Shown: one piece after another, positions 1 to 40,604 of the stretch
Numbering within the stretch: the first letter of the stretch is position 1
Layout of the letters: each line of letters opens with the position of its first letter
Virus record (IMG/VR): IMGVR_UViG_2778261089_000001
Coordinates: 1 to 40,604 of that record
Origin: a virus
Taxonomy: Duplodnaviria; Heunggongvirae; Uroviricota; Caudoviricetes
DNA length: 40,604 nucleotides
Strand: one strand, 5' to 3'
The notes under the pieces: generated by a model
The model's database searches: none
What the model was told of the DNA's origin: nothing
The model's input: only the letters and a program-made list of their open reading frames with translations
Program-made: the position numbers and the translations under genes

Positions 1-14
1 TTGGTTTGGGAGAA
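1..14. other. Partial hix/gix-type DNA-invertase crossover site (central TT at 1-2, half-site GGTTTGGGAGAA)
   Basis: Window starts with TT GGTTTGGGAGAA, an inverted match to the site at 1816-1841; reading frame across it joins in-frame to the constant fibre segment. Confidence 0.5.
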
Positions 15-503
15 GGCTCTGCATTACCGGTTGGGGTGCCTGTTCCGTGGCCTTCAGCCACTCCGCCAACAGGCTGGCTGAAATGCAACGGTGCCGCTTT
101 TTCTGCTGAAGAATACCCGGAACTGGCAAAGGCTTATCCGACAAATAAATTGCCTGATTTACGTGGTGAGTTTATTCGTGGCTGGGATGACGGGCGTGGT
201 ATTGATGCTGTACGTGCCTTGCTAAGTCTTCAGAATGGAGGAGTGGAATCACACACCCACCAAGGGCAGCTCTTCAGAGTTAGTGATTATCGTACAAAAG
301 AAATACCAGCATCAGAAGTTATGGGAAGAGGATATATTGCAAGCCTGACGCCGGGTGCTGATAGCCCACTTGATTTTGATGATTATTCTGTATCTTCTAA
401 TCCAAATGGATATTTTGTCGGGAATCAGAGAACAACAGCATATGGGATAAATGAAACCCGTCCACGGAATATTGCATTTAACTATATCGTGAGGGCTGCA
501 TAA
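3..503 (+). CDS. Tail fibre C-terminal variable domain (alternative tip, Sv-prime), 5'-partial; not fused to the constant part in this orientation
   Basis: Translation ...PVGVPVPWPS...HTHQ...NIAFNYIVRAA resembles lambda Stf C-terminus; frame open to window edge. Confidence 0.75.
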   Translation, partial: GLGEGSALPVGVPVPWPSATPPTGWLKCNGAAFSAEEYPELAKAYPTNKLPDLRGEFIRGWDDGRGIDAVRALLSLQNGGVESHTHQGQLFRVSDYRTKEIPASEVMGRGYIASLTPGADSPLDFDDYSVSSNPNGYFVGNQRTTAYGINETRPRNIAFNYIVRAA

Positions 504-1105
504 TGGATAACGCTGTATTAAATAGCGAGTTTATTGCTACAAAGGCGGGGAATATTACCGTCTATAACTATGATGGCGAAACACGGGAATATATTTCCAC
601 ATCAACTGAATATCTTGCCGTTGGTGTCGGTATCCCTGCATATTCCTGTTTAGATGCCCCTGGCACATACAAAGCTGGTTATGCAATCTGCCGATCTGTA
701 GATTTTAACTCATGGGAATATGTGCCAGACCATCGCGGTGAAATCGTCTTTAGCACCGAAACAGGAGAATCAAAAGAAATCACAGTTCCGGGTGATTACC
801 CTGATAATACAACCACTATCGCCCCGTTAACGCCATACGATAAATGGGATGGTGAGAAATGGGTGACGGATACCGAAGCACAGCATAGCGCCGCAGTAGA
901 TGCAGCAGAAGCACAGCGCCAGTCACTGATTGATACTGCAATGGCTTCAATCAGTCTGATTCAGCTGAAATTGCAGGCCGGACGTAAACTGACGCAGGCA
1001 GAAACAACCAGCCTTAACACTGTGCTGGATTACATTGACGCGGTGACGGCAACAGATACCAGCACCGCGCCGGATGTCATCTGGCCTGAACTGCCGGAGG
1101 CGTAG
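503..1105 (+). CDS. Tail fibre assembly protein (Tfa, paired with the alternative tip)
   Basis: Lambda Tfa-like; C-terminal DTSTAPDVIWPELPEA motif; TAATG overlap with preceding fibre ORF. Confidence 0.8.
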   Translation: MDNAVLNSEFIATKAGNITVYNYDGETREYISTSTEYLAVGVGIPAYSCLDAPGTYKAGYAICRSVDFNSWEYVPDHRGEIVFSTETGESKEITVPGDYPDNTTTIAPLTPYDKWDGEKWVTDTEAQHSAAVDAAEAQRQSLIDTAMASISLIQLKLQAGRKLTQAETTSLNTVLDYIDAVTATDTSTAPDVIWPELPEA

Positions 1106-1517
1106 GCCATTCAATATCTGGCGCACTGGCGGTATCGACCAGCTCCAGTGCGTCCAGATAATCCAGCCACAAATTATATTGTGCCAGTTCCTCACCTTTC
1201 AGACGACCAATAGCTGCTTTACCAGGCCATTGCTTACCGTTCATGTAATCATTGGCTAAATCTATTCTTTTTTGCTTCTCCACATCAGCAGCGACAATTA
1301 ATTCTTCTCGTGTAGGTGGAGGAATATCACCCCATGCTGGCATGTTATTTAAAGTTATAAGTTGCTTACCTGTAGGGGGAGTGCCGGAAAACTCATAATA
1401 AATGCTGTCACTAACGTTAATGGCATCATGTGGCCAACAATTATTATCAACATAATCAGCCTGCCACTCGATGGCATAAAAACGGGACTCAGATGGACTG
1501 AACACAAAACGATTCAT
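1077..1517 (-). CDS. Tail fibre assembly protein (Tfa, paired with the currently expressed tip)
   Basis: C-terminal DTASAPDIEWPTPP motif typical of Tfa; convergent with the other Tfa, 3' ends overlap. Confidence 0.8.
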   Translation of the reverse strand: MNRFVFSPSESRFYAIEWQADYVDNNCWPHDAINVSDSIYYEFSGTPPTGKQLITLNNMPAWGDIPPPTREELIVAADVEKQKRIDLANDYMNGKQWPGKAAIGRLKGEELAQYNLWLDYLDALELVDTASAPDIEWPTPPAVQAR

Positions 1518-1518
1518 A

Positions 1519-2118
1519 TTAATATCCTATAGCTAAAAACATAGCGTCTGAGGTGTTTGTATTTACAGCAATATTCATCATGACCTGAGCGGTAAATCCT
1601 GTATTGCTTACCCACTCGCATGAGTTAGTTATCTGAACCCATGTTAATTTGGTAGAAAAAACGCCCCAGCAATTAACAGGGAACGGGACAGGGAAAGTCA
1701 CTGGCACAGAATTTACTACACCGACAGTAGTCAAATTTGCGAGCGTCCGGCGAAACACCTGAATCTTAAGACCATCAGGACCTGTAAATAACAAATTATC
1801 GGTGTACTGCCCGCTTGCTCTTAAACCAAGGTTTTCGAGAGCCGTTTTCACCGTGCCATCCGATTTGATATCGCCAAACGGATTCTTGCGGCTTAACAGC
1901 AGCGCACGAAGCGCGGTAAGCAACTGGTCGTGCCGCGCCTTCTCCAGGCTGGCACCGGATGCCTCCACCACGCTGCAGAGTTCTTCCTGCAACATATCAA
2001 AGTAGTCATCATCCAGATCGGTGGCAGGTGTGCCGGTCTGGGGGTTACCACGAGTAAAACCGTTCTTACCCGCGCCGAACTTATCCTTCTGCGCGGTTTT
2101 AGTGTCTATGCGATGCAT
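1519..2118 (-). CDS. Tail fibre protein: constant N-terminal part (residues 1-97) fused to current variable C-terminal part
   Basis: N-terminus [10 protein letters not shown]...[15 protein letters not shown] is a conserved phage fibre N-terminus; crossover site lies inside the ORF at codon 97. Confidence 0.7.
1816..1841. other. hix/gix-type DNA-invertase crossover site (TGCTCTTAAACC AA GGTTTTCGAGAG)
   Basis: Close match to the Hin hixL site TTCTTGAAAACCAAGGTTTTTGATAA, with central AA dinucleotide. Confidence 0.6.
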
Positions 2119-2121
2119 GGA

Positions 2122-2706
2122 TTACTCCGGATATTTAAAAATTACGTAGGTATGCGACGGGCAGAGTTTGTTAAGCACACACTCGACAACGGTGTCGCCC
2201 CATATACGCAGTGCGGAATCACAGGGATCGCCACATGTCATCCAGGTGGTGTTGGTGGCGGCTGGCATGTTGATCTGCCAGTAATACCGCCATTCCGGCG
2301 CATTCACCGCGTCAGTACAGGCCGATGAGCAGGTGAAGGTGCTTTTGTCGTATCGCGTGATGGTGGCATCTGGCCTGCCCAGGGCAGCAAGCTGTGCAAG
2401 ATAAAAATCCTCGTTGATGCCGCCCGCCAGGTTAACCTTCGCATCCAGCCGTTGCTGACGCTGGCGAAGAGTCTGCGTCCCTGCCGGAATACATTCATCC
2501 GGCAGGCCGCACAGACGCTCCCAGCGGTTTATCAGTTCGGTGGTGGTGCGCGGATCCAGCTCCTGCATCAGGGCATCCGCACGCTGATGAACACGGGTTA
2601 ATGACGGTGCCGCACCGGCAATCGCCGGATCGCTGGCTGACCACGCCGGACCGGGCGGCAACAGTGCTGACAACAGACGGATGTAATCATCGTTTGTCAC
2701 GTCCAT
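2122..2706 (-). CDS. Mu gp48-like tail protein (DUF2313/YmfQ-like)
   Basis: Position between baseplate J-like gene and tail fibre; family-level recognition of the translation. Confidence 0.6.
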
Positions 2707-3755
2707 GAAATCGCCCCCAGAACCGCCAGTTCATTTTTCGCAATGGTGATATTGTCCGCCGGTGCAAGCAACTGATGGCTGTATTCCCCGTTCGCACCGG
2801 AAATCGCTTCACTGATACGTGACACCTTCAGTTCTCCCTGCGGATAACCATCACGCAGCAGGAACGAACGCAACTCCGCGGTGATGGCAGCCCGTATTTC
2901 CGGTGTGTCCGGCGTCACACGGATATGAAAATCCACCGTATGTGCCACCGGCCTGAACACATACAAATCAGAGCCTGCCACCGGGGCCAGTGGCCCGATA
3001 TGTTGTCTTGCCGCCGTTTCCGTTGATTCTTCCGGAATGGGATTAATCAGGTCACTGCTGGCAATCATCACACCGACAGTCCCCGTTCCCATCCAGTGTC
3101 GGTATGTCCATGCGCGGGTAATGCCAGGCACTTCTTTAGCCCAGACGACATAGTCCCCGTCAGCCCCGCCCTGCGGCGTCCAGTAATACCGCTCAATGAC
3201 GCGGGCGCGCCACGTTTCCAGCTCTTCAGTATCAAATCCGCCTGTCAGGGTGTCAGCCACACCGGAAGACGGCAGACCATTCACCGGCGTGACCAGGATT
3301 AATGCCGTACCGTCGTCAGCGTTACCGACCGCACCTGCACTTGAGCAGGCGATCGGCACGCGCAGGACACCACCGGAGCTGATTGCATCGTCAGTTGTCG
3401 TGTACTGCACCAGGTCATCGCGCTGAATAACACTCCCGGCAGTCACCTTCAGGCCATCGCTGACACCTTCCCAGCGCATATACCCGCTGGCAACCGTGGC
3501 TCCCTTGCGCGGACACCGTTTCATCGCAGCATGTCGCGCCAGCCAGGACTCATCGCACAGGTCAGGCAGCATATTCATTGCCAGATAATCGATGTAACCG
3601 TAGACCGTATGCAGCGCCGCCGCATACACCTTTGCCCGCACGTCTTCATCCATGCGCCGGAGCGTGTCGCTGACGTCCAGCCTGGCGAATAAATCGTTAC
3701 GGAGCATACTGATATTTTCTGCCAGCGTCGGGCGCTGAAATTCACTGTCCGCCAT
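2697..3755 (-). CDS. Baseplate J-like protein (Mu gp47-like)
   Basis: 352 aa; sequence character and synteny in Mu-like baseplate cluster. Confidence 0.7.
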
Positions 3756-4170
3756 GCGTTATCGCACTCCACAGATCATCAAAAGAAATCATTACTGGTC
3801 CATCACGACGCCAGAGGGTGATACTGTTACCCAGCTCATTAATCCCGGTGCGGCGGATATCCAGATCAATACGGAACACCACGCCGTCATCAGTCATCCA
3901 TTGCAGGCATTCGCGGATATATCCCCTTACCGTCTGCACCAGCTGATTGGTCAGTTTGCTGCGCTGAAGCAACCACAGTCGGGAGCCGTAACGGTCATTC
4001 TGTACCGCAGGCCAGGTATCCCCCCACCATCCCATCGGGACGTCGGCATTGTCATCAGGCTCCGCCCGCCGCCAGGTGAACAGGGAAATCACCACGGCGC
4101 GGGTCAGCGGATCCAGCGGTGCGCTGGCGCAGGTGCGTTTACCGTTCACCGTCAGCCACAGTTCCATCAT
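3742..4170 (-). CDS. Mu gp46-like baseplate protein
   Basis: 142 aa ORF between baseplate V-like and J-like genes. Confidence 0.6.
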   Translation of the reverse strand: MMELWLTVNGKRTCASAPLDPLTRAVVISLFTWRRAEPDDNADVPMGWWGDTWPAVQNDRYGSRLWLLQRSKLTNQLVQTVRGYIRECLQWMTDDGVVFRIDLDIRRTGINELGNSITLWRRDGPVMISFDDLWSAITHGGQ

Positions 4171-4715
4171 GCCTCCATCGCTTTATCAGGTTTGTCGGTG
4201 TTACTGCCCTGACCGTTCTCTCTGTGACGATGCCCGTTATAGGCAAGCCGCATCGCTGACATGGTGGTGCCGCCGGAGTCGCACAGGTCTTTCACCTGTC
4301 CGGTCACTTCCAGATCCATTTCAAAACGTGCTTCAGGTGCATTGCGAAACGTGATCGTTTTCCCTGCACCGTCCACCACGATCCCCTCCCGGGTCAGCGT
4401 CACAGACTGCCCCTGATCGTCATAGACAGCCACCTCACCCGTTTGCAGCCCTTTCAGGCGGTAGCGCCGGTCCGACACCGTAACAACCACCGCATGAGAA
4501 CGGTCGCCATCCGGAAACAACACCACCGCTTCCGCACCGCTGTTTGCCCTTGCGGTAAAACCGTAGGGTTCAAGATGTTCAACCCCGGCTTTGGGTTCAC
4601 CGGCAATCAGGGACACATCCACGGTCTGACATTTCGTGGCGGCACTGATGCTTTTCACCACTGCCCGCCCAATCAGGCCGAGAAGTTGTCGCTGCATGGC
4701 TTCAATCGTCCTCAT
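4167..4715 (-). CDS. Baseplate assembly protein V / spike (Mu gp45-like)
   Basis: 182 aa; synteny downstream of P-like hub. Confidence 0.6.
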   Translation of the reverse strand: MRTIEAMQRQLLGLIGRAVVKSISAATKCQTVDVSLIAGEPKAGVEHLEPYGFTARANSGAEAVVLFPDGDRSHAVVVTVSDRRYRLKGLQTGEVAVYDDQGQSVTLTREGIVVDGAGKTITFRNAPEARFEMDLEVTGQVKDLCDSGGTTMSAMRLAYNGHRHRENGQGSNTDKPDKAMEA

Positions 4716-5794
4716 CAGAACGGGTCCTCCTGTACTCTGGCTTTTTTCTTTTTCCGCGCGCCGGGGGCTTCGGGTTCAGGCAGATAAGCATCAGGCGGGC
4801 CGACACGGATTTCCGTCAGGGTGCCGTTCTGGTCCTGAGTAAACGTGACTTCCGAGACAAGCAGTTCGGTATTGTCGAAACCACAGACCGGATCGAAGAC
4901 AATCACCCGCTGGTTGGGCTGCCACAGCGTACCGTTACCCTGTCGCCAGCCCTGCACCACATAGGTGGTTTCATCCGTCCGCGCCGCCCGTTGTCGGGCT
5001 TCAAAGTCAGCACGCGCAATACAGCCTGCCCCCGTGGCCTGCCCTGTCTGCCTGATATACATCGGACGGTAACGGGCAATAAATGCGTCCTCTGTGCGGG
5101 CCCGCAGCGCGGTGGTGGTGGCCTCACCGAAATCATCGTCGTTTCCGGCACGCTGCCCCGCCACCTGGTAAACAGAAAATCGCTCCCGGATACTCTTCTC
5201 CGTATCGCAGGAAAGGATGTTTTCCCCGAGTACCAGCGCAGTATGTGCCCGCGTTGAGCCAATACCGCCAATCACCAGCCTGCCGTGCGGGTCGTCGTAA
5301 GCCAGTGCCTGCTGCTGACCGAGTATTTTGTTGATTACCTCAATCACCGTTTCACCGTGATCAGGCTGAACATCAGGAATAACACCCGACGGCGCACCGC
5401 TGTTCACCACCTCAATGCCGAAAGGCGCAGCAAGCGCCTGCGCAATCTGCACCAGCGAGCGTCCGTTAAACTGTGTCGGTTCGGCTGCACAGTCAATCAG
5501 GTCAGCCGTCAGACTGCGTCCGGCAATACCGGTGCTGACCGAACGGGAATCGTAACGAACGGGCGTCGCCTCCACCCAGCCGGTGATCACCAGCTCATCA
5601 CCAATCAGCACTTCCACTTTTGAACCGTTTTTAATGCGCGGCTGAAGCGTGGTGATACCCTCATCTCCCGGCCACTGGCGGGTGATCTCCACACTGAAAT
5701 CCCGCGCCAGCCGTTCAATACCGGCACCGATGCGCACCGATGTCCAGCCATTCCACTCCCGGCCATTTACCCGTAGCGTGACGTTATCGTTCAT
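4715..5794 (-). CDS. Baseplate hub / late-control-D-like protein (Mu gpP-like)
   Basis: 359 aa; synteny after N-like DNA circularisation protein. Confidence 0.65.
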   Translation of the reverse strand: MNDNVTLRVNGREWNGWTSVRIGAGIERLARDFSVEITRQWPGDEGITTLQPRIKNGSKVEVLIGDELVITGWVEATPVRYDSRSVSTGIAGRSLTADLIDCAAEPTQFNGRSLVQIAQALAAPFGIEVVNSGAPSGVIPDVQPDHGETVIEVINKILGQQQALAYDDPHGRLVIGGIGSTRAHTALVLGENILSCDTEKSIRERFSVYQVAGQRAGNDDDFGEATTTALRARTEDAFIARYRPMYIRQTGQATGAGCIARADFEARQRAARTDETTYVVQGWRQGNGTLWQPNQRVIVFDPVCGFDNTELLVSEVTFTQDQNGTLTEIRVGPPDAYLPEPEAPGARKKKKARVQEDPF

Positions 5795-7161
5795 TGCACT
5801 GGCACCTTCAGAGGGATCACCGGCACAAAGCCGGGATGCGTAATGGCATTACGCCGGATAATGTCCGCGTCACGCGCCGCGTTATCAAACCAGGTCGCCG
5901 CCAGCACCAGCGCGGGTAAAACCTCATCCGGTGTGCGCTGAATGATCCGTGCAGACTGTTCAAGGCGCGTGTTGATATCCGCATTCAGATCTGCTTTCAC
6001 CCGGCGCAGCGCCAGAAACAGCGCATCACTGGTTGTACGGGACAACTCCTTATCAATTGCCGTATTCAGTGTGTCGCGAATGTCGGTCAGTTCTTCCCAC
6101 GTTGGCAGGTCAACCGTGTTTTTCACCGCCGGTGCATTGTTCAGTGCCGGATGCGTGACAGAAGGCCAGCCGGTGCTCTGCGCGGGTGTTGTTGACTGCC
6201 CTACTGTGGCATTCTGCATCACCGCGGAAGTTGTGGGCGCAGGCAATCGTGTGACGGCATACGCCGCTTCGCTGATTGCGGTTGTACGAAGGGTGCTGGC
6301 AACCACGTTACGCTGCTGCGTCGCCGTGGCGGTAGTTTTACTGTCCGTTTTCCAGACGCCGCGCGGTTGCAGATCGCTGCCGAGGCTGACACCGGAAAGC
6401 GTTTTGATCATGGTGACCAGGTCGCTGGCGTTACCATAAAGGCGTTTCCCGGTACGCCACATTTTCTGCACCTGCTCAACGAAATTTTTGCCTGACGATG
6501 GTGGCGGCAGAAGTACCGAGATATCCCCCTGCAACAGCCTGGCGGCATCCGATACGGCAGAATCCACCACTTTCATCGCATCAGAAACATACCCAAGCAT
6601 TGTGCTGGCATTACCGACGACGTCGTTCTGCACAAAATCTGCCACGCCATCGATACTGAAACCACTGAAGCTGTCACTGATGCAGTCATCCAGTGCAGAA
6701 CAGGATGACATCAGCGTCTGCGCCGTCGCCGCACCTGAAGTGGGGTAAGAGAGTTCTCCCGCTTCGACAAACTTCAGGTCAAAGCGGACAATACGCCCTT
6801 CACTCTTCGATGTGCTGACCCGAACTTCCCCGTCAACACAGACTTTCAGCTCACCGTAAGTCGGATGGACAAGCGTGCCGGGACCGGGTTTATTCAGCGC
6901 GTCAATCAGGCGATCGCGCTGGTCAAAGCAGTCATCTCCCACCACATAAGCTGTGATGGACGGGCGGAAAGTGATTTTCCCCAGGTCTTCGGTATAGGGT
7001 TTGTCGCGGTTCGGGTATTCGTGCGTTTCCACACGACGACCGGTTCCCGCACTTTCTTCTTCAACCTTAAACGGCACACCGCGAAATGACGCGTCCTGAA
7101 GTCTGTCTTTCCACGTCATATAAACTCCGTACATAAAAAATCCCACCGGAGTGGGACTCAT
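5791..7161 (-). CDS. DNA circularisation protein N-like (Mu gp43-like)
   Basis: 456 aa; N-terminal region typical of Mu N family; follows tape measure. Confidence 0.65.
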   Translation of the reverse strand: MSPTPVGFFMYGVYMTWKDRLQDASFRGVPFKVEEESAGTGRRVETHEYPNRDKPYTEDLGKITFRPSITAYVVGDDCFDQRDRLIDALNKPGPGTLVHPTYGELKVCVDGEVRVSTSKSEGRIVRFDLKFVEAGELSYPTSGAATAQTLMSSCSALDDCISDSFSGFSIDGVADFVQNDVVGNASTMLGYVSDAMKVVDSAVSDAARLLQGDISVLLPPPSSGKNFVEQVQKMWRTGKRLYGNASDLVTMIKTLSGVSLGSDLQPRGVWKTDSKTTATATQQRNVVASTLRTTAISEAAYAVTRLPAPTTSAVMQNATVGQSTTPAQSTGWPSVTHPALNNAPAVKNTVDLPTWEELTDIRDTLNTAIDKELSRTTSDALFLALRRVKADLNADINTRLEQSARIIQRTPDEVLPALVLAATWFDNAARDADIIRRNAITHPGFVPVIPLKVPVQ

Positions 7162-7179
7162 TAACAGATTAATTTTTCA

Positions 7180-9015
7180 TTACCTGCCAAAGCGCGTATA
7201 GCCAACATCATGGCTGACATCAAAACCGCTGGATCGCGTTTCCATAACCCGCATACCCGGAGGCGAATTCACAAAAGAGACCTTGATCTCACCATCAACT
7301 TTTGGCGCAGAAGCTTTGTTAATCATGAAGGGATTCGGGCCTGTGGCACCGGAGGCGTTGTTTGACTGAGCCGGATCTACCGCCTGATAAGGTGTGTATC
7401 CCCGCGCCGGTATTCCCGTCCCATAAGCATCATAAGCACCCGCGCCCCACTGCGCAGAGTTAATGGCATCGACCGTGTCACCGGAACTGTCGGTAAACCA
7501 CTCAATAATTGGCTTCAGCTTGTCCCACATATCCTGAAACCACTTAACAACCGGTCCCCAGTTATTGATCACCATCCCCAGCGGCGACCAGGCAAAAACC
7601 TTCTTAAGAAGTTCCCAGCCAGTCTCAAAATAAGGACCAATGGTTTCCCAGAGTTTCTTAAAATAAGGTCCGACAACATCCCAGTTAGTGATAATTAATC
7701 CCGCAGCCAGGGCTATCGCCGTCGCAATCATGCCAATCGGCGTCATCGACATGATCCTGCTGACAATACTGATGGCACCGCCAACGCCCATCAATCCCAG
7801 TTTCAGAATCGCAAGACCGGCAGCAAGCCCGACGACGCCGCGAATAACCCGGGGATTTTTATCCGCAAACTTCGTGAATTTCTCCCCCAACTCCCCCAGC
7901 CATTGCGTGATATTTTTAGCGTCACCAGAAAATGCGCCGCCAATAGCCGCAAGGCCGTTAGTTGCGGTCCCTGTCATTGCCTCCCACAGGTTGGACAGCG
8001 TACCAAGCTGTGCCTGAACACGTTTATTCAGGCTGGCCTGTTTATTCATCTTCTGCTGGATCTGATCGTAGCCATCCTTTCCTTTATCGATTAGTGCATT
8101 GACCACCTGAAGGGTTTCGGCATCATCACCAAATATTGCCTTAAGTACACCTGTTCGCTTAACGTCGGTCAGTTTTCGCAGCTTTGCCAGTTGCTTAAAC
8201 ATGTTATCAAGACCGCCAAAACTCCCTTTGCCGTCAGTAAAATCGAGCTGCACTCCGAGTTTCTGGCGGGCCATAACTTTATTAACGTCCCTGATTTTCT
8301 TAACGCTTAATCCGGACTGGATAACTTTTCGCAGGGCATTACCTGCCGACTCCCCGTTCATCCCCATCTGATCCATCATGACGCTGATGGGGGCAAGGCT
8401 CTGTGCAGCCTGAAGACCGTCCTTGTTCACCATCTTCAGAACAGAACTGGTTTTAGTGAAGAAGGACAACATGTTGGTATCGTCAACGCCCAGATAAAAC
8501 GCCTTCTGGATAGTGTCGAACAGCCCCATCATGTCTTCTGACGCCGTTCCGGTAGCATCCTGCATCTTTGCAGCAAACTCAGCAGCCGCTTCCGGTGTTT
8601 TTTTCAGTTGTACCGCAAGATAAGCTGTCGCTTTACCCACACCACCCAGAATGTTTTCTGCCGGGATCCCCTGACGCACCAGCATCTGCATCATGTTCTG
8701 GAAATCAGCCGTTGTACCGGGTAGCTGGTTACCCAGGCCAATAGCCAGTTTATTGATGTCCTGAAAGCTCTTTCCAACCTCGCCGTTCGCATCCATCATG
8801 GCGACTTTCAGCCCGGTGGCGGCGTTTTCCTGATCGGCATAAGATTTCAGGGAAAGCGTCAGACCCGCTGCCAGTCCGCCACCAAGCGCCAGCCCACCCT
8901 GTGACGCTTCTTCCGCCTGGCGTTTAAATCCCCGGATTTTCTTTTGCATTTTCGACAGCGCCGGAGAAAGCCTGTCGACACCGGTGATCAACGCCTTAAG
9001 CTCAAATTCAGCCAT
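7180..9015 (-). CDS. Tail tape measure protein
   Basis: 611 aa; Ala/Gly/Lys-rich helical N-terminus, hydrophobic segment, Trp-rich C-terminus; lies after frameshifted chaperone. Confidence 0.8.
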   Translation of the reverse strand: MAEFELKALITGVDRLSPALSKMQKKIRGFKRQAEEASQGGLALGGGLAAGLTLSLKSYADQENAATGLKVAMMDANGEVGKSFQDINKLAIGLGNQLPGTTADFQNMMQMLVRQGIPAENILGGVGKATAYLAVQLKKTPEAAAEFAAKMQDATGTASEDMMGLFDTIQKAFYLGVDDTNMLSFFTKTSSVLKMVNKDGLQAAQSLAPISVMMDQMGMNGESAGNALRKVIQSGLSVKKIRDVNKVMARQKLGVQLDFTDGKGSFGGLDNMFKQLAKLRKLTDVKRTGVLKAIFGDDAETLQVVNALIDKGKDGYDQIQQKMNKQASLNKRVQAQLGTLSNLWEAMTGTATNGLAAIGGAFSGDAKNITQWLGELGEKFTKFADKNPRVIRGVVGLAAGLAILKLGLMGVGGAISIVSRIMSMTPIGMIATAIALAAGLIITNWDVVGPYFKKLWETIGPYFETGWELLKKVFAWSPLGMVINNWGPVVKWFQDMWDKLKPIIEWFTDSSGDTVDAINSAQWGAGAYDAYGTGIPARGYTPYQAVDPAQSNNASGATGPNPFMINKASAPKVDGEIKVSFVNSPPGMRVMETRSSGFDVSHDVGYTRFGR

Positions 9016-9190
9016 GTGTGCGTTTCTCCTGCTCTATCCTGTTTGCCTGACTGACCAGTAAGGGAATTTCACTGATCGGCATATTCAGCAATTCGAAAGG
9101 ATTAATGCGCCAGTAGCTGGCGCAGTCAAAGAAGCGATCAGTGAGGTATTCAGCCGTCAGGCCTGGAGGAAAAAACCGGCCACAAGCCAC
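9008..9190 (-). CDS. Tail assembly chaperone frameshift extension (GT-like -1 frame), ends at tape measure start
   Basis: Overlapping -1 frame ORF continuing from slippery site T_TTT_TTC. Confidence 0.6.
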   Translation of the reverse strand: MACGRFFPPGLTAEYLTDRFFDCASYWRINPFELLNMPISEIPLLVSQANRIEQEKRTHG

Positions 9191-9426
9191 GCCGCTGCAT
9201 TCAGGTCTGCCGGAGACATCTGGTCGACAGAGCTTTGCGGCACTTTCGCCAGCCGCACGATGTATTTCGATACCACATGCGCCAGAAGTCTGACGGACTC
9301 ATCCTGATTCATCTGGTAGGGATATCCCAGCTCGCGGACATCTTTCCCGGTGGGCTCATCAAACTCCAGTACGGAGAGTGTCTCGCCATGAGCGGTAATC
9401 GGTTTCTTTAACTCAAGCTCTTTCAT
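9157..9426 (-). CDS. Tail assembly chaperone (G-like, zero-frame product)
   Basis: 89-aa ORF between tube and tape measure ending ...AGFFLQA with slippery heptamer. Confidence 0.7.
   Translation of the reverse strand: MKELELKKPITAHGETLSVLEFDEPTGKDVRELGYPYQMNQDESVRLLAHVVSKYIVRLAKVPQSSVDQMSPADLNAAAWLVAGFFLQA
9169..9175 (-). promoter_or_regulatory. Programmed -1 ribosomal frameshift slippery heptamer (T TTT TTC on minus strand)
   Basis: Heptamer in zero frame GGT TTT TTC of the 89-aa ORF; -1 frame continues as FFPPGL... Confidence 0.65.
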
Positions 9427-9782
9427 TACTGGTAATCCCCTTCTTCACCGTGGAACTCAAGATCAACCGTGCCTTCTTCGGCATTATGGTTCGCTTCGCC
9501 GTGCAGCCAGGCAGACGACAGTACATAGACCTGACCGTTCGCCAGCTCGGCAGTGATTGTCATCTCATCAGACGAGGTGATTTTGTTCACCGGAAAATTC
9601 TTCGGCACCTTGAAGGTCCCTTTGACATAAGGCGCACGGTGAGTTTCCTTGCGGTCCACTGAGCCGTCCAGGCCGATGATGTCATCATTGACCGTCCTGT
9701 TCATGGGCACCTCAATGCCGCCGGTCAGCGATAGCTGCTGACCGTCAATTTTGAAATAACAGGTTCCCCCGATACGGGCCAT
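9426..9782 (-). CDS. Tail tube protein (Mu gpM-like)
   Basis: 118 aa directly after sheath gene. Confidence 0.7.
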   Translation of the reverse strand: MARIGGTCYFKIDGQQLSLTGGIEVPMNRTVNDDIIGLDGSVDRKETHRAPYVKGTFKVPKNFPVNKITSSDEMTITAELANGQVYVLSSAWLHGEANHNAEEGTVDLEFHGEEGDYQ

Positions 9783-11278
9783 TATGCAGACTCCTCTGAA
9801 TACTGAAGACGGAACTGGTTAACCACGGCAAAGACACGCAACTGGTTAACATAGTCAGGCGGGAACAGCGTGTTCAGGCGGTTCGGATCGCTGGCATCAC
9901 GCTCTACAACCAGGTACTGCTTGAACAGTTCGTAGTTTTCCACGATCCCCGCACGCTCGAGCTGACGGTAGGTTGCCAGCAGTTCCCCTTTGATCACCGC
10001 CGGGGTGACAATCGCCTGACCGGGACCAAAGCGGGTACCGTCACTGGCAAGCTTGTGACGCCCGTACTTACTGGTAATGACGGATTTCAGTTTGCGCAGT
10101 ACATACGCACTGGTATGCAGCGTCTCGCTGTCGAGGTAGCTGTTATCCGCAACCCCGTAAGCATTTTTCCTGTACGTGGTGACATCACGCTGAATGCGCA
10201 GCACCCCGCTTTCGACATACGCCGTTGCCACGCCATGAGACAGCAGAGTCTGTTGTTCGGTCATCGTGAACCGTTTCCCCTTCGGCGCAGGCAGCATACC
10301 CACCAGCTCACCGGTCTGCGTGGGACGTGCCGGATCGTTGCGAATAAACACCGCTGCGCGGGCGGCACGGCTTGCCGCCAGCTCGTCGGCAGGCGTCTGG
10401 GTCTCTTTTTCGTACCCCGCCAGGGTAATGTGCTGCTGGTTAAACTGGTCACCTGCGGTCACCAGTTCTGACAGCGTGCCGATCTTTGCCGTATACACAT
10501 GACCATACAGCTGACGCGCATAGCTCCAGCGACCGCTGGTATCGTTCATCTCGGTCACCAGCGTGTTAACGGAGGCCGTGTCGTTGAACGGAAGACCGAT
10601 ATAATCAAACGGCTCATCCGCCATTGCAGCCACCGCGCCGGTGAGAACAGGAGCCCCCGTTCCGGCGGTCCCCGCCGCCACGGCAATCTGTACGCCCGCA
10701 GGCAGCACTTCTCCCCCACCGAAGCCGTAGTAATTGAGGCTGACAGGAATTTCATTCCCGCAAAGCCCCTTATGACGCGCGGTCAGTGTGACCACGCCAG
10801 CCGAAGATGAGGCCGTAAACGGCAGGGCCGGAACGGCATTGATGGCATCCTGGATACTGCCGGCAATCGTCGCGACGTTATCGCCATTGGTCACCGGTGC
10901 CTGCACGCGGGTACGTCCCACATAAACATTCACCGTGCCGGTTTCGGTTGCCGCCCCGGTCACCGTCAGCGTAACCGTTGCCGCCGCGCCTGTGGCTTCC
11001 GGAACGGCAATCACATACAGCTCGCCAAACGGGTCAGTCTGGCGATAAGCCTCGACCATACGCGCCAGCTGACTTCCCGCACCACAAATCTGGCGTGCAT
11101 AGTCTGCCGACGGCATCAGTACCAGACTGTTGGCAACAATCTCTGCACCGTTATTGGCATGACCAATCAGCAGCGATGCTCCGCTGTCCTGTGCAGTATT
11201 CGCCGCCTGGTTATCCATTTCCGCATAAAACAACGGAACCAGCGTATTCGACGGAATGGTGTTAAAGCTTATCGTCAT
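9782..11278 (-). CDS. Contractile tail sheath protein (Mu gpL-like)
   Basis: 498 aa; size, position and sequence character of sheath proteins. Confidence 0.8.
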   Translation of the reverse strand: MTISFNTIPSNTLVPLFYAEMDNQAANTAQDSGASLLIGHANNGAEIVANSLVLMPSADYARQICGAGSQLARMVEAYRQTDPFGELYVIAVPEATGAAATVTLTVTGAATETGTVNVYVGRTRVQAPVTNGDNVATIAGSIQDAINAVPALPFTASSSAGVVTLTARHKGLCGNEIPVSLNYYGFGGGEVLPAGVQIAVAAGTAGTGAPVLTGAVAAMADEPFDYIGLPFNDTASVNTLVTEMNDTSGRWSYARQLYGHVYTAKIGTLSELVTAGDQFNQQHITLAGYEKETQTPADELAASRAARAAVFIRNDPARPTQTGELVGMLPAPKGKRFTMTEQQTLLSHGVATAYVESGVLRIQRDVTTYRKNAYGVADNSYLDSETLHTSAYVLRKLKSVITSKYGRHKLASDGTRFGPGQAIVTPAVIKGELLATYRQLERAGIVENYELFKQYLVVERDASDPNRLNTLFPPDYVNQLRVFAVVNQFRLQYSEESA

Positions 11279-11432
11279 CGGTATTCACCTTTTTATTCAC
11301 GCGCCGGATATCACCCGCTGCTTCACGGCGCAGCCAGTAGTTGTTCTCGTCAACATTTCGCCCTTCGGCGGGCAAAAGGTCGCCGCGGGCAGGATCAGGA
11401 ACTGACCGCCCTTTAACAGGTTTGACAAACAT
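11265..11432 (-). CDS. Small hypothetical protein (56 aa) upstream of sheath gene
   Basis: Manually translated ATG-initiated ORF (MFVKPVKGRSVPDPARGDLL...) filling the gap between gp37-like and sheath genes; not in the ORF track (below its length cut-off). Confidence 0.35.
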
Positions 11433-11440
11433 GAGGATCC

Positions 11441-12001
11441 TCAGGAAGGAAGGGTTATTTCGGTGTGATGTTCGATATCGCCGTCAGGCCCGTTACCGGG
11501 CTCGAGATAATCAACATCAATCGCCAGCGTTTGCAGTTCATCCAGACTGTTCAGATCATCCTGCTGGCGGGTATCGTCTTCAGTCAGCTCGCTGATGACC
11601 GAAAAATCGAACTGATAAATCAGCTCATGACGATTCAGATCCAGCAGCGTGCCGCCGTCATAGGTAATCGGGTTACCGCACGCTTCCGGGTTCCAGCCCA
11701 GCAGAGCCTTAAAGAGCATCTGCCGGACATCGTCCACCACATCATACGAGGCAAACTGACCGCGCTCATCACGCCCGTTACTCAGTATGACAACCACGGA
11801 GAAGCCCTCTTTCAGCTCCTGCCAGTAGTCGGTCTGGCTTTTGTTTTCTCCCGGAGAGTCATCACCCGGTACCACATACGCCGCCGGGAGTCTCAGCTTT
11901 CCGACCTCCGGCAGATTTTTGAACTGTGCCGCGCCTGCCACCCGGTTTTCAAAATACGGGCAGCGGGCACGCAGCGCAGCAATAACAGGCGTCAGTTTCA
12001 T
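11441..12001 (-). CDS. Mu gp37-like virion protein
   Basis: 186 aa; position in Mu-like tail module before sheath. Confidence 0.55.
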   Translation of the reverse strand: MKLTPVIAALRARCPYFENRVAGAAQFKNLPEVGKLRLPAAYVVPGDDSPGENKSQTDYWQELKEGFSVVVILSNGRDERGQFASYDVVDDVRQMLFKALLGWNPEACGNPITYDGGTLLDLNRHELIYQFDFSVISELTEDDTRQQDDLNSLDELQTLAIDVDYLEPGNGPDGDIEHHTEITLPS

Positions 12002-12504
12002 CTGTGTCGTCGCTCCGGCTTCAGTGATTTACGCAATTCCCGCGCCAGAAAATAGCGTGTCCAGCTGCGGTTCTTTTCAAGCGTTTCCACCATGAAGTTA
12101 TTACGTGGAGCCAGTCGCCAGCCGCTGCCACCGGATGCACCACGATGATGACTACGACGACGTTTTGCTCCTCCCCGGACACCAAAAAACAGAAACGCCG
12201 GATAGAAGTCACCAGAGATCATCCGGTTCCCCTTCCCGTTGCGCTGGTTAGGGGCAATGCGTGTCATAAAACCGGCTCGCTTTTTACTGGCTCTCGGCAC
12301 CATATAACCAATCGAACGAGCCAGGCGTCCGGTCTGATAACCGGGGTTTTCACCCGGTGCCGACCGCGCACGGCGCATCACCAGCCGACGGGCATCACGC
12401 ATATGACGCTGCCCAATCGTGACAAACGCCCGCCGGACACGGGCGCGGTTAAAGCGCATCTCGGCGGGCTGCTGAACATCAACGTGAAAAAAGGGAGTCG
12501 CCAT
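11998..12504 (-). CDS. HK97 gp10-like virion morphogenesis / tail completion protein
   Basis: 168 aa basic protein; synteny between head-tail adaptor and tail genes. Confidence 0.55.
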   Translation of the reverse strand: MATPFFHVDVQQPAEMRFNRARVRRAFVTIGQRHMRDARRLVMRRARSAPGENPGYQTGRLARSIGYMVPRASKKRAGFMTRIAPNQRNGKGNRMISGDFYPAFLFFGVRGGAKRRRSHHRGASGGSGWRLAPRNNFMVETLEKNRSWTRYFLARELRKSLKPERRHR

Positions 12505-12889
12505 TGCTGCCTCCGTGACTCTGCCTACATTCGCCCAGCTCCGTACACTCCAGCAGCAGAAAGCGCCGCGCCCCGTTCAGATCGCGCTGACGTTTCACCC
12601 GGTACACACTGTCACCGCAGACCACCTCATAATCAGCGGTGATCCCCCGGCGGTAACGAATGGTGATGTAATGGGTGATGGCGTCCCCGGTCTGCGCGGT
12701 TTCCTGCCAGGTGGTGGCACTGGTCTGGATAACCTTCGCCCATGTCCGGAACGTAACCGGGTATTGAGGCTCCACGCCAAAGTTATCCGCGGGCATATCC
12801 ACCCGCAGGCGGATCAGGACGCGTTTATTCAGTTCACCGGGGTCCGGCAGAATGTAGGTTGCGCTGGTCTGCGCCTGACGAATTTTCAT
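12479..12889 (-). CDS. Head-tail adaptor / head closure protein
   Basis: 136 aa; synteny after gp6-like connector. Confidence 0.55.
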   Translation of the reverse strand: MKIRQAQTSATYILPDPGELNKRVLIRLRVDMPADNFGVEPQYPVTFRTWAKVIQTSATTWQETAQTGDAITHYITIRYRRGITADYEVVCGDSVYRVKRQRDLNGARRFLLLECTELGECRQSHGGSNGDSLFSR

Positions 12890-13209
12890 TGCGGAAAGTA
12901 CCTGTACGGGCCGACAAGCCAGCCAAAACTCTGCGGCATGTCGAGTTTCTCCACTTCCGTAACCGACGAGCGGTTTTCGTAAAAATGGCTGATAAGCATC
13001 AGCATCCCCAGACGAATATCATCCGGCAGGTGCAGTCCGTCCGGGTCGCTGTCCGGAATGGTTTCATCCGGTGCATAGAGCTTCCGGTTCAGATACGTTT
13101 CCGTCCGCTTTTGCGCCGCACAGGCCAGCAGTTGCAGATGGCGGTCATCAGCATCGAAATCCTCATCCAGCCGGAGTTGGGCTTTAATCTCTTCCATTGT
13201 CAGAAGCAT
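12886..13209 (-). CDS. Head-tail connector protein (gp6-like)
   Basis: 107 aa acidic protein following capsid region. Confidence 0.6.
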   Translation of the reverse strand: MLLTMEEIKAQLRLDEDFDADDRHLQLLACAAQKRTETYLNRKLYAPDETIPDSDPDGLHLPDDIRLGMLMLISHFYENRSSVTEVEKLDMPQSFGWLVGPYRYFPQ

Positions 13210-13211
13210 AC

Positions 13212-13412
13212 TCAGCCCTCTTTACTGGTCGTGGCTTTTTTCTCTTTTGTCGCTTTACTGCTTTTTGCACTGGTTCCGCGCTCTGCTAACCCGGCCTGAA
13301 GTGCAATCTCCTGCACCCGGGCAGGAAGCGCCCCGTCGTCATACTCACCGGCCCGAATGACCTCAACACGCATACCGTCCGGTGACCATTTCAGATCTTG
13401 TTTCAGGATCAT
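13212..13412 (-). CDS. Small hypothetical head-module protein
   Basis: 66-aa ORF tightly packed after capsid gene, Lys/Ser-rich tail. Confidence 0.35.
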   Translation of the reverse strand: MILKQDLKWSPDGMRVEVIRAGEYDDGALPARVQEIALQAGLAERGTSAKSSKATKEKKATTSKEG

Positions 13413-13461
13413 GATTCTTCACCCGTCAGAACAGGGGGCGTGGTTCCGCGCCCCTGAGTGA

Positions 13462-14667
13462 TTACGCCGCTGCAATCTTCAGCAGTTTGATGGCCTGCGA
13501 ATCGACCAGCATCCCGCCGGTGCGCTTGGTGGTATAAAAACCGACAAACGGTTTATTGGTGTACGGGTCACGCAGAATGCGGGTGCCGATACGGTCAACG
13601 ATGGTGTAACCCCGTTTGAAGTTACCAAATGCAATGGCTTTCGCATCAGCGGCGATATCCGGCATCTGTTCGTTTTCAGCGATACCGTAACCCGCCAGAG
13701 AGGACGGCTGCCCCAGTTCCAGCCCCGGACGCCACAGATAGTTACCCTCGCTGTCTTTCAGCAGACGGATGGCAAACAGGCTGTTGTTGTTCATCATGAA
13801 CTTCGCGCCAGTGCGGTGTGCCTTACGCAGCGTGTAAATCAGTTTGATAATGGCGTCTGCGGTCACCGCGGTCGCTTCGCCGGATACAATATGCTGAAGT
13901 TTGCCGAACGCCCGGACCTTGTCGGTTTCATCAGTGGATTCATACGCCAGGAACCCTTTCGGCTTCTTGGTGCCATCGCCTGAGGTAAAGGCAATTTCTT
14001 CCTGTTCGGCAAATTCGGTTGCCAGCTCGCTGTTGATCCAGGCCTCCACGTTGAAGAAGGCATCGTCCAGCATTTTCTGGGTGGCCTGCGGGTTGCCGTA
14101 GATTTCCCCCATGAGAGGTTCAATCAGCTCCAGTCTGGAGGTGGCAGTCTGGGATCGCGTATCCGTTTCCCCCACCCATCCGGAAGCCGTACCGCCCAGA
14201 TTCACCAGTTTTTTGTAGTCGGAACCGCCAACGGTGATCACCGTGGCTTCCTGACGCATCACCACTTCATCTTTCAGCAGGTTAAGAATGTTGCGATCCA
14301 GTTCTTCCGGCACAGCGTAGCCACCGTCTTCATCGGTACCCACCTGCAATGCCTTACGCTCCAGATCGCGCAGACCGTCTTCACGGCCTTTACGCAGGAA
14401 GCCCACAAACGCCTCTTTATGCTCGGTGGCCAGTTTATTTTGCGCTCCACCTGCCGGACGTTTCAGCTCAAGCAGCTCTTTTTCAAGGTCGCTTTTGAGA
14501 TTTTCCAGCTCGCTGAGTTTCCCGTTCAGGGTTTCCACCTGCCCGGCAAGCTTGCCTTTTTCCTGCTCAATCGCATCCACGCGCTTGTCGTTCTTTGCTT
14601 TGAAGTCGTCAAACTTCTGCTGCAGCTCCTGCGCGACCTGTTCGACATCTTTAATATCAACCGCCAT
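13462..14667 (-). CDS. Major capsid protein, HK97 family (with N-terminal coiled-coil delta domain)
   Basis: 401 aa; coiled-coil N-terminus then HK97-type capsid sequence. Confidence 0.85.
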   Translation of the reverse strand: MAVDIKDVEQVAQELQQKFDDFKAKNDKRVDAIEQEKGKLAGQVETLNGKLSELENLKSDLEKELLELKRPAGGAQNKLATEHKEAFVGFLRKGREDGLRDLERKALQVGTDEDGGYAVPEELDRNILNLLKDEVVMRQEATVITVGGSDYKKLVNLGGTASGWVGETDTRSQTATSRLELIEPLMGEIYGNPQATQKMLDDAFFNVEAWINSELATEFAEQEEIAFTSGDGTKKPKGFLAYESTDETDKVRAFGKLQHIVSGEATAVTADAIIKLIYTLRKAHRTGAKFMMNNNSLFAIRLLKDSEGNYLWRPGLELGQPSSLAGYGIAENEQMPDIAADAKAIAFGNFKRGYTIVDRIGTRILRDPYTNKPFVGFYTTKRTGGMLVDSQAIKLLKIAAA

Positions 14668-14681
14668 CGTATTTCTCCTGA

Positions 14682-15368
14682 TTAGAAGTTCAGATTTTTC
14701 AGTGCATTCAGTGCAGAGCCCACATCCTCAGCGTCGCGCAGGGACAGTGCGCCATAGCCCCCGGCCATGAATGCTTTGGCCTGGGTACGGGAGAGTCCGA
14801 CATCACGCAGGACTCTTTCGATTTTTTTTTGTTCGGGGATTTCCCCGCGGGCCAGCGAGTTCTTGACGTCGCTGATCCGCGCCTCGTCGTTAGACGGGAA
14901 CGTCACCAGACTGACTTCCCAGAGGTCGATTTCTTTCAGCAGAAAGGCTTCTTTGCTCCGGTCGTATTCCCAGTCTTTCAGGACGTACCCAATAGAAAGG
15001 CCGGTTAACGAACCGGCCTTCATGTGTGCATGTGCGCGTTTTGCCAGGGGATCATCATCAATGAGCAACCGCCCCCTGACGTAAAGCCCGACATCGTCTT
15101 CCTTCATTTCGGTGTAAACACCGATGGGCTCATCCATGCGGTGCTGCCAGAGCAGCGCAGGTAACGCTTTTCTGTCACTCCACGCCCGCAGGGAAGCAGC
15201 AAATGCCCCGGACATCACCACATCATCGTGGCTGTCCTTTACACCAAAGACGGAGCCATACCCTTCAAACTCACCGGAGTCACTGACAGATTTCAGACTC
15301 AGCGGTACATCAAGACGTTGTTTCGTCTGCATTAGCGTTATCCTTCTGCTTACCGGCTTTACTGCCAT
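14682..15368 (-). CDS. Prohead protease, HK97 family
   Basis: 228 aa between portal and capsid; real start may be an internal Met given overlap with portal. Confidence 0.75.
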   Translation of the reverse strand: MAVKPVSRRITLMQTKQRLDVPLSLKSVSDSGEFEGYGSVFGVKDSHDDVVMSGAFAASLRAWSDRKALPALLWQHRMDEPIGVYTEMKEDDVGLYVRGRLLIDDDPLAKRAHAHMKAGSLTGLSIGYVLKDWEYDRSKEAFLLKEIDLWEVSLVTFPSNDEARISDVKNSLARGEIPEQKKIERVLRDVGLSRTQAKAFMAGGYGALSLRDAEDVGSALNALKNLNF

Positions 15369-16551
15369 CGGAGGGTTTCGTGGTCATGTTCATTGGTGTG
15401 AGATAGACATCCCCACCGGGACGCGGATTCATATCTTCCAGGTCGCGGCAGTCATTGGGAGAGTAAATTCCCCAGTTAATCCCGGTGGCGTAGGCTTCAA
15501 AACGGGACTTCATATCCCCGCGCAGTAACGCCCCGGCGTTAAATTTGGCGTAATAAACGCCCTGCTTACTTTTTCGTACCAGTCCGGTGTTGATCCGCTG
15601 TTCGATGCGGGTCAGATACGGCACCAGTGAATAGTTGATAAATCCGAGCCCCAGTTCTTCGATATTGTTGAAGGTGGCGCGATCGGTGTTCTGCACCATG
15701 TGCAACGGTACCCGGAACAGACGACAGATTTCTTCAAGCTGAAACTTGCGGGTTTCCAGGAACTGGCTGTCCTCGGCGTTCAGCGCCATCGACTTCCAGT
15801 CCAGCCCCATCTCAAGGATCATCGGGCGGTGAGCATTGCCAAGCCCGGTGTGACGCTCCTCAAAATCTTTCTTCAGGCGCTCATAAGCCTGATCCGACAG
15901 CGTCTGTTCTGTACGCAACACACCCGACGTCACCGCGCCATTGCTGAACAGTCTGGCCCCGTGCTCTTCGGTCGCAGCTGCCAGCGATATTGCCTCGCGG
16001 GCATAGGCGACGGGATTCAGTCCCACCAGACCGTCCAGCGTCAGCGTGCGCACATGCCAGATATCTTCCTGGCTCAGTACATCCGTGGAGCCGTCCGGGA
16101 ATGTGACCTGGTAAACCGGTTCCCAGCGACTGTTAAGCTTCGGTACCACACAACCGGGATCGACGGGCAGCAGTTCAGCCACTTCGCCAAATGCTTTCAC
16201 TTTGTAGGCGTAAAAGTTTCCCCGCAGGCACAGACAGGTGACCACCAGCTCCCAGAACTCCTGCGGCGTCATATAGCCATTGGGATGCGTGGAGATCAGC
16301 TTATGCAGACGTTCGCTAGTGGCTCTCTGCTTCAGGCTGCCGTTCAGGTGATACAGGTTGCAGGGCAACATCCCGACCGACTCCGCCAGCACCCTGACAC
16401 AGGAAAAAACCGCCGTCAGTCGCATAGCCCGCTGGCTGCTGATCTGCTTTCCGGTATAGGTGTCGTAGGACAACCCGATAGCATCCGCCAGCTCTGCTGG
16501 CGTGGTCACCGGTGCGTCACTTTTTCGTTGAAATAATCCCGAAAAGAACAC
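15310..16551 (-). CDS. Portal protein, HK97 family
   Basis: 413 aa after terminase large subunit. Confidence 0.85.
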   Translation of the reverse strand: MFFSGLFQRKSDAPVTTPAELADAIGLSYDTYTGKQISSQRAMRLTAVFSCVRVLAESVGMLPCNLYHLNGSLKQRATSERLHKLISTHPNGYMTPQEFWELVVTCLCLRGNFYAYKVKAFGEVAELLPVDPGCVVPKLNSRWEPVYQVTFPDGSTDVLSQEDIWHVRTLTLDGLVGLNPVAYAREAISLAAATEEHGARLFSNGAVTSGVLRTEQTLSDQAYERLKKDFEERHTGLGNAHRPMILEMGLDWKSMALNAEDSQFLETRKFQLEEICRLFRVPLHMVQNTDRATFNNIEELGLGFINYSLVPYLTRIEQRINTGLVRKSKQGVYYAKFNAGALLRGDMKSRFEAYATGINWGIYSPNDCRDLEDMNPRPGGDVYLTPMNMTTKPSDGSKAGKQKDNANADETTS

Positions 16552-16733
16552 TATTTACCTCCGCCGACAGACGACTGTGTACGGTCGAGATATCGCGCCA
16601 CCAGCCACGACCAGAACAGGCACAACGCCCCGGCAACAACAAACCCCGCCGGGGGATAAATCAGCCAGGCACCATACGCCAGCAAAAGCGCCCCCAGCAC
16701 GCCCACCAGAGGCGCGAGAATCAGCATGATCAT
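16551..16733 (-). CDS. Small hydrophobic protein (two predicted TM helices)
   Basis: 60-aa ORF packed between TerL stop and portal start. Confidence 0.3.
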
Positions 16734-16744
16734 AATTACCTCAG

Positions 16745-18478
16745 TTAAAGCGAGCGGATCCCATAGGACTCAATGTGGTCAGACAGCGTGTCTTCTTTCT
16801 CGTACAGCATGGCTCTGCCAACCGCCATAATCAGCGCAACTGCACCGTCAATTTTGTTTTCCGCCTGCTCTTTGACGGGCTTCACCACATCATCGTTACC
16901 CGGAATGGTTTTGCCGACCACGTTGCCGATACACCAGGTCATGATGGGATTGCCATCATGATGAAAGCGCCCCGATTCAATTGCCGCTTCCAGCTCTTTC
17001 ATCGGGTCGGACATGTTGGTGTAGTTCTGAATGATAGTGATGGGGTTCAGGTCTTCATCAGCAAGGTCATGTGACAACCCGGTCGCCCCGAAGGGGTCGA
17101 TGGGTGACTCACTGACCGGACTGATTTTGTTCGCCGCTTTGGCCTCCTCGAGGATGTAGCGATAATCCACCTCCGCACCATCGGTAACGGTCAGAACGCC
17201 CATTTCCACCCATTTCTGAAAGCGTTCGGCTGTCCGTCGATCTTCATTTTTCTCGACGCTGTACACCGTGTCATACGGTACCCAGAAACGCGGGGCCACA
17301 CTGTAGTAATGCGTTTTACCGTCAATCTCGCGGGTATAAAGTCGCGCCATGCTGTTCATATCCAGTTTACGCGCCAGGTCAAAGGCCAGAATGCACGGCT
17401 GCCCCTCGAACTGCTCAAGGGTCAGTGATTTATCCTCGCAGCTCTGCCAGCTCACCAGGTTGAAATACGCCGAACGCGCCGACACCCAGATATTGAGGTG
17501 TTTTGTTTTAAAGACGTTTGCCAGACGGGCGTTATTTTTCGCACGCTGCTGCTGACTTAACAAAAATTCGCGATAAACCGACACGCCAATATTTGGATTG
17601 GCTTTTTCCAGCACCTGCGGGTCGGTCCAGTCGTCACCTTCATCAACGGTATAGATGATCCCGAACAGTTCATCGTTAGGCACCGAGCCGTTGAGCATCT
17701 CGATGACTTCCCGCCGTTTGTCGTAGCACGGCCCCTCAATGTTGTACCCGGCGGTAGTGATAGCCCACATCAGTGGCTGACGTCGCGCCCCCATCCCGGT
17801 AAGCATCGTGGTGTAAAGCGCATCTGTGGCGTGCTCGTGATATTCATCCACCACCGCACAGTGGGGTGATGAACCATCACCGGGGTTACCGATCAGCGGT
17901 TCAAAACGCGCACCATCCTCCGGACGGTTCATGTTTGAGGCGTTAACCTCAATCCCGAACGCTTCCATCAGCATGGGTGTGCGTTTACACATCAGTCTTG
18001 CCGGACGAAAGACTTCCCATGCCTGTTTCTCCGTCGTGGCACCGGAATACACTTCCGCGCCGAACTCGTTATCACAGGCAAAACAATACAGGGCGACACC
18101 GGCAGAGATTGCCGATTTGCCGTTCTTACGGGGGATTTCGGTATACACCTCACGGAAGCGGCGCAGCCGGGAGCCTTTATTGACCCAGCCAAACGCGCAG
18201 CAGATCACAAAGAGCTGCCACGGCTCCAGCGTGATGGGCATCCTCTTAAATGCCCACTCACCCTTGGTGTGCGGCAACAGCTGAATAAATTTCGCGGCCC
18301 GTTCAGCCAGGTCCTTGTCGAAGCGGTAACGAAACGACTTACTTTTTTCCGCCATCAGGTCATCAAGATGGCGCTGGCAGGCCTGAATCACAAACTGGCA
18401 GGCAACAATCTTTCCGCGCACGACATCCCGGGCATACTGATTTGCAGCATTTACGTTGGGGTAAGATTTCCGGCTCAT
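16745..18478 (-). CDS. Terminase large subunit
   Basis: 577 aa; N-terminal ATPase region (IPRKNGKS Walker A-like) and C-terminal nuclease region. Confidence 0.9.
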
Positions 18479-18978
18479 GATTCGATAATTTTCAGAAACG
18501 GGTTAGTGGCTTTCTTCTGCCCCGCCAGGCCAATCAGACGCTGGCGGCTGCTGGGGTCGAGTCCGAGCATTGCCCCCGTACTGCTCATCTCGGACTCCTG
18601 TTCTTTTTTGGCGGTCAGCTCCGGATTTTTGACCATGCCGCCCATTGCACCGGTGATGGTGTTGCCCTGTCTGGCAATATTTTTCACAGCACGTCGCCAG
18701 AACTCATAGGCCACGCACCACCGCTCAAGCACTGCGAGGTCAGTCACGCACAGCAGGCCCTGACCGCAGAGTTCTTTGGTTGTCAGTTGCCACATGATCG
18801 TGGCGAGAGGGAGCTCTTCTTCAGCGAACCACTCCGGTGGCTCAACACCTTTGATGGGCGTAAAAACAGGTTCATCTTTGTTCAGGGCTCGCTTGCCGGG
18901 GTTTCCGGCCAGCGCCTTGCGCGCCGTTGGCTTGGGGCGACGCCCGGAACGCCCCGCCGTTCCAGCCATATGCGGCAC
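18475..18978 (-). CDS. Terminase small subunit (P27 family)
   Basis: 167 aa immediately upstream of TerL with overlapping stop/start. Confidence 0.8.
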
Positions 18979-19094
18979 TCCTGGTTAAATTTCATTTTTC
19001 GCGGGTATAAAAAAACGATGGGGCGGGCAGTCCGGAAGACGTCAGGCCGCAGGGATTTGACCCGCCCCTCCCCTCAGGAAGTTGAGAATCATTA

Positions 19095-19445
19095 TCACTT
19101 CAACCGTTCACGGGCCGTCTTCGCCTTATGACACGGCCAGCACAGACTCTGCAGATTACAGTCGGCATCAGTGCCGCCATGCGCTTTAGGGATGATGTGG
19201 TCAACGGTTTTCGCTTCACGCACCACACCGGCACGCAGACATAACTGACATAAACCTTTGTCACGTTTCAGTACACGTTCACGGATAGCATCCCATTTCG
19301 AACCGTAGCCGCGCTGATGACGGGATTGTCCTGGCTTGTATTGCTTCCAGCCTTCGCTTTTGTGGCTTTCGCAGTAGCCTGACGGGTCAGTAGTGGTATG
19401 GCGGCAGCCGCGAACGCGGCAGGATTTTGGGATTCGTGGTGGCAT
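19095..19445 (-). CDS. HNH endonuclease (terminase-associated)
   Basis: 116 aa with Cys pairs and DHIIPKAHGG motif; adjacent to terminase as in HK97. Confidence 0.85.
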   Translation of the reverse strand: MPPRIPKSCRVRGCRHTTTDPSGYCESHKSEGWKQYKPGQSRHQRGYGSKWDAIRERVLKRDKGLCQLCLRAGVVREAKTVDHIIPKAHGGTDADCNLQSLCWPCHKAKTARERLK

Positions 19446-19502
19446 TGAAGAAAACTCTTTGTAATAAGCATAAAAACCCCATATTGAATGGGGCTTGATG
19501 AA

Positions 19503-20009
19503 TTACTGTCCTAAAGCACTTTTTGCCAATATTGAAGCAATTGAAGCAAACGTCGGATTTTCCAATAGCTTTTGCCAAAGGCTTTTAACCTCTGGATCAT
19601 TGCAATGCTCTATAGCATCATGTAGTTGTTGAATGGTTATATTCTTTGTGATCGAATTATCATTACCGGCTTGAAAATCACCACCAGCATTAATAGCACC
19701 GTTAAACGTCAAATGGGTCGTAATCTGCTTCGGCTTCTCTTTTACATCCAATGCCTTCACTATCAATACCGCCAAATGTGAGTAGCCAGGGCAACCAACC
19801 TCGAGACTAATTTGCACCTCGTAATCAAGCACTTCAAATAGCCTTTCCCTGTCGACCATTTTTTGCACAATGATATCGCCGATATTAAATGGGCATAAGT
19901 CACTTTCAATAGGAATATACAATCGGCCTTTAGATGAGTCACGTTGACCATAATAGGTGGATGAATTAAAGGTAAAAGTATCTGGATAGAAAAATTGATC
20001 TGGTCTCAT
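19503..20009 (-). CDS. Hypothetical protein, AT-rich moron between lysis cassette and HNH/terminase
   Basis: 168-aa ORF in low-GC DNA with ~200 bp AT-rich upstream region; no recognisable family. Confidence 0.5.
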   Translation of the reverse strand: MRPDQFFYPDTFTFNSSTYYGQRDSSKGRLYIPIESDLCPFNIGDIIVQKMVDRERLFEVLDYEVQISLEVGCPGYSHLAVLIVKALDVKEKPKQITTHLTFNGAINAGGDFQAGNDNSITKNITIQQLHDAIEHCNDPEVKSLWQKLLENPTFASIASILAKSALGQ

Positions 20010-20213
20010 AATAATCCCTTTTGTGTTTTGTGGATATCTCCATTAATTAGACTATTACTTTATCTCTTTTCCCAAATACATACATTCAAAATTAAGAGCA
20101 TTATCACAGATAATTTCGAAGCGATATTGCAATGCCTACCCATGACCTGTATTCAACGAATACGTATCAGAGGAATACCTTGTTCGTTATCTACATGACG
20201 ATAAAAATATACA

Positions 20214-20462
20214 TCAATTTTGATTATCAATGATTCTGATATCTGACTTATCCCTATTACATTGAGCCAACGCGGATAACAAACTTACATTCAAATCAAG
20301 ACTTGCACCATACGTCAGTGGGTTGGGTATAAACGGTACAGGTGTATCAGAAGTCAAGCTGACTGGTAGTGGAGTCTTCGGAATGCTCACGTAAACTGTT
20401 CGCGTACTTCCGCAACCGGTCAGCAGCGGCAGCAGGCACAGGGCGTACAGCACAATCATCAT
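20214..20462 (-). CDS. Rz1-like o-spanin lipoprotein (embedded in Rz in +1 frame)
   Basis: Signal peptide plus lipobox LLTGC, proline-rich mature part. Confidence 0.7.
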   Translation of the reverse strand: MMIVLYALCLLPLLTGCGSTRTVYVSIPKTPLPVSLTSDTPVPFIPNPLTYGASLDLNVSLLSALAQCNRDKSDIRIIDNQN

Positions 20463-20739
20463 CCGCAACAGCCACTTTGATATCAGCCTGGGTTCTCTGT
20501 GACTCCAGTGCGATCTGCTGTTTTGCATGCTGGTTAGCCTCCAGAACTGTATTGACGATTTGCAGTGATTGCAGGACGTTATTGGTAATAGCGGTTGCCG
20601 ATTCGGCATTTTGTACAGCCTCATCAGCACGTTTCTTTTCGCGCTGGTATTTGCTGTGGTAGTGGTTAGCTGACCAGACGAGAGAACCGAATAAAGTCAG
20701 GAGGAAAGCAGAAATAACCAGCTTATAGCGAAGTTTCAT
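20347..20739 (-). CDS. Rz-like i-spanin
   Basis: N-terminal TM helix then coiled-coil; follows R endolysin; start taken at internal Met MKLRYK. Confidence 0.75.
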   Translation of the reverse strand: MKLRYKLVISAFLLTLFGSLVWSANHYHSKYQREKKRADEAVQNAESATAITNNVLQSLQIVNTVLEANQHAKQQIALESQRTQADIKVAVADDDCAVRPVPAAAADRLRKYANSLREHSEDSTTSQLDF

Positions 20740-21199
20740 TAACCACCCCGCCAGCTTCTTTGAATTTGGCAATCAGACTATCGATCTTGTGTTCATACTG
20801 ACCGTAGCCAGCACCGGGCAATGAAGCCCAAATATTGCTGCAACGGTCGATTGCCTGACGAATATTGCCACGGTCAATCATCGGTAAAGCGCCACGCTCT
20901 TTAATCTGCTGCAGAGCTACAGCGTCCTGGCTTTCTGGAGAAAAATCTTTCAGGCCAAGCTGTTTACGGTAAGCATCCCACCAGCGTGAAAGAAGCTGGT
21001 AACGTCCGGCGGCTGTTGATTTGAGTTTGGGGTTTAGCGTGACAAGTTTGCGAGGGTGATCGGAGTAATCAGTGAACAGTTCACCACCAACAATAACATC
21101 ATAACCGTGGTTACGTGTCGGTTGTCGCCCGTTATCCGTTCCTTCTGACCATGCCACCATATCGAGGAAAGCTTTACGCTGGGAATTTAGTACCTGCAT
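20723..21199 (-). CDS. R: Endolysin, lambda R-like lytic transglycosylase
   Basis: Near-identical to lambda R (…QRKAFLDM.AWSEGTDNGRQ.TRNHGYDVIVGGELFTDYSDHPRKL…). Confidence 0.9.
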   Translation of the reverse strand: MQVLNSQRKAFLDMVAWSEGTDNGRQPTRNHGYDVIVGGELFTDYSDHPRKLVTLNPKLKSTAAGRYQLLSRWWDAYRKQLGLKDFSPESQDAVALQQIKERGALPMIDRGNIRQAIDRCSNIWASLPGAGYGQYEHKIDSLIAKFKEAGGVVNETSL

Positions 21200-21202
21200 A
21201 AA

Positions 21203-21529
21203 TTACTCCTTAGAGCCACCAAACTTATTACCGATTACTCTCATTGCAGCCCCACGAATAGCATCGACACCGATCAGCCCCACCCCACCACCAATGGCAA
21301 CAGAAAGCGATTTAGGCCATCCGACATACTCAAGAGCGGATGCAAAAGTCAGCGTCAGAGCGCCACAGAGTAGAATTTCGAGTGTTTTTCGCTTCCAGCC
21401 ACCACCACCGCCAAAATAGGCAATGCGCAAGCCAGCCATAACGATCGACATAATCACTGCGCCCAGTGGTGTGTCTCCACGCCACCAGCTCTGGACCAAC
21501 TCCAGCCAGGTATTTGGGTTATGAGGCAT
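21203..21529 (-). CDS. Holin (lambda S-like class I)
   Basis: 108 aa with hydrophobic helices, immediately upstream of endolysin. Confidence 0.65.
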   Translation of the reverse strand: MPHNPNTWLELVQSWWRGDTPLGAVIMSIVMAGLRIAYFGGGGGWKRKTLEILLCGALTLTFASALEYVGWPKSLSVAIGGGVGLIGVDAIRGAAMRVIGNKFGGSKE

Positions 21530-21670
21530 TTGTAGTTATCTCTCACCTCGCCGATACAGGAGGTGCAAATTGAGGGAGTACCACGAACCGCAAACCAGAA
21601 GCGGAAACGTAAAAGAAGCCGAGCCAATGGATAAGTACTAGATAGACCAAGCCCAACGAATACCAAGGCC

Positions 21671-21700
21671 CAGAAATGACAAAACCCGCTCGACGGCGGG
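21671..21700 (-). terminator. Rho-independent terminator on minus strand (candidate late-operon tR')
   Basis: Minus strand CCCGCC-GTCGA-GCGGG followed by TTTTGTCATTT, ~140 bp upstream of holin. Confidence 0.5.
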
Positions 21701-21860
21701 TTTAAGCTGTGTGGCAAAGTAACCACTCTTAACACGATATAATACTTTTTGCGTACGCGTTAACTTTTTCTGTAGTATTTAGTGTAAGATTCTTCACAAG
21801 ATAGATACTTTGGAGTACATGATGTAAAGTGCTGTATGCATAAACAGTACAAAGGATATC

Positions 21861-22382
21861 ATGATGAACAAATTAGCACGCTTATTATTAACAGCCAGCT
21901 CAATTGCACCTGTTTGCGCAACTCTATTTTTTATTGGATATGTAAAAGATACGGTTTGGCTGATGCAATATAGCTTATGCGTTGGCATAGCAAGTTGGTT
22001 ATTAGCAATAGGCCTGATTCAATATGCTGAGAAACAACTTGAACCTCTGACAAAAAATATTAGTTCAGTTTCTCCCGCTAACAAAGAAGTAACTAATTAT
22101 TTCTTAAGCTATTTATTCCCTCTCCTAGGAACAGATTCTATTGCTGAAAATAAAGCATATGCGTTATTCTTTTATTTATCATTGTTATTTTACATCAGCT
22201 TTTCCGAGAACTATAACTTTAACCCAGTATTGTCACTTATCGGTTATAAATTTTACGAAGCTGAAGATGACACCGGCGTAGGTTTTGTATTGATTTCTAA
22301 ATCAGTTATTACTGATATTAAAGATATCAAATTTACAGTTATTCAATTAACAGACTACACATTTCTACATGTTAAAGGATAA
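21861..22382 (+). CDS. Four-TM membrane protein (candidate KwaA-like component)
   Basis: 173 aa with four hydrophobic helices; AAAGGA RBS; AT-rich; opposite strand to flanking phage genes. Confidence 0.6.
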   Translation: MMNKLARLLLTASSIAPVCATLFFIGYVKDTVWLMQYSLCVGIASWLLAIGLIQYAEKQLEPLTKNISSVSPANKEVTNYFLSYLFPLLGTDSIAENKAYALFFYLSLLFYISFSENYNFNPVLSLIGYKFYEAEDDTGVGFVLISKSVITDIKDIKFTVIQLTDYTFLHVKG

Positions 22383-22387
22383 TAACC

Positions 22388-23272
22388 ATGGCACTTTTTG
22401 CAGTAATAGATAATACAATTGCAACGAGAATTGTTAGAGTCGAACTTGATGCAACAGCAAGTACTTCTGTTACGGCCATTTTCCAACAACAGCGTCAATA
22501 TTTTGAAAGTCATCATAACAATATGATACCATTCTATGCCGGTTATACACCAAAACATAGTGAGTGTTTTGAAATACAAAACTTTACTGATTCTGCACGC
22601 CTGATTGACGCAGTCAATAGGCCTACCGCCGTGCCTATCTGGGATCCTAGCCAAATTGATATTGGTTATATTAAAGCATTATTTGTTGGTGTTGACGCGC
22701 CAGCAAACCCCAATATTATTGCACTACAAACTTTCAACAAAAAACAAATCTTAGATACCTCAAAATCATTCTTTGGAAAGCTTTTTGCAAGCAAAACTAC
22801 CTTTAGTAAAGCTAATAGCATCGGTTTTAATGTTGATGATAAACTAGTTGCAATAATTATCAATGATACAATACGATTTAAGAGTTTCTTTAATCTAAGA
22901 AGCATTTTTGACATGTCGTCCTATTTTTCTGCTGCTACTGACCAAGAACTTAATGCATTTAGTCAACTTAGTGTATTTTCTACTCCCCAAGGTTTTGATC
23001 TAAAATCCGTTGCAGATACAGTGATAAGAAATAAAGTAACACTAATAAATCAGACTGGGATGCTAACACCCCAAAATATGTCAAAGTTTAAATCCGAAGC
23101 TGCTAAAGTTAATTTCCCCTTACAAACCATAATAGTTGGCGGTGTTGAGAAAATTGTCATGCCTTCATCAAAAAAAGAAATAAAAGCCCTTCTTGACTTT
23201 CTTGAGGAAGACATTTGGGTTTCTGGAATAAGTGGAAGACGCTTTAAATCGAATTCAAAGCGCCCAATATAA
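22388..23272 (+). CDS. Soluble 294-aa protein co-transcribed with the TM protein (candidate KwaB/DUF4868-like)
   Basis: Starts 5 bp after upstream stop with AAAGGA RBS; AT-rich; no recognised catalytic motif. Confidence 0.6.
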   Translation: MALFAVIDNTIATRIVRVELDATASTSVTAIFQQQRQYFESHHNNMIPFYAGYTPKHSECFEIQNFTDSARLIDAVNRPTAVPIWDPSQIDIGYIKALFVGVDAPANPNIIALQTFNKKQILDTSKSFFGKLFASKTTFSKANSIGFNVDDKLVAIIINDTIRFKSFFNLRSIFDMSSYFSAATDQELNAFSQLSVFSTPQGFDLKSVADTVIRNKVTLINQTGMLTPQNMSKFKSEAAKVNFPLQTIIVGGVEKIVMPSSKKEIKALLDFLEEDIWVSGISGRRFKSNSKRPI

Positions 23273-23293
23273 CTAGAAGACAGTTAAGAATAG

Positions 23294-23656
23294 TTAACAG
23301 GCAAGAGTGCAAACAATGCCTTCAATGAAACCAAGCGATGTTTGCAACTCTTTCCTGATAGTCCCATCCGAACACTTTCTCTTCTTAGCAATGGCTCGCA
23401 ATGAAATCCCTACCACAAAATGGGCTATAACTAACTCATACTCTTCTGGTTTGTACTTTCTTAATCTAGCTACGCACCCATCGATCATGAGCCCCTCATC
23501 ATCATCACACTGAATCCGGGACTTTTTGCCATGAGGTAAAAGCCCCTTGAAGCCAGCGGCTACCGGTTGCCAGTCCACTCCGCTATTGTCTGAAGCAGCC
23601 CAAGCTCCCCAACGATCCATCACTTCATACATATCACGCATCAACTTTCTCCACAA
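23294..23656 (-). CDS. Q: Late-gene antiterminator Q
   Basis: 120 aa; Q-family character and position at end of early-right operon. Confidence 0.7.
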   Translation of the reverse strand: MWRKLMRDMYEVMDRWGAWAASDNSGVDWQPVAAGFKGLLPHGKKSRIQCDDDEGLMIDGCVARLRKYKPEEYELVIAHFVVGISLRAIAKKRKCSDGTIRKELQTSLGFIEGIVCTLAC

Positions 23657-23658
23657 AA

Positions 23659-24654
23659 TCAGGCCAGTACGCCAATTGCCAGCGCACGATCGATAAAACG
23701 AAATATCAGCTCCAGCTGAGAGCCATACTTCTCTTCAAATGCCACGGTATCCGCATGCAGCTCGTCGTGATGCTTTCTGCACAAAGGCAACACAAAGAGG
23801 TCATGCGCTTTTGTACCCATTCCACCCTGACCGTGGCCTATCAGATGGTGGGGATCATCAGCAGGCTTTCCACAACATGCACACGGCTGTGTCTTAACCC
23901 AGCGCGTGTACTTTTCATTAACCCAGCGGCGGCTTTTTGGGCGTAACATAAAAGACTCCGGCGACTCCGGATCCACTTTCAGCGCCAGCACCTTTTTCGC
24001 TTTATCCTGGATGATGCTGGTGGCAGGAACCGAAGGCACAAGGTCACTTTCCCGGGTGACAGACGGCACAACAGGCTTCGGTAATCTCAGTGCCTTACGG
24101 GCTGCACTTTCCGGTAAGGCATCCGCCAGGTCATTACGAACCAGCCACCAGCACAGTTCCGGCATTGTCACAACGTGACTATCATCAAAACCGAGATCCC
24201 GACGCACAACAGACAATACCCAGCGGGCACAGTTATCCGTTGCCATTGATTCCAGCCGTTCCGTGAACTGATCGCGCAACTGGTTATCGCAGTGCCAGCA
24301 CAGACGGATTGCGCCCGGCGCGTGCCGCATTGTGGTCATGTTCTCGCTGTGCCAGTCGGAATGAGGCCACTGACAGCCCTTTTCACGAAGTAACCAGCTT
24401 TCAAGACATTCCACGCCACCAGCACGACGGATCACTGCCTCATTGCGGAACACGCCCCGAACGGCAGGATCATCCGCCAGCGGTTGTGATACCGCCGGAA
24501 CGGCACCACTGGCAAAAGATGAATAACGTTCCGGCTCAGGCTCCAGCAGGACACGCCCCTGCATAAACAGGGGCATCAGCTCTGAACCTGGCCTGAACAA
24601 TACGATCCCCATACGCGGGGCAATTTCAGGAGTCAGTAGTGCTCTCACGGTCAC
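23659..24654 (-). CDS. DUF968-like phage protein with C-terminal HNH-type Cys/His motif
   Basis: 331 aa; C-terminus CACCGKP...HHLIGHG...CRKHHDELH. Confidence 0.45.
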   Translation of the reverse strand: MTVRALLTPEIAPRMGIVLFRPGSELMPLFMQGRVLLEPEPERYSSFASGAVPAVSQPLADDPAVRGVFRNEAVIRRAGGVECLESWLLREKGCQWPHSDWHSENMTTMRHAPGAIRLCWHCDNQLRDQFTERLESMATDNCARWVLSVVRRDLGFDDSHVVTMPELCWWLVRNDLADALPESAARKALRLPKPVVPSVTRESDLVPSVPATSIIQDKAKKVLALKVDPESPESFMLRPKSRRWVNEKYTRWVKTQPCACCGKPADDPHHLIGHGQGGMGTKAHDLFVLPLCRKHHDELHADTVAFEEKYGSQLELIFRFIDRALAIGVLA

Positions 24655-24655
24655 C

Positions 24656-25486
24656 TCAATGAACGGTATCGAGCAGCTTTAACAGCTCAGGGAATCGGGA
24701 TTCGAAGAAATGCGGCTGCGTCTCGCGCGGATTTGCGGGACTGGTGATGTTCTTGCCGAACATGCAGCCTTTCGCTGTCAGCGACCAGAATTTTTTGATG
24801 TTGTTAATCGCGGTACGGCTGTATCGTTCGCGCTGCTCGACGATCCCCAGCTTCACCATCTGGTGATATGCCTGATTAGCCGTCAGGCGGATACCATACT
24901 GTTTCAGCAGTGCACTCAGCGACAGCGTGGGGCGACTTGAGCCATCAGGCGCGTCAGCAGGAGCATCAATGGCATAGCGCGGTGCCAGATTCGGTAAGCC
25001 AACAGCCTCCTGGAGTTTCTGACAGGCACCAAGCACTGATGAGTTAGACAGGTTTAATTCCCGGCGCATAAAGTCCAGCAGAATCACGCCAGCCTGCATC
25101 TTGTCAGCAGCCTGTCCGGATAATTTTTCCGGTGCGCTGGTTACCATGTCGAAAGTACGGATCACCTTCAGATGGAATGACGGGCTTATCCACATTGCAT
25201 AGGCATACACCAGTTCTTTGCAGACATACGTCCCCTGGTTATTTCCGCCACGAATAACGTTAACTGGCTCTATATTGACCGAGTTGCAAATCTGCAACTC
25301 GCTTATTAAACGTTCAGTTTGCTCATTGCGGAGCCAGAATGCAGGCTTATGCTTATCCAGAGAACCGGCAGCCCTGTGCAGATCGTTCAGGCTGTAACGA
25401 CCATAAGCATCACGACGAACTTCAATACCATCAATGACCATCAGATTATTCATACTTCGTTTCTCCTCTTGATCAGGCGGCTGCAC
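24656..25486 (-). CDS. KilA-N domain protein (antirepressor-like)
   Basis: N-terminal KilA-N-like region (VIDGIEVRRDAYGRYSLNDLHRAAG). Confidence 0.55.
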   Translation of the reverse strand: MQPPDQEEKRSMNNLMVIDGIEVRRDAYGRYSLNDLHRAAGSLDKHKPAFWLRNEQTERLISELQICNSVNIEPVNVIRGGNNQGTYVCKELVYAYAMWISPSFHLKVIRTFDMVTSAPEKLSGQAADKMQAGVILLDFMRRELNLSNSSVLGACQKLQEAVGLPNLAPRYAIDAPADAPDGSSRPTLSLSALLKQYGIRLTANQAYHQMVKLGIVEQRERYSRTAINNIKKFWSLTAKGCMFGKNITSPANPRETQPHFFESRFPELLKLLDTVH

Positions 25487-25862
25487 CCGCCGTTTTCTCG
25501 TACTTACTGATGGTGATCTCGACCTTCCCTTTCGGGATAACCGGTCCCCACTCCACCAGCATTCTTTTCACCTGTCTGTCGTCTTCCCACACACCCGCGT
25601 GGGTCAACGCGTCAAACAGCGCCTTGTTATAGTTGTCCAGATCGCGGATCCGGTTATCCGGAGGAAACAACACGATCTCCACTGAAGCAGGTGCCGACGT
25701 TGGTTTTGGCAGACGACGTAACTGCTCAACTATTGCTGCGCACGCCGCGCTCTGAAATTTTCGCCCCGCCGCGCTTATCAGGCTCTTACCAGCAAATGCC
25801 CCTTTGTTGGGGTGTCGCCAGTACGTGTTCACGCTGGGCGGGAAAGGCAGGATCAGCTTCAT
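25473..25862 (-). CDS. rusA: Holliday junction resolvase RusA
   Basis: 129 aa; RusA-family sequence with conserved acidic residues. Confidence 0.8.
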   Translation of the reverse strand: MKLILPFPPSVNTYWRHPNKGAFAGKSLISAAGRKFQSAACAAIVEQLRRLPKPTSAPASVEIVLFPPDNRIRDLDNYNKALFDALTHAGVWEDDRQVKRMLVEWGPVIPKGKVEITISKYEKTAGAAA

Positions 25863-26185
25863 ACTTTCAGGCCTCTCTCATGTAACCAGTGGGTTGCACG
25901 CAGCCTGGCGTTTTCCTCACCGGCAAGCAGTGAGCGGATAATCCCGACCGCCTCGCTGTCGTCGTCCTTCACCGCGGTATGAAGAGTGATACCCCGGGCC
26001 ACGCCACGCTTTATCGTGATGACGCCTTTTTTCTCCAGTGCGCGAAGATGTTCCACCGCTGCATTCACTGAACGGTATCCCAGCATGGTTGCCACCTCCT
26101 GATTGGTTGGCGGGAAGCCACGTTCTTTCTGGTAAGAAATCAGCATATCCAGCACCTGCTGCTGGCATTGAGTTAACGTCGTCAT
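25859..26185 (-). CDS. LexA-like DNA-binding domain protein
   Basis: N-terminus aligns with LexA winged-helix region (MLGYRSVNAAVEHLRALEKKGVI). Confidence 0.65.
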   Translation of the reverse strand: MTTLTQCQQQVLDMLISYQKERGFPPTNQEVATMLGYRSVNAAVEHLRALEKKGVITIKRGVARGITLHTAVKDDDSEAVGIIRSLLAGEENARLRATHWLHERGLKV

Positions 26186-26868
26186 GCCGCCATCTCCCTG
26201 ACCAGTTTTTCCGCCTGCTGGCGAACCTGCGCCAGAAACGCCTCACCACATGCCTCAAGTTCATCGCGCCCGATGTAGCTGATTGCCGGTCCCTTCCAGG
26301 TCTTATCGAAAACAGCAATAGCACCAGCGAAGAAAGCGCCTGTCGGCACCTGCTTCTCGTCTTTCGGGATAAACCAGACAGGCAGTTCAAAACCAATACG
26401 CCCGCGAATAAAAGCAATATGATCTGCATCTTCCGGCCACCACACTTCGCTGGTGGCAGCTTTGATCAGGAAAACATAGCGCCCGCCTTTATCACGCATG
26501 GCACTGGCATGCTTCATGATGTAACGCATGCCGGTGATGTATTGCCCCTCATGCTGACTGGCGCGGCTGTATGGGGGATTACCAAAGGCAGCACCTTTAA
26601 GCTCCGCAAGACGTTCTGACCAGTCATGCGCCAGCGCGTTGTCTTCCGCCGTGTAATACGCGGCACATTTGGCGTTATCACCGTCAGTAAAAAGATCCAG
26701 AACAAACGGGCCAAACAGAGTGTTAATTCCCCAGAAAATGTTATCCGGCGTGCGCCACTGATCGCCCACTTCCTTCAGTTCATGGGCTGGTTTGTTCCGT
26801 AGTTCCACCAGCGCCTGGCAATATTTATTACTCATTAAGCCCCCACGTAATTCCCTGACAGATACCAC
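26182..26868 (-). CDS. Phage N6-adenine DNA methyltransferase (phage Dam family)
   Basis: 228 aa with NPPY catalytic motif (AAFGNPPYS). Confidence 0.8.
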   Translation of the reverse strand: MVSVRELRGGLMSNKYCQALVELRNKPAHELKEVGDQWRTPDNIFWGINTLFGPFVLDLFTDGDNAKCAAYYTAEDNALAHDWSERLAELKGAAFGNPPYSRASQHEGQYITGMRYIMKHASAMRDKGGRYVFLIKAATSEVWWPEDADHIAFIRGRIGFELPVWFIPKDEKQVPTGAFFAGAIAVFDKTWKGPAISYIGRDELEACGEAFLAQVRQQAEKLVREMAA

Positions 26869-27329
26869 TCATCACTCGATACAGCGCGCTTGCTGCTTTT
26901 CCGTAAACACTGCTCACGACGCGCCAGAAAATTGTTTCGTTCTGGCTGGGAGTGGCTTTCACGGAATGCCGCCATCCACACCGTTGCAGCACGACGGTAT
27001 AAGCCCCTGGACTCCAGTTCTTCCGCCTGGCGGGTCAGGCACAAAATCACCCGGGGATCGTTAGTGCCGACATAGAAATTGCGCACAGGTCTGGTTTCAC
27101 GAACTGGTTGTGGTTCCGGCTCCTGCGCTCTCTCAGTCAGGCGCGGGAAATGTCTGCGTGTATCTCCTTCACAACGGTGAGCCACACGCCCACTCTGACG
27201 TAACTTGCTTGCAGACTGCAGAACGCGCTGCCGTGAGTAACCTGCAAAAGCATCCGCAATGTCTCCGGAAGTACACCCCGGATGGGCTTCAATGAATTTC
27301 TGAACGTCATTTAACAGACTCATGATCAC
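26835..27329 (-). CDS. Hypothetical early-region protein
   Basis: 164-aa ORF translationally coupled between replication gene and Dam. Confidence 0.4.
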   Translation of the reverse strand: MIMSLLNDVQKFIEAHPGCTSGDIADAFAGYSRQRVLQSASKLRQSGRVAHRCEGDTRRHFPRLTERAQEPEPQPVRETRPVRNFYVGTNDPRVILCLTRQAEELESRGLYRRAATVWMAAFRESHSQPERNNFLARREQCLRKSSKRAVSSDEWYLSGNYVGA

Positions 27330-28267
27330 CCCCTGAATCCTGCCGGGATCTGGCTGTAGTCCACGTTGTCGTAACTGGATTTGAAGTACGGGTCTTCGCG
27401 TTTTTCGGTGTACGTGCTGACGGACGGTGATAAGCGCAGGGAAAGCTCATCCCATTTTTCCCGCAACTTCGACGGGCTGAGCACGTTACGGCACCAGAAC
27501 GGATCGCGGCTGACGCGGCTGTACATCTCGCAGATTTGTTTGTGAGTACGACCATCCTGCACACACATCAGGCGAATTTCGTTTGCCCAGGCTGTCCAGT
27601 TCGGTTCTTTGGGACGAACCACCTCGCCGTCACATTCGGCGGCTTGCTCGTACAGGGCGATGATTTTTTTCCAGAGCCACTGTGCGCAGGTCAAATCATC
27701 CTGCGTTCCCCACTGGCGCTTTTTAGGGCTGAATACAACCGCATCAGGATGGCGAGTTAAAAAATCCTGTTCATCCGTCTGCGTGTCCGGTTGCGAAGCG
27801 TCCGGACGAGAAGGTTTTTTATCTGACGGATCATGTTTTGATTTTACTGACGGATCCCCGCCAGATTCTGACGGGTGAAAACCCGCTTTTTTGCCAGATT
27901 TCGACGCATCAAATTTTGACGGGTCAGATTTTGATGCGTCAGATTTTGACGGGTCAGAATCTGACAGTTGAGAAAATGCCGCTGCCTGAAGCTTCGCAAC
28001 GTTAAGCTGATAAACATTCGACGCATTGCGGTTACCCTGGCGACGCGCCTTACGCGTTAACCAGCCTTCTGCTTCCAGCCGTGCGATAGCCGTCCTGACG
28101 GTACTCATCCCCGCGCCAATCTGACGGGCAATAGTTTCAATTGATGGCCAGCACACACCTTCGTCATTACTGAAATCAGCCAGGCGGGCCATAATTGCCA
28201 CGCTGGATAATTTCATGCCTGATGCAGCGCAACCATCCCATACATAGCCGGTTAATTTAGTGCTCAT
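27326..28267 (-). CDS. Replication initiation protein (O-like, HTH N-terminus, internal origin iterons)
   Basis: 313 aa; N-terminal winged-HTH-like region; central repeat peptides encoded by iterons. Confidence 0.7.
   Translation of the reverse strand: MSTKLTGYVWDGCAASGMKLSSVAIMARLADFSNDEGVCWPSIETIARQIGAGMSTVRTAIARLEAEGWLTRKARRQGNRNASNVYQLNVAKLQAAAFSQLSDSDPSKSDASKSDPSKFDASKSGKKAGFHPSESGGDPSVKSKHDPSDKKPSRPDASQPDTQTDEQDFLTRHPDAVVFSPKKRQWGTQDDLTCAQWLWKKIIALYEQAAECDGEVVRPKEPNWTAWANEIRLMCVQDGRTHKQICEMYSRVSRDPFWCRNVLSPSKLREKWDELSLRLSPSVSTYTEKREDPYFKSSYDNVDYSQIPAGFRG
27821..27970. repeat. Origin iterons: at least 6 copies of a ~15-bp repeat (consensus AGATTTTGACGGGTC) inside the replication gene
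   Basis: Five contiguous 15-bp units at 27894-27970 plus degenerate copies at 27821-27877. Confidence 0.75.
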
Positions 28268-28276
28268 GACCGACCT

Positions 28277-28615
28277 CTATTTCCCTGAATTTACGACGAA
28301 ACTGTTCGAGCGGGCTGAAGCACTCATGCTCATAGCCTTCGCGGAGGTAGATAACTCGTTGTGTTTCCGGCTCCCAACGAATGACTCTGACGGGCACTCC
28401 GTAGTGATCTTTGAACCAGCGGTTAACTTGTCGCAAAGGACTGTCTCCTTCTGCCGGTTGAAATCACCCACAGCCCACTCAGCAAAGCTGTGGGTTACAA
28501 TTTCCCTGTCACCTGGTACATTAACTGCATAGCAATACTCCACCTTCGCTTTTCCACCCGGTACAGGAAGCGCAATCAGTTGCGAGCGACGGTAGTGTGT
28601 TGTTAAACTGTTCAT
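28277..28615 (-). CDS. Hypothetical early-region protein
   Basis: 112-aa ORF in operon between CII-like and replication genes. Confidence 0.35.
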
Positions 28616-29220
28616 GCGTTAGTTTCTCCACAGTCACGACACGCCACGGCGCCCGGAGCTGCACACTCGCGGGCGTCATTACTTTCTGAAATGCAAAAGA
28701 TTTTGTAGACCAGTGCTGCATGCTCCTGCAGCTTCGAAATTGAGAGATACAGCTCGTCGTTAATTGCTGTCTTCTCATGCGGTTCCACCACACCGTCTTC
28801 GATTGCCGAACGAATCTGTCTGGAATAACTGCCAATCTGTTCAATGACTTCCAGCAGGCGCTGGTTAATATCGGCGTTGTCCACATCCTCGACGTCAGGA
28901 AGAGACACAAAGACGCCATTTGCAGACTGCGCCACAGCGTCAGCAATGAAGTGAGTTCCACCAGCACGTTGCAAAATCATTGCCCATCCCAGCGGGAAAA
29001 TCTGATCGCCATCGGCACGAAGGCGGTTAAATAATGCGTTTTCTGTTACATCCAGCCAGTCAGCTGCTTCAGCGTAACCACCCGGCAACGCTGCGATAGT
29101 TTTTCTGACAGCTTTCACGTACCACTCAGGCTGTTTTTCTACTTTCCAGTGATGCTTACCCACGGTTAGCCTCATCGTTCTGTGGTTTCTGTTAATCGAT
29201 TTATCCATTAGATTTTTCAT
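28612..29220 (-). CDS. CII-like regulatory protein (Phage_CP76-like); start uncertain
   Basis: Position immediately after cro; the longest frame begins with GTG at 29277, ATG at 29220 chosen. Confidence 0.45.
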
Positions 29221-29401
29221 AAAGCTCAGGTTTAAATGGCAACCGTCCGCAAGTTCTATATGCAGCTTCTGCTGCACGTCCTTTTGGAATTAACTGGCCC
29301 GGACGGTTTCGCCACTGATAAACGGCTTCAGTTGTTATGCCGAAAAAAGCAGCAACTTTCTCAATACTGCCGAAGTAGCTTTCGATATCGTCAGTTGTCA
29401 T
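29201..29401 (-). CDS. cro: Cro-like HTH repressor
   Basis: 66 aa with HTH (AAFFGITTEAVYQWRN), divergent from cI across operator region. Confidence 0.75.
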   Translation of the reverse strand: MTTDDIESYFGSIEKVAAFFGITTEAVYQWRNRPGQLIPKGRAAEAAYRTCGRLPFKPELYEKSNG

Positions 29402-29498
29402 ACGCCCTCCAAACTAAGTTTTATTAGATGCTAATTACAAATCTATCTTTGGTCAATAAAAACTAAGATTACTTAGCAATTCAAGAAATGGTGCTCCT
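29402..29498. promoter_or_regulatory. Divergent operator/promoter region (OR-like) between cro and cI
   Basis: Repeated AACTAAG motifs at 29412 and 29461; palindrome CTAAGATTACTTAG at 29463-29476. Confidence 0.55.
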
Positions 29499-30125
29499 AT
29501 GGAAACGGTTGGTCAGCGTATAAAAGCTCTGAGAAGAGTTACCGGAACGTCCCAGAAAGAATTGGGTAAATTTTGTGGAGTAAGCGACGTTGCTGTGGGG
29601 TACTGGGAGAAAGACATCAATACCCCTGGTGGGGAGGCACTTTCGAAATTAGCGAAGTTCTTCAATACGTCAATAGATTACATTCTTTATGGTGCTGAGT
29701 TTGAAGGCAAACTCGTCACAAACATGCGCAGAGTTCCTGTAATATCGTGGGTTCAGGCTGGGCAGTTTACTGAGTGCAGGGCAGCAGAAGTGTTTAGTGA
29801 AGTGGACAAGTGGGTAGATACATCATTAAAGATTGGTGATAACTCATTTGCATTAGAGGTTAAAGGTGACTCCATGACTAACCCTAATGGCCTCCCAACA
29901 ATACCAGAAGGCGCAACAGTGATTGTAGATCCAGATGCAGAACCTCGTCATGGAAAAATAGTCATCGCTCGACTTGATGGAACAAACGAAGCTACAGTAA
30001 AAAAATTAGTCATCGATGGCCCTCAAAAGTTTTTAGTGCCATTAAATCCTCGGTATCCCAACATCCCTATCAATGGTAATTGCCTTATCATTGGTGTAGT
30101 CAAAGGAGTTCAATACGAACTCTAA
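29499..30125 (+). CDS. cI: CI-type repressor (HTH_XRE N-terminus, S24 LexA-like peptidase C-terminus)
   Basis: 208 aa; HTH QKELGKFCGVSDVAVGYWE; C-terminal S24 region with GDSM serine motif. Confidence 0.85.
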   Translation: METVGQRIKALRRVTGTSQKELGKFCGVSDVAVGYWEKDINTPGGEALSKLAKFFNTSIDYILYGAEFEGKLVTNMRRVPVISWVQAGQFTECRAAEVFSEVDKWVDTSLKIGDNSFALEVKGDSMTNPNGLPTIPEGATVIVDPDAEPRHGKIVIARLDGTNEATVKKLVIDGPQKFLVPLNPRYPNIPINGNCLIIGVVKGVQYEL

Positions 30126-30129
30126 GACC

Positions 30130-30200
30130 TCTCTTCTCTAACTAAGGCACCGAACTAAGAAAAGTTTGGTGTTTTCTCTTGCCATAATAACTAAGTTAAG
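30130..30200. promoter_or_regulatory. Second operator cluster (OL-like) downstream of cI
   Basis: Same ACTAAG motif family as OR recurs at 30141, 30153 and 30189. Confidence 0.4.
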
Positions 30201-30331
30201 TTAGATTTTATATCAAAGATAACGAACAGGCAGGACGCCCACGAAGTAGCCGCCTGGGGCATATGAAGTCCAGGATGATTCGTTGAGTCATGTTGTGCCA
30301 CCAGGCACTCATGTTAAAGCAGGTGTATGAA

Positions 30332-30607
30332 ATGAAAGTCCAGATTTTAAACAATAACTGTGAAGTCGTTTGGTCATACGACATAGCCGCCCCTGTAGAT
30401 CAGAGCGGCGATAGCTGGACCAATGGGAAACATCAGATTATGGCTGGAGTTGTGTTCTCTTTACGCCGTGCTTTGGAACAGGCTGAAGTATTTCCATCAG
30501 ACCCTGAATGGAAATGGCCTTTTTCTATTTGTCCAAATTCGGAGAGCACATTTCAGAAAATTGGTCAGAAAGTCGCACTCGAAGAGCATCAGCCAACTGT
30601 TTCCTGA
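30332..30607 (+). CDS. Hypothetical protein, first ORF of leftward early operon
   Basis: 92 aa from ATG with AGGTG RBS; no family recognised. Confidence 0.4.
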   Translation: MKVQILNNNCEVVWSYDIAAPVDQSGDSWTNGKHQIMAGVVFSLRRALEQAEVFPSDPEWKWPFSICPNSESTFQKIGQKVALEEHQPTVS

Positions 30608-30770
30608 TTTTTTCAGGTAACTCGTCGGCATCGCAGAAACAACAACGCTCGATCATGTTGAAAGCCGATTCGTAGAACTGTTTCTGCTGAGTGTCGCTGA
30701 GACAGGAAAAGAGCGACGTTACGATGATTTTATTAATTGCATTATCAAGTTCTTTTTCATCAAAAGTCAT
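30525..30770 (-). CDS. Hypothetical small Cys-containing protein
   Basis: 81-aa ORF convergent with and overlapping previous ORF; weak RBS. Confidence 0.25.
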   Translation of the reverse strand: MTFDEKELDNAINKIIVTSLFSCLSDTQQKQFYESAFNMIERCCFCDADELPEKIRKQLADALRVRLSDQFSEMCSPNLDK

Positions 30771-31025
30771 TTGATTTTCATTTTATGTATACGGGCTTAA
30801 AAGGATACCACCGAGCCTGAAGTGGTGAAAAGACAGGCACATAACAGCTAAGTATTTTCAACCAAAGAGAATCCTTAGCGTTGTGGTGAATGAGGCTCAG
30901 CGCACGCGGGTTAAGATTGAGGCTGACAGTCGACCTTCTGTGGATACCCACCCGTCTGGTGTGCAACCTTCGCCAGGCACCGGGAGGCACCCGGCACCAC
31001 AACTTTATGCTGTGTGTAGTCTTGG

Positions 31026-31068
31026 CGGTACCAGCTTGTACCCTTGCTTCCGGCTGGTACCGTCCTTT
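31026..31068 (+). terminator. Rho-independent terminator-like hairpin (10-bp stem CGGTACCAGC/GCTGGTACCG plus T-run)
   Basis: Perfect 10-bp stem, 17-nt loop, followed by TCCTTTTTA. Confidence 0.45.
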
Positions 31069-31070
31069 TT

Positions 31071-31159
31071 ACAAAACAGAGAAGAGCATCACCGGACGAC
31101 GGGCTCATAACCCAATCCATCCGGGCGGCTGCCACCGCAGGTGTTCTTCTCTGTTTTGT
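31071..31159 (+). ncRNA. Candidate structured RNA element: 15-bp perfect inverted repeat enclosing a 59-nt GC-rich segment
   Basis: ACAAAACAGAGAAGA at 31071-31085 pairs with TCTTCTCTGTTTTGT at 31145-31159; region lacks a convincing ORF. Confidence 0.35.
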
Positions 31160-31283
31160 GGAGAAACTAACCGCCCCTACGGGGGCATTTATGGAAATGT
31201 AATTAACTCAATAATCGCCGGACGGTGAGGGCTTCCTTTTACCCGAGTTCAGCGCGGTGCAGCGCATATACGTGGAGAACAAA

Positions 31284-31820
31284 ATGTCATTTATTAAAAC
31301 TTTTTCCGGGAAGCATTTCTATTATGACAGGATAAATAAAAACGACATCGTTATTAACGATATCGCGGTTTCCCTTTCAAATATCTGTCGCTTTGCAGGA
31401 CATCTTTCACACTTCTACAGTGTCGCCCAACATGCGGTGCTTTGCAGCCAGTTGGTGCCGCAGGAATTTGCTTTTGAAGCTTTAATGCATGATGCAACAG
31501 AAGCGTATTGCCAGGACATCCCCGCACCACTGAAACGACTTCTTCCTGACTATAAACGGATGGAAGAAAAAATAGACGCCGTAATCCGTGAGAAATACGG
31601 GTTACCTCCTGTTATGAGCACGCCAGTGAAATATGCCGATCTCATCATGCTGGCAACCGAACGCCGCGATCTCGGGCTTGATGATGGCTCTTTCTGGCCT
31701 GTGCTGGAAGGTATCCCGGCAACAGAGATGTTCAACGTGATTCCACTGGCTCCAGGCCATGCCTACGGGATGTTTATGGAACGCTTTAACGAATTATCGG
31801 AGTTACGCAAATGCGCATGA
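31284..31820 (+). CDS. HD-domain phosphohydrolase-like protein
   Basis: H...HD motif (HFYSVAQHAV...MHDATEAY); start taken at MSFIKT. Confidence 0.5.
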   Translation: MSFIKTFSGKHFYYDRINKNDIVINDIAVSLSNICRFAGHLSHFYSVAQHAVLCSQLVPQEFAFEALMHDATEAYCQDIPAPLKRLLPDYKRMEEKIDAVIREKYGLPPVMSTPVKYADLIMLATERRDLGLDDGSFWPVLEGIPATEMFNVIPLAPGHAYGMFMERFNELSELRKCA

Positions 31821-32173
31821 ATGTTTTCGAAATGGAAGGGTTTCTTCGCGGGAAATGTGTACCGCGAGATCTGAAAGTGAACGAAACAAATGCTGAGTAC
31901 CTGGTACGTAAATTCGACGCGCTTGAAGCTAAATGTGCGGCACTGGAAAGCAAAATAATACCAGTGTCAGCTGAACTGCCACCAGCAAATGAAAGTGTTC
32001 TGTTATTTGATGCTAACGGAGAAGGCTGGCTGATTGGCTGGCGTTCTCTCTGGTACACCTGGGGACAAAAAGAAACCGGAGAATGGCAGTGGACATTTCA
32101 GGTCGGGGACCTTGAAAACGTCAATATCACTCACTGGGCAGTAATACCGAAAGCACCGGAGACTAAGAAATGA
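31811..32173 (+). CDS. DUF551-like phage protein (Trp-rich C-terminus)
   Basis: 120 aa; C-terminal GWLIGWRSLWYTWG...WQW. Confidence 0.45.
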   Translation: MRMNVFEMEGFLRGKCVPRDLKVNETNAEYLVRKFDALEAKCAALESKIIPVSAELPPANESVLLFDANGEGWLIGWRSLWYTWGQKETGEWQWTFQVGDLENVNITHWAVIPKAPETKK

Positions 32174-32385
32174 GCGTGATAAAAACTCATACAGGAATTG
32201 TTATCACCCGAGACGGTGAAAAGCGGATGAAATTACATTCCACTGAAACGTCCTGGGTTGCCGGACGTTGTGAATCCTATGACAAAAAGACTGGTTACCG
32301 TTGGGGTGCACCTAACATGCGTCGCCGTCTGCTACTGGACAGCATCAGGCCAATAAAACAGGTAGCAACCAGGGAACAAAATTAA
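32170..32385 (+). CDS. Hypothetical small protein
   Basis: 71-aa ORF translationally coupled to DUF551-like gene. Confidence 0.35.
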   Translation: MSVIKTHTGIVITRDGEKRMKLHSTETSWVAGRCESYDKKTGYRWGAPNMRRRLLLDSIRPIKQVATREQN

Positions 32386-32432
32386 TTATCAGGACTGGAA
32401 TTTGATATTACTGCCCGTGTGCAGCGGGCTAA

Positions 32433-32651
32433 GTGGAGAAACATATGCTGAACCTCGATTGTGTTCCAATCTCAACTTATTGCAAAGAAACTGGCGAAAC
32501 TCCTGAAGCAATAAACAAACGTGTACAGCGCGGTGTTTGGCGTGAAGGTGTTCAGGTTTTAAAGGTTGAAGGCGTTAAGGAGAGGTGGATTGACCTTAGT
32601 GAGGTTGCAAAATGGGCCAGACAAAACTGCTCAAACTACCGCGCGGCGTAA
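32433..32651 (+). CDS. xis: Excisionase-like protein
   Basis: 72-aa basic protein immediately upstream of and overlapping integrase. Confidence 0.6.
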   Translation: MEKHMLNLDCVPISTYCKETGETPEAINKRVQRGVWREGVQVLKVEGVKERWIDLSEVAKWARQNCSNYRAA

Positions 32652-33778
32652 CAATCAGGAAACACCGCCAGGGCGAAACGATCAATATAACTTTCACCTA
32701 CAAAGGAGTTAAATGTCGTGAGCCTCTTTCCAATCTGGAAGTAACACCAAAGAACATTAAATACGCCGAGCGTACACTCGGCGAAATCCATAATAAGATC
32801 GAAAAGGGAACATTCATTTATGCAGAATATTTTCCCCGTTCTGCTCGTTTGAAAATTTTTGGTAATGCTGCTGCAGGCAAAACGGTAAAGATGTACCTGG
32901 ACGAATATCTTGAAATCTGCGAAACAAGAAAACTTTCACCCTCTACGATTGGTGGCTATAAAAAATGCCGTAGGGCGTTAGCCTCACTTCACATTTGCCC
33001 TGCAAGTGAATTAACACCAGCAACCCTGAAAGCGTGGATTCAAAGCCAGAAAACAACCTTAAAAACCATTCGCAACCAGTTATCTTTCCTGCGGTCAGCA
33101 CTTGATGAAGCCGTGACCGATGGGGTACTTCAAATTAACCCCGTATCGTTAGTAACAGCTTCGCGCTACCAAAGTGATAAGTCAGAAGCAGAAAGCAGCT
33201 ATGTGGTTGATCCGCTATCACCAGCAGAAGTTGATGCATTACTAGCAGCAGCCGGAAACAAACAATGGGAAAATCTGTTCCGGTTCGCTATACATACAGG
33301 CCTGCGTAGTTCTGAACTATGTGCCCTTCGATGGCGTGATATCGACTTTGTTGGAAAAACTGCCCATGTCCAGAGCGCAAGTGTTGTCGGTGTTATCAAA
33401 GGAACAAAGACAAAAGCCGGTACTCGTAAAGTTGAACTGACAGAAGAGGCTATGTTGGCGCTGATAAATCAGAAGCCATTTACATTCATGAAGGATGCTA
33501 CTGTCTTTGAAGATCCAAAGACCAATAAGCCTTGGGCAAGTGCTGATGCAATCAGGAAAAAAGCATGGGTGCCAACATTGCGAAAAGCAGGTATTCGTTA
33601 CAGAAACCCATATCAAACCAGGCATACATTCGCCACCAGCCATATCAGTCGGGGTGCAAATTTGTTTTGGCTTGCGGCTCAAATGGGTCATAAAGGGCCA
33701 GAAATGCTTTTCAGACACTATGGCTCATATTTGAAGGAATATGATGGACAAGCAAGCCTGAAGAAGATAAAAATATAA
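32612..33778 (+). CDS. int: Tyrosine integrase (phage integrase family)
   Basis: 388 aa; arm-binding-type N-terminus, C-terminal catalytic region with R...HxxR...Y pattern. Confidence 0.9.
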   Translation: MGQTKLLKLPRGVTIRKHRQGETINITFTYKGVKCREPLSNLEVTPKNIKYAERTLGEIHNKIEKGTFIYAEYFPRSARLKIFGNAAAGKTVKMYLDEYLEICETRKLSPSTIGGYKKCRRALASLHICPASELTPATLKAWIQSQKTTLKTIRNQLSFLRSALDEAVTDGVLQINPVSLVTASRYQSDKSEAESSYVVDPLSPAEVDALLAAAGNKQWENLFRFAIHTGLRSSELCALRWRDIDFVGKTAHVQSASVVGVIKGTKTKAGTRKVELTEEAMLALINQKPFTFMKDATVFEDPKTNKPWASADAIRKKAWVPTLRKAGIRYRNPYQTRHTFATSHISRGANLFWLAAQMGHKGPEMLFRHYGSYLKEYDGQASLKKIKI

Positions 33779-33835
33779 CCCATGTCTGAACTGTTGGCCA
33801 CCATTTGTGGCCATTTCATTGAACAAGGTACACAC

Positions 33836-35569
33836 ATGGCAAATCAAATAACTAAACTAAAAAAAATAAACGTTGTAAAATTCCGGGGGCTAAAAAATAT
33901 AAATATAGAATTTGGAACTCGCCTAACTGTTATTTGTGGGAAAAATGGCACATCTAAATCAACAATTCTTGGTATTATCGCCCAGATTTTCAGTTTTACA
34001 AAAGACTTATCTAAGAATCCTGAGATTGATTTAACACAATATAAGACATTAACTAATGGCAACTTCAAGTCAGCTTTCAGTGAGCATTTTAGACTCTCAG
34101 AACAATTTGATACTGCTGGTTCAATGGACGTCAAGATTAGTGTCTATGATGGAGCATTTAACAAACATCTTGAAAAACTAACATTGGGTCTATACAGTTC
34201 CAGCGACAGGGATAAATCAAGACCAATAGTCAGGGGTAATGATTCTATCCCGGGGAAAAACCAAAGTAGAAACGTTACCCATCCTGTTATTTTTTTAAGC
34301 TTAGCCAGGCTTCTCCCTATTACCCTTCGTACTGATTACTCAACAAGAGATGTTGAGTATATCAAGAAAAATGCTGATGATATAAGAATAATGAGTAATC
34401 AACTCTTATTAAAAAACAATGGATGTTCAGTAACAGCCACAAAAGGGATTATTGATTCAATGGTTGTACATGGTGATAATTATGACTACCAATCAGTTTC
34501 TGTTGGTGAAGATAATGTAGGACAATTAATCCAAGCAATATTTTCGTTTAAAAGGCTGAAAGAACTGTATGATGACTATCATGGAGGTATTTTATTAATT
34601 GATGAAGCGGATGCAGGTCTCTTCCCTGCGGCTCAGTTAGAATTAATTAACATCCTAACCAAAGCTGCTAAAAAATATGATTTGCAAATAATCATGACAT
34701 CTCATTCCCCACTAATAATTGAAGATGTTTTCAATCGTTCCAAACAAGACCCCAAAGGCTTCAAAACAATCTACCTAACAGATACTTATGGTGATATAAA
34801 AACAAAAGATAACTTATCATGGGCTGATATAAATGCGGATTTACATGTTGAGACGGTAAAAATCGATGATAAGATTAGTCTTCCAAAAGCTAACGTTTAT
34901 TTTGAAGATAAAGAAGGCTTTGATTTTTTCAAACAATTGATAACTGACAGAAGAATAAAAAAAATATTAAATCCATTAGGAAATATAAATATTAGCTGCT
35001 CTGCCATTTTGGATTTAATGGCAAGAAAAATCCCTGAATTTACAATTAAAAGTCTGGTGGTCTTAGACGGCGATGTTGCTCTAGATAACAGTGATAATGC
35101 AAAAAAAGCAAAAAAAGAGAAAAGCTTATGCTTACTTCCAAGCATCCTACCTCCAGACCAAATGATTTTCGAATTTTTATATAATTTACCTCCTGATGAT
35201 GTATATTGGAACAATACAAATAGGTTCACAAAAGCTGTATTTTTGAGAATAGCTAAAGATATAATCACATCATTAAAGATAGGTAACTACCCTATTAACT
35301 TACAAAACTTAATAGATAATTATAGAAAAGAAAATCAAAACCATGGTGGAACGGTTAGAAAACTTTTTAAAGATTTTGCACACACGCCTCAATTTCAGGC
35401 TCTAGTCAAAGGACGAGTTAAAAATAACCCATATCGATATTGGGTCAAGAAAAATCCTGAGCAATCTGATCGTTTCAGGAATGAACTAATAAAGAGCCTT
35501 AAAGTTATTATGACAAGTGGACATGGTGTTGATTCTGCTACCATCTCATCATATCTTTCAGATAACTAA
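33836..35569 (+). CDS. OLD-family-like ABC ATPase (Walker A GKNGTSKST, Walker B LLIDEADAG) with C-terminal Toprim-like region
   Basis: P-loop, D-loop and SHSP motifs; C-terminal EDKEG and VVLDGD acidic motifs; AT-rich; ORF track start at 33782. Confidence 0.65.
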   Translation: MANQITKLKKINVVKFRGLKNINIEFGTRLTVICGKNGTSKSTILGIIAQIFSFTKDLSKNPEIDLTQYKTLTNGNFKSAFSEHFRLSEQFDTAGSMDVKISVYDGAFNKHLEKLTLGLYSSSDRDKSRPIVRGNDSIPGKNQSRNVTHPVIFLSLARLLPITLRTDYSTRDVEYIKKNADDIRIMSNQLLLKNNGCSVTATKGIIDSMVVHGDNYDYQSVSVGEDNVGQLIQAIFSFKRLKELYDDYHGGILLIDEADAGLFPAAQLELINILTKAAKKYDLQIIMTSHSPLIIEDVFNRSKQDPKGFKTIYLTDTYGDIKTKDNLSWADINADLHVETVKIDDKISLPKANVYFEDKEGFDFFKQLITDRRIKKILNPLGNINISCSAILDLMARKIPEFTIKSLVVLDGDVALDNSDNAKKAKKEKSLCLLPSILPPDQMIFEFLYNLPPDDVYWNNTNRFTKAVFLRIAKDIITSLKIGNYPINLQNLIDNYRKENQNHGGTVRKLFKDFAHTPQFQALVKGRVKNNPYRYWVKKNPEQSDRFRNELIKSLKVIMTSGHGVDSATISSYLSDN

Positions 35570-35649
35570 TTGATTAAAAAGGGTTTTATGTGATGTCCAT
35601 AAAGCCCTTTTTTTTGATATACTCTAGATCTGACATTTAGAGGTATCAT

Positions 35650-36549
35650 ATGCGTTTTAACACCCCACTTCGCTATCCTGGCGGTAAAGGCAAGCTTGCA
35701 AATTTCATACTTCGGATTATTGAAGAAAATAATCTTTCGCCTATACATTATGCCGAACCATATGCTGGAGGGGCTGGCTTAGCATTGAAACTTTTACATT
35801 TAAATGCAGCTGAAAAAATCATCCTTAATGATATTAATATTTCTGTTTATGCTTTTTGGTACAGTGTATTAAATCATGCAGATCAATTATGTTCTTTAAT
35901 TGAAAGAACTGAAGTTACAATGGATGAATGGTTTAAGCAGAAAGATATAATTAATAATCCGAAAGACCATGATCTTTTAACAATTGGTTTCTCAACCTTT
36001 TTTCTCAATAGAACAAATCGTTCTGGAATATTAAAAGGTGGAGTAATTGGCGGTAAAAATCAAGAAGGAAAATGGAAGCTTGACGCTCGCTATAATAAGA
36101 GTGATTTGATTTCTCGAATCCATAAAATATCAGAAAATCGTCACAGAATAGATTTATATAACATGGATGCAATTGATTTCATTGAAAAAATAGTCATTCA
36201 ATTGCCACAAAACTCATTAACATATTTGGATCCACCTTATTACATAAAAGGTAAAGGTTTATATATCAACCATTATGATCATGATGATCATGTTAGGGTT
36301 GCAAAAGTCGTACAGAATAATATTAAAACGCCTTGGATTGTTTCTTACGATAACACTCCTGAGATCCAAGCTATGTATAAGACATCATCATTAGTATATG
36401 GAATAAACTACAGTGCTCAAGATCGGTACAAAGGATCTGAGGTAATGTTCTTCAGTGAACGGTTGAAAATCTTTAAAACAGATGATCCAACTAAGGTAAA
36501 AGCACCTGTATTTAAAAGAGGATATGTTGACGACCACATCCAGACATAA
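35650..36549 (+). CDS. D12-class N6-adenine DNA methyltransferase (Dam-like)
   Basis: Motifs RYPGGK, EPYAGGAG and catalytic DPPY; AT-rich. Confidence 0.85.
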   Translation: MRFNTPLRYPGGKGKLANFILRIIEENNLSPIHYAEPYAGGAGLALKLLHLNAAEKIILNDINISVYAFWYSVLNHADQLCSLIERTEVTMDEWFKQKDIINNPKDHDLLTIGFSTFFLNRTNRSGILKGGVIGGKNQEGKWKLDARYNKSDLISRIHKISENRHRIDLYNMDAIDFIEKIVIQLPQNSLTYLDPPYYIKGKGLYINHYDHDDHVRVAKVVQNNIKTPWIVSYDNTPEIQAMYKTSSLVYGINYSAQDRYKGSEVMFFSERLKIFKTDDPTKVKAPVFKRGYVDDHIQT

Positions 36550-36621
36550 AAGGAGCCGCAAAAGATCCGCAGAATAAAATAGTTAGTATTAATCGTTTTA
36601 TTTCAGCTAATTATAAAAATA

Positions 36622-36654
36622 CGGACTCGGGTTCAACTCCCGCCAGCTCCACCA
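36622..36654 (+). other. ssrA: tmRNA (ssrA) 3'-end fragment = attachment-site core at prophage boundary
   Basis: CGGACTCGGGTTCAACTCCCGCCAGCTCCACCA matches the ssrA 3' acceptor/T-arm; no full ssrA upstream (MTase gene occupies that space). Confidence 0.8.
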
Positions 36655-36701
36655 AAATTCTCCATCGGTGATTACCAGAGTCATCCGATGAAGTCCTAAG
36701 A

Positions 36702-36733
36702 GCCCGCACGGCGCAAGCCCTGCGGGCTTTTTT
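36702..36733 (+). terminator. Rho-independent terminator (native ssrA downstream terminator)
   Basis: GCCCGCA...TGCGGGC stem followed by TTTTTTG. Confidence 0.65.
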
Positions 36734-36787
36734 GTGCCCTCAATTTGTCCCGCGAAGTCCGAAGAAAACTAATTAAATCCGATCCTT

Positions 36788-36841
36788 TTAGGCACCTTGT
36801 TAGGCACCTCATAAAGCTTTATTGTTTTTTGAGGTGCCTAA
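36788..36841. repeat. Three copies of TTAGGCACC (two direct, one inverted) upstream of integrase
   Basis: Copies at 36788-36796, 36800-36808 and inverted at 36833-36841. Confidence 0.6.
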
Positions 36842-36859
36842 AACTATGGAAACCCGGCA

Positions 36860-38101
36860 ATGGCAAGACAAACCAAACCTCTATCCGTTAAAGAAATAGA
36901 ATCAGCCAAACCCAAGGAGGCGGACTACGTTCTCTATGATGGCGATGGCCTTGAGCTACTCATTAAATCCAGCGGGAGTAAAATCTGGCAGTTTCGCTAC
37001 ATTCGCCCTGTCACCAAGAAACGAGCAAAGAAGAGCATAGGCTCCTACCCGTCAGTTACCCTTGCCGATGCCAGAAACTACCGTGCAGAGTCCCGCTCAC
37101 TACTGGCTAAACAGATCGATCCGCAGGAACATCAGCAAGAACAATTGCGCAGTTCGCTGGAAGCCAAAACCAACACTTTCCAACTCGTAGCTGAACGTTG
37201 GTGGAATGTGAAGAAAGCCAGTGTGACAGAGGACTATGCGGAAGATATCTGGCGCTCTCTTGAAAGAGACGTCTTTCCTGCGATTGGCGACGTTAGCGTT
37301 ACAGATATTAAAGCTCATACACTGGTTCAGGCCGTACAACCGGTTCAGGCCAGAGGAGCACTGGAAACTGTTCGTCGCCTGTGCCAACGTATTAATGAGG
37401 TCATGATCTATGCCCAGAACACAGGGCTGATTGATGCTGTTCCCAGCGTTAATATCGGTAAAGCCTTCGAGAAGCCTCAGAAAAAGAACATGCCCAGCAT
37501 TCGACCGGATCAGCTACCTCAGTTAATGCAGACGATGCGAACAGCCAGCATTAGCCTTTCCACACGCTGCCTGTTCATGTGGCAACTTCTTACTATTACC
37601 CGCCCTGCCGAAGCGGCTGAAGCTCTCTGGGAAGAGGTAGACATAGAAGCGCGAGAGTGGAAGATTCCTGCAGCACGCATGAAAATGAACCGCGACCATA
37701 CTGTTCCATTGTCAGATGAAGCAATTGCGATACTAGAGATGATGAAGCCGTTAAGTGGAAATCGAGAATTTATCTTTCCCAGCCGCATCAAGCCAAACCA
37801 GCCGATGAACAGTCAGACCGTAAACGCATCGCTAAAACGCGCAGGTTTTGGTGGGGTGCTCGTTTCACACGGCCTGCGATCTATCGCCAGTACAGCCCTT
37901 AATGAGCAGGGATTTCCACCTGATGTTATTGAGGCTGCACTTGCTCATGTGGATAAGAATGAGGTTCGTCGTGCGTATAACCGTAGTGATTATCTTGAGC
38001 AGCGACGGCCTATGATGCAGTGGTGGGCTGATTTTGTGATGGCTGCAGATCACGGTAGTATGATTGAAGGAGGGATAAAGGCAATGCGGTTAGTTGGATG
38101 A
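36860..38101 (+). CDS. intA: Tyrosine integrase, P4/CP4-57 IntA-like
   Basis: 413 aa; N-terminus MARQTKPLS...YDGDGLELLIKSSGSKIWQFRY typical of P4-type integrases. Confidence 0.85.
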   Translation: MARQTKPLSVKEIESAKPKEADYVLYDGDGLELLIKSSGSKIWQFRYIRPVTKKRAKKSIGSYPSVTLADARNYRAESRSLLAKQIDPQEHQQEQLRSSLEAKTNTFQLVAERWWNVKKASVTEDYAEDIWRSLERDVFPAIGDVSVTDIKAHTLVQAVQPVQARGALETVRRLCQRINEVMIYAQNTGLIDAVPSVNIGKAFEKPQKKNMPSIRPDQLPQLMQTMRTASISLSTRCLFMWQLLTITRPAEAAEALWEEVDIEAREWKIPAARMKMNRDHTVPLSDEAIAILEMMKPLSGNREFIFPSRIKPNQPMNSQTVNASLKRAGFGGVLVSHGLRSIASTALNEQGFPPDVIEAALAHVDKNEVRRAYNRSDYLEQRRPMMQWWADFVMAADHGSMIEGGIKAMRLVG

Positions 38102-38181
38102 CATGTCGTAGCTAAAACCCGTTCTGTTTTTGGGTAGATTAACCTGAAGGTCTGCAATTTTAAATGACGCTGAAAGAAGTT

Positions 38182-38208
38182 AAACCCTGCTCTTAAGCAG
38201 GGTTTTTA
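38182..38208 (+). terminator. Rho-independent terminator (possibly bidirectional) between int and convergent large ORF
   Basis: CCCTGC-TCTTAA-GCAGGG followed by TTTTTAT. Confidence 0.6.
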
Positions 38209-38239
38209 TGATTTATTCTAATTTTGGTTTTGAATCTTT

Positions 38240-40543
38240 CTATTTTAAATCAGCCTTTGCGGCTCGAATATCTGCGTTTTTTGCTGAGTATTCCCATTCG
38301 TCAGCGATTCTAAATAGCATTGCAGAAGTACGGACGCAGTGGGGCATTGAATTTGCCCATTCTCGGTACTGCTCAGCTAATATCCTTTCTTGGTTTCCAC
38401 CTTCGTAACGCATACGAGCAAATACCCCCCTTTTATTGTACCTACCAATTTGTATACCTTGCTCTAACTCATCAGAAGATAATATTTCAATGATGTGCCG
38501 AATTGCTTCATGTGGCCAGGAATTATCTACTGAGCTATTAGGGGCATGTGCCAGAATTTTTCCTATTACATGATCAGTGATTTCTTGGCGATGATGCAAT
38601 TTTGCTAAATGGCGTACATTCTCACACCAATCTTCAAGTTTATCTTGATCAATTTCATTGTCTATCTGCCCTGGTAGTATTCGTAATTTTTCAAGTAATC
38701 TGTATATAGAAGTAGCTCTTTTAACTTCCAACTCCGATGGTTCTGTTTGTTCATCTTCGTCACTACGATATACAATACATATTGCTTCTATAAAAACCTC
38801 TGGCTTTTTCATCATTAGACGATGCAGGATAAGTGGCTCATCGCTATCCGGAAAACAAGGCAAGTAGGTCATTTCTTTAAATGCCAAATCTGTTTCAGAA
38901 ACATCGTTACGTTGTTTGAGTTCATCAAAAACTTTTTTTACATAGTACGATAGCATTGTATCAAATTGGATATCCTGGCTATTTATTTCTTTAACGACTA
39001 TATCTAGAAGATATAAAAGTGTTGTAGATGGAATCTCAGAAAGGCGTTGATTTGCTGATATAATAGCAGCAAGACCCCGGCCCCTTTCTATATATTTATC
39101 CATAAGAACAAATAAATCCGAAGTTTTACCCATCATTGCAATGGGTTGTTTTTGCAACCAATATTTTTCGTTGATGTTATCTTCAAACCCTTCAATAATG
39201 CTCCATATCTCTTGTGAGTCTCTTAACGATGCTAAGATTTTCCCAGCCCTATCAGGGGTAATTTTAAACTGTTTAAAATACACTTTTATTTTATTAAGCC
39301 ATTCAGCACCAAAGCATTCAACACCATATTGCATTAACAACCCACAAACTTCATCAATATTTTTTTTGTTGTTAATAAGCATTACAAACAAATCATTTAA
39401 TTTTTCTTCATCCAACGAGAGTGCTGATATATGCCTTGCTGCAATAAAAACATTATTAACTTGTTGAAAAAGGTCTTTCACCCCAGACAAACCTAAAGTA
39501 AAGTATATTTCCCTAAGTTTTTCACTTCGCATTTCTTCGACAGAAGAAAAAATTCCGCCAGCATTTTCAATTGACTCTTCAATATCAGAATCCCAATCAT
39601 TGAAAATCCATAAACTGGCTCTAACCATGTCAATTGGTTTATAATTATCAAGTATTTTCGCTATTTTTTCCATAGACTCAAATTTAAATGCCCAGTTCGC
39701 ATCTGAATATTTTTTATGGCGAGAATACTCATGACGCAAAGCCTCCCATACGATGAACTGATCCTCTTCAGTTTGTTGAGAAAGGCAAAGTTCAAGATGA
39801 GAAAGTGTTTCATCTATTGCATTCTCAGGGAATGAGCTTAAATGAGAGATTAGGATTTCCCATCTTGTTGGGAGTATACCTGCAAGTTTAATTGCTTCTT
39901 GGATAATAAAGATTTGCCCCTCCCAAACAACGCCCCACGTTAGTTTTTCTACATCTTTATCCGACTCTCTGAACTTCATTTTTTGGTTTTGATCAGAGGT
40001 ATCATGGGAGCGAGGAAGGAGATTTTGTAACAAACTCCACCCAATACTAGGAACAATAGTGATAATTTTTTTTATAATTGCATTTCTAACTTTTACTGGT
40101 GCCCATGTATTAGGAGACCATGCCAGAAAAATGGTTCTTAAACTATTAAGAGGGCGATCTGAGTAAGTTCCTCCGGGATCTATTACAGCGAGTTTTGCAA
40201 GACAGATTGCAGCGCGTAATAGATATGTTTGTTCCCAAGCCAAGGCTTCCAATGCCCATTTTAATCCATGATAATGACTTCGAGGAGTTAACAGCCCTTT
40301 ATCTTCATTGAATATTGGAGCAATCATTTCCCCATTGCCCTTAAGCAATTGCTCAAGGGCATCAAGGAAAGGGCCAGGGGCAGCTTCTGCCAGCAGCGGA
40401 AGTTGATCTCGCAAACTAACAAATAGTCGATGGTCGTTAGCAAGTCCCGGAATACTCTGAACTATTTTGTTAACAAAATCTTGGGGTGTCATACCAGTAA
40501 CCCGGAATTCGGCCTGTTCATGTAATATGATCTTACCCAGCAA
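38240..40543 (-). CDS. Large hypothetical protein (767 aa), AT-rich island cargo
   Basis: Long uninterrupted ORF in low-GC DNA; helix-rich composition, no recognised motif. Confidence 0.6.
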   Translation of the reverse strand: MLGKIILHEQAEFRVTGMTPQDFVNKIVQSIPGLANDHRLFVSLRDQLPLLAEAAPGPFLDALEQLLKGNGEMIAPIFNEDKGLLTPRSHYHGLKWALEALAWEQTYLLRAAICLAKLAVIDPGGTYSDRPLNSLRTIFLAWSPNTWAPVKVRNAIIKKIITIVPSIGWSLLQNLLPRSHDTSDQNQKMKFRESDKDVEKLTWGVVWEGQIFIIQEAIKLAGILPTRWEILISHLSSFPENAIDETLSHLELCLSQQTEEDQFIVWEALRHEYSRHKKYSDANWAFKFESMEKIAKILDNYKPIDMVRASLWIFNDWDSDIEESIENAGGIFSSVEEMRSEKLREIYFTLGLSGVKDLFQQVNNVFIAARHISALSLDEEKLNDLFVMLINNKKNIDEVCGLLMQYGVECFGAEWLNKIKVYFKQFKITPDRAGKILASLRDSQEIWSIIEGFEDNINEKYWLQKQPIAMMGKTSDLFVLMDKYIERGRGLAAIISANQRLSEIPSTTLLYLLDIVVKEINSQDIQFDTMLSYYVKKVFDELKQRNDVSETDLAFKEMTYLPCFPDSDEPLILHRLMMKKPEVFIEAICIVYRSDEDEQTEPSELEVKRATSIYRLLEKLRILPGQIDNEIDQDKLEDWCENVRHLAKLHHRQEITDHVIGKILAHAPNSSVDNSWPHEAIRHIIEILSSDELEQGIQIGRYNKRGVFARMRYEGGNQERILAEQYREWANSMPHCVRTSAMLFRIADEWEYSAKNADIRAAKADLK

Positions 40544-40604
40544 TAGTGGACACGCGGCTAAGTGAGTAAACTCTCAGTCAGAGGTGACTCACATGACAAA
40601 AACA

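Follow-up and report, generated by a model that had tools for sequence, protein, structure and literature searches.

In the DNA analysed here (the window: 40.6 kb, or 40,604 nucleotides), positions 1–2118 almost certainly constitute the host-range switch of an apparently complete prophage of the e14/SfV type. Positions 1–1829 are the invertible P segment, itself well known, of an Escherichia coli prophage of the e14/SfV type with a Mu-type baseplate; the system has already been described as the P segment and Pin of prophage e14. As a textbook phage host-range switch, of which identical copies with named pinE and tfaE genes are already present in RefSeq genomes, the locus adds little beyond correct annotation.

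The prophage combines HK97-type head genes with a Mu-type contractile tail and baseplate. It has a full complement of head, tail and lysis genes, looks complete and is probably capable of making particles. A tRNA scan of the window found no tRNA genes, and hence there is no tRNA attachment site there. E. coli H1827/12 is 100 % identical over window positions 1–2700 and 99.97 % identical over 1–31170, diverging rightward. Strain GN4143 is 99.9 % identical to the right 7.6 kb of the window and carries a different, lambda-type prophage at the place expected for the cassette. The features of the switch and of the right window edge are collected in Table 1.

Table 1. Features of the invertible fibre cassette, its flanks and the right edge of the window
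Feature	Position	Strand	Basis or remark
Invertible segment (P-segment homologue)	1–1829	.	Core TT (1–2) to core AA (1828–1829); sister-isolate inversion
Core TT and inner half GGTTTGGGAGAA of the crossover site next to the invertase	1–14	+	Outer half TTTTCATAAACG lies beyond the window
Silent alternative tip, 166 codons, StfE-like, tail-collar	3–503	+	Pfam Collar, E 5e-16
TfaE-like tail-fibre assembly chaperone of the silent tip	503–1105	+	Pfam Caudo_TAP, E 5e-32; tfaE in RefSeq loci
Tail-fibre assembly chaperone of the expressed tip	1077–1517	-	Pfam Caudo_TAP, E 1e-26
C-terminal variable part of the fibre expressed in this orientation (codons 98–199 plus stop), gp53-like tip	1519–1827	-	Pfam Gp53-like_C, E 4e-7
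Complete 26-bp crossover site TGCTCTTAAACC AA GGTTTTCGAGAG	1816–1841	.	Core AA at 1828–1829; fibre codons 93–101
Constant N-terminal fibre part (codons 1–96 plus first base of codon 97)	1830–2118	-	Outside the invertible segment
Mu gp48/YmfQ-type baseplate gene	2122–2706	-	Pfam Phage_Mu_Gp48, E 2e-26; annotated ymfQ
First 77 nt of an IS3 copy, right window edge	40528–40604	+	77-nt stretch; IS3-family transposase annotated at the equivalent place in GN4143

The crossover sites

An earlier note on this DNA, made from the sequence alone, had placed a 26-bp site resembling those of Hin and Gin at 1816–1841, inside the fibre ORF at codon 97 (Leu CTT), and this reading holds when the sequence is checked. 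The fibre ORF runs from 2118 to 1519 on the minus strand and encodes 199 aa; its codon 97 is CTT at 1830–1828, so that the AA/TT core corresponds to bases 2 and 3 of that codon. Site significance was assessed by a consensus scan with shuffled controls, which replaced a generic repeat search. Across the 40.6 kb, 1816–1841 is the sole place that fits TCNNAAACCAAGGTTTNNGA with two or fewer mismatches, against 0.01 such places expected by chance.

The half-site that opens the window, reading TT GGTTTGGGAGAA over positions 1–14, lies in the opposite orientation to the site at 1816–1841, in line with the claim that the window begins with a matching inverted half-site; only half of that site is inside the window. 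The full left site, TTTTCATAAACG TT GGTTTGGGAGAA, is seen only elsewhere, at 3989–4014 of a 100 %-identical locus (L001), where the outer half-site that had been expected upstream is indeed present. From identical and related loci we infer that the source strain carries this outer half as well as the invertase gene. Positions 1–16 have the same letters as the published e14 inverted repeat TTGGTTTGGGAGAAGG (PMC12529663). All 16 of the inspected loci, K-12 e14 included, have exactly two sites, 1827 nt apart and with opposite cores. As in the Din family, the sites are imperfect palindromes of about 26 bp, built from 12-bp half-sites around a 2-bp core, inverted with respect to each other and with the same asymmetric core.

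Judged purely as an inverted repeat, 1–17/1813–1829 is weak, with arms that are 76 % complementary over 17 nt. Of the 117 pairs of inverted repeats reported for 2.6 kb, it comes tenth when sorted by arm length. The significance of the site pair thus derives from the consensus, the position and the comparative data rather than from the strength of the repeat.

One fibre gene with two alternative 3′ ends

The fibre start codon lies 3 nt past the stop of the gp48/YmfQ gene, and in the window orientation the silent tip is without a constant N-terminal part. When the reverse complement of 1830–2118 is joined to window positions 1–503, the result is an uninterrupted ORF of 263 aa that reads ...ALENLGLGEGSALP... 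through the junction, so the proposal that the frame from position 3 continues the fibre, and that inversion would fuse it in frame to the tip at 3–503, is confirmed by computation. Both fusions, of 199 aa and 263 aa, are therefore open in frame. The TTG at position 6 counts as a ‘start’ only through the way ORFs were listed, the frame being open up to the window edge.

Each tip is followed by its own assembly gene, and the presence of Caudo_TAP domains in both downstream ORFs agrees with the earlier description of two convergent fibre-tip/Tfa pairs. The Tfa ORFs (503–1105, plus strand; 1077–1517, minus strand) converge with a 29-nt overlap, and the similarity between the two chaperones is confined to the C-terminal 66 residues of the 1077–1517 product, at 36 % identity. 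The two tips themselves are unrelated in sequence, as had been stated, and in domain (Collar versus Gp53-like_C), the best local BLASTP match between them spanning 16 residues with an E-value of 0.011; on this basis they likely engage different receptors. The arrangement matches that of an e14-type P segment, with the crossover lying within the fibre frame and the constant part able to join either tip, each with its Tfa. For annotation, this means one fibre gene with two alternative 3′ ends and not a fibre accompanied by a separate small ‘tail fiber protein’.

The adjacent invertase

The earlier note also predicted that a serine invertase gene would adjoin the window on the left. In E. coli H1827/12, which is identical over this region, the 184-aa pinE has its 5′ side ending 66 bp left of window position 1, and the invertase gene is likewise adjacent in 10 of 10 contigs with an identical fibre protein, which bears the prediction out. 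The pinE product, a Gin-like serine invertase, has Resolvase and HTH_7 domains and matches the Mu Gin structures 3uj3 and 4m6f over its full length (E ~1e-95). In the identical locus, therefore, a serine recombinase of the Din-family kind (about 180–190 aa, with a resolvase domain and a C-terminal HTH) stands beside the segment, its gene lying outside the window. A promoter and terminator scan of the L001 cassette gave six promoter-like sites, against 4.1 expected, an excess too small to point to a promoter for pinE or for the silent tip.

Inversion in nature and its proposed mechanism

Both orientations occur in public genomes. Thirteen complete E. coli genomes carry the flipped, in-frame 263-aa fusion contiguously, and six have the window orientation. 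Additionally, the sister isolates Z1323PEC0011 and Z1323PEC0013 differ over 8374 nt in one respect only, the segment corresponding to window positions 1–1829 being exactly inverted; the inverted length is 1815–1829 nt, the flanks are identical and the ends fall inside TTGGTTT/AAACCAA. Isolates ZH48 and ZH49 show the same flip within a P2-like prophage, so that among related genomes inversion between the two cores is documented by two sister pairs and by both junction types. Experimentally, the homologous e14 segment inverts in cultures through the action of PinE and PinQ (PMC4272514, PMC12529663), the latter being another prophage's Pin-type invertase that acts in trans on the e14 sites (PMC12529663).

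By analogy with Hin and Gin, the pinE invertase would bind the two 26-bp sites and make 2-bp staggered cuts at the AA/TT cores, after which, as is typical of the family, one pair of subunits would rotate by 180 degrees, presumably with the help of Fis bound to an enhancer. In the Gin/Hin family, recombination involves a pair of 26-bp sites together with an enhancer bound by Fis, and the Fis requirement is known for Hin and Gin (PMC3798978). Such an enhancer normally lies in the 5′ part of the invertase gene. The constant 5′ part of the fibre (codons 1–96), from which the fibre is read, lies outside the 1.83-kb segment, directly after the baseplate genes, and is thus presumably co-transcribed with them. 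Inside the segment are the two 3′ parts to choose from, which face opposite ways, and behind each stands the Tfa gene that belongs to it. Inversion would then exchange the gp53-like tip and its Tfa for the tail-collar tip and TfaE, turning the 199-aa fibre into a 263-aa fibre. If the two tips recognize different receptors, as their dissimilarity suggests, a lysogen population would release particles of two presumed receptor specificities.

The left window edge as an assembly break

The left edge of the window is a recurrent assembly break. A truncated product starting at window base 3 occurs in 589 blocks of public assemblies, and nine of 10 independent public contigs that were fetched start at the same base, with TTGGTTTGGG..., while in the tenth a scaffold N gap falls at precisely this point; the suspicion that the edge marks an assembly break at the crossover is thereby substantiated. 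The crossover is the first base common to both orientations, or to copies joined to different flanks, so that an assembly graph branches at this base and the window starts there. At the right edge, the last 77 nt are the beginning of an IS3 copy, which identifies the window as a contig assembled from short reads. The contig continues unbroken through the right-hand crossover site, so a minority orientation, if present, is either rare or was resolved by the assembler on the right side only. In practice, a short-read E. coli contig that ends at TTGGTTTGGGAGAAGG bears the mark of an invertible segment, probably from a culture of mixed orientation, and not of a biological boundary.

Alternative readings

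The weakness of the arms as a bare repeat invites the reading that the match between 1–17 and 1813–1829 is a chance inverted repeat, and the tip/Tfa pairs a duplicated and diverged module in which nothing inverts. This is scarcely credible, given that the consensus match is unique in the window, that the segments exactly inverted in the sister isolates have their ends in these very cores, that the frame is preserved in both orientations, that the invertase gene is always adjacent and that the homologous e14 segment inverts experimentally (PMC4272514, PMC12529663); it is refuted by the flipped fusion in 13 complete genomes together with the sister-isolate inversion. On another reading, this strain's cassette keeps its sites and both tips but no longer flips, for instance through loss or inactivity of the invertase, and the window edge is a repeat-induced break caused by a second copy of the tip beside a different flank elsewhere in the genome, not a sign of mixed orientations in the culture. 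The invertase lies outside the window, the E. coli genomes matching the region have a median of two and up to eight matching places, the same segment occurs in P2-like prophages (99.8–99.9 % identity), fused precisely at the core to different constant parts, and the graph would branch at this same base if there were another, expressed copy; the intact contig at the right-hand site fits as well. Against this, every one of the 10 contigs that share the identical fibre has an intact invertase gene at its side, the Pin-type invertases of other prophages can act in trans, as PinQ does on e14 (PMC12529663), and this very pair of sites has inverted between sister isolates. Moreover, the junction of such a second copy would itself be a recombination product at the same core. 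A frozen cassette is therefore unlikely, and a functional switch is the preferred reading.

It has also to be considered that the main role of the switch is defence of the host, exerted by the invertase-proximal chimeric ORF (a start codon from the pin flank followed by the tip that has been switched away) as a counterpart of StfE2. In K-12, StfE2 of e14 is reported to confer resistance to phage T2, with T2 adsorption blocked (PMC12529663), which sets a precedent. Here, the ATG of the pin-side flank is in frame with whichever tip adjoins it, giving an ORF at 3961–4503 of L001 that is annotated ‘tail fiber protein’, and the flipped isolate is annotated at that place with a 116-aa ‘gp53-like domain-containing protein’. 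However, the prophage looks complete and is probably capable of making particles, the classical host-range role suffices, and the tip of the chimera (gp53-like) differs from the K-12 tip. Defence as the principal role thus strikes us as improbable, and it would add to the inversion mechanism rather than replace it; were it true, the different tip could mean action against different phages. Pin-type invertases could furthermore swap whole tip cassettes among e14-type, P2-type and other phages at the AA/TT core, and the same segment is found joined at the core base to at least five different constant parts. Taken together, a 116-aa gp53-like chimera serving as an StfE2-like, receptor-masking anti-phage protein and co-resident Pin invertases swapping cassettes make a picture to which we would assign little weight. 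Defence and cassette exchange both have precedents in the literature. Since flipping of the e14 segment alters T2 sensitivity according to a recent report, natural tip variants such as this one are candidates for testing.

Comparison with known systems

The switch follows the same logic as the G segment of Mu with Gin and the C segment of P1 with Cin, in which a constant 5′ part lies outside the segment, two 3′ parts with their assembly genes lie within it and the invertase gene is adjacent. The likeness to Mu extends to the upstream baseplate genes, which are of the Mu type (gp44–gp48), but the rest of the phage is lambdoid/HK97-like and not transposable. The segment measures 1.8 kb, compared with about 3 kb for the G segment of Mu, and the fibre is short (199 or 263 aa). 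The mechanism proposed here is modelled on Hin/hix of Salmonella (PMC3798978), and hixL served for the comparison of sites. Hin/hix likewise has 26-bp sites, a 2-bp core and half-sites of the GGTTT type and employs an invertase of the same family, but Hin flips a promoter, whereas the present system swaps coding sequence.

Among E. coli prophages, those of the P2-like type carry the same 1.83-kb segment at 99.8–99.9 % identity with an invertase of their own alongside, and it flips there, too. In these cassettes, the constant part is a long N-terminus of the P2 H type, the fibres measure 452 or 516 aa, and GGTATGTGAGAA forms the outer half-site. For invertible cassettes of this kind and the multi-segment, shufflon-like loci of EPEC, phase variation has been published (PMC4272514). 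Escherichia phage SKA5, whose 37.6-kb genome was deposited as complete, is a live relative with the same invertase-tip-Tfa-Tfa-fibre-YmfQ-Mup47 layout but other tips (60 % query coverage, 92.7 % identity). In the Shigella phages SfV and SfI, the constant fibre part and ymfQ are 95–96 % identical to those here; both phages match from window position 1811 onward only, the segment itself being without a match in them. SfIV is grouped with SfV, SfI and SKA5 as a close system.

The nearest described counterpart is the K-12 prophage e14, whose P segment and Pin the earlier note did not name. There, the genes stand in the same order and orientation (ymfQ-stfP-tfaP-tfaE-stfE-pinE), the crossover falls at the same position in the fibre gene, the sites have the same 1827-nt spacing and the outer half-sites are identical, including the right outer half GGTTTTCGAGAG. 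DNA identity outside the variable tips is 90–96 %, namely 93 % for pinE and the start of the collar tip, 90 % for the tfaE region and 96 % for the constant part (in K-12 the 5′ part of stfP) plus ymfQ. Window 1233–1822, comprising the expressed tip and the larger part of its Tfa, shows no DNA similarity to e14, and neither does the C-terminal half of the collar tip (207–452). The inner half of the right site reads GGTTTAAGAGCA here versus GGTTTGGGAGAA in K-12, and for this reason the arms are less alike (76 %) than the perfect 16-nt arms of K-12; it is exactly this less-alike pair of sites that the sister-isolate inversions use. Finally, e14 is a 15-kb remnant, whereas the prophage described here has all its head, tail and lysis genes.

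Crossover sites and cassette genes

The sequence features from which the earlier note described the cassette (window 1-2118) are correct in every checkable detail, as the sites, frames and ORFs check out, with only half of the left site lying inside the window. The right site reads TGCTCTTAAACC AA GGTTTTCGAGAG on the + strand at 1816-1841, an imperfect palindrome of 12+2+12 architecture, and is the sole match in 40.6 kb to the consensus TCNNAAACCAAGGTTTNNGA with ≤2 mismatches, where shuffles predict 0.01. In the fibre gene, its AA core (1828-1829) supplies the second and third bases of codon 97 (CTT, Leu). At its left edge the window starts with TT GGTTTGGGAGAA, i.e. the core plus one half-site in the orientation opposite to the right site, and joining the reverse complement of 1830-2118 in silico to window 1-503 yields an open 263-aa frame. 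Taken simply as an inverted repeat, the pair does not stand out (17 nt, 76% complementary, 10th by arm length among 117 pairs reported). Four ORFs lie within 1-2118; the tail-fibre assembly (Tfa) genes are convergent, with a 29-nt overlap, and their products are alike only over the C-terminal 66 residues (36% identity), while the collar and gp53-like tips are unrelated in sequence. Beyond the Baseplate_J gene come equivalents of the Mu-type baseplate genes gp46, gp45 and gp44.

Features of the cassette and window, with DNA similarity to K-12 e14
Feature	Window position	Strand	Match or type	Similarity to e14
Collar tip ORF, open to window edge	frame of base 3, stop 501-503	+	Pfam Collar, E 5e-16	
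Tfa gene after collar tip	503-1105	+	Caudo_TAP	
Second Tfa gene	1517-1077	-	Caudo_TAP	
Fibre gene, 199 aa, upstream of second Tfa gene	2118-1519	-	Gp53-like_C tip	
gp48/YmfQ, directly upstream of fibre gene	2122-2706		Mu-type baseplate	
Baseplate_J gene, next upstream	2697-3755			
Prophage integrase	32612-33778			
pinE + first 206 nt of collar tip				93%
tfaE region				90%
Constant fibre part + ymfQ				96%
Receptor-binding part	207-452			none
Receptor-binding part	1233-1822			none

The invertase and the left flank

An invertase gene had been predicted just left of the window, and it is there in the locus of Escherichia coli H1827/12, which matches window 1-2700 at 100% identity and window 1-31170 at 99.97%. 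In H1827/12, the outer half of the left site is TTTTCATAAACG, and a - strand gene annotated pinE (184 aa) begins 66 bp to the left of the window; its product carries Resolvase and HTH_7 domains and matches the Mu Gin crystal-structure sequences 3uj3 and 4m6f over residues 1-181 (E about 1e-95). Likewise, a Resolvase/HTH_7 gene of 184 or 187 aa adjoins the silent tip in all ten of the longest public contigs encoding the identical 199-aa fibre.

The cargo past the invertase gene varies between loci. In H1827/12 (L001 1-3319, left of the window) it comprises a LEM-3-like GIY-YIG protein, a Dcm-type methylase and a type II restriction endonuclease; other contigs (including L011 6346-7577) have either an HNH (McrA-like) gene and then an icd remnant, which is also the K-12 e14 arrangement, or a DinI gene plus an integrase. 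RefSeq treats the switched-off tip as a gene of its own, i.e. a 180-aa 'tail fiber protein' at L001 3961-4503 (reaching window 1-503) and a 116-aa 'gp53-like domain-containing protein' at L005 5808-6158 in a flipped isolate. The start codon used is an ATG in the flank on the invertase side, which is in frame with the adjoining tip in either orientation. These products are the counterparts of e14 StfE and of the StfE2 chimera, for which a block of T2 adsorption has been reported (PMC12529663).

Inversion in natural isolates

Among 5426 complete E. coli genomes, 13 carry the flipped fusion gene contiguously (96.8-99.1% identity) and six carry the fibre in the window form. The dog isolates Z1323PEC0011 and Z1323PEC0013, which come from the same study, differ across 8374 nt in a single block; it measures 1815-1829 nt, is exactly reverse-complemented between the two, equals window 1-1829 and ends within the shared cores TTGGTTT and AAACCAA. 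In the pig isolates ZH48 and ZH49, the 1.83-kb segment, which shares 99.8% identity with the window, is flipped within a P2-like prophage, where the fibre alternates between lengths of 452 and 516 aa. These sister-isolate pairs, together with both forms in complete genomes, document inversion at exactly these cores in nature, in isolates other than the window's source culture.

As the fibre gene starts 3 nt after the ymfQ stop, the constant fibre part is presumably read from outside the segment, within the late tail operon, and the gene layout suggests that only the tip and Tfa pointing the same way would be expressed. By analogy with the Hin/Gin mechanism (PMC3798978), invertase dimers would bind both 26-bp sites and assemble into a synapse with a Fis-bound enhancer, after which 2-bp staggered cuts at the cores would be followed by 180-degree subunit rotation. 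Because the tips are unrelated in sequence and domain, they likely confer different host ranges.

Many genome matches to the window end at 1829-1834, and at the AA core the fetched contigs connect the segment with five or more different outer half-sites and constant parts, Mu-type and P2 H-type ones among them. The 1.83-kb segment occurs at 99.8-99.9% identity in P2-like and other prophages (L002, L021-L029, L030 and L031); the constant parts that adjoin it at the AA core are unrelated, and the differing outer half-sites include GGTATGTGAGAA, GGTTTGTGGTAA and GGTTTTTAAGAA. Such cassettes have long been held to pass between phage types at crossover sites, and the varied joins fit that view.

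Origin of the contig edges

The earlier note's suspicion that the window starts at an assembly break gained support. Base 1 is the first base common to entry from the pin flank (...AAACG) and from the constant part (...AAACC), so a graph holding both kinds of read branches exactly there. Nine of ten fetched contigs share this first base (TTGGTTTGGGAGAAGG...), and in the remaining one a scaffold N gap lies there; as four of the nine extend into an invertase gene and five into a fibre constant part, a one-sided break like the window's is usual. The truncated product starting at base 3 is recorded in 589 blocks of public assemblies, 563 of which have a longest contig <2 kb, suggesting that the segment was there assembled alone. 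At the other end, window 40528-40604 is the left end of an IS3 copy, entered for exactly 77 nt and 12 nt into its transposase gene; such a remnant is what a short-read de Bruijn assembler would leave at a repeat and points to k = 77. The break may stem from a culture of mixed orientation or from another copy of the tip elsewhere in the genome.

Other genes in the window

A two-gene Kiwa anti-phage system (padloc: KwaA, 173 aa, E 2e-83; KwaB, 294 aa, E 2e-150) occupies window 21861-23272 (+), with the prophage lysis genes on one side and the Q antiterminator gene on the other. Immediately past the prophage integrase, a small islet (33782-38101, +) contains a 595-aa AAA ATPase with PtuA/GajA/AriA-like matches, a Dam-type methylase that hits PD-Lambda-5_B (E 7e-124) and, at 36860-38101, a second tyrosine integrase. 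This content suggests defence genes that integrated in tandem with the prophage. An AT-rich ORF with a TTG start (38240-40543, -, 767 aa) had no Pfam or PADLOC match, and its DNA occurs in GN4143 at 99.9% identity, annotated as two hypothetical proteins.

Relationship to e14 and other phages

The reading as an invertible host-range cassette is thus supported; the system is the Pin/P-segment switch, already known within the Gin/Hin/Cin/Pin family and seen inverted between sister isolates. The tip combination is already present in annotated RefSeq genomes and is not new; the finding carries little weight as discovery and serves as an annotation note and an account of the contig edge. K-12 e14 has the same gene order (ymfQ, stfP, tfaP, tfaE, stfE, pinE), identical outer half-sites and the same site spacing of 1827 nt, and window 1-16 matches its published P-segment inverted repeat, TTGGTTTGGGAGAAGG, letter for letter (PMC12529663). 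The e14 segment, first described by Plasterk and van de Putte (1985) as cited in this literature, inverts in clonal K-12 cultures, catalysed by PinE and, in trans, by PinQ (PMC4272514, PMC12529663). The window element is a full-length relative, with integrase, immunity, replication, lysis, HK97-type head and Mu-type tail genes. Its identity to the H1827/12 prophage, the closest complete relative, stays at 99.97% up to about 31.17 kb, is 96.6% over window 31173-33745 and is lost past 33745, making the integrase end mosaic. Phage SKA5 is likewise full-length and has the same cassette layout, and SfV and SfI have the constant fibre part in common with the window.

Follow-up and report, generated by a model that had tools for sequence, protein, structure and literature searches.

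Where does late transcription start in a prophage whose late antiterminator gene Q is parted from the lysis genes by a cassette on the opposite strand, and does that transcription run through the cassette and couple its expression to the lytic switch? This question is raised by an E. coli prophage (IMG/VR record IMGVR_UViG_2778261089_000001), analysed here over a stretch of 40,604 nucleotides, hereafter the window. The initial annotation had left two options, either a late promoter and Q-loading site (pR'/qut) within 21700-21860, or late transcripts running antisense through the cassette. We consider it highly probable that the region is a normal Q-dependent late switch, the two halves of which are separated by a cargo slot; the switch would then be intact, and the answer to the split-switch question an ordinary one.

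Gene order around Q and the Kiwa cassette

The early-right genes run in the order Cro, replication genes, RusA, KilA-N, DUF968 and Q, which belongs to a recognised Q family and stands at the operon end (Table 1). KilA-N, DUF968 and the holin were assigned by Pfam, and PGAP annotates 23659-24654 of the identical prophage of E. coli H1827/12 as 'DUF968 domain-containing protein'. PGAP starts Q at ATG 23641, and the mechanical ORF at TTG 23656. The product is 82-90% identical to the Q proteins of Stx2a_1447, Stx1_132418 and Klebsiella P7641, and 45% identical to the 933W-type Q, while its last 6-14 residues vary with the class of the neighbouring cargo. The initial annotation was right that Q ends at 23294 and that opposite-strand cargo lies between Q and a terminator-like hairpin: the stop codon TAA occupies 23296-23294, 21 bp from the kwaB stop (23272) and 1,591 nt from the hairpin, and kwaA and kwaB are on the plus strand. 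The predicted late start is 1,567 nt from the Q stop with both genes inside this interval, and pR' does not directly follow Q. The late-control unit is physically split, with Q on one side of the cassette and its target on the other.

By its sequence, the cassette is a two-gene Kiwa anti-phage system carried as foreign cargo, as had been proposed for its foreign origin; PADLOC recognises both components over their full length. KwaB is also matched by Pfam PF16162 (32.0 bits against a cut-off of 26.3), the RefSeq annotation agrees, and the two genes are separated by 5 nt on the same strand. A simple hydropathy profile of KwaA gives two strong hydrophobic segments plus two weaker ones, against four in the family definition (PMC11785009). 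The GC content is 0.34 in the cassette, 0.47 in Q, 0.52 in the holin gene and 0.49 in the window, a difference in composition from the surrounding phage DNA that would fit a moron (in the Juhala/Hendrix sense, an autonomous promoter-gene-terminator unit). The analysis revealed no intrinsic terminator after kwaB; a hairpin lies directly 3' of the Q stop in most other cargo classes. Kiwa in this exact arrangement occurs in 33 of 5,426 complete E. coli genomes.

Table 1. Features of the late-control region and its flanking genes, in window coordinates
Feature	Position	Strand	Evidence and remarks
Rz1-like	20214-20462	minus	ORF; PGAP on identical prophage: lysC
Rz-like	20347-20739	minus	ORF; PGAP on identical prophage: DUF2570
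Endolysin	20723-21199	minus	ORF; PGAP on identical prophage: GH104 endolysin
Holin, first late gene	21203-21529	minus	PF05106, E 5.7e-25; PGAP 'phage holin, lambda family'; start 21529
Untranslated leader, hairpin to holin start	21530-21671	minus	Ribosome-binding site GAGGTGAGAG
Candidate tR'	21672-21703	minus	Stem AAACCCGC/GCGGGTTT at 21703-21682, loop CGTCGA, interrupted U-run to 21672
Invariant TAAGAGTGGT	21722-21731	minus	Contains the predicted late start, A at 21727
Late promoter pR'	21734-21763	minus	By homology; -35 TTAACG 21763-21758, 18-bp spacer, -10 TATCGT 21739-21734
Candidate divergent cargo (Kiwa) promoter	21749-21778	plus	-35 TTGCGT 21749-21754, 18-bp T-rich spacer, -10 TAGTAT 21773-21778
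kwaA, Kiwa membrane component	21861-22382	plus	173 aa; PADLOC KwaA PDLC00216, E 1.9e-83, full length
kwaB, DUF4868 component	22388-23272	plus, convergent with Q	294 aa; PADLOC KwaB PDLC00225, E 2.3e-150, full length
Late antiterminator gene Q	23294-23641	minus	PF06530 Phage_antitermQ, E 1.5e-45; 115 aa from ATG 23641
DUF968/HNH-like gene	23659-24654	minus	PF06147, E 5.4e-81; directly upstream of Q; last-but-one gene of the early-right operon

The probable late promoter module

We found that a module of ~100 nt (21775-21672), represented by 45 distinct sequence variants, stands directly after differing opposite-strand cargo in SfII, SfIV, Stx2a_1447, Stx1_132418, Klebsiella P7641 and PA-2, and recurs in IMG/VR loci encoding this Q. 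What follows it varies as well, and may be a holin leader, a small ORF and a methylase gene, tRNAs and stx2, or stx1A. Because both the cargo and the downstream sequence differ, the module travels with Q and not with the cargo or the late genes. In all surveyed relatives with enough downstream sequence it lies 1.0-3.8 kb after Q and never adjoins it, and modules of this type are present in at least 252 of 5,426 complete E. coli genomes. The intervening cargo of the surveyed relatives can be sorted into at least 16 classes; all of them lie on the opposite strand and have a GC content of 0.30-0.39. The sequence after Q is specific to each class, and the module is found beyond the cargo, pointing away from it. 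No conserved promoter was found after Q across this Q lineage, nor any conserved element in the 21-bp gap and the 3' end of kwaB. The order Q, opposite-strand cargo, pR' is the rule for this lineage, and the layout is real but largely ordinary; the unusualness that the initial annotation had implied is not borne out, the same order occurring also in DLP12 and PA-2.

In 933W and SC370, the block homologous to this module adjoins the Q stop and is annotated as putative pR'/tR'. In the window, pR' agrees with the sigma-70 consensus at only 8 of 12 positions, its spacer being 18 bp, and did not reach the threshold of the promoter consensus scan, which returned 6 promoter-like sites against 7.0 +/- 2.8 expected, a result not significant alone. 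The -10 hexamer TAnnnT (-12 to -7) has its T, A and last T each conserved in at least 90% of the 45 module variants, with variable middle bases, and its first two and last bases are invariant in an alignment of eight phages. The spacer holds an invariant CGTACGCAA, a candidate Q-binding element. Moreover, AACGCGTACGCAA does not vary in this Q lineage, and modules of 933W type have TTTACGATCGTAAA and those of DLP12 type TTTACGTACGTAAA instead, a type-wise replacement that would fit Q specificity, although the same bases also make two -35 hexamers.

Concerning the start site, the invariant TAAGAGTGGT occurs once in the window against 0.08 occurrences expected, and all start-site data are from homologous modules belonging to two other Q subtypes. 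In K-12 DLP12, Cappable-seq places a start at U00096.2 576452, on the A of TAAG[A]GTGG, 7 nt past the -10. Its signal is weak (score 1.7), the calling cut-off of the method being ~1.5. In Sakai Sp5, the 258 nt from the published PR' start to the Term-seq 3' end fit only with a start inside the TAAG[A]GTGG motif, and if the start is at its A, the 3' end coincides with the final T of a canonical terminator. A previous study lists only a weak start just past the hairpin, and not the predicted one (Kim et al., 2012). From these homologous modules, we infer that pR' of the window prophage starts at A21727. The expectation that pR'/qut would lie within 21700-21860 thus agrees with the conserved module and the homologous start sites, which put pR' at 21763-21727 and would put any Q-loading site there too. 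The late promoter and predicted start of a widespread E. coli/Shigella prophage family are now placed to the base, and annotators may note that pR' does not adjoin Q.

The start region might also include a sigma-dependent pause element, for which AAGAGT followed by GG is a possible candidate. In lambda, the pause element reads AACGATGGG. Neither the invariant AAGAGT-GG, spanning -3 to +3, nor TACTTT at +7 to +12, which reads TACTTC in most variants, clearly matches a pause element.

Late transcription, its terminator and cargo expression

In the reading we favour, Q, as the last gene of the early-right operon, would act on a target 1.57 kb off, past the convergent Kiwa cassette, namely a sigma-70 pR' (TTAACG, 18 bp, TATCGT) with its start at A21727. 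From there, transcription would enter the hairpin at 21703-21682 after a short leader, and then the genes for holin, endolysin, Rz/Rz1, terminase and structural proteins. In the lysogen, pR' would fire with most transcripts expected to end at the hairpin, while Kiwa would be transcribed the opposite way, away from pR'. Upon induction, Q would be made and load onto RNA polymerase at pR', and the Q-loaded polymerase would pass the hairpin into the lysis and morphogenesis genes. Since Q acts in trans on a DNA site, its distance from the target should be immaterial, and no effect of the split is expected. Moreover, pR' lies beyond the cassette and points away from it, and late transcription would therefore never cross the cassette. 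If the cassette is coupled to the lytic switch at all, the link would be early transcripts that continue beyond Q or overlapping promoters at the module, and not Q-modified late transcription.

A late promoter at the 3' end of Q or directly past it, on the model of 933W, from which Q-modified transcripts would run antisense through kwaB and kwaA to the holin and silence the cassette, seems to us very improbable. The -35 of the 933W pR' does overlap the last Q codons, there is no canonical terminator between Q and kwaB in the window, and the AT-rich antisense DNA has promoter-like hexamers (e.g. TTGATA-16-TATCAT at 22863-22836). However, such matches are no commoner in the cassette than in shuffled sequence (6 against 7.0 +/- 2.8 by chance), the 21-bp gap and the kwaB 3' end share no element with other members of the Q lineage, and the homologue of the 933W pR' sits past the cassette, at 21763-21672. 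With the module always beyond the cargo and pointing away, the second option of the initial annotation finds no support.

As for the end of the leader, the initial annotation had correctly put a terminator-like hairpin on the minus strand near the holin, upstream of its start at 21529, and gave it as 21671-21700; in the terminator scan it lies at 21703-21682, and the stem is followed by TGTCATTTCT, a U-run to 21672. The hairpin folds at -19.6 kcal/mol (z -2.96), and as a terminator it would yield a transcript of ~50 nt. The scan gave 5 terminator-like sites against 2.1 +/- 1.5 expected, which is not significant alone. Pairing of the stem holds in 89.8% of alignment cells and falls to 17-53% if the 3' partner is shifted by 1-3 columns. 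Since the hairpin and its 5' sequence recur together as a single conserved module in 45 variants with differing cargo and downstream genes, they are clearly non-random. The leader beyond it (21530-21671) has an ordinary fold (z -1.0), and is ~90% identical to the SfII/SfIV leaders and ~73% identical to those of PA-2 and lambda-like phages.

We think it unlikely, pR' being right, that this hairpin is no functional tR' but a weak or partial stop, a pause or an RNA-stability element, with lysogen silencing due to Rho acting on the 150-nt untranslated leader, to low promoter strength or to holin threshold kinetics. This alternative is favoured by Sakai Sp5/Sp15, where a homologous hairpin with a better U-run is read through by the 258-nt StxS precursor to a second terminator, and tR' has been placed at +258; by SC370, in which two 'possible' terminators are annotated; and by the window itself, where the U-run is interrupted (UUUUGUCAUUU) and the stem is conserved with almost no covariation. 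On the other side, the scan found this hairpin to be the sole terminator-like site, and the only hairpin with a U-run, from pR' to the holin; hairpin and U-run are kept in nearly all of the 45 variants while the loop varies; and the 933W record annotates the homologous hairpin as tR'. RNAs of ~50 nt could also drop out of the size ranges of Term-seq and northern blots, so that the Sakai data would not measure hairpin efficiency. Given the read-through of its Sakai homologue, the efficiency of the hairpin as tR' remains a prediction.

In this Q lineage, a cargo slot of constrained orientation recurs between Q and pR', occupied here by Kiwa and elsewhere by PDC-M53, PDC-S60 and many uncharacterised cassettes. 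It behaves like a defence hotspot, and could be mined for new systems with its two conserved flanks as anchors. A new point is a divergent cargo promoter that seems to span the edge of the module, with its candidate -35 and spacer inside the conserved module, its -10 at the module/cargo junction and an expected start at ~21784-21786. Of 23 distinct junctions, 21 (covering 14 of 16 cargo classes) have TAnnnT 17-18 bp after TTGCGT on the cargo strand; no other spacing from 8 to 39 is seen in more than 3 of the 23. The sequence of 933W, which has no cargo, shows no -10-like hexamer at that position. The TTGCGT -35 sits inside the pR' spacer, where lambda and phage 21 have Q-binding elements.

Kiwa may instead be expressed only from a promoter within its own cassette (21779-21860), the TTGCGT/TAnnnT pattern being a by-product of recombination boundaries and AT-rich sequence, which we hold to be a real possibility, if short of a probable one. 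TTGCGT fits the -35 consensus at just 3 of 6 positions and the spacer in the window has 18 bp; the conserved block may include the leading TA of the hexamer; the hexamer is absent in two classes (L023, and the L076 junction, grouped with the Kiwa cluster); the 86 nt from the module to the kwaA ATG leave room for another promoter; and for nmpC of DLP12 a start of its own has been mapped, 45 nt ahead of the gene. The spacing preference across the junctions speaks against this, as does the class-specific part of the hexamer, which keeps the last T and scores 4-6 of 6. By arithmetic from the coordinates, the cargo start codon is in many classes only ~28-46 nt from the module, too short for a separate promoter and leader, and the promoter scan found no plus-strand site of at least 9 of 12 matches in 21700-21860. 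The fuller version of the shared-promoter reading, in which the gap is a dedicated defence-cargo slot where the module supplies the TTGCGT -35 and spacer to any insert and pR' occupancy or Q binding could damp the cargo on induction, is tentative and to our minds somewhat doubtful. In such a dedicated slot, the ~10 cargo classes without a PADLOC match would be candidate new anti-phage systems. If real, a shared divergent promoter would let a prophage, by simple means, make its defence cargo as a lysogen and turn it down once induced.

Comparison with known late-control regions and cargo slots

The proposed switch resembles the Q-pR'-qut-tR' region of lambda (6S RNA leader) in having a constitutive late promoter with a short terminated leader, a Q from the early-right operon that makes polymerase terminator-resistant, and lysis genes first in the late operon. 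It differs in that its Q belongs to PF06530 and not to the lambda Q family, in a predicted leader of ~50 nt against 194 nt, and in a pR' 1.57 kb from Q, whereas that of lambda abuts Q; no qut-like site could be assigned in the pR' region of the window. Phage 21 Q, for which structures are solved (PDB 6P18/6JNX), is a distant match (E 6e-4). Its binding element lies between -35 and -10 and is made up of two 6-bp direct repeats, to which the adjacent repeats AACGCG and TACGCA at -34 to -23 are candidate counterparts here, but 21Q has 162 aa against 115, and its repeats are TGAGCA in an 8-bp register against 6 bp.

The pR' region of 933W and Sakai Sp5, the source of StxS, shares with the window the Q family, a homologous promoter, start region and first hairpin, the sequence TAAGAGTGGTTAC and a TAnnnT -10 in register, and its PR' start is mapped experimentally. 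In 933W, however, the promoter overlaps the end of Q without cargo and has a -35 TTTACG with a 16-bp spacer; in Sakai Sp5, the functional tR' is the second terminator at +258; and in both, stx and tRNA genes follow instead of a holin. StxS is a 74-nt Hfq-binding RNA from the 3' part of the 258-nt PR'-tR' transcript, and the part producing it is absent from the window, because just the first ~50 nt of the leader are homologous and the sequences differ from the hairpin onward.

K-12 DLP12 (quuD, nmpC, essD) and PA-2 (Q, lc, S) show the same order of PF06530-type Q, opposite-strand cargo, module and holin, and their modules carry TAAGAGTGGTTAC and the same hairpin, with the DLP12 start mapped in the motif. 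Unlike here, they carry as cargo a porin gene, whose own promoter lies ~400 nt from the module, their -35 region is the palindrome TTTACGTACGTAAA as against TTAACGCGTACGCAA, and DLP12 has two strong hairpins between quuD and nmpC. The closest sequenced phages are Shigella SfII and SfIV, which have the same genome type, a module and holin leader ~90% identical, and two opposite-strand genes between Q and module; in SfII, the cargo is a PDC-M53 candidate defence pair instead of Kiwa, and Q is shorter.

A fixed slot between two conserved phage genes, filled with interchangeable, short, low-GC anti-phage cargo, has been described in another phage family (PMC9122126, 2022). The slot reported here is of the same kind at a different site, but it parts a regulator gene from its DNA target, its cargo is always antiparallel, and a conserved flank appears to supply part of the cargo promoter.

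Gene order around Q and relatives of the prophage

The initial annotation had placed, in this order, the antiterminator gene Q, a cassette on the opposite strand, and a terminator-like hairpin near the holin gene, and this placement is correct in every coordinate that matters (see table). The cassette, described there as a moron, was identified here as the anti-phage system Kiwa through full-length PADLOC matches to KwaA and KwaB. Its GC content is 0.34, versus 0.49 over the window.

Features of the region from the gene preceding Q to the lysis genes (window positions)
Feature	Position	Strand	Remarks
DUF968/HNH-like gene	23659-24654	minus	directly before Q in the lytic direction
Q	23294-23641 (23656 by mechanical ORF call)	minus	PF06530 antiterminator
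kwaB	22388-23272	plus	PADLOC KwaB, full-length, E 2.3e-150; above the Pfam PF16162 cut-off
kwaA	21861-22382	plus	PADLOC KwaA, full-length, E 1.9e-83
Predicted cargo promoter	-35 TTGCGT 21749-21754, 18 bp, -10 TAGTAT 21773-21778	plus	predicted from the junction pattern
Predicted pR'	TTAACG 21763-21758, 18 bp, TATCGT 21739-21734, start A21727	minus	transferred from homologues
Hairpin and T-run	21703-21672	minus	inside the untranslated stretch between kwaA and holin
Holin, lambda-family	21203-21529	minus	endolysin, then Rz/Rz1 beyond

The mechanical call starts Q at a TTG; PGAP and an ATG correctly spaced from a GGAG favour the shorter form of 115 aa. A 2.5-kb stretch of the region is 100% identical in prophages of E. 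coli H1827/12, GF60 and GPEC1035, and at least 80% of it is present in 33 of 5,426 complete E. coli genomes. In the identical prophage, PGAP annotates a lambdoid early region (LexA-family repressor, Cro, replication genes, RusA, KilA-N, DUF968 and Q) combined with a contractile tail and HK97-type head genes, and the nearest sequenced phages are the Shigella phages SfII and SfIV. A tRNA search detected no tRNAs, and a repeat search of the cassette flanks found no repeats of the kind that points to transposition. A 168-aa ORF at 19503-20009, on the minus (late-gene) strand between Rz/Rz1 and the HNH/terminase genes, has no Pfam or PADLOC match and lies in a pocket of GC 0.31-0.35 (with a dip at 19800-20250); it has the appearance of a second cargo element.

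A conserved module with a predicted late promoter, apart from Q

Two possibilities had been raised for the late promoter: either pR'/qut lies near 21700-21860, or late transcription runs antisense through the cassette. The former is borne out by a conserved module carrying a predicted pR' inside that interval. The module (window ~21775-21672) has about 90% identity to SfII and SfIV, and segments of it have matches in hundreds of lambdoid and Stx phages. In the close relatives of our Q (Stx2a_1447, Stx1_132418 and Klebsiella P7641, at 82-90% aa identity; SfII was compared as well), Q is followed by differing opposite-strand genes and then by the same module, past which the genes differ again (a holin leader, a small ORF plus a methylase, tRNAs plus stx2, or stx1A). 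Since its neighbours differ on both sides, the module travels with Q and not with them. In phages 933W and SC370, which have a Q of 45% identity, the homologue of the module instead lies directly against the Q stop codon, and a putative pR' and tR' are annotated on it.

When eight phages are aligned, one hexamer, TAnnnT (TATCGT in the window), is invariant, and so is the TAAGAGTGGT five bases on. In 45 distinct module variants, taken from GenBank phages and 80 IMG/VR loci, each of the T, A and final T of the hexamer is conserved at 90% or more and the middle three positions vary, a pattern that marks a functional -10 element. Mapped ends in two homologues anchor the start. In the cryptic K-12 prophage DLP12 the same motif is located between nmpC and essD, and a plus-strand start of weak signal (score 1.7) is listed among Cappable-seq sites at U00096.2 576452 (Ettwiller et al., 2016); placed via a 777-nt offset derived from the essD coordinates, this is the A of TAAG[A]GTGG, exactly 7 nt past the -10. 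For essD, only a weak start just past the hairpin is listed by Kim et al. (2012). In the Sakai Stx phages, the mapped PR' start and the Term-seq 3' end are 258 nt apart (Sy et al., 2020), and in the Sakai sequence a start at the same motif A makes this 3' end coincide with the final T in the T-run of a canonical terminator.

A consensus promoter/terminator scan flagged neither pR' nor the cargo promoter discussed below, because neither fits the consensus at more than 7-8 of 12 positions; as it returned no more sites than expected from shuffled sequence, the scan alone could decide nothing. Two -10 candidates chosen by eye, TATTAT (21744-21739) and TATATC (21741-21736), were dropped, as the invariant TAnnnT sits 3-5 bases further downstream.

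Two kinds of unusual module were also observed. Comparison of loci L026 and L028 with L003 (phage PA-2) and L089 revealed chimeras that join a promoter-proximal half of Q-type CTAACGCGTACGCAA to a leader/terminator half of DLP12-type TTCGTCACAC...TTTTTCCATTTTTTG. Such chimeras indicate recombination inside the invariant core, and fit a Q specificity residing upstream of +1. In seven further loci (L049, L051, L053, L054, L059, L064 and L075; for example L054 8833-8847), GTTAAGTGTGCTCAC replaces GTTAAGAGTGGTTAC in the start region and thereby alters the otherwise invariant AAGAGTGG, the remainder of the module being intact. This variant could inform the pause or start-site requirement.

A cargo slot with a predicted divergent promoter

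We surveyed 80 IMG/VR loci that encode this Q with at least 83% identity. Wherever a locus extends far enough downstream, the module is found 1.0-3.8 kb past the Q stop and never adjoins it; seven apparent exceptions carry the variant core GTTAAGTGTGCTCAC. Between Q and the module lie segments of at least 16 unrelated classes, which are without exception encoded opposite to Q and have a GC content of 0.30-0.39 (class loci L001, L004, L005, L006, L021, L023, L026, L027, L038, L067, L070, L072, L079, L080 and L084). The cargo that could be recognised comprises Kiwa in two variants, PDC-M53 (in SfII), a PDC-S60 protein of 1,060 aa, a set of three genes that includes one for an MBL-fold protein similar to LmuA/RTasMBL, genes resembling that of the NA37 nucleoid protein, and an ion-channel-like protein. 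For about ten classes PADLOC and Pfam gave no match, and these are candidates for new defence systems. PA-2 (lc porin) and DLP12 (nmpC) have the same gene order with a different Q subtype. As the same split is found across the surveyed loci, PA-2 and DLP12, the separation of Q from pR' is a recurrent architecture of long standing, and the slot behaves like a defence hotspot. We found no description of the Q-pR' gap as such a hotspot in the papers searched, although this does not prove its absence.

At the edge of the module, the conserved ACGCAA reads TTGCGT on the cargo strand. It is followed by a TAnnnT in 21 of the 23 distinct junctions, at 17 bp in 17 and at 18 bp in four, and this hexamer has 4-6 of 6 matches to TATAAT and is positioned where conservation stops; any other spacing from 8 to 39 bp occurs in at most three of the 23. 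In 933W, which has no cargo, there is no -10-like hexamer at the equivalent position. In many classes only ~28-46 nt lie between the module and the cargo start codon, which leaves too little room for an independent promoter. We infer that a second promoter at the module edge serves the cargo, and that Kiwa transcription would start near 21785, with a leader of 76 nt to kwaA.

This predicted promoter and pR' stand back to back, with starts ~58 bp apart and -35 hexamers interdigitated. The -35 to -10 interval, which in lambda and phage 21 holds the Q-binding element, contains in the window the predicted cargo -35. The arrangement suggests that the two promoters may compete, with Q-dependent damping of the cargo as a possible outcome. 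The survey of the slot and this shared divergent promoter are the parts that deserve follow-up.

Two other elements were considered here. An A-tract upstream of the pR' -35 is better read as the T-rich spacer of the divergent promoter than as an UP element. On the plus strand, a perfect TATAAT (21738-21743) overlaps the pR' -10; it was rejected as a Kiwa promoter, having no -35, reading TACAAT in most variants and having two bases forced by the pR' -10, and is probably a by-product of an AT-rich, partly palindromic -10 region.

Terminator candidate and transcription across the cassette

In the interval from pR' to holin, the terminator scan found the hairpin as the sole terminator-like site (8-bp stem, -12 kcal/mol alone; leader fold z -2.96). 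Nearly all variants retain it, the loop being variable, and the two stem arms pair in 89.8% of alignment cells versus 17-53% in slid controls; a covariation test on the stem gave only two compensatory cells. A stop at this site would yield an RNA of ~50 nt. In Sakai Sp5/Sp15, transcripts forming the 258-nt StxS precursor pass the homologous hairpin, which has an uninterrupted U-run, and the authors put tR' at +258. Because this homologue is read through and the terminator scan found no second terminator in the window, we consider the hairpin the best tR' candidate, of unproven efficiency.

Other features of the leader were noted. For a hairpin GUGGU...GCCAC (+2 to +17) we claim no function, because its pairing is broken in the GTTAAGTGTGCTCAC variant and covariation is absent. 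In PA-2 (GenBank J02580, a record of the 1980s), a CRP/CAP binding site is annotated at 1531-1551 on the invariant leader GTGGTTACTTCGTCACAC; window 21726-21709 matches this palindrome-like leader, which in the predicted RNA folds into a small hairpin at the 5' end, with pairing broken in some variants. No Rfam family scored above threshold; the strongest match at the leader, Pseudomonas P9 (RF00624; 18.4 bits, E 0.8, gathering score 43), spans 21681-21749 on the minus strand, from the pR' start through the leader to the hairpin, and probably reflects terminator shape only.

Nothing favours late transcription running antisense through the cassette, and the predicted pR' fires away from it. The last 6-14 codons of Q and all sequence beyond change with cargo class; comparison across these classes found no conserved element after Q, and antisense promoter-like hexamers in the AT-rich cassette are no commoner than in shuffled sequence. 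Most cargo classes have a GC-rich hairpin terminator directly past the Q stop. It is absent in the Kiwa class, where the 21 bp between the converging Q and kwaB stop codons (23273-23293) hold no canonical terminator, so that the two transcripts should overlap head-on: early transcripts passing Q would meet kwaB, and those of Kiwa would continue into Q in antisense. If transcription across the cassette couples it to the lytic switch, the sole route might thus be early and not late transcription.

The initial interpretation was therefore half right, with support for pR' within 21700-21860 and none for antisense late transcription. With pR' in the module beyond the cassette, this is an ordinary late switch under Q control, of the 933W/DLP12 family, whose regulator gene is separated from its target by a cargo slot, here occupied by Kiwa, and the window is a further case of an already known arrangement.

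Follow-up and report, generated by a model that had tools for sequence, protein, structure and literature searches.

The closest described relatives of the locus analysed here are the Kiwa anti-phage systems, which consist of the membrane protein KwaA and its partner KwaB. According to the published mechanism, KwaA forms tetramers in the inner membrane, and these keep KwaB dimers bound in a fence-like supercomplex (10.1101/2023.02.26.530102; Cell 2025). [quoted passage not shown] The DNA mimic Gam can inhibit KwaB. The supercomplex and the DNA binding of KwaB are known for the O55, ECOR8 and ECOR49 systems, and the mechanistic experiments were mostly carried out on one of these. With ECOR8, defence is lost upon deletion of either gene. 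Anti-phage activity was stated for all five cloned Kiwa systems, each with a distinct phage specificity; ECOR8 and ECOR12 KwaB belong to one cluster and were both purified (all 10.1101/2023.02.26.530102).

We analysed a window of 40,604 nucleotides, i.e. the whole stretch of viral DNA, which contains a cassette of two genes in an SfII-like lambdoid prophage of E. coli. The first gene, kwaA (21864..22382, plus strand), and the second, kwaB (22388..23272, plus strand, 294 aa), lie on the same strand with a gap of 5 bp, and each follows an AAGGA ribosome-binding site (21852-21856 and 22375-22379, respectively). Every flanking phage gene, namely Q, the holin, the GH104 lysozyme and Rz/Rz1, lies on the minus strand, and the GC content of the cassette is 0.29-0.38 versus ~0.49-0.59 in the flanks. 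The preliminary description of this DNA had claimed precisely this layout of two oppositely oriented, AT-rich ORFs with ribosome-binding sites, and the coordinates bear it out. The right border is formed by the antiterminator Q gene (23294..23656, minus strand; Pfam Phage_antitermQ PF06530, 1.5e-45; RefSeq 'antiterminator Q family protein'). The first late gene to the left encodes a lambda-family holin (21203..21529, minus strand; Pfam Phage_holin_3_1, 5.7e-25; PHROG 126 holin/anti-holin). The claimed position between Q and the lysis genes is correct as far as the Q-to-holin interval is concerned, but the holin is not a direct neighbour, as a conserved block at 21681-21769 intervenes. No RNA family of Rfam was found across the whole window. 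The two ORFs are real genes rather than chance ones: ~90 homologues of each protein were found in Enterobacterales, and kwaA directly precedes kwaB wherever a locus has both (75/75).

In the case of KwaB, the PADLOC KwaB model PDLC00225 matched the protein over its full length (2.3e-150), and the Pfam family KwaB/PF16162 (DUF4868) was detected on residues 108-281 with 32 bits (gathering cut-off 26.3). KwaB homologues likewise bear the label PF16162:KwaB. The RefSeq product name of WP_001163087.1 is 'Kiwa anti-phage protein KwaB-like domain-containing protein'. When the PDB was searched by Foldseek with the AlphaFold model of KwaB, the best four matches were all KwaB (9mrx_D, 9mtn_B, 9mtn_K, 9nyu_A), with a probability of 1.0, E values of 1e-5 to 1e-4, a TM-score of ~0.5 and 11-13% identity over ~305-317 aligned columns; the next match after these KwaB chains had an E value of 0.2. 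The predicted fold comprises, as in KwaB, an N-terminal Rossmann-like domain and a C-terminal DUF4868 domain, and the moderate TM-score would be consistent with a hinge between these two domains or with model error. A disordered loop at residues 122-150 of the model lies about at the flexible DE loop of solved KwaB. Profile searches (Pfam, PADLOC, NCBIfam) detected no nuclease, protease or NADase domain. Overall, KwaB is the soluble DUF4868-family partner and the predicted DNA-binding effector of Kiwa.

In the case of KwaA, the PADLOC model PDLC00216 matched residues 1-172 of 173 (1.9e-83), and 11 more PADLOC KwaA models also matched. The Pfam label PF28043:KwaA is found on KwaA homologues, including a 99%-identical cluster representative. 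The NCBIfam equivalog NF041622 ('anti-phage protein KwaA') scored 46 bits against a cut-off of 100. This model evidently represents another Kiwa cluster, so that the low score lowers the equivalog status and not the Kiwa membership. KwaA is probably 172 aa long with its start at 21864, because homologues begin with MNKLARL and this second ATG is better spaced from the ribosome-binding site; the alternative ATG at 21861 would give 173 aa. The AlphaFold model of KwaA contains helices at residues 2-28, 32-59, 78-96 and 98-114, the last two being TM3 and TM4, and strands at 63-72 and, in the C-terminal part, at 130-136, 141-146, 157-162 and 167-170. According to the model, KwaA spans the inner membrane with four helices, and its TM2-TM3 loop and C-terminus together make up a beta-rich cytoplasmic part, as in solved KwaA. 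Foldseek again retrieved KwaA for all of the top 7 PDB matches (9mrx_A, 9mrg, 9mrr), with E values of 4e-6 to 3.5e-5, TM-scores of 0.53-0.68 and 18-19% identity. The first gene had been described beforehand as a four-TM protein of 173 aa: the four helices are present in the model, but strong Kyte-Doolittle hydrophobicity is confined to TM1 and TM2, and the probable length differs by one residue.

Altogether, the kwaAB cassette is very probably a complete short Kiwa defence operon of the 'ECOR12 type', which the SfII-like prophage carries as a lysogenic-conversion moron. The two AlphaFold models (pLDDT 77.7 and 78.1) retrieved, at E<=1e-4, no chains other than solved KwaB and KwaA, and this fold comparison was the only link to the solved Kiwa structures: PDB sequence searches with KwaA, KwaB or a 30-sequence KwaB profile returned no Kiwa chain. 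A locus identical at 100% over 1801 bp is present in E. coli H1827/12 (assembly GCF_001678925.1), and Table S8 of the Kiwa paper includes this assembly with KwaB WP_001163087.1 (10.1101/2023.02.26.530102). In the part covered of Tables S9 and S10 (mobile-element class), no row for the operon was found. Exact matches of the primers FN0164 and FN0165, used for 'ECOR12 Kiwa' with its native promoter, lie at 21530-21551 and 23250-23272. Because both cloning primers match the window exactly, the published ECOR12 amplicon corresponds to 21530-23272, the identity of the ECOR12 copy with the window being established at the primer sites only. Two near-identical KwaB alleles, WP_001163087 and WP_001163088, exist in E. 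coli (~98.6% DNA identity). Thus, the suggestion of a Kiwa pair (KwaA plus KwaB/DUF4868) made from the sequence was right, as seen in the PADLOC and PF16162 matches of the 294-aa protein, the structure predictions, the Kiwa catalogue and the ECOR12 primers, and these matches count against the fallback of an undescribed membrane-anchored exclusion system. Roles in lysis or as an antiholin, as a toxin-antitoxin pair or in transport were rejected, since the searches revealed no corresponding domain and the pair is found outside prophages as well. The pair is nevertheless already known, since it is annotated in RefSeq and included in the catalogue of 9,797 Kiwa operons, and a primer-identical copy was tested. 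As a gene finding, it adds nothing new to a system described in 2018 with structures from 2025.

A detail that seems not to have been reported is the conserved LexA box over the kwaAB promoter. The best sigma-70-like match in the intergenic region upstream of kwaA, obtained in a looser scan, lies at 21802-21830 on the plus strand (-35 TAGATA at 21802-21807, 17-nt spacer, -10 TAAAGT at 21825-21830). The promoter is placed here as a putative element, because a generic promoter scan of this region gave nothing above threshold and no strong sigma-70 consensus. Among relatives, a TAnnnT hexamer adjoins the box in 22/37 anchored upstream regions, and in the closer ones an (A)TGGAT/TAGATA element is found ~17 nt further upstream. 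The box itself, TGCTGTATGCATAAACAGTA, spans 21830..21849 between the -10 element and the kwaA ribosome-binding site, with the core CTGT-N8-ACAG at 21832-21847. This core occurs only once in the 40.6-kb window, and the box is also the best 20-mer match of the window to TACTGTATATATATACAGTA, at 16/20 (next best 14). Arms of CTGT and ACAG with an AT-rich spacer and flanking TA are the gammaproteobacterial LexA consensus.

To describe the conservation of the box, upstream regions of homologous loci were compared. The motif lies 15-29 nt upstream of kwaA in 40/42 distinct upstream sequences. In the 60-nt upstream windows of 46 loci, 38 perfect motifs were observed and 0.12 expected, an enrichment of ~300-fold. 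The box-bearing kwaAB loci, ~40 in number, are divergent and lie in different mobile elements. One outgroup, the Pseudomonas phage PfAC02a (KwaB 33% identity), is without the box. Regarding other Kiwa clusters, a KwaA profile search gave further members of the PF28043 clade only, IMG/VR contained no exact match to the ECOR8 primer, and matches of the ECOR49 primer on two unrelated GC-rich contigs were rejected as chance. The possibility that the box is a property of the insertion slot and not of Kiwa was checked on other cargo cassettes of the same slot and dropped, as no SOS box was found upstream in 9/9 of them.

It is unlikely, though worth weighing, that the palindrome acts as a hairpin of the 5' leader RNA or is bound by a different regulator, instead of being an operator of host LexA. 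Its TACTGT/ACAGTA arms could form a 6-bp stem. However, the arms read CTGT/ACAG throughout (CCAG in six cases) and show no compensatory changes, whereas the 8-nt spacer varies freely; this is the pattern of a DNA motif read by a protein rather than that of an RNA helix. As for another protein, the prophage encodes an early 108-aa protein at 25859-26185 that has a LexA DNA-binding domain, with a recognition helix resembling the LexA one, and no peptidase domain. The box is nonetheless also found where this phage gene is lacking, i.e. in the Salmonella island, the P4-like satellite, the plasmid-like contig and Gilliamella, and its motif, spacer and flanking TA fit the LexA consensus. We therefore lean towards host LexA, and consider it rather probable that host LexA directly controls the ECOR12-type Kiwa clade (short KwaA, PF28043) wherever this clade is carried, so that its immunity would be SOS-inducible. 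The contexts to which this reading extends are the lambdoid Q-PR' slot, a cI-adjacent slot, a P4-like satellite, a plasmid-like contig and a chromosomal island.

With host LexA as the regulator, the conserved box suggests the following scheme. Transcription of kwaAB would start from its own promoter at ~21802-21830, overlapped by the box, with the start site expected within the box at ~21836-21840; LexA would keep expression low in the lysogen, the SOS response would raise it, and the same signal would induce the S24-type repressor of the prophage. RecBCD processing of phage DNA could feed into this circuit via RecA activation, and Gam could blunt it, both links being our extrapolation. More speculatively, the 108-aa LexA-like protein could re-occupy SOS boxes after LexA cleavage and thus could silence kwaAB during the prophage's own lytic growth. 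If true, Kiwa would be an anticipatory defence, raised by the DNA-damage signal that triggers prophage blooms, and would stand among the few defence systems with a simple, testable SOS link. The box may also affect how experiments with 'native promoter' constructs are to be interpreted across recA/lexA backgrounds. A report of LexA or SOS control of Kiwa was not found in the searchable literature, and the Kiwa paper mentions neither the prophage slot nor such control (10.1101/2023.02.26.530102).

By analogy with the published systems, the ECOR12-type kwaAB would work by the Kiwa mechanism and act against phages and plasmids. Could this short clade, as a true Kiwa homologue, nonetheless work unlike the O55/ECOR8 model, with another trigger or an effector activity different from passive DNA binding? 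Its identity to the solved proteins is only 11-19%, both proteins are ~20 residues shorter than those of O55, each cloned system has its distinct phage specificity (10.1101/2023.02.26.530102), and the SOS box is seen, as far as sampled, in the ECOR12-type clade alone. Nevertheless, both proteins retain the overall fold and the order of domains, with nothing else alike in the PDB, ECOR8 and ECOR12 KwaB share one cluster (10.1101/2023.02.26.530102), and no nuclease, protease or NADase domain was detected. We consider a deviating mechanism quite improbable.

The surroundings of the operon were described by alignments of five prophages. These are conserved from the holin to ~21769 and then diverge, and on the Q-proximal side the divergence extends up to ~23320-23360. 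The variable cargo module at 21770..23320 thereby reaches from the side of the Q stop codon to the block at 21681-21769, and comprises kwaA and kwaB with their promoter as well as the final ~10 codons of Q. The block (minus strand, upstream of the holin) is kept in the SfII, SfIV, cdtI, mEp460 and Stx2 phages and contains a terminator-like, tR'-like hairpin, AAACCCGCCGTCGAGCGGGTTT, followed by a T-run (21703-21682). In an Stx2a phage, the late-promoter block lies 16 bp past the Q stop codon. The block is probably the PR'/qut promoter. Because kwaAB is on the opposite strand and upstream of this late-promoter block, it lies outside the late transcript.

In sister prophages, kwaAB is swapped for unrelated cassettes while the lysis genes are kept, and at least 10 other opposite-strand cassettes occupy the interval between Q and the late promoter. 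SfII-like prophages thus have a rich cargo hotspot in their Q-to-PR' slot, filled by cassettes on the opposite strand, and the earlier view of an independent moron operon in a Q-to-lysis cargo slot agrees with these alternative cargoes. A related Q is found in ~600 complete E. coli genomes. As most of the alternative cassettes sampled have no match in PADLOC v2, the slot is a cheap place to seek undescribed defence systems.

Among complete E. coli genomes, 33 carry kwaAB copies with 98.5-100% identity, and so do 16 contigs of IMG/VR. The pair is not confined to prophages: it is also carried by a Salmonella island, a P4-like satellite and a plasmid-like contig. kwaAB of the same clade adjoins Psu, Ogr/Delta and an integrase in a Klebsiella P4-like element, and the repressor gene in a Gilliamella prophage. 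That the cassette is a passenger, silent or in decay, or serves lysis or late-gene control instead of defence, as its location between Q and the late promoter beside the holin and its small membrane protein (as in antiholins and lysis regulators) might suggest, is hardly credible given two intact ORFs with end-to-end family-model matches, these near-identical copies, the occurrences outside prophages and sister prophages that replace the pair and retain their lysis genes.

Compared with the described Kiwa systems, the defence operon analysed here is closest to ECOR12 Kiwa (Zhang, Todeschini et al.; pUOS018, pUOS124; ECOR12 genome QOWX00000000), which consists of the same two genes and their native upstream region. 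With O55:H7 RM12579 Kiwa (Doron et al. 2018; 9mrx, 9mrg, 9mrr, 9mtn, 9nyu) it has in common the gene order kwaA-kwaB, a four-TM KwaA with a cytoplasmic beta domain, and a KwaB with an N-terminal alpha/beta domain followed by DUF4868 (Foldseek probability 1.0). The two differ in sequence (identity 11-13% in KwaB and 18-19% in KwaA), sequence-only searches make no link, and KwaA and KwaB are here each ~20 residues shorter (O55 target lengths 195 and 315). O55-type and ECOR12-type Kiwa fall into different phylogenetic clusters (10.1101/2023.02.26.530102). Kiwa is also known as interchangeable cargo in hotspots of P4-like satellites (Rousset et al. 2022, PMC9122126). The hotspot of the present case, by comparison, is the Q-to-PR' interval in SfII-like lambdoid prophages, where the cassette is oriented opposite to the phage genes.

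Among prophage-borne systems, lambda RexAB is likewise a two-gene exclusion system with a membrane component that is expressed in the lysogen, and it acts as an abortive ion channel. Lambda carries rexAB next to its repressor gene, and the position of kwaAB beside the repressor gene in the Gilliamella prophage is comparable. However, RexAB and Kiwa have no homology, and Rex is abortive whereas Kiwa is reported as non-abortive. Regarding regulation, the control of defence is coupled to DNA damage by the WYL regulators CapW and BrxR and by a Moraxellaceae activator (PMC12392091). In these systems, as proposed here, defence genes are raised by a DNA-damage signal. They use dedicated neighbouring regulators, whereas the kwaAB cassette carries no regulator gene and host LexA would act on it directly.

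Two plus-strand open reading frames 5 bp apart, kwaA (21861-22382, 173 aa) and kwaB (22388-23272, 294 aa), make up the cassette between the antiterminator gene Q and the holin gene. All neighbouring phage genes are on the minus strand: to the right Q (23294-23656; PF06530, 1.5e-45) together with DUF968, KilA-N, RusA and other genes, and to the left the lambda-family holin (21203-21529), a GH104 lysozyme and Rz/Rz1. The GC content of the pair is 0.29-0.38, compared with about 0.49-0.59 in both flanks. An AAGGA ribosome binding site precedes each gene, at 21852-21856 for kwaA (4 nt from the first ATG, 7 nt from the second) and at 22375-22379 for kwaB (8 nt from the ATG, within the 3' end of kwaA). 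Because all KwaA homologues begin with MNKLARL and the second ATG is better spaced from the ribosome binding site, KwaA probably starts at 21864 and has 172 rather than 173 residues.

The preliminary description had noted this low-GC pair with its ribosome binding sites, opposed to the flanking genes, and had proposed that it may encode Kiwa (KwaA plus KwaB/DUF4868). Both the observation and the interpretation are right. Along its whole length the 173-aa protein matches the PADLOC KwaA model PDLC00216 (1.9e-83), and eleven further PADLOC KwaA models match it too. The HMM search suggested there for the 294-aa protein gave an end-to-end match to PADLOC KwaB (PDLC00225, 2.3e-150) and 32 bits against Pfam KwaB (PF16162, the former DUF4868), passing the gathering score of 26.3. 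The NCBIfam KwaA equivalog was below its cut-off (46 bits, 100 required), and searches of the PDB by plain sequence or profile returned no match for the pair. Thus, it is far from the solved system of E. coli O55:H7.

Structure prediction, also suggested at the outset, led to the same family. AlphaFold models of KwaB and KwaA were built from alignments of 30 and 38 homologues, respectively. In the case of KwaB (pLDDT 77.7), the best four Foldseek matches in the PDB were KwaB chains of 9mrx, 9mtn and 9nyu (probability 1.0, TM about 0.5, identity 11-13%), and the match after these had an E value of 0.2. In the case of KwaA (pLDDT 78.1), the best seven comprised KwaA chains only, from 9mrx, 9mrg and 9mrr (TM 0.53-0.68, identity 18-19%). 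In the KwaA model, long helices span residues 2-28, 32-59, 78-96 and 98-114, the TM2-TM3 loop contains a strand region, and the C-terminus forms four strands; solved KwaA has been described with this architecture. The four transmembrane segments expected initially agree with the helices of the model; simple hydropathy is clear for TM1 and TM2 only.

The pair is not new but a member of a known family, catalogued and in effect already functionally tested. E. coli H1827/12 (NZ_CP013031) has a 100% identical copy of the 1801 bp surrounding the cassette, and among 5,426 complete E. coli genomes 33 have this stretch at 98.5-100% identity. In RefSeq, the product of the second gene is called 'Kiwa anti-phage protein KwaB-like domain-containing protein' and, in newer annotations, that of the first 'KwaA family protein'. 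Table S8 of Zhang, Todeschini et al. (bioRxiv 10.1101/2023.02.26.530102; Cell 2025) lists GCF_001678925.1, which is strain H1827/12, with KwaB WP_001163087.1, the KwaB of this locus. The primers FN0164 and FN0165 used for 'ECOR12 Kiwa' in that work match exactly at 21530-21551 (+) and 23250-23272 (-), so one end of the published amplicon lies immediately upstream of the start codon of the holin gene and the other at the stop codon of kwaB. Each of the five Kiwa systems that were cloned was active against phages, with specificity differing by system, and four of the five lowered conjugation (10.1101/2023.02.26.530102).

According to the same study (10.1101/2023.02.26.530102), Kiwa is a fence-like supercomplex of KwaA tetramers and KwaB dimers located in the inner membrane. 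It collects where phages attach, its trigger comes from outside, and escape mutations map to tail fibres. The DUF4868 domain of KwaB binds ssDNA and dsDNA without cutting; replication is impaired, late transcription breaks down, and the cell stays alive. Gam of lambda binds KwaB in competition with DNA, and RecBCD is a competing sink for Gam. By analogy, the pair studied here most likely works in this way, and we consider it improbable that its clade departs from the published model in the detail of trigger or effector.

Regarding the location, a DUF968-Q ... holin backbone with a related Q was found in 613 genomes. The cargo differs among ten sampled prophages and always opposes the phage-gene strand; in sister prophages Kiwa is replaced by at least ten other opposite-strand cassettes. 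These include a 238-aa and a 190-aa protein with an MBL-fold hydrolase (L002, 1039-3439; weak PADLOC matches for the MBL protein only, best 2.2e-11), proteins of 343 and 179 aa (L003, 1894-3457) and of 87 and 246 aa (L005, 2435-3435), both sets lacking any database match, and a Pfam NA37 nucleoid-associated protein with a 404-aa protein (L004, 1074-3466). L006 (321-3464) carries a 1047-aa metallophosphoesterase (PADLOC PDC-S60, 1e-94), L007 and L008 (2205-3932 in L008) a TIGR04255-family protein with two small genes, L009 (2499-3960) proteins of 308 and 182 aa, L010 (2456-3944) proteins of 301 and 191 aa (PADLOC PDC-M53A/B) and phage SfII (2216-3830) its genes 49 and 50. The cassettes of L004, L007, L008 and L009 had no PADLOC match. 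Altogether, the slot holds two PADLOC candidate systems (PDC-S60 and PDC-M53); among the other cassettes checked, those of L002-L005 and L007-L009, none gave a strong PADLOC v2 match. The uncharacterised cassettes are candidates for undescribed defence systems, a lead of moderate interest.

Alignments place the variable module at 21770-23320, the left border at about 21770 and the right one at about 23320, inside the last Q codons. The adjoining conserved block (21681-21769, minus strand) is common to SfII, SfIV, cdtI, mEp460 and Stx2 phages and includes, on the late strand, a tR'-like hairpin resembling a terminator (21703-21682); in an Stx2a phage its counterpart lies 16 bp past the Q stop codon. 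On these grounds the block is probably the PR'/qut/tR' late-control module, and the insertion point of the cargo would be between Q and its promoter, so that the late transcript would not include it. A second low-GC moron is found between the lysis and HNH/terminase genes (19503-20009, minus strand, with an AT-rich stretch to about 20250; GC 0.31-0.42). Its 168-aa product belongs to PHROG 5789, a family of unknown function, with no match in Pfam, PADLOC or NCBIfam; sister prophages carry an iss lipoprotein, DUF4406 or DUF1398 at this position. Past the prophage integrase, about 35,100-40,600 (33531-39389 in L001) holds a second integrase-domain gene, a serine recombinase and two ParB-family genes, with an IS1 just past the window end in the matching genome. 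This region resembles an integrated element of its own, adjacent to the prophage.

When kwaA upstream regions from three unrelated contexts were aligned, a sole island of identity was left: TGCTGTATGCATAAACAGTA in the window (21830-21849), TACTGTACAAATAAACAGTA in Proteus and TACTGTATATAAAACCAGTA in Salmonella. Its core, CTGT-N8-ACAG, is the gammaproteobacterial LexA consensus. This core occurs once in the 40.6 kb window, and the site is also the best 20-mer consensus match there (16/20, next best 14). We then surveyed 72 kwaAB loci from IMG/VR, GTDB genomes and assembly look-ups, representing 42 distinct upstream sequences. The perfect motif was present in 34 and CTGT-N8-CCAG in six, always 15-29 nt upstream of the kwaA start, with KwaB identity ranging between 100% and 38%. 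The two exceptions were a 7-nt-spacer locus with degraded kwaB and a 28%-identical pair in a Thermoanaerobaculia MAG. In 60-nt upstream windows of 46 distinct loci, 38 perfect motifs were observed, compared with 0.12 expected from the motif density in the remainder of these loci. The position is shared by L011-L020, L022-L082, L086-L090, L093-L094 and L098, and the box extends to a more distant sub-clade (E. coli plasmid-like contig, Klebsiella satellite, Photorhabdus, Gilliamella); Avibacterium has a version with one mismatch, and the Pf-phage Kiwa of Pseudomonas (33% identity) has none. None of nine other cargo cassettes checked in the slot carried the box, which thus travels with kwaAB and not with the site.

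The palindrome might alternatively act as an RNA hairpin, but its arms are invariant, with no compensatory changes, which argues against this. Fixed arms around a freely variable 8-nt spacer fit a DNA motif read by a protein. A TAnnnT hexamer adjoins the box in 22 of 37 cases, and in closer relatives it is preceded, at a distance of 17 nt, by a TAGATA/(A)TGGAT element. The promoter in the window would accordingly have its -35 element at 21802-21807 and its -10 element at 21825-21830, with the box covering the likely start site, as is classical for LexA repression. We infer from sequence that LexA represses this Kiwa clade and that SOS induces it. The repressor of the prophage itself is an S24 'LexA family protein', so that the prophage would be induced by the same signal that would relieve repression of kwaAB. 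The Kiwa preprint (10.1101/2023.02.26.530102) does not mention LexA or SOS, and full-text literature searches combining Kiwa or DUF4868 with LexA or 'SOS box' gave nothing relevant. The conserved predicted box thus appears to be an unreported feature and is a lead of moderate interest, beside the low interest of the pair itself.

Further perfect AT-rich LexA boxes, e.g. CTGTATAAATAAACAG, lie 3.2-5.2 kb downstream of kwaA in several related prophage contigs (L040, L043-L045, L048-L049, L070-L071, L080), which suggests other SOS-controlled prophage genes. The early operon also encodes a 108-aa protein (25859-26185, minus strand) with a LexA DNA-binding domain only (PF01726, 2.9e-19; 7e-16 to the E. 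coli LexA DBD structure 1lea) and no S24 peptidase domain. Its recognition helix, SVNAAVEHLRAL, is near that of LexA, SPNAAEEHLKAL, and it is conserved in sister prophages regardless of slot cargo. It would be a prophage-made, non-cleavable LexA look-alike; that it binds SOS boxes, including that of kwaAB, is pure speculation.

Relatives of the pair occupy the Q-holin position in Proteus mirabilis prophages (KwaB 52% identical, different backbone) and in Klebsiella phage ST846-OXA48phi9.1 (47.5% identical). Other kwaAB pairs adjoin a DUF87 ATPase and a methyltransferase in a Salmonella island, or are found in a Klebsiella P4-like satellite, on a plasmid-like E. coli contig and at the end of a Photorhabdus prophage. 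In a Gilliamella prophage (L093/L094, 5001-6396), a GamL homologue is located about 1 kb downstream of kwaAB, notable since Gam is the published Kiwa inhibitor. There, kwaAB with its SOS box lies directly downstream of an S24 cI-like repressor, the position that rexAB takes in lambda.

Follow-up and report, generated by a model that had tools for sequence, protein, structure and literature searches.

The window, by which the whole 40,604-nucleotide stretch of viral DNA analyzed here is meant, carries on its minus strand a gene for a mosaic replication initiator, made up of an HTH_36-type winged-helix N-domain, an unstructured linker, a C-domain of the lambda O type and a DnaT-like tail (Table 1). 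The protein as a whole matched PHROG 391 ("replication initiation O-like") with E = 1e-135, and the corresponding genes of SfIV (98.7%), SfII and vB_EcoM-689R6 are 98-99.9% identical to it at the nucleotide level. The label "O-like", which a preliminary description had attached to the gene, turned out to fit the C-domain but not the N-domain. The former aligned with residues 166-272 of lambda O (hhalign probability 99.7%, E = 1.5e-25, 39% identity over 107 columns) and, judging by this profile alignment, is genuinely homologous to the C-terminal domain there; lambda O also matched the window in tblastn (E = 2.9e-23). The N-domain, in contrast, is of the HTH_36 type (Pfam match to residues 23-70, with GntR and DnaD_N matches also falling in this domain). 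Pfam Phage_rep_O was absent from it at E values up to 0.01, and an N-domain profile gave no signal against lambda O. Eight relatives with 84-100% identity to the window all have S55, T56, R58, T59 and A60, residues that, as deduced from the HTH_36 match, probably lie in the recognition helix. For residues 102-163, neither helix nor strand was predicted by a low-confidence single-sequence model. The structure model of the protein was too poor (mean pLDDT 44) for a fold search or for establishing linker disorder and dimerization. PDB sequence searches with the whole initiator and with its tail returned weak MarR-type matches at most, or nothing. Downstream of the initiator gene follow genes for a PerC-like protein, Dam, a LexA-like DNA-binding protein and RusA. 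The domain search that had been proposed for the adjacent 164-aa protein yielded a PerC/ANR-like regulator (Pfam PerC, E = 8e-10; PHROG 1324 "transcriptional activator", E = 3e-78; NCBIfam ANR_neg_reg, under its cut-off) and no loader.

Table 1. Features of the initiator locus (positions within the 40,604-nt window).
Feature	Position	Strand	Description
Adjacent gene, 164 aa	26835..27329	minus	PerC/ANR-family regulator, N-terminal wHTH-like part; not a helicase loader
Replication initiator gene	27326..28267	minus	313 aa + stop; ORF, PHROG 391, Pfam HTH_36
C-terminal tail	27329..27355	minus	SQIPAGFRG; 8/9 residues shared with the C-terminus of E. coli DnaT
C-terminal domain, aa 161-279	27431..27787	minus	Homologous to lambda O C-terminal domain
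Candidate origin region	27788..27973		DNA coding for interdomain linker aa 99-160; synonymous sites fixed
Less stable stretch	27808..27848		Least stable of the gene, ~68% A+T, between/around the two boxes; candidate unwinding region
Second box	27823..27832		GATCCGTCAG, contains GATC; 24 bp from first box
First box	27847..27856		GATCCGTCAG (coding strand), half-site-like, contains GATC
Iteron 6	27860..27872		GTCAGAATCTGGC; 1 mismatch; core of 19-bp palindrome CCCGTCAGAATCTGGCGGG
Iteron 5	27893..27905		GTCGAAATCTGGC (coding strand), then A6 tract; 3 mismatches; 15-bp spacing
Iteron 4	27908..27920		GTCAAAATTTGAT (coding strand); 3 mismatches; 15-bp spacing
Iteron 3	27923..27935		ATCAAAATCTGAC (coding strand); 2 mismatches; 15-bp spacing
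Iteron 2	27938..27950		GTCAAAATCTGAC (coding strand); 1 mismatch; 15 bp from iteron 1
Iteron 1	27953..27965		GTCAGAATCTGAC, perfect 13-bp palindrome; 0 mismatches on the plus strand
N-terminal winged-helix DNA-binding domain, aa 1-98	27974..28267	minus	Presumed iteron reader

Within the minus-strand ORF 28267-27326, six 13-bp palindromic repeats with the consensus GTCAGAATCTGAC lie between 27860 and 27965, each with dyad symmetry (GTCAGA-A-TCTGAC). Five of them are in tandem at a spacing of exactly 15 bp (27893-27965); the sixth (27860-27872) is found 33 bp further on. Together, the sites occupy codons 101-136 of 313, and the repeats encode residues 102-124 of the linker, SDSDPSKSDASKSDPSKFDASKS. 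Tandem Repeats Finder reported a 15-nt period at 27895-27958 (4.3 copies, 81% matches, consensus CAGATTTTGACGGGT) and an additional 30-nt super-period (88% matches, score 100), and a repeat search recovered six in-register copies at 27859-27974. Within 25443-35099, this was the sole tandem array detected by Tandem Repeats Finder. All four sites in the window that match GTCAGAATCTGAC with at most two mismatches are inside the array, and a motif scan revealed no further clusters of the iteron motif in the window. The sequence TGACGGRTC occurs five times in the window (0.52 expected), four times within 27824-27955. The repeats are real and far from what chance would produce. The preliminary description, which had placed at least six repeats of ~15 bp at 27821-27970 and had them encode a peptide linker, was confirmed, its interval spanning the whole array plus two half-site boxes. 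Iteron 6 is the copy best conserved in the family, its inner 9 bp (CAGAATCTG) being nearly invariant in 74 loci. Family-wide, the units are spaced by 15 (116 times), 30 (18 times) and 45 (four times), and array lengths in close relatives differ by whole 15-nt units.

Immediately downstream of the array lies the least stable 40-mer of the gene, with a nearest-neighbor dG of -48.3 kcal/mol compared with -56.4 on average for the window, in which it ranks at the 8th percentile. The sequence GTAAA(A/T)TCAAAACA in this less stable stretch is highly conserved in 12 genera, and in the box at 27847-27856 all 74 loci have the GAT codon and the C that follows it. The window shows no enrichment of GATC, and the candidate origin region contains two such sites only. 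No DnaA box (TTATNCACA, at most one mismatch) is present in 27326-28267, the nearest being at 25446 and 28624. A search of 27300-28500 for an antisense or internal promoter revealed no sigma-70-like site, and a terminator-like hairpin on the plus strand (27872-27885) was dismissed, as it is not conserved in relatives.

Codons were compared across 74-76 loci of relatives from Enterobacterales. A first protein search with the N-domain had returned mainly truncated fragments, which are of little use for assessing divergence, and a first viral scan with it only 100%-identical N-domains. In the loci compared, the N-domains are 58-100% identical and come from many genera, which excludes that these loci are recent copies of one sequence. 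In the pentapeptide repeats (76 loci), Ser preceding Asp was encoded by TCT in 225 of 310 cases, Ser preceding Lys by TCA in 367 of 420 and Lys by AAA in 288 of 289; for Ser in the N-domains of the same genes, TCT accounted for 9%, TCA for 11% and AGC for 35%. In the block following the repeats (74 loci), 11 linker codons were 93-100% fixed, e.g., GTA in 74/74, GAT in 74/74 and TCA in 74/74 at three positions. At 37 N-domain codons whose amino acid is invariant, the commonest codon averaged 54% (maximum 81%), i.e., synonymous sites are saturated there. Lineages differ in how they translate the core CA(G/A)A(A/T)TCTG (SKSD, PDSD, PESG, PKSG or SKSV), and in phiP27 and Stx2_KH16-043 a 1-nt indel has moved it into another frame, where it contributes to VLTLQNLDP instead of GFHPSESGG. 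As judged from these alignments, the repeats are under purifying selection at the level of the nucleic acid, independent of the encoded peptide.

The repeats are also kept by relatives known as isolated phages (SfII, SfIV, LLS, phiNP and phiP27), which answers the earlier concern that they might be missing or unconserved in close relatives that replicate normally. How they are inherited is illustrated by two of the relatives: phiNP has the N-domain and the array in common with the window (27789-28266) but a different C-domain, whereas mEp460_4F5 has the C-domain in common (27326-27825) but another N-domain and another array (23-nt period). These mosaic junctions assign the candidate origin region (27788-27973) to the N-domain module. 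In SfV, N-domain and array are both of a third type, and phiP27 adds a further natural domain swap. In general, initiators with other N-domains carry different arrays at the same position. Conversely, one array type is combined with at least three C-domain types among 76 loci. When the search was reversed, i.e., started from the core, 117 viral contigs could be evaluated, and 115 of them encode a window-type N-domain just upstream; the two exceptions are a chance match and a contig in which a copy of this gene is disrupted. On the strength of these comparisons, array and N-domain are inherited as one module, whatever the C-domain.

That the array is the replication origin of the phage, composed of initiator-binding iterons in the linker-coding segment of the initiator gene, is in our estimation probable (roughly 80%). 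This reading, which had initially been proposed by analogy to lambda ori within O, gains strong comparative support from the nucleic acid-level constraint that survives a change of frame, the occurrence of other arrays with other N-domains, the dyad symmetry, the unstable 40-mer and the homology of the C-domain to that of lambda O. The initiator gene would be transcribed from the early rightward promoter (minus strand here). Its winged-helix domain, probably as dimers, would bind to the six dyad-symmetric 13-bp sites, and the resulting nucleoprotein complex would destabilize the adjoining A+T-richer DNA (27808-27848), which is bracketed by the two GATCCGTCAG boxes. As the phage has no loader gene of its own, the lambda O-type C-domain and the DnaT-like tail would then bring in the host helicase. 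Binding of the initiator to the sites, its dimeric mode, origin activity in cis, strand opening at 27808-27848 and this route of helicase recruitment are inferred. Counting against an origin are the modest A+T-rich stretch (68% A+T, 8th percentile), which is far weaker than that of lambda, and the 15-bp spacing (20-24 bp in lambda), by which neighboring sites come to face nearly opposite sides of the helix. Furthermore, the strongly conserved GATCCGTCAG boxes and the sequence between them could be recognized by another factor.

Constraint on the DNA by itself names neither the binding protein nor its role, and the repeats might serve another function or another reader (autoregulation, copy-number control, a host factor or the neighboring wHTH/PerC-like protein), with the true origin lying elsewhere. 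Plasmid iterons, too, serve in autoregulation and copy-number control. The GATCCGTCAG boxes are unlike the palindromic units and each contain a conserved GATC, a DNA methyltransferase gene adjoins the initiator in about half of the family, and the A+T-rich stretch is weak, all of which would agree with such a function. Despite these points, we consider it unlikely: the neighboring gene varies across the family (PerC-like, Dam, C5-methylase, P or DnaC), while the array stays with the N-domain, so the neighbor is not the reader. Moreover, no other tandem array was reported in 25443-35099 and no other motif cluster in the window, the gene contains no DnaA box, and in its place within the gene the array agrees with the origins known from lambda, P22 and L (PMC8022706).

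Whether the conserved element acts as DNA or in the mRNA, as a structure or protein-binding site governing translation or stability of the initiator message, cannot be told from the frame-shift evidence, and codon fixation could in principle reflect an mRNA signal. The transcribed strand of 27805-27975 does fold well (-53.2 kcal/mol; z = -5.3 versus shuffles), but this is a trivial outcome of a run of palindromes. A consensus structure computed from 12 diverse loci reached no more than -2.1 kcal/mol, its covariation term being zero, and 27 of 74 loci have G-G at the outer palindrome pair 4-16, for which reasons a conserved RNA structure was rejected. In addition, the center of the palindrome, which would form the loop, is its most conserved part, the most conserved stretch (GATCCGTCAGTAAATTCAAAACA) is unpaired, and Rfam contained no family at threshold (best, mir-5880, 30.7 bits versus 97 required). 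Action in the mRNA is thus very improbable. It is hardly conceivable, finally, that the repeats are a mere by-product of a low-complexity peptide linker, generated by slippage and kept for the peptide, with no function of the nucleic acid. The linker is indeed a simple Ser/Asp/Lys/Pro repeat, present in copy numbers that differ by whole units, and SDxSK is a widespread peptide motif. However, synonymous codons are fixed far above the background of the same genes, and the peptide changes while the DNA core persists, even through the frame change in phiP27; an explanation by the peptide alone was rejected on these grounds.

The earlier statement that no P/DnaC-like loader is evident proved correct. 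With lambda P, E. coli DnaC and three phage P-like/DnaC-like proteins as tblastn queries, nothing credible was found in the window: all matches had E > 0.4, except one of 41 residues inside the rep gene (E = 0.007), which is marginal and, rather than as a hidden loader, was treated as probably spurious. A P, DnaC or DnaB gene is lacking in the phage. Among the 54 genes of the complete SfIV genome, no helicase, loader or primase is annotated, and the SfIV paper makes no statement on an origin. The viable phages SfIV and LLS have the array and no other replication gene (PMC12315714).

What the initiator does have is a tail resembling the end of E. coli DnaT (SQIPPGFRG); beyond these nine terminal residues, BLASTP showed no similarity to DnaT. 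Y-type relatives resemble DnaT over ~19 residues (RDINAISQPNDTIPPGFRG versus RDVNTVSEPDSQIPPGFRG; BLASTP E = 2e-7). I-P-x-G-F-R-G, which is at least 90% conserved in 107 DnaT orthologs, constitutes the conserved part of the DnaT tail. Neither the DNA-binding domain of DnaT (PF17948) nor its N-terminal PriB-binding domain was recognized in the initiator, which had no DnaT match in Pfam or NCBIfam, and its identity as DnaT ("primosomal protein" in several records) was rejected, as that name derives from the tail and nothing else is shared. The tail occurs on at least three unrelated C-domain types. A loader gene was adjacent in none of the tail-bearing relatives (0 of 44 in the genome sample, 0 of 66 in the viral sample). 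Among relatives that have the same iterons but no tail, some are partnered with lambda P (locus L124) or DnaC-like ATPases (loci L130 and L153-L159), and phiP27 pairs a tail-less initiator with DnaC and DnaB. A 60-aa C-terminal extension of initiators having neither tail nor loader matched nothing in Pfam or PHROG. Two initiators end in GFRGAK; the DnaTs ending in GFRGAK come from other genera. Tentatively, and as a possibility rather than a probability, the last 9-20 residues may mimic the C-terminal tail of DnaT and replace a phage loader, the origin-bound initiator thereby entering the DnaB-DnaC delivery pathway of the host. This would fit the distribution of tails and loaders, and also lambda, in which an initiator with this C-domain but without a tail is accompanied by P. 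Mimicry, if true, would explain the "O-only" replication modules of lambdoid phages (PMC12315714) and would point to the DnaT tail as a docking motif in replication restart.

The value of the present findings lies mainly in annotation, as the iteron GTCAGAATCTGAC and an origin module are defined for an initiator family widespread in prophages and phages of enterobacteria, among them phiP27, LLS and the serotype-converting Shigella phages SfII and SfIV. They also provide an unusually clean case of a DNA signal inside a gene overriding the choice of codons and even the reading frame. More consequential is the one-gene replication module that accompanies the array. The DnaT-tail motif, alternating with loader genes across the family, is a concrete target for mutation, and LLS grows on E. 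coli K-12.

Iteron plasmid replicons (F, P1, RK2, pPS10) likewise have repeated sites for a winged-helix initiator beside an opening region, but their iterons lie outside the rep gene, measure ~17-22 bp at roughly two-turn spacing and are flanked by DnaA boxes. The present locus corresponds to them in having repeated candidate sites for such an initiator beside a candidate opening region; unlike in the plasmids, the array is intragenic, its spacing is 15 bp, and no DnaA box is present within the gene. Gene O of lambda (299 codons) carries its four dyad-symmetric iterons at codons 117-145, with an A+T-rich stretch after them. As in lambda, the repeats considered here are dyad-symmetric, lie in the initiator's own gene between the DNA-binding N-domain and the C-domain, and are followed in the direction of transcription by a less stable stretch. 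In contrast to lambda (four iterons of 18 bp, spaced by 20-24 bp), there are six 13-bp iterons at 15-bp spacing plus two half-site boxes, the N-domain is of the HTH_36 type without detectable similarity to that of lambda O, and the A+T-rich stretch is much weaker; a P gene is missing, and the DnaT-like tail is one that lambda O does not have. Distinct iterons lie inside each of the coding regions of lambda O, P22 gp18 and L gp18, with four repeats of ~20 bp in P22 gene 18 and six 11-bp repeats in L gene 18 (PMC8022706). The intragenic design is therefore ordinary; the sequence is new, and adds an example beside lambda O and gene 18 of P22 and L. The latter two resemble the present case in being distantly related origin-binding proteins with iterons of their own in the coding region, but they are encoded next to the DnaB-type helicase gp12 (PMC8022706), of which this phage has no counterpart. 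Zheng et al. (2025) listed 34 "O-only" lambdoid phages, whose replication "is not yet understood" (PMC12315714); the text of that article contains no mention of DnaT and uses "origin" three times, never with regard to iterons or an intragenic origin. LLS gp44 differs from the present initiator in its C-domain, which is of the Phg_2220_C and not of the lambda O type, but shares with it the N-domain (82% identity), the iteron cores, the boxes, the same kind of tail (ending in KIPEGFRG in LLS) and the organization as a single-gene replication module.

The window is that of an SfII/SfIV-like lambdoid phage. Shigella phages SfIV and SfII, as well as Escherichia phage vB_EcoM-689R6, have genes that match its initiator gene at 98–99.9% nucleotide identity; databases label these near-identical genes "replication protein O," "O protein family protein," or "primosomal protein." PHROG 391 ("replication initiation O-like") matched the protein end to end (E = 1e-135). 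The surroundings are those of a typical early-right operon: after cI on the plus strand, cro, a cII-like gene, and a DUF4222 ORF come before the initiator on the minus strand, and a PerC-like gene, dam, a LexA-like DNA-binding gene, rusA, and a KilA-N gene come after it. Directly upstream of the initiator, two minus-strand ORFs overlap (28257-28436 and 28277-28615); the 59-aa ORF overlaps the initiator start, and its product clearly belongs to DUF4222 (Pfam E = 9e-19); the annotations of SfIV and LLS choose the 108–112-aa ORF in the other frame instead. A DUF4222 gene also immediately precedes the initiator of Elizabethkingia phage EKP1 (L169) and may be a conserved partner of it.

Features of the initiator gene and its surroundings (L numbers are compared loci)
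Feature	Position	Strand	Remark
cI	29499-30125	plus	early-right region
Initiator gene	27326-28267	minus (28267 to 27326)	ORF, 313 aa
HTH_36 winged-helix domain	initiator residues 23-70		domain search
Palindromic sites	27953-65, 27938-50, 27923-35, 27908-20, 27893-905		exact 15-bp spacing
Sixth palindromic site	27860-72		33 bp beyond fifth
GATCCGTCAG boxes	27847-56 and 27823-32		
DnaT-like tail (IPxGFRG)	27329-27355	minus	also in L096, L171 (LLS), L003 (SfV)

Within this gene, Tandem Repeats Finder placed 4.3 copies of a 15-nt repeat at 27895-27958, together with a 30-nt super-period, and reported no other tandem array across 25443-35099; a repeat search returned six in-register copies from 27859 to 27974. 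The preliminary description had thus correctly placed at least six ~15-bp repeats inside an O-like gene, and the linker peptide they encode, SDSDPSKSDASKSDPSKFDASKS, is the one it had written. The coding-strand unit is TCT GAC NNN TCA AAA (S-D-x-S-K), and chained units make 13-bp palindromes, GTCA(G/A)A(A/T)TCTGAC, to which four sites of the window have at most two mismatches, every one inside the array. Between sites 5 and 6, the plus (antisense) strand carries a hairpin that, with its T6 run, resembles a terminator (CGGGTGAAAACCCG CTTTTTTGCC, 27872-27895) and the stem of which showed no conservation among relatives; DNA bending may depend on the A6/T6 tract. One viral contig (L262, ~1150-1210) contains an initiator copy cut exactly at this A6 tract and joined to unrelated DNA, which looks like the end of an insertion or rearrangement.

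Searching a single genome from each species yielded 80 loci (76 usable) from many genera of Enterobacterales, with N-domains 58–100% identical to that of the window. Linker repeats were found throughout, so the absence or lack of conservation in relatives that had been named beforehand as contradicting an origin was not observed. In the pentapeptide repeats, serine before Asp was encoded by TCT in 225 of 310 cases, serine before Lys by TCA in 367 of 420, and Lys by AAA in 288 of 289; within the N-domains that these genes encode, serine was AGC in 35%, TCT in 9%, and TCA in 11%. In the block that follows the repeats (consensus GGFDPSESGGDPSVNSKQDPS), eleven codons were 93–100% fixed over 74 loci, including Val GTA, GAT, and three TCA codons (each 74/74). 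Synonymous sites are saturated at this divergence because, at the 37 N-domain codons used as baseline (amino acid ≥95% conserved), the commonest codon averaged only 54%, with a maximum of 81%. Codon choice indicates that the constraint acts on the nucleic acid. The 9-bp core CA(G/A)A(A/T)TCTG is kept while being translated as SKSD, PDSD, PESG, PKSG, or SKSV. A purely peptide-level explanation is excluded because the core persists in a different frame in phiP27 (N-domain ~45% identical) and Stx2_KH16-043: a 1-nt indel shifts ACCCTTCAGAATCTGG, so that the peptide reads ..VLTLQNLDP.. versus ..GFHPSESGG.., with the DNA core unchanged. Two called proteins, P0033 and P0042, also read the array in another frame (..LNCQNLTRQNLMHQNL..) and then stop early, probably owing to frameshifts within the repeats, real or from sequencing.

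As to whether an RNA structure rather than a DNA site is conserved, the transcript of the array in the window folds well (z = -5.3), as any run of palindromes must. The consensus structure over 12 diverse loci amounted to -2.1 kcal/mol, its covariation term was zero, and it leaves the stretch of strongest conservation, GATCCGTCAGTAAATTCAAAACA, unpaired. At 27/74 loci, positions 4 and 16 of the 19-bp palindrome, an outer pair, are G-G, and the most conserved part is the center, that is, the would-be loop. An Rfam search returned no family at threshold, a promoter-like site was sought and not found, and the initiator gene contained no DnaA box. The repeats are conserved as DNA and are best explained, with a probability of roughly 0.8, as iterons of a lambda-like intragenic origin. 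GATC occurs in both GATCCGTCAG boxes (at 27829-27832 and 27853-27856) and is kept in 74/74 loci in one box and in 65/74 in the other. The window contains a dam gene (26182-26868), and in about half of the loci the initiator is followed, directly or nearby, by a DNA methyltransferase gene (Dam-type, C5, or MT-A70-like). The conserved GATCs and neighboring methyltransferases hint at a methylation-sensitive origin function, as in P1 oriR and oriC.

Natural domain swaps and a reverse search indicate that the array and the N-domain are one inherited module. Phage phiNP shares 27789-28266 (N-domain and array, 83% nucleotide identity) and has a C-domain unrelated to that of the window; in mEp460_4F5, the shared part is 27326-27825 (C-domain), and the N-domain is a different one with a different array of 23-nt period; in SfV orf39, both the N-domain type and the array are of a third kind. 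At least three C-domain types and many different downstream genes accompany the array of the window among the 76 loci. When viral contigs were scanned for the DNA core alone (CAGAATCTGGNGGNGATCC), this N-domain was encoded just upstream on the same strand at 115 of 120 places; of the others, three were cut by contig ends, one was a disrupted initiator copy, and one, inside a lysozyme-like gene, matched by chance. This pattern would be expected if the N-domain reads the sites, although the swaps speak to the reader indirectly. Across the family, units are spaced by multiples of 15 nt (116 at 15, 18 at 30, and 4 at 45), and near-identical E. coli prophages differ in array length by one or two complete units. 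Proteins of 138 aa in which the first ~80 N-domain residues are fused to a RusA domain (P0043-P0055 and others) are encoded in many E. coli genomes, as are other truncated N-domain fragments; presumably they arose by deletion as prophages decayed.

Residues 161–279 are homologous to residues 166–272 of lambda O (hhalign probability 99.7%, E = 1.5e-25, 39% identity), the C-terminal part of which contacts P; the N-domain has no similarity to lambda O. No homolog of P, DnaC, or DnaB was found in the window or in the complete SfIV genome, in agreement with the earlier remark that no loader is evident downstream, and the adjacent 164-aa protein, singled out in the preliminary description for a domain search, proved to be a PerC/ANR-type regulator. 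This loader-less situation was described in 2025 for phage LLS and 34/314 lambdoid phages, with replication "not yet understood" (PMC12315714). LLS gp44 has the N-domain, iterons, and boxes of the window and also the DnaT-like tail.

The initiator ends in SQIPAGFRG, compared with SQIPPGFRG in E. coli DnaT, and the match is longer in Phg_2220_C-type relatives (RDINAISQPNDTIPPGFRG versus RDVNTVSEPDSQIPPGFRG; BLASTP E = 2e-7). In 107 DnaT orthologs, I-P-x-G-F-R-G is ≥90% conserved and the preceding residues are variable. Domain and BLAST searches did not find the rest of DnaT in the initiator; "primosomal protein" is a misnomer because only this tail is present. At least three unrelated C-domain types bear the tail, which, in the genomes compared, alternates with loader genes across the family. 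A loader followed 0/44 tail-bearing and 9/30 tail-less initiators in the genome sample (Fisher p = 1.3e-4, uncorrected for phylogeny), the loader being lambda P in L124 (Pfam E = 7e-62) and a DnaC/IstB-like ATPase in L130, L153, and L155-L159; in an independent viral sample, the counts were 0/66 and 3/19. phiP27 has an SfV-type C-domain, no tail, and DnaC-like and DnaB-like genes; SfV, with the same C-domain type, has the tail and no loader. The rule is incomplete because ~21 initiators have neither. These (L094, L121, L138-L142, L145, L149-L152, and others) carry, within their C-terminal 60–80 aa, a ~60-aa extension (..ERDEAFxRxI....RRM..F.GR.AW..IW..) on lambda-O-type and Phg_2220_C-type C-domains, without Pfam or PHROG match. 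How DnaT recruits DnaB/DnaC is stated to be unknown (PMC13377028), and the literature examined assigns no role to the DnaT tail; that the initiator mimics DnaT through it is a tentative idea. The main interest lies in a loader-less module with a DnaT-like tail on the gene that holds the iterons.

The proposed mirroring of lambda ori within O is supported by comparison. Lambda has four 18-bp dyad-symmetric iterons in codons 117–145 of the 299-codon O gene, and the sites of the window occupy codons 101–136 of 313; lambda combines this C-domain with P and lacks the tail. Residues 102–163 had no secondary structure in a single-sequence model (poor: mean pLDDT 44), consistent with a linker. The lambda iterons are followed by an A+T-rich stretch. 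In the window, the 40-mer of lowest stability within the gene (27808-27848) lies downstream of the sites in the direction of transcription, but it has only 68% A+T and stands at the 8th percentile of window stability, so that this feature is weaker than in lambda. Immediately right of the A+T-rich part of its ori, lambda (L167, ~771-794) has TCGTCAGAGAATTCTGGCGAATCC, resembling the most conserved family element, CCGTCAGAATCTGGCGGGGATCC (window 27853-27875), which may reflect common ancestry of the linker end, or coincidence. The SfIV genome paper makes no mention of an origin. Intragenic iteron origins are a known type, to which the present array probably adds another example.

Follow-up and report, generated by a model that had tools for sequence, protein, structure and literature searches.

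The small RNA KilS (b4833) of the E. coli K-12 Rac prophage has been verified by Northern blotting, detected by RIL-seq and found associated with Hfq (Bar et al., 2021, PMC8175672). Its partner in RIL-seq is yncL. PasD1 and PasD2 are sRNAs of EPEC, of which PasD1 is validated and Hfq-dependent (Pearl Mizrahi, 2021, PMC8550237; Zhu, Shabalina and Storz, 2026, preprint). A differently built RNA is put, a ~70-nt two-stem RNA that is present as putL and putR (PMC9378689). Judged from sequence comparison, the region described here is a variant of prophage RNAs already known from E. coli (STnc100/PasD, KilS and DicF), and not an unprecedented element.

The window, that is the whole stretch of 40,604 nt that we analysed (IMGVR_UViG_2778261089_000001), contains an SfV/SfII-like E. 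coli prophage, and the structured region lies on its plus strand inside the cI-repressed early-left (PL-type) operon. We interpret the region as a plus-strand, non-coding leader of this operon that encodes a composite regulatory RNA, and give this reading a probability of about 60%. The features on which it is built are a junction domain that we call element A, a KilS-like module with the intrinsic terminator B, and the long hairpin C (Table 1).

Table 1. Features of the leader and its surroundings (positions in the window).
Feature	Position	Strand	Description
cI-distal terminator-like hairpin	30148-30155 / 30164-30171, then T-run	+	context of 30148..30207
PL-type promoter-like site	30179-30207	+	TTGCCA-17-TAGATT; promoter scan
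Operator copy	30189-30204		AACTAAGTTAAGTTAG; overlaps the promoter-like site
Block H0	30802..30847	+	conserved, upstream; hairpin ACCAC-N10-GTGGT (30807-30826), then GAAAAGACAGGCACATAAC
Hairpin with 13-nt arms	30847..30879	+	abuts the junction domain; 85% complementary; in the MFE fold
Element A	30880..31003	+	pseudoknotted five-way-junction RNA domain, STnc100/PasD class, ~124 nt
P1 of element A	30880-88 / 30995-31003	+	9-bp closing helix; then AA linker
P1a of element A	30891-94 / 30901-04	+	then CG linker
P2 of element A	30907-10 / 30951-54	+	carries a 40-nt arm
Pseudoknot of element A	30913-19 with 30964-70	+	
P3 of element A	30955-61 / 30971-77	+	then CA linker
P4 of element A	30980-84 / 30990-94	+	
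Seed candidate	31008..31021	+	UGCUGUGUGUAGUC; single-stranded; identical to the matching K-12 KilS stretch
Intrinsic terminator B	31024..31070	+	stem of 12-13 bp, 31024-31036 / 31052-31064; U-run 31066-31070
Hairpin C	31066..31164	+	Y-shaped; 25-bp basal stem 31066-31090 / 31140-31164; two small apical hairpins
Conserved motif	31160-67	+	GGAGAAAC; kept in 6/6 aligned sequences reaching the position
Small hairpin D	31173-86	+	fold
yfdR homologue	31284..31820	+	HD-type 5'-deoxynucleotidase; PGAP annotation of the identical locus

Operon context and coding potential

The immunity genes of the window are recognizable by Pfam, cI as HTH_3 plus Peptidase_S24 and Cro as P22_Cro. Two copies of the operator family D1/D2 lie in the cI-cro spacer (29411-29427 and 29460-29476), and because a third copy covers the promoter-like site, the plus strand downstream can be read as a PL-type operon; this agrees with the earlier note, which had put the region in the leftward early transcript. 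At the place homologous to the cI-distal hairpin, the SfV record carries an annotated terminator. In every annotated relative whose gene order we examined (SfV, mEp460, ST64B, sal3, phiES15, phiNP, K-12 Qin and K-12 Rac), the element follows the repressor and precedes the first early-left genes; phiNP holds the seed, the terminator and hairpin C only. The first gene after the leader is yfdR in the lineage of the window, with two weak Pfam matches of its product (YfbR-like and HD_3), and yfdP in SfV.

Upstream of element A, block H0 is kept at 95-97% identity in Klebsiella phages and is present also in sal3 and phiES15; a block resembling it sits upstream of kilS in K-12 Rac. In the promoter/terminator scan, the minus strand of H0 has a terminator-like score. 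At the position of the adjoining hairpin with 13-nt arms, ST64B has another, different hairpin. Directly 5' of element A we found only weak promoter hexamers (AAGACA-17-TATTTT at 30830-30858), which are unconserved in the relatives; this was judged by eye from the sequences of the window and its relatives and is not relied on. Since a convincing promoter is absent there, the RNA would be silent in a repressed lysogen.

The region is genuine non-coding DNA, as the earlier note had proposed for this GC-rich stretch. Its G+C content peaks at 0.55 over 30850-31149 versus 0.38-0.46 on the flanks. The 58 substitutions that separate it from the 77%-identical ST64B copy are spread over the three codon phases as 21/18/19, and the two copies differ by indels of 1, 1 and 20 nt. 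No reading frame is open in all relatives, no Pfam match was obtained among the ORF translations tested, and PGAP can call the region only as a “frameshifted hypothetical protein”. That it encodes a small protein, be it this PGAP product, SfII_35 (112 aa) or a minus-strand ORF of the phrog_3651 type, is extremely improbable. ORFs of 74-112 aa do exist here, annotators have called CDSs, and the translations resemble PHROG families, phrog_3651 among them with E 4e-49. However, such matches are the expected output of translated, conserved non-coding DNA, and the minus-strand ORF spans just positions 88-160 of the 162-position profile. Against a protein stand also the frameshift that the PGAP call requires and an RNA-type covariation that includes G-U pairs. 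We therefore rejected the protein-coding reading, despite PHROG matches and CDS annotations, on the absence of a codon-phase bias and on the indels, which break every frame.

Fold and relatives of element A

Judged by the covariation among its variants, element A is a real RNA fold. The covariance check across relatives that the earlier note had called for came out in favour of conserved pairing, with 96.6-96.8% of the cells paired versus 30-44% with slid partners. Between 13 and 18 pairs are altered on both sides across the variants, counts that are inflated for P2, P3 and the pseudoknot as their strands were placed by a pairing-based parse; fixed offsets served for P1, P1a and P4, and the alignments used trimmed arms. 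The covariation spans Escherichia, Salmonella, Klebsiella, Pantoea, Cronobacter and others. The strands of the junction and two of the loops hardly vary. All seven pairs of the pseudoknot covary, and in a trio of subtypes (L043, L109 and L150) the arm UGGUUA[A/G/U] is matched by the loop [U/C/A]UAACCA. The case for the pseudoknot rests on this covariation of subtypes, because the per-sequence shuffle test is weak by itself (p mostly 0.005-0.2). The G-U pairs in element A and hairpin C assign both to the plus strand; a minus-strand hairpin C would have mismatches in place of its U-G pairs.

The most informative feature that the earlier note had missed is the 9-bp helix closing this multi-branch domain. 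In topology alone, with four arms plus an extra arm and short linkers, element A is like a tRNA; we rejected such an identity, as no detector matched: ARAGORN reported neither tRNA nor tmRNA in the window, and the Rfam E-value scan contained no tRNA.

The Rfam scan suggested by the earlier note gave a divided answer. The whole window has no match at the gathering thresholds, but below them the STnc100 model (RF02076) aligns over its full length to element A, with 35.6 bits (E 9.3e-6; cut-off 47). Its relatives reach 35.1-40.6 bits, PasD1 37.7 and the K-12 dicB leader 34.4, compared with 101.6 for a genuine STnc100 copy. Our own model R1, which scores 51.7 bits in the window (E 7e-15), in turn finds genuine STnc100 copies end to end at 27-40 bits (E 1e-6 to 1e-10), so that element A and STnc100 are linked by detection in both directions. 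R1 also finds unannotated copies of element A in K-12, in the dicF-dicB and kilS-kilR spacers. The kilR-upstream variants in PMC12711010 concern -25 to +137 of kilR and have no bearing on element A.

With STnc100, element A shares a multi-branch fold with a (U)GGUG/CACC(A) closing helix, an invariant CCGGG-AGGCA-CCCGG hairpin beside the 3' strand of P1, and a single-stranded stretch followed by an intrinsic terminator. In contrast, P1a and the P2 arm are unlike those of STnc100, which is a late-region RNA (Q ... stx/nanS-p ... lysis) under a promoter of its own, whereas the element of the window lies early-left, between cI and yfdR, with no evident promoter. The promoter owned by STnc100 and PasD, of the sigma-70 type in STnc100, is TTGACT-17-TAAAAAT, and nothing comparable is found 5' of P1 in the window. 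PasD resembles the window in its STnc100-related structured 5' domain, its seed just 5' of the terminator, its U-tail and a similar distance from the Rfam STnc100 model. It differs in having lost the 3' half of P4, so that R1 gives only 12 bits, in its seed (UGUGAG), and in its late-region position and own promoter. The 3' parts of PasD and STnc100 are not detectably related to terminator B, since 272 and 71 of 1000 shuffles, respectively, reached their scores. PasB and two further E2348/69 sRNA candidates (the PP10 5'UTR and the PP6 1408-1409 spacer) proved to be unrelated loci, one lying among structural genes and another in the late region. A full-text literature search with sequence strings of the element returned nothing.

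The copy in the window carries two private substitutions, A30893, which breaks a P1a pair, and A30916, which breaks a pseudoknot pair, and these may impair it. Decay of this copy to a relic that is no longer selected, within a family that is otherwise functional, is nevertheless distinctly improbable. The A30893/A30916 variant occurs in just 2 of 116 sampled copies, only eight E. coli records reach an identity of 99% or more, and yfdP-yfdQ have been deleted from the window. However, with most positions being paired, two changes at paired positions are not unlikely by chance, R1 still recognizes the copy at 51.7 bits, the seed, the terminator and hairpin C are intact, and the viable phage SfII has the same yfdPQ deletion.

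The earlier note had thought of a nutL/put-like antitermination RNA. Element A would then act in processive antitermination, either like put, with no dedicated protein, or like nut, with Nus factors, and allow read-through of terminator B and later terminators as far as xis-int. The map position is similar to that of HK022 put and lambda nutL-tL, where terminators likewise come after a structured RNA near the start of the PL transcript; in about half of the subtypes an intrinsic terminator follows the element directly. Several subtypes carry a boxA-like UGCUCUYUYC 5-10 nt before P1, and the first ORF has no Pfam match to an N-like protein family. In spite of this, a put/nut-like role of the junction domain is not supported by our data, and we rate it as rather improbable. 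HK022 has a two-stem put RNA of ~70 nt in each early operon, while the window has a single five-way junction of ~124 nt: R1 matched the window only once, and the complete SfV genome only once, so neither has a copy in its rightward operon. With filters off, the best R1 score in HK022 at 24-32 kb was 6.8 bits (E 0.7); this stretch is expected, not confirmed, to hold the immunity region with putL and putR. For a lambda-type nut site, no small boxB-type hairpin was identified in the window, and the boxA-like motif is confined to some relatives; types like those of the window, Qin and Rac lack it. The terminator precedes element A in Qin and Rac and does not follow it, and STnc100 copies own both promoter and terminator.

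The KilS-like module, terminator B and hairpin C

The earlier note had mentioned a phage sRNA as a fallback, and this is now the best-supported reading. The segment 31008-31070 aligns to KilS with a local score of 46, compared with 14.2 +/- 2.1 for shuffles and reached by 0 of 2000; 51 of 67 columns are identical, including the identical 14-mer UGCUGUGUGUAGUC. By this alignment it is a homologue of KilS. The 14-mer is conserved almost without change in SfV, phiES15, phiNP and, with one substitution, ST64B/sal3, whereas the stems on either side vary, and the proposed seed of PasD is at the equivalent place, just 5' of its terminator. KilS and the module of the window have in common a GGCGG...CCGCC-type terminator with a U-tail and a location in a repressor-controlled early-left operon of a lambdoid prophage, adjoining a copy of element A. 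They differ in that KilS has a 33-nt 5' part and its own reported transcription start, both absent in the window. The module of the window is not in a kilR 5' UTR, as the next gene is yfdR (yfdP in SfV); in phiES15 the unit of element A, seed and terminator does precede kil.

Terminator B has the signature of an intrinsic (Rho-independent) terminator, a GC-rich hairpin directly followed by U5. Its core is the perfect 10-bp hairpin with a T-run that the earlier note had described (arms 31026-31035 / 31053-31062), which we find again and extend to 12-13 bp. In ST64B/sal3 and phiES15 the stem sequence is replaced and the hairpin and U-run are kept, which strengthens the assignment as a terminator. 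The automated terminator scan, with a loop limit of 8 nt, passed over it. Terminator B may double as the 3' Hfq-type module of a KilS-like sRNA.

DicF (RF00039; Qin) is found at the same operon position, in the order repressor, small ORFs, sRNA and early-left genes, and likewise adjoins element A in K-12. Its terminator module (UUGGCGGUAYCAG...CCGYCCUUUUU) is similar to that of the window, with a score of 25 versus 13.9 +/- 2.3 that was reached by 1 of 1000 shuffles, whereas its 5' seed is unlike. The Rfam DicF model gives the window 19.4 bits (E 0.26; cut-off 48) and K-12 dicF itself 76.7. Targeting of ftsZ by the KilS-like module was indistinguishable from shuffles: the RNAduplex energy with the ftsZ leader was -37.4 kcal/mol versus -36.3 +/- 4.1 (185 of 500 as good), in a test that is weak for DicF itself too (49 of 500 shuffles as good).

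Hairpin C contains the 15-bp inverted repeat enclosing 59 nt that the earlier note had pointed out (31071-31085 / 31145-31159, perfect); around this core, the complementarity extends to arms of 25 nt at 84%. When folded from 31066, the U-run of the terminator pairs with GUGGAGA at the base of the hairpin, giving 25 bp. The fold has an MFE of -63 kcal/mol (z = -7.4; 0 of 200 shuffles as stable). Its basal stem is 98.4% paired in 15 variants, with two double-sided changes and several G-U/G-C switches, and the module 31022-31184 is common to mEp460 and Stx2c phages at 94%. RNase III substrates require a near-perfect duplex of at least about 20 bp, a length that the 25-bp stem exceeds, and hairpin C is plausibly a candidate RNase III site on read-through transcripts. 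A comparable helix of ~21 bp follows the sRNA terminator in the fold of K-12 Qin, and Rac has the same complementarity by eye. P1 of the dicB leader measures 21 bp and may likewise be cut by RNase III. Further downstream, the 12 nt at 31173-31184 mark the point where yfdP-yfdQ have been lost in comparison with SfV, as BLAST matches them to both SfV positions.

The arrangement of these modules also bears on a mainly cis-acting leader for dicB, kilR, kil and yfdP/sb37, in which element A would, for instance, act as a switch that binds a protein or ligand, govern processing or stability, or gate translation, and the neighbouring sRNA modules would be separate units merely sharing the leader. In Rac the order is KilS, element A and kilR, in the window element A, KilS-like module, hairpin C and yfdR. 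Element A is the constant part, with the sRNA modules 3' of it in the window, ST64B, phiES15, STnc100 and PasD, 5' of it in Qin and Rac, or absent in other subtypes. This reversal speaks against the sRNA reading, as do several subtypes without an adjacent terminator, in which an ORF begins 35-90 nt after P1; these terminator-less subtypes seem to fit a cis role better than a 5' domain of an sRNA. Besides, the near-invariant junction strands and loops together with the maintained pseudoknot are as would be expected for a specific tertiary fold, and in K-12 the genes after the element are dicB and kilR, toxic inhibitors of cell division. On the other hand, neither an expression platform nor an alternative pairing with the Shine-Dalgarno sequence was found, STnc100 and PasD are free-standing sRNAs that begin with this domain and have promoters of their own, and in the window the next gene is ~280 nt away, past the terminator and hairpin C. 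We hold a mainly cis-acting role of element A to be possible but unlikely. Equally possible but unlikely is the broader idea that element A represents a class of cis-acting structured leaders not described before, which would gate prophage early-left genes including dicB and kilR. If such a class exists, the element could be a protein-independent elongation modifier or a switch sensing a protein or small molecule, and the STnc100 and PasD “sRNAs” would be free-standing derivatives of the same domain.

Proposed working of the composite RNA and its meaning

For the composite regulatory RNA, which we favour, the following course can be proposed. Transcription would start at the operator-covered promoter near 30179-30207 and cross a small ORF and then element A, to enter the KilS/DicF-type module with its conserved single-stranded seed and strong terminator. 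Most transcripts would end at terminator B, which would also form a barrier ahead of yfdR...xis-int. The 3' end of the RNA would present the usual Hfq-binding layout of seed, GC-rich hairpin and U-tail, and the RNA would act in trans on mRNAs of the host or of the phage. It may be either a ~190-nt species of element A, seed and terminator, as in PasD, or a shorter KilS-sized RNA, processed possibly by RNase III or RNase E. On read-through, the U-run would be drawn into the 25-bp hairpin C, and cleavage there by RNase III would release the sRNA from the mRNA that follows it.

Of 5426 complete E. coli genomes, 2787, or about half, contain part of this stretch, and the junction domain is carried by temperate Salmonella and Cronobacter phages as well as by genomes of Klebsiella, Pantoea, Enterobacter and further bacteria. 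Where it is annotated at all, it is currently a frameshifted hypothetical protein, and recognition as an RNA would remove spurious CDS calls. It would also bring phages of the SfV/SfII/ST64B type into the KilS/DicF group of prophage sRNAs, the seed being the same as in KilS. In addition, STnc100, PasD and two unannotated K-12 spacers, dicF-dicB and kilS-kilR, are connected by a single domain, the pseudoknotted five-way junction. This shared domain would offer a mutable target for studying how the toxic dicB and kilR stay silent and are then released, and which role the 5' domain plays in STnc100 and PasD.

Prophage setting and coding potential

The window is an E. coli prophage of the SfV/SfII-like type. 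Over the 490 bp of the region under study, a chromosome of a chicken E. coli matches at 100% identity, and phages SKA5, SfII and SfV match at 97-98%. Since cI lies on the plus strand and Cro and a CP76-type CII on the minus strand (see the table), the plus strand corresponds to the leftward direction of lambda. Two copies of the operator motif AACTAAG-N6-TTAG lie between cI and cro, and a third copy overlaps a promoter-like site directly after a terminator-like hairpin that closes the cI transcript; at the homologous place the SfV annotation also has a terminator. We read this operator copy and promoter-like site as OL/PL, which places the region within the cI-repressed early-left transcript. 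The order there is small ORF, region, yfdR, yfdS, yfdT, xis and int. Compared with SfV, yfdP-yfdQ (SfV orf32, orf31) are missing, as in phages SfII and SKA5, and the deletion junction is a 12-nt repeat that flanks the deleted segment in SfV (L001, 3403-3414 and 4707-4718).

Coordinates of features in and around the region (window positions)
Feature	Position	Strand	Remark
cI (HTH_3 + Peptidase_S24)	29499-30125	+	
Cro (P22_Cro)		-	
CP76-type CII		-	
Promoter-like TTGCCA-17-TAGATT	30179-30207	+	overlapped by third operator copy
Third operator copy	30189-30204		
Small early-left ORF	30311-30607	+	
Opposite ORF	30525-30770	-	
Module H0, upstream block	30802-30847		
Element A	30880-31003	+	
Conserved single-stranded stretch	31008-31021		seed candidate
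Terminator B	31024-31070		3' of single-stranded stretch
Hairpin C	31066-31164		3' of terminator B
GGAGAAAC motif			3' of hairpin C
Small hairpin D			3' of GGAGAAAC motif
Candidate mini-ORF	31158-31202		
12-nt repeat at deletion junction	31173-31184		
ATPase and methyltransferase genes	33782-36549		directly 3' of int

The small early-left ORF and the ORF opposite to it overlap by 83 nt, and both have full-length PHROG matches (phrog_3195, phrog_3311); the minus-strand gene, if real, would run antisense to the transcript from PL. Directly beyond int, the window encodes an ABC-type ATPase of 595 aa (PtuA/GajA/AriA-like, E 1e-17 to 3e-20) and a methyltransferase matching PD-Lambda-5_B (E 7e-124); together they probably make up a defence cassette against phages at this end of the prophage. 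In the rightward operon, SfV (L001, 263-451), ST64B (L005, 407-595) and mEp460 (L003, 1324-1512) carry the IsrK and C4 antisense RNAs of an immI-like module, in place of which the window has the CP76-type CII. At the gathering threshold, Rfam gave zero matches anywhere in the window.

The earlier note had described the region as GC-rich and without a convincing coding frame, and both descriptions hold (G+C maximum 0.55). ORFs of 52-112 aa overlap it in 5/6 frames, PHROG families match some of the translations and annotated CDSs exist, which PGAP calls only as 'frameshifted'. However, a protein-coding reading has to be rejected: the 58 substitutions against the ST64B copy (77% identity) show no codon-phase bias (21/18/19), indels of 1, 1 and 20 nt break the frame, no frame is open across all relatives compared, none of the ORF translations tested has a Pfam match, and the covariation is of the RNA type and includes G-U pairs. 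The region is therefore non-coding, and the PHROG matches are translations of conserved non-coding DNA.

A KilS-like module with terminator and hairpin C

In an alignment of the window with SfV, ST64B, sal3, phiES15, phiNP, mEp460 and As1, the region is a mosaic of modules, each of which also occurs separately in other phages. Judged from sequence comparison, it combines, within the early-left operon, a predicted sRNA module of the KilS family with a divergent domain of the STnc100/PasD class (element A). KilS is an sRNA verified by Northern blot and detected by RIL-seq (Bar et al. 2021). The stretch from the single-stranded segment to the end of terminator B aligns to KilS with a score of 46 (51/67 columns identical), compared to 14.2 +/- 2.1 for dinucleotide shuffles, of which 0/2000 reach this value. 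The 14-mer UGCUGUGUGUAGUC is identical in the window and KilS. SfV, ST64B/sal3, phiES15 and phiNP all keep it with no more than one substitution, and phiNP does so without having element A. Terminator B also resembles DicF (score 25 vs 13.9 +/- 2.3, reached by 1/1000 shuffles), while the DicF Rfam model rejects the window at 19.4 bits.

The perfect 10-bp hairpin with T-run reported previously is present (arms 31026-35 / 31053-62, T5 at 31066-31070), and its stem extends to 12-13 bp. In ST64B/sal3 and in phiES15 the stem sequence differs, but hairpin and U-run are retained, as would be expected of a functional intrinsic terminator. Equally, the perfect 15-bp inverted repeat with 59 nt enclosed was recovered (arms 31071-85 / 31145-59); folded from 31066 it becomes a 25-bp stem in which the U-run pairs with GUGGAGA (z = -7.4, 0/200 shuffles as stable). 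This basal stem is 98.4% paired across 15 variants, with both-side changes in two pairs and several G-U/G-C switches. As the terminator U-run lies within its base, hairpin C can form only on read-through RNA. A comparable duplex of ~21 bp, an extended P1 of element A, folds directly after the sRNA terminator in K-12 Qin, and similar complementarity is seen by eye in K-12 Rac. DicF is described as made via termination and RNase III/RNase E processing (Faubladier et al. 1990). Hairpin C may be an RNase III entry site at which the sRNA would be cut away from the mRNA that follows.

The H0 block (hairpin ACCAC...GTGGT, then GAAAAGACAGGCACAYAAC) accompanies element A in several hosts, with 95-97% identity in Klebsiella phages (H100-H105), and a similar block lies 5' of kilS in Rac (L297, about 2610-2560, minus strand). 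Besides, a candidate mini-ORF, (G/A)UG GAG AAA..., of 5-14 codons and without its own SD begins within the conserved GUGGAGAAAC motif; in several subtypes it stops just 5' of the SD of the next gene, and it occupies homologous positions in L001, L005, L010, L124 and L054. In Rac and L054, GGAGA is the SD of the downstream gene.

Fold, relatives and possible roles of element A

Divergent copies of element A were gathered by pattern scans of IMG/VR and one genome per species, and come from Escherichia, Shigella, Salmonella, Klebsiella, Raoultella, Enterobacter, Citrobacter, Pantoea, Mixta and a Cronobacter phage. They share the architecture P1 (9 bp) - AA - P1a (4 bp) - CG - P2 (4 bp) - P3 (6-7 bp) - CA - P4 (5 bp) - P1, where P2 closes a long variable arm and the P4 loop is AGGCA. 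In an 18-sequence alignment (variable interiors trimmed), 96.6% of cells are paired vs 30-44% with slid partners, and 13 pairs show both-side changes, including all 6 of P3; a pseudoknot between the start of the P2 arm and the P3 loop shows them in 7/7 pairs, with P1, P1a and P4 placed by fixed offsets and the counts for P2, P3 and the pseudoknot inflated by the pairing-guided parse that located them. When sequences are shuffled one by one, support for the pseudoknot is weak; its cleanest evidence comes from the close relatives L043, L109 and L150, in which a single arm/loop position pair co-varies as A-U, G-C and U-A. G-U pairs in P1 and P3 assign the element to the plus strand. Neither ARAGORN nor the Rfam tRNA models recognize it, so its likeness to a cloverleaf with an extra arm is only topological.

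With R1, our covariance model of the family, the window and SfV each yield a single copy, that of the window at 51.7 bits (E 7e-15). In the window, A30893 breaks a P1a pair that is intact in 21/21 other aligned sequences and A30916 breaks a pseudoknot pair; the combination occurs in 2/116 sampled copies, namely the window and its identical E. coli match, and may reflect chance or early decay. Seed, terminator and hairpin C of this copy are intact. In mEp460 (L003, 3847-3994; 26.3 bits), P1 and a P4-like hairpin are kept around a wholly different interior, which suggests a swap inside the conserved closing helix.

In the Rfam scan, STnc100 matches the window significantly (35.6 bits, E 9e-6) but below the cut-off of 47, and relatives reach 35-41 bits. 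On this model a true STnc100 copy attains 101.6 bits, compared to 37.7 for PasD1 and 34.4 for the K-12 dicB leader; the element is therefore about as distant from STnc100 as PasD, which has been linked to STnc100 on structural grounds (Zhu, Shabalina and Storz). Conversely, R1 aligns end to end with genuine STnc100 copies at 27-40 bits. Both STnc100 and PasD belong to the late region, and in both a promoter, TTGACT-17-TAAAAAT, immediately precedes P1; the early-left copies lack it. STnc100-class copies also form tandem arrays, with four in about 1 kb in L173 (2321-3360) and three in L195 (2738-4968).

In E. coli K-12, R1 detects a complete element A in the dicF-dicB spacer (82.6 bits; L169, 2436-2600) and the kilS-kilR spacer (44.8 bits; L297, 2385-2269, minus strand). 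The early-left strand of Rac carries the H0-like block, KilS, element A and kilR; in Rac and Qin the sRNA precedes element A and the toxic gene, the reverse of the window. The window instead has the STnc100/PasD arrangement of structured domain, seed and terminator, with seed and terminator of the KilS type; PasD, too, has its proposed seed right before the terminator.

Among the roles proposed in the earlier note, terminator and sRNA agree with our data, but a put/nut-like antitermination RNA is not supported: put RNAs have ~70 nt and two stems and occur once in each early operon, whereas element A is a single-copy five-way junction. R1 had no match in HK022 24-32 kb, the stretch expected to contain the immunity region, and in Qin and Rac the terminator is 5' of element A. 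A boxA-like UGCUCUYUYC lies 5-10 nt 5' of P1 in L008, L043, L087, L109, L124, L137, L150 and L158 (CGCUCUCAAC in L158); the window, Qin and Rac types lack it. We retain the rival that element A acts in cis, because it is what stays constant within the family and because an ORF often starts 35-90 nt 3' of it without an intervening terminator. The pseudoknotted fold of element A is well supported, and the same domain precedes dicB and kilR in K-12, where neither spacer carries an annotated feature in the RefSeq record.

Follow-up and report, generated by a model that had tools for sequence, protein, structure and literature searches.

The window analysed here, a 40,604-nucleotide stretch of Caudoviricetes DNA, carries at 33836-36549 two genes that probably form a defence module keyed to methylation and working through restriction or abortive infection. 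The first gene encodes an ABC ATPase joined to a predicted Toprim nuclease domain and the second an N6-adenine DNA methyltransferase, and together they look like a seemingly unnamed, widespread anti-phage pair of restriction-modification (RM) type, related to two proven defence systems, HEC-04 and PD-lambda-5. An earlier, sequence-only reading of this DNA had proposed an OLD-like ATPase, possibly a nuclease, and a methyltransferase as an RM-like or abortive-infection (Abi) cargo module, and this proposal is supported wherever in silico tests apply, namely for domains, linkage and position.

A two-gene cargo slot between int and the ssrA att core

The pair is bounded by the integrase gene on the left and the prophage border on the right, and the slot is made up as follows:
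32612..33778, + strand: phage tyrosine integrase (int), left border of the cargo slot
33836..35569, + strand: 577-aa ABC ATPase-Toprim protein with OLD superfamily architecture, HEC-04/IbfA-like (Pfam, AF2/Foldseek, hhalign)
35650..36549, + strand: 299-aa alpha-class (D12) N6-adenine DNA methyltransferase of the PD-lambda-5_B family (PF02086, PADLOC)
36630..36654, + strand: 25-bp att core at the ssrA 3' end, right prophage border

The host element reads as a phiNP-like temperate phage in the ssrA gene of E. coli, and the pair as its moron, or accessory cargo, an assignment that we hold as part of the defence-module reading and with the same fair confidence. The att core is GGTTCAACTCCCGCCAGCTCCACCA; its reverse complement equals the published 25-bp attP of phiNP (PMC6456863), and many phages that integrate in ssrA have matching att regions. 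ARAGORN and Rfam searches over the window found no complete tmRNA gene, only a 3' fragment at the att site. The integrase (Pfam Arm-DNA-bind_2 4.4e-23, Phage_integrase 3.6e-16) has a counterpart in E. coli GN4143 that is labelled site-specific integrase. The interval from int to att holds the two genes only, and the AT-richness and cargo position that had been read from the letters both hold up, each gene having a GC content of 0.33 against 0.52 for window positions 1-32000 and 0.44 for int. A second, unrelated adenine methyltransferase, also noticed in that reading, lies at 26182-26868 on the minus strand and belongs to the phage Dam family PF05869 (1.1e-45).

An e14-like prophage at icd (L083) carries the same gene pair between int and att, an ICE (L082) contains it as well, and among 5426 complete E. 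coli genomes 85 possess it, EAEC 042 and ST131 JJ1886 being two of them. The constant association with mobile elements (prophages in ssrA and icd, an ICE, P2-like phages) is what would be expected of an addiction module, in which loss of the element dilutes methylation and a longer-lived nuclease kills the cell, such that post-segregational killing stabilises the prophage, ICE or island and phage defence is secondary or absent. The RM-like layout fits this account too, as does the toxicity of HEC-04, a single-gene defence, on induction (bioRxiv 10.1101/2024.01.29.577857); yet addiction is compatible with defence, phage protection is what led to the discovery of both of the nearest validated relatives, and, on an unsystematic look, loci in the chromosomes of many free-living bacteria lack an obvious mobile-element context. 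We regard addiction as the main role of the pair as improbable.

An ABC ATPase with a predicted Toprim nuclease domain

Within and just upstream of the first gene, the following features bear on its start and its domains:
33795..33813, + strand: hairpin followed by a T-rich tract, terminator-like, after the int stop and within the 5' extension of the 595-aa ORF
33938..33964, + strand: Walker A GKNGTSKST, aa 35-43, with K41 as its lysine, invariant in 30 homologues
34592..34618, + strand: Walker B / D-loop LLIDEADAG, aa 253-261 (Walker B LLIDEAD, aa 253-259), with D256 and E257 invariant in 30 homologues
34898..34915, + strand: Toprim glutamate motif YFEDKE (E357, D358; YFED aa 355-358), invariant, aligning to VY.ED.EA of HEC-04-like proteins
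35060..35077, + strand: Toprim DxD motif VLDGDV (D411, D413; LDGD aa 410-413), invariant, aligning to IVLDGD of HEC-04-like proteins

Two readings of the gene are possible, 33782-35569 (595 aa) and 33836-35569 (577 aa). The sequence-only reading had given 578-595 aa, which placed the ORF correctly but overstated its length: homologues from unrelated contexts all start MA(N)xITKL, the RefSeq start is that of the 577-aa reading, and the 5' hairpin lies inside the extension, which together make 33836 the real start and the longer reading an over-extension. The protein falls into three regions: the ABC ATPase takes up roughly aa 1-315, the Toprim core roughly aa 345-450, and a variable helical tail roughly aa 450-577. 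The tail is fast-evolving, is additional relative to HEC-04 and IbfA, and shows the greatest differences among E. coli alleles. The N-terminal region is an ABC ATPase of the OLD family type, with matches to AAA_15 (1.6e-15), AAA_21 (1.2e-11), AAA_23 and SMC_N over aa 26-314; the Walker A, Walker B and SHSP motifs seen earlier are all there, the last as the H-loop TSHSP (aa 288-292), together with a signature-like SVGEDNVGQ (aa 222-230), these motifs being unchanged across 30 homologues.

The C-terminal domain is, by profile comparison, a Toprim nuclease domain with a catalytic Glu and DxD. Several searches gave little or nothing: the last 257-275 residues gave no match in Pfam and PADLOC, even at E = 10, such that a domain HMM search recovers AAA_15 and AAA_21 but nothing directly at the C-terminus; the C-terminal sequence profile gave no match among PDB sequences; Foldseek with the C-terminal domain alone returned nothing under E = 0.6; and hhalign against one ATPase-Toprim sequence aligned the DGD motif alone, at 4% probability. 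The whole protein matches the HEC-04 model at 1.4e-16, but this match is confined to aa 26-71. What settled the Toprim identity was a profile of 36 bridging relatives, every one of which matches the HEC-04 model, and against which hhalign aligned the C-terminal alignment with a probability of 100% and an E value of 7e-40 over 203 columns, the ED and DGD motifs lining up. The HEC-04 model is also matched directly by 11 of 20 C-terminal sequences of the family, although not by that of the window protein, and relatives in three loci (L082, L083, L087) match ATPase-Toprim_I-B over the Toprim region. Among 30 homologues of 49-90% identity, E357/D358, D411/D413 and P440-D441-Q442 are invariant, and the C-terminal domain defines 454 representative protein clusters. 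The C-terminus is thus homologous to the HEC-04-like Toprim set, which supports the nuclease part that had carried a question mark; of the "acidic Toprim-like" region described before, Toprim stands and "acidic" does not, since D+E make up 12.3% of its residues against 15% for K+R, and the region is net basic while carrying acidic catalytic motifs.

The AF2 model of the protein (pLDDT 88.5) has its best full-length Foldseek matches in GajA (8u7i, 9.6e-12) and Thermus OLD (6p74, 1.2e-11), over alignments of 550-670 columns, in agreement with the OLD-like label given to it before. That label can be refined, in that the protein is, on the available sequence models, outside the named OLD classes and the PADLOC Old and GajA models. 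With the OLD family nucleases of classes 1-4 (P2 Old, GajA, the retron Eco8 effector, PARIS AriA/AriB) it shares an ABC ATPase and a Toprim domain, and P2 old is likewise prophage-borne. Those classes are defined by genetic context, as a lone gene or by a UvrD-like helicase, a retron or AriB (PMC10568477), whereas the context here is a methylase and not any of these. In PADLOC, the match to the GajA models is limited to some 50 residues at the Walker motifs and Old does not appear in the top 25; the NCBIfam matches of the protein all lie far under their cut-offs. Gabija, PARIS and Septu were rejected as identities for the module, the PADLOC matches being limited to the ATPase motifs and GajB, AriB and PtuB neighbours being absent.

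By homology, the nearest characterised relatives of the protein are HEC-04 and IbfA, which likewise place an ABC ATPase before a Toprim domain in a single polypeptide; the E...DxD spacing is 54 residues in the window protein and 56 in HEC-04. HEC-04 defends against T4 and T5 and requires the Walker A lysine and the Toprim E/D/D residues (Payne et al. 2024 preprint), and its combined E319A/D375A/D377A mutation abolishes defence (bioRxiv 10.1101/2024.01.29.577857). IbfA is the product of a single IncI1 plasmid gene, ibfA. Both relatives are shorter (about 494-520 aa against 577 aa) and act alone, with no methylase, whereas the clade of the window protein is always methylase-linked.

The methyltransferase and its linkage to the ATPase

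Four features describe the second gene and the region that precedes it:
35576..35612, + strand: terminator-like hairpin with a 15-bp stem between the ATPase and methylase genes, kept in relatives
35615..35623, + strand: candidate extended -10 promoter TG-n-TATACT from which the methylase could be expressed independently, as read from the sequence
35755-35778, + strand: AdoMet motif I EPYAGGAG, aa 36-43, invariant in the methylase family
36229-36240, + strand: catalytic DPPY (motif IV), aa 194-197, invariant in the methylase family

The second gene had been read as a Dam-like methyltransferase with a DPPY motif, and the PF02086 match (5.8e-20; 72.5 bits against a cut-off of 22) agrees. PADLOC PD-Lambda-5_B matches it at 7.2e-124 over 282 of 291 model positions, against 1.4e-121 for the genuine PD-lambda-5 methylase, to which it is 51% identical, and MTase_II matches it at 1e-104. 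Its closest solved structure, 7m6b, gives only 1.4e-17, and our search found no homologue with a known recognition sequence; its REBASE entry may be M.Eco1886ORF14565P. An orphan GATC Dam with no link to the ATPase, which had been raised as a competing identity, was dropped: the TIGR00571 (dam) score of 56.2 bits is under the cut-off of 114.85, the protein belongs to the PD-lambda-5 methylase family, and its linkage to the ATPase is strict.

To follow this linkage, we used 80 species-level loci spread over Gamma-, Beta-, Alpha- and Deltaproteobacteria, Bacteroidota, Mycobacterium, Listeria and Acidobacteria. Two loci that lack the methylase are cut at a contig end and were left out as uninformative, and in all of the remaining 78 the methylase adjoins the ATPase. 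The order is ATPase then methylase on one strand in 73 of the 80 intact pairs of a related set, with gaps mostly between -14 and +2 bases, and across this related set the two proteins diverge in step, with a correlation of r 0.80 between their pairwise identities (Mantel p 0.001). Even ATPases of 29-31% identity, in the Vibrio phage ValB1MD-2 and in a Clostridium butyricum prophage region, adjoin a Dam-like methylase. A scan centred on the methylase family, covering 160 loci, found as its neighbour a ParB-like protein (PD-lambda-5_A) in 76 and an ATPase of the present type in 45; ParB, methylase and ATPase stand together in several loci (L135, L139, L145, L147, L148, L178, L179), and other partners of restriction type also adjoin members of the family, as in L196 and, with DruE, in L132. 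To judge from the unbroken adjacency, the correlated divergence and the types of partner around the methylase, the ATPase and methylase are functionally linked, beyond being mere neighbours, and at the level of gene neighbourhoods we show here that this ATPase interchanges with the ParB/HEPN partner of PD-lambda-5 beside one methylase family.

These patterns bear on a simpler account, according to which the slot holds two independent cargo genes that travel together, one a self-sufficient Abi sensor and effector like HEC-04, IbfA or P2 Old, the other an orphan phage methylase that would shield phage DNA from host restriction or tune gene expression. The single-gene nature of HEC-04 and IbfA suits such an account, as does a 506-aa relative (P0307) with no methylase neighbour; the prophage, moreover, already has another orphan-type Dam in the gene at 26182-26868, and a terminator-like hairpin splits the two genes, the methylase perhaps owning a promoter. 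The hairpin is conserved in phiNP (L085) and in four further loci (L168, L249, L002, L169), where base changes preserve the pairing of the stem, and other enterobacterial loci have a TGnTAnAAT-like element at the place of the candidate promoter, which a -35/-10 consensus scan did not call. Against independence stand the retention of the pair across phyla, mostly in overlapping or abutting frames, the co-divergence of the two proteins, and the methylase family itself, an obligate partner in PD-lambda-5 that almost never occurs without a ParB-type or ATPase-type neighbour. We therefore consider it doubtful that the two genes are independent, about as doubtful as the addiction account.

Relation to PD-lambda-5 and proposed function

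On sequence comparison the closest known system is PD-lambda-5, with the methylase alone in common. It was described by Vassallo et al. (2022) from a P2-like prophage hotspot of ECOR7, is validated, and gives broad protection in E. coli (PMC9519451). Both are two-gene prophage modules in which an effector gene precedes a D12 adenine methylase of the same family, both occupy prophage cargo slots, and in metagenomes the effector types alternate and sometimes co-occur. They differ in the effector, PD-lambda-5_A being a 501-aa ParB-N/HEPN protein and the present one an ABC ATPase-Toprim protein. The ATPase shows no detectable similarity to the ParB protein of locus L084, which itself matches PD-Lambda-5_A at 5e-168, and PD-Lambda-5_A is absent from the best 25 PADLOC matches of the ATPase (E values reaching 4e-12). 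Phage protection of E. coli has been demonstrated solely for the ParB-type system (PMC9519451). The nuclease-plus-methylase operon also recalls classical Type II restriction-modification, but its candidate nuclease is a Toprim enzyme that depends on ATP and not one of the PD-(D/E)XK, HNH, GIY-YIG or PLD types. PADLOC 2.0 makes no paired-system call for the module, and no named system joining an ATPase-Toprim protein to a Dam-like methylase was found in PADLOC 2.0 or in the openly accessible literature.

In the mechanism that we propose, the methylase would be expressed on its own, behind the terminator and from the candidate extended -10 promoter, and would put a self mark on the DNA of host and prophage. 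The ATPase-Toprim protein would engage DNA in an ATP-dependent manner and detect DNA without the methyl mark, whereupon the Toprim domain may cut either the incoming DNA (restriction) or tRNA, stopping translation (abortive infection), and by these relationships the module would protect its host from phages. Cleavage of tRNA is reported for P2 Old and PARIS AriB.

The layout is a counterpoint to the module reading, the nuclease gene lying upstream of the methylase with a terminator-like hairpin between them, an awkward arrangement for a classical restriction system that enters a naive, unmethylated host. The methylase-free relatives HEC-04, IbfA and P0307 further suggest that the nuclease has no intrinsic need for a methylation signal. 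The cloning of PD-lambda-5 required a host with the mrr region deleted (PMC9519451), which implies that its methylase is active, but phiNP is an inducible phage that lysogenises mrr+ E. coli K-12 (PMC6456863), so the methylase of the present module may be weakly expressed or differ in specificity.

Vassallo et al. described PD-lambda-5 as a compacted prophage RM+Abi system (PMC9519451), and a compact arrangement of this kind could work as a guard, in which the ATPase-Toprim protein monitors the methylase or its product and not the methylation of incoming DNA; a phage block of methylation, by DNA mimics or SAM lyase, would then trigger a suicidal nuclease, as in PARIS under restriction inhibition. 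The three-gene loci, which join ParB/HEPN and ATPase-Toprim proteins around a single methylase, accord with this, and in PARIS and P2 Old the OLD-type ABC ATPases are reported to respond to phage proteins or to DNA structures and to cut tRNA (PMC11464382). The two-gene form, however, has no separate restriction endonuclease, such that only methylation itself is left to guard. We rate a guard as unlikely, if slightly less so than addiction or independent genes, and keep to the methylation-keyed module as our reading.

More tentatively, and as a generalisation that we find plausible without quite favouring it, the family could represent an unrecognised, widespread, methylation-governed class of nuclease in the OLD superfamily, amounting to ATP-dependent restriction-modification with a Toprim endonuclease, in which the PD-lambda-5-type methylase would serve as a portable self-marking cassette for ParB/HEPN effectors, ABC-Toprim effectors or both. 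The module is directly testable, as it is carried by an inducible phage, phiNP, that lysogenises K-12. To our knowledge, OLD-type ABC-Toprim proteins (P2 Old, Gabija, PARIS, retron effectors, HEC-04) have been understood to sense phage proteins or aberrant DNA, without epigenetic discrimination between self and non-self. If our reading is true, a large clade tied to a dedicated DNA methylase would add a methylation-gated branch to this family, and the module would help to explain PD-lambda-5, since one methylase serving two unrelated effectors would point to the methyl mark as their common logic.

Genomic setting of the cargo pair

The window is a piece of E. coli chromosome in which a prophage is followed by an ssrA-linked island, with strain GN4143 showing 99.9% identity to the 4-kb stretch around the pair. 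Both cargo genes have a GC content of 33%, versus 52% over the first 32 kb of the window, and their surroundings are as follows.

Features around the cargo pair
32612-33778, + strand: tyrosine integrase (Arm-DNA-bind_2 and Phage_integrase)
33836-35569, + strand: ABC-type ATPase gene, between the integrase and methyltransferase genes
35576-35612: spacer hairpin with a 15-bp stem, then a T run
35615-35623: TG-n-TATACT element, 3' of the spacer hairpin
35650-36549, + strand: D12 methyltransferase gene
36630-36654: att 25-mer GGTTCAACTCCCGCCAGCTCCACCA, the 3' end of ssrA
36860-38101, + strand: second integrase, P4-type

Since the integrase lies 5' of the cargo and the 25-mer at 36630-36654 is the 3' end of ssrA, the sequence-only reading was correct in placing the cargo between int and the ssrA att site; a complete tmRNA gene is absent from the window. 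Reverse-complemented, the 25-mer GGTTCAACTCCCGCCAGCTCCACCA equals the published attP of the inducible Citrobacter phage phiNP (PMC6456863), and among sequenced phages the cargo is common only to phiNP (86% nucleotide identity), whose record OR565852 (about 43926-44807; positions 4814-5695 of comparison locus L085) contains an intact 293-aa methylase ORF that lacks a GenBank annotation, downstream of an annotated AAA ATPase. The module occurs at ≥95% identity in 85 of 5426 complete E. coli genomes, including EAEC 042 and ST131 JJ1886; a 47%-identical version is found in an e14-like prophage at icd, where it fills the corresponding att-int slot, and a further version is located within an ICE.

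The same prophage carries a second AT-rich island (21861-23272, + strand, GC 0.33-0.37), consisting of a 173-aa ORF with several hydrophobic, transmembrane-like segments and then a 294-aa KwaB-like protein (PF16162 at 32 bits, cut-off 26.3), which together are probably a Kiwa-like defence pair. The second, unrelated adenine methyltransferase noticed at 26182-26868 is indeed present, on the minus strand, and belongs to the phage Dam family (PF05869, 1.1e-45). The genes for a DUF968/HNHc_6 protein (23659-24654, minus strand, 5e-81) and a YfdR-type 5'-deoxynucleotidase-like protein (31257-31820, + strand) belong to the ordinary gene stock of lambdoid or CPS-53-like prophages. Adjoining the P4-type integrase of the ssrA island is a 767-aa AT-rich ORF (38240-40543, minus strand) with no Pfam, NCBIfam or PADLOC match; because GN4143 is annotated with two hypothetical proteins over this stretch, the two sequences may differ here by a frameshift.

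The ATPase and its Toprim domain

Read from 33782, the ATPase frame encodes 595 aa, and read from 33836 it encodes 577 aa. The latter is the real start, because its methionine is the first residue in all homologues from unrelated contexts, the RefSeq annotation begins there, and a hairpin following the int stop codon falls within the 5' extension of the longer reading, which is thus ruled out. The predicted ABC ATPase domain was confirmed by matches of AAA_15, AAA_21, AAA_23 and SMC_N to residues 26-314, and 30 homologues, 49-90% identical, show no variation in the Walker A motif, the signature-like SVGEDNVGQ, Walker B or the TSHSP H-loop.

For the last 260 residues, neither Pfam, PADLOC nor PDB sequences provided a direct match. 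The invariant residues of this region nevertheless form a Toprim pattern (Y355-F-E357-D358, D411-x-D413, L434-P435 and P440-D441-Q442), and when the entire protein was modelled with AlphaFold (pLDDT 88.5), its best structural matches, at E about 1e-11 and with 550-670 aligned columns, were Gabija GajA, the OLD nuclease of Thermus scotoductus and the OLD effector of retron Eco8. The C-terminal domain modelled alone (pLDDT 88.3) gave weak Foldseek matches, none of them significant. The PADLOC model for HEC-04, a single-protein ABC ATPase-Toprim defence, is matched by the C-termini of 11 of 20 family members, and relatives from other E. coli loci and Clostridium match ATPase-Toprim_I-B across the Toprim region. 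When 1.84 billion representative proteins were searched with a profile, proteins of about 500-530 aa turned up that match its first 150 or so positions; in a sample of these, 36/36 match HEC-04 and 34/36 ATPase-Toprim_I-B. Profile-profile alignment of the window family's C-terminus with these 36 relatives (probability 100%, E 7e-40, 203 columns) brings YFED and LDGD into line with the ED and DGD motifs of the relatives. These intermediates settle the Toprim homology of the C-terminus, which upholds the Toprim-like region of the earlier reading, although not its description as acidic, the region being net basic by composition.

HEC-04 is an experimentally validated defence whose protection is lost in a Walker A mutant and in an E319A/D375A/D377A mutant (bioRxiv 10.1101/2024.01.29.577857); its Glu-to-DxD spacing is 56 residues, compared with 54 in the window protein. 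In the latter, the last 125 or so residues make up a helical tail found only in the clade of roughly 570-aa proteins. This tail (aa 450-577, window 35184-35566) accounts for about half of the amino-acid differences among E. coli, Citrobacter and Salmonella alleles, and the adjacent methylase is 98% identical in nucleotides in most E. coli copies, a pattern suggestive of mosaicism or of a rapidly evolving specificity or sensor region.

The methylase and its linkage to the ATPase

The methyltransferase matches PF02086, with motif I EPYAGGAG and DPPY present, and also the PADLOC Type II MTase model (1e-104) and, over the whole model, PD-Lambda-5_B (7.2e-124), which places it by profile similarity in the PD-lambda-5 methylase family. 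PD-lambda-5, from ECOR7 and composed of "ParB/HEPN, methyltransferase", protects against nearly all phages tested, required a host with the mrr region deleted for cloning, and is regarded by its authors as a compacted prophage form of an RM+Abi system (PMC9519451). In E. coli strain 3359, the P2 hotspot harbours a genuine PD-lambda-5 locus (5e-168 on PD-Lambda-5_A for the ParB-N protein; 1.4e-121 on PD-Lambda-5_B for the methylase); its methylase is 51% identical to that of the window, and comparison of its ParB protein with the window ATPase showed no similarity.

The reading of the enzyme as simply an orphan GATC Dam was rejected, and that of the two genes as independent cargo is an unlikely alternative. 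The methyltransferase scores far below the curated Dam cut-off, and among 80 loci of ATPase relatives (one genome per species), spanning Gamma-, Beta-, Alpha- and Deltaproteobacteria, Bacteroidota, Mycobacterium, Listeria and Acidobacteria, 78 have a methylase homologue, the other two stopping at a contig edge just past the ATPase. The ATPase gene precedes the methylase gene on the same strand in 73 of 80 intact pairs of a related set, most of them with abutting or overlapping frames (gaps of -14 to +2 bases), and the pairwise identities of the two proteins are correlated (r 0.80, Mantel p 0.001). Even ATPases of only 29-31% identity (Vibrio phage ValB1MD-2; a Clostridium butyricum prophage region) adjoin a Dam-like methylase. 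Across these loci the two genes behave as one unit.

A spacer of 80 bases separates the genes in the window and in close enterobacterial relatives. Its hairpin is conserved, base substitutions having kept the stem paired, and a TGnTAnAAT-like element occupies the equivalent spot in more distant enterobacterial loci; we infer a putative terminator with an extended -10 promoter behind it, from which the methylase could be expressed separately.

Surveyed from the methylase side (160 metagenomic and viral loci), the neighbour is ParB-like in 76, of the ABC ATPase-Toprim type in 45 and of another kind in 26, most of these being loci whose methylase is a remote one outside the family; 10 loci short of flanking sequence and 3 with no called methylase ORF were left unscored. 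Seven loci (L135, L139, L145, L147, L148, L178 and L179) combine methylase, ATPase-Toprim and a ParB-like PD-lambda-5_A homologue, with the methylase in the middle in six and the order ATPase, ParB, methylase in L179. Partner type switches about 14 times along a rough neighbour-joining methylase tree, where shuffled labels would give about 56 switches, so partners are mostly inherited along with the methylase, yet have repeatedly been exchanged. For the shorter HEC-04-like relatives the picture is mixed, one having a methylase neighbour and another none. Elsewhere, a methylase of the same family adjoins a Druantia DruE-like helicase (L132 69-3845, E = 0), and another lies between an Abi_2 protein and a 522-aa ATPase-Toprim, the methylase gene coming first (L252 767-4569).

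Proposed function of the pair

Each half of the pair has characterised kin, the PD-lambda-5 methylase on one side and HEC-04, IbfA (likewise a single-protein ATPase-Toprim defence) and the OLD nucleases on the other. The pairing itself is found in no PADLOC 2.0 system, in none of the OLD classes that are distinguished by their gene neighbourhood (PMC10568477), and in no paper of the searchable literature (REBASE and subscription-only papers lying outside that scope).

A simple classical restriction system is argued against by the nuclease gene lying upstream of the methylase gene and by stand-alone ATPase-Toprim relatives that work in the absence of a methylase. Less likely alternatives to the main reading are independent cargo genes, an addiction module and a guard-type Abi. 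The most economical reading of these comparisons is a methylation-keyed defence module, in which the methylase would mark DNA as self and the ATPase-Toprim protein would target whatever is unmarked, either by cutting invading DNA or by triggering abortive infection; the latter route could run via cleavage of tRNA, which has been reported for PARIS AriB and, in a 2026 preprint, for P2 Old.
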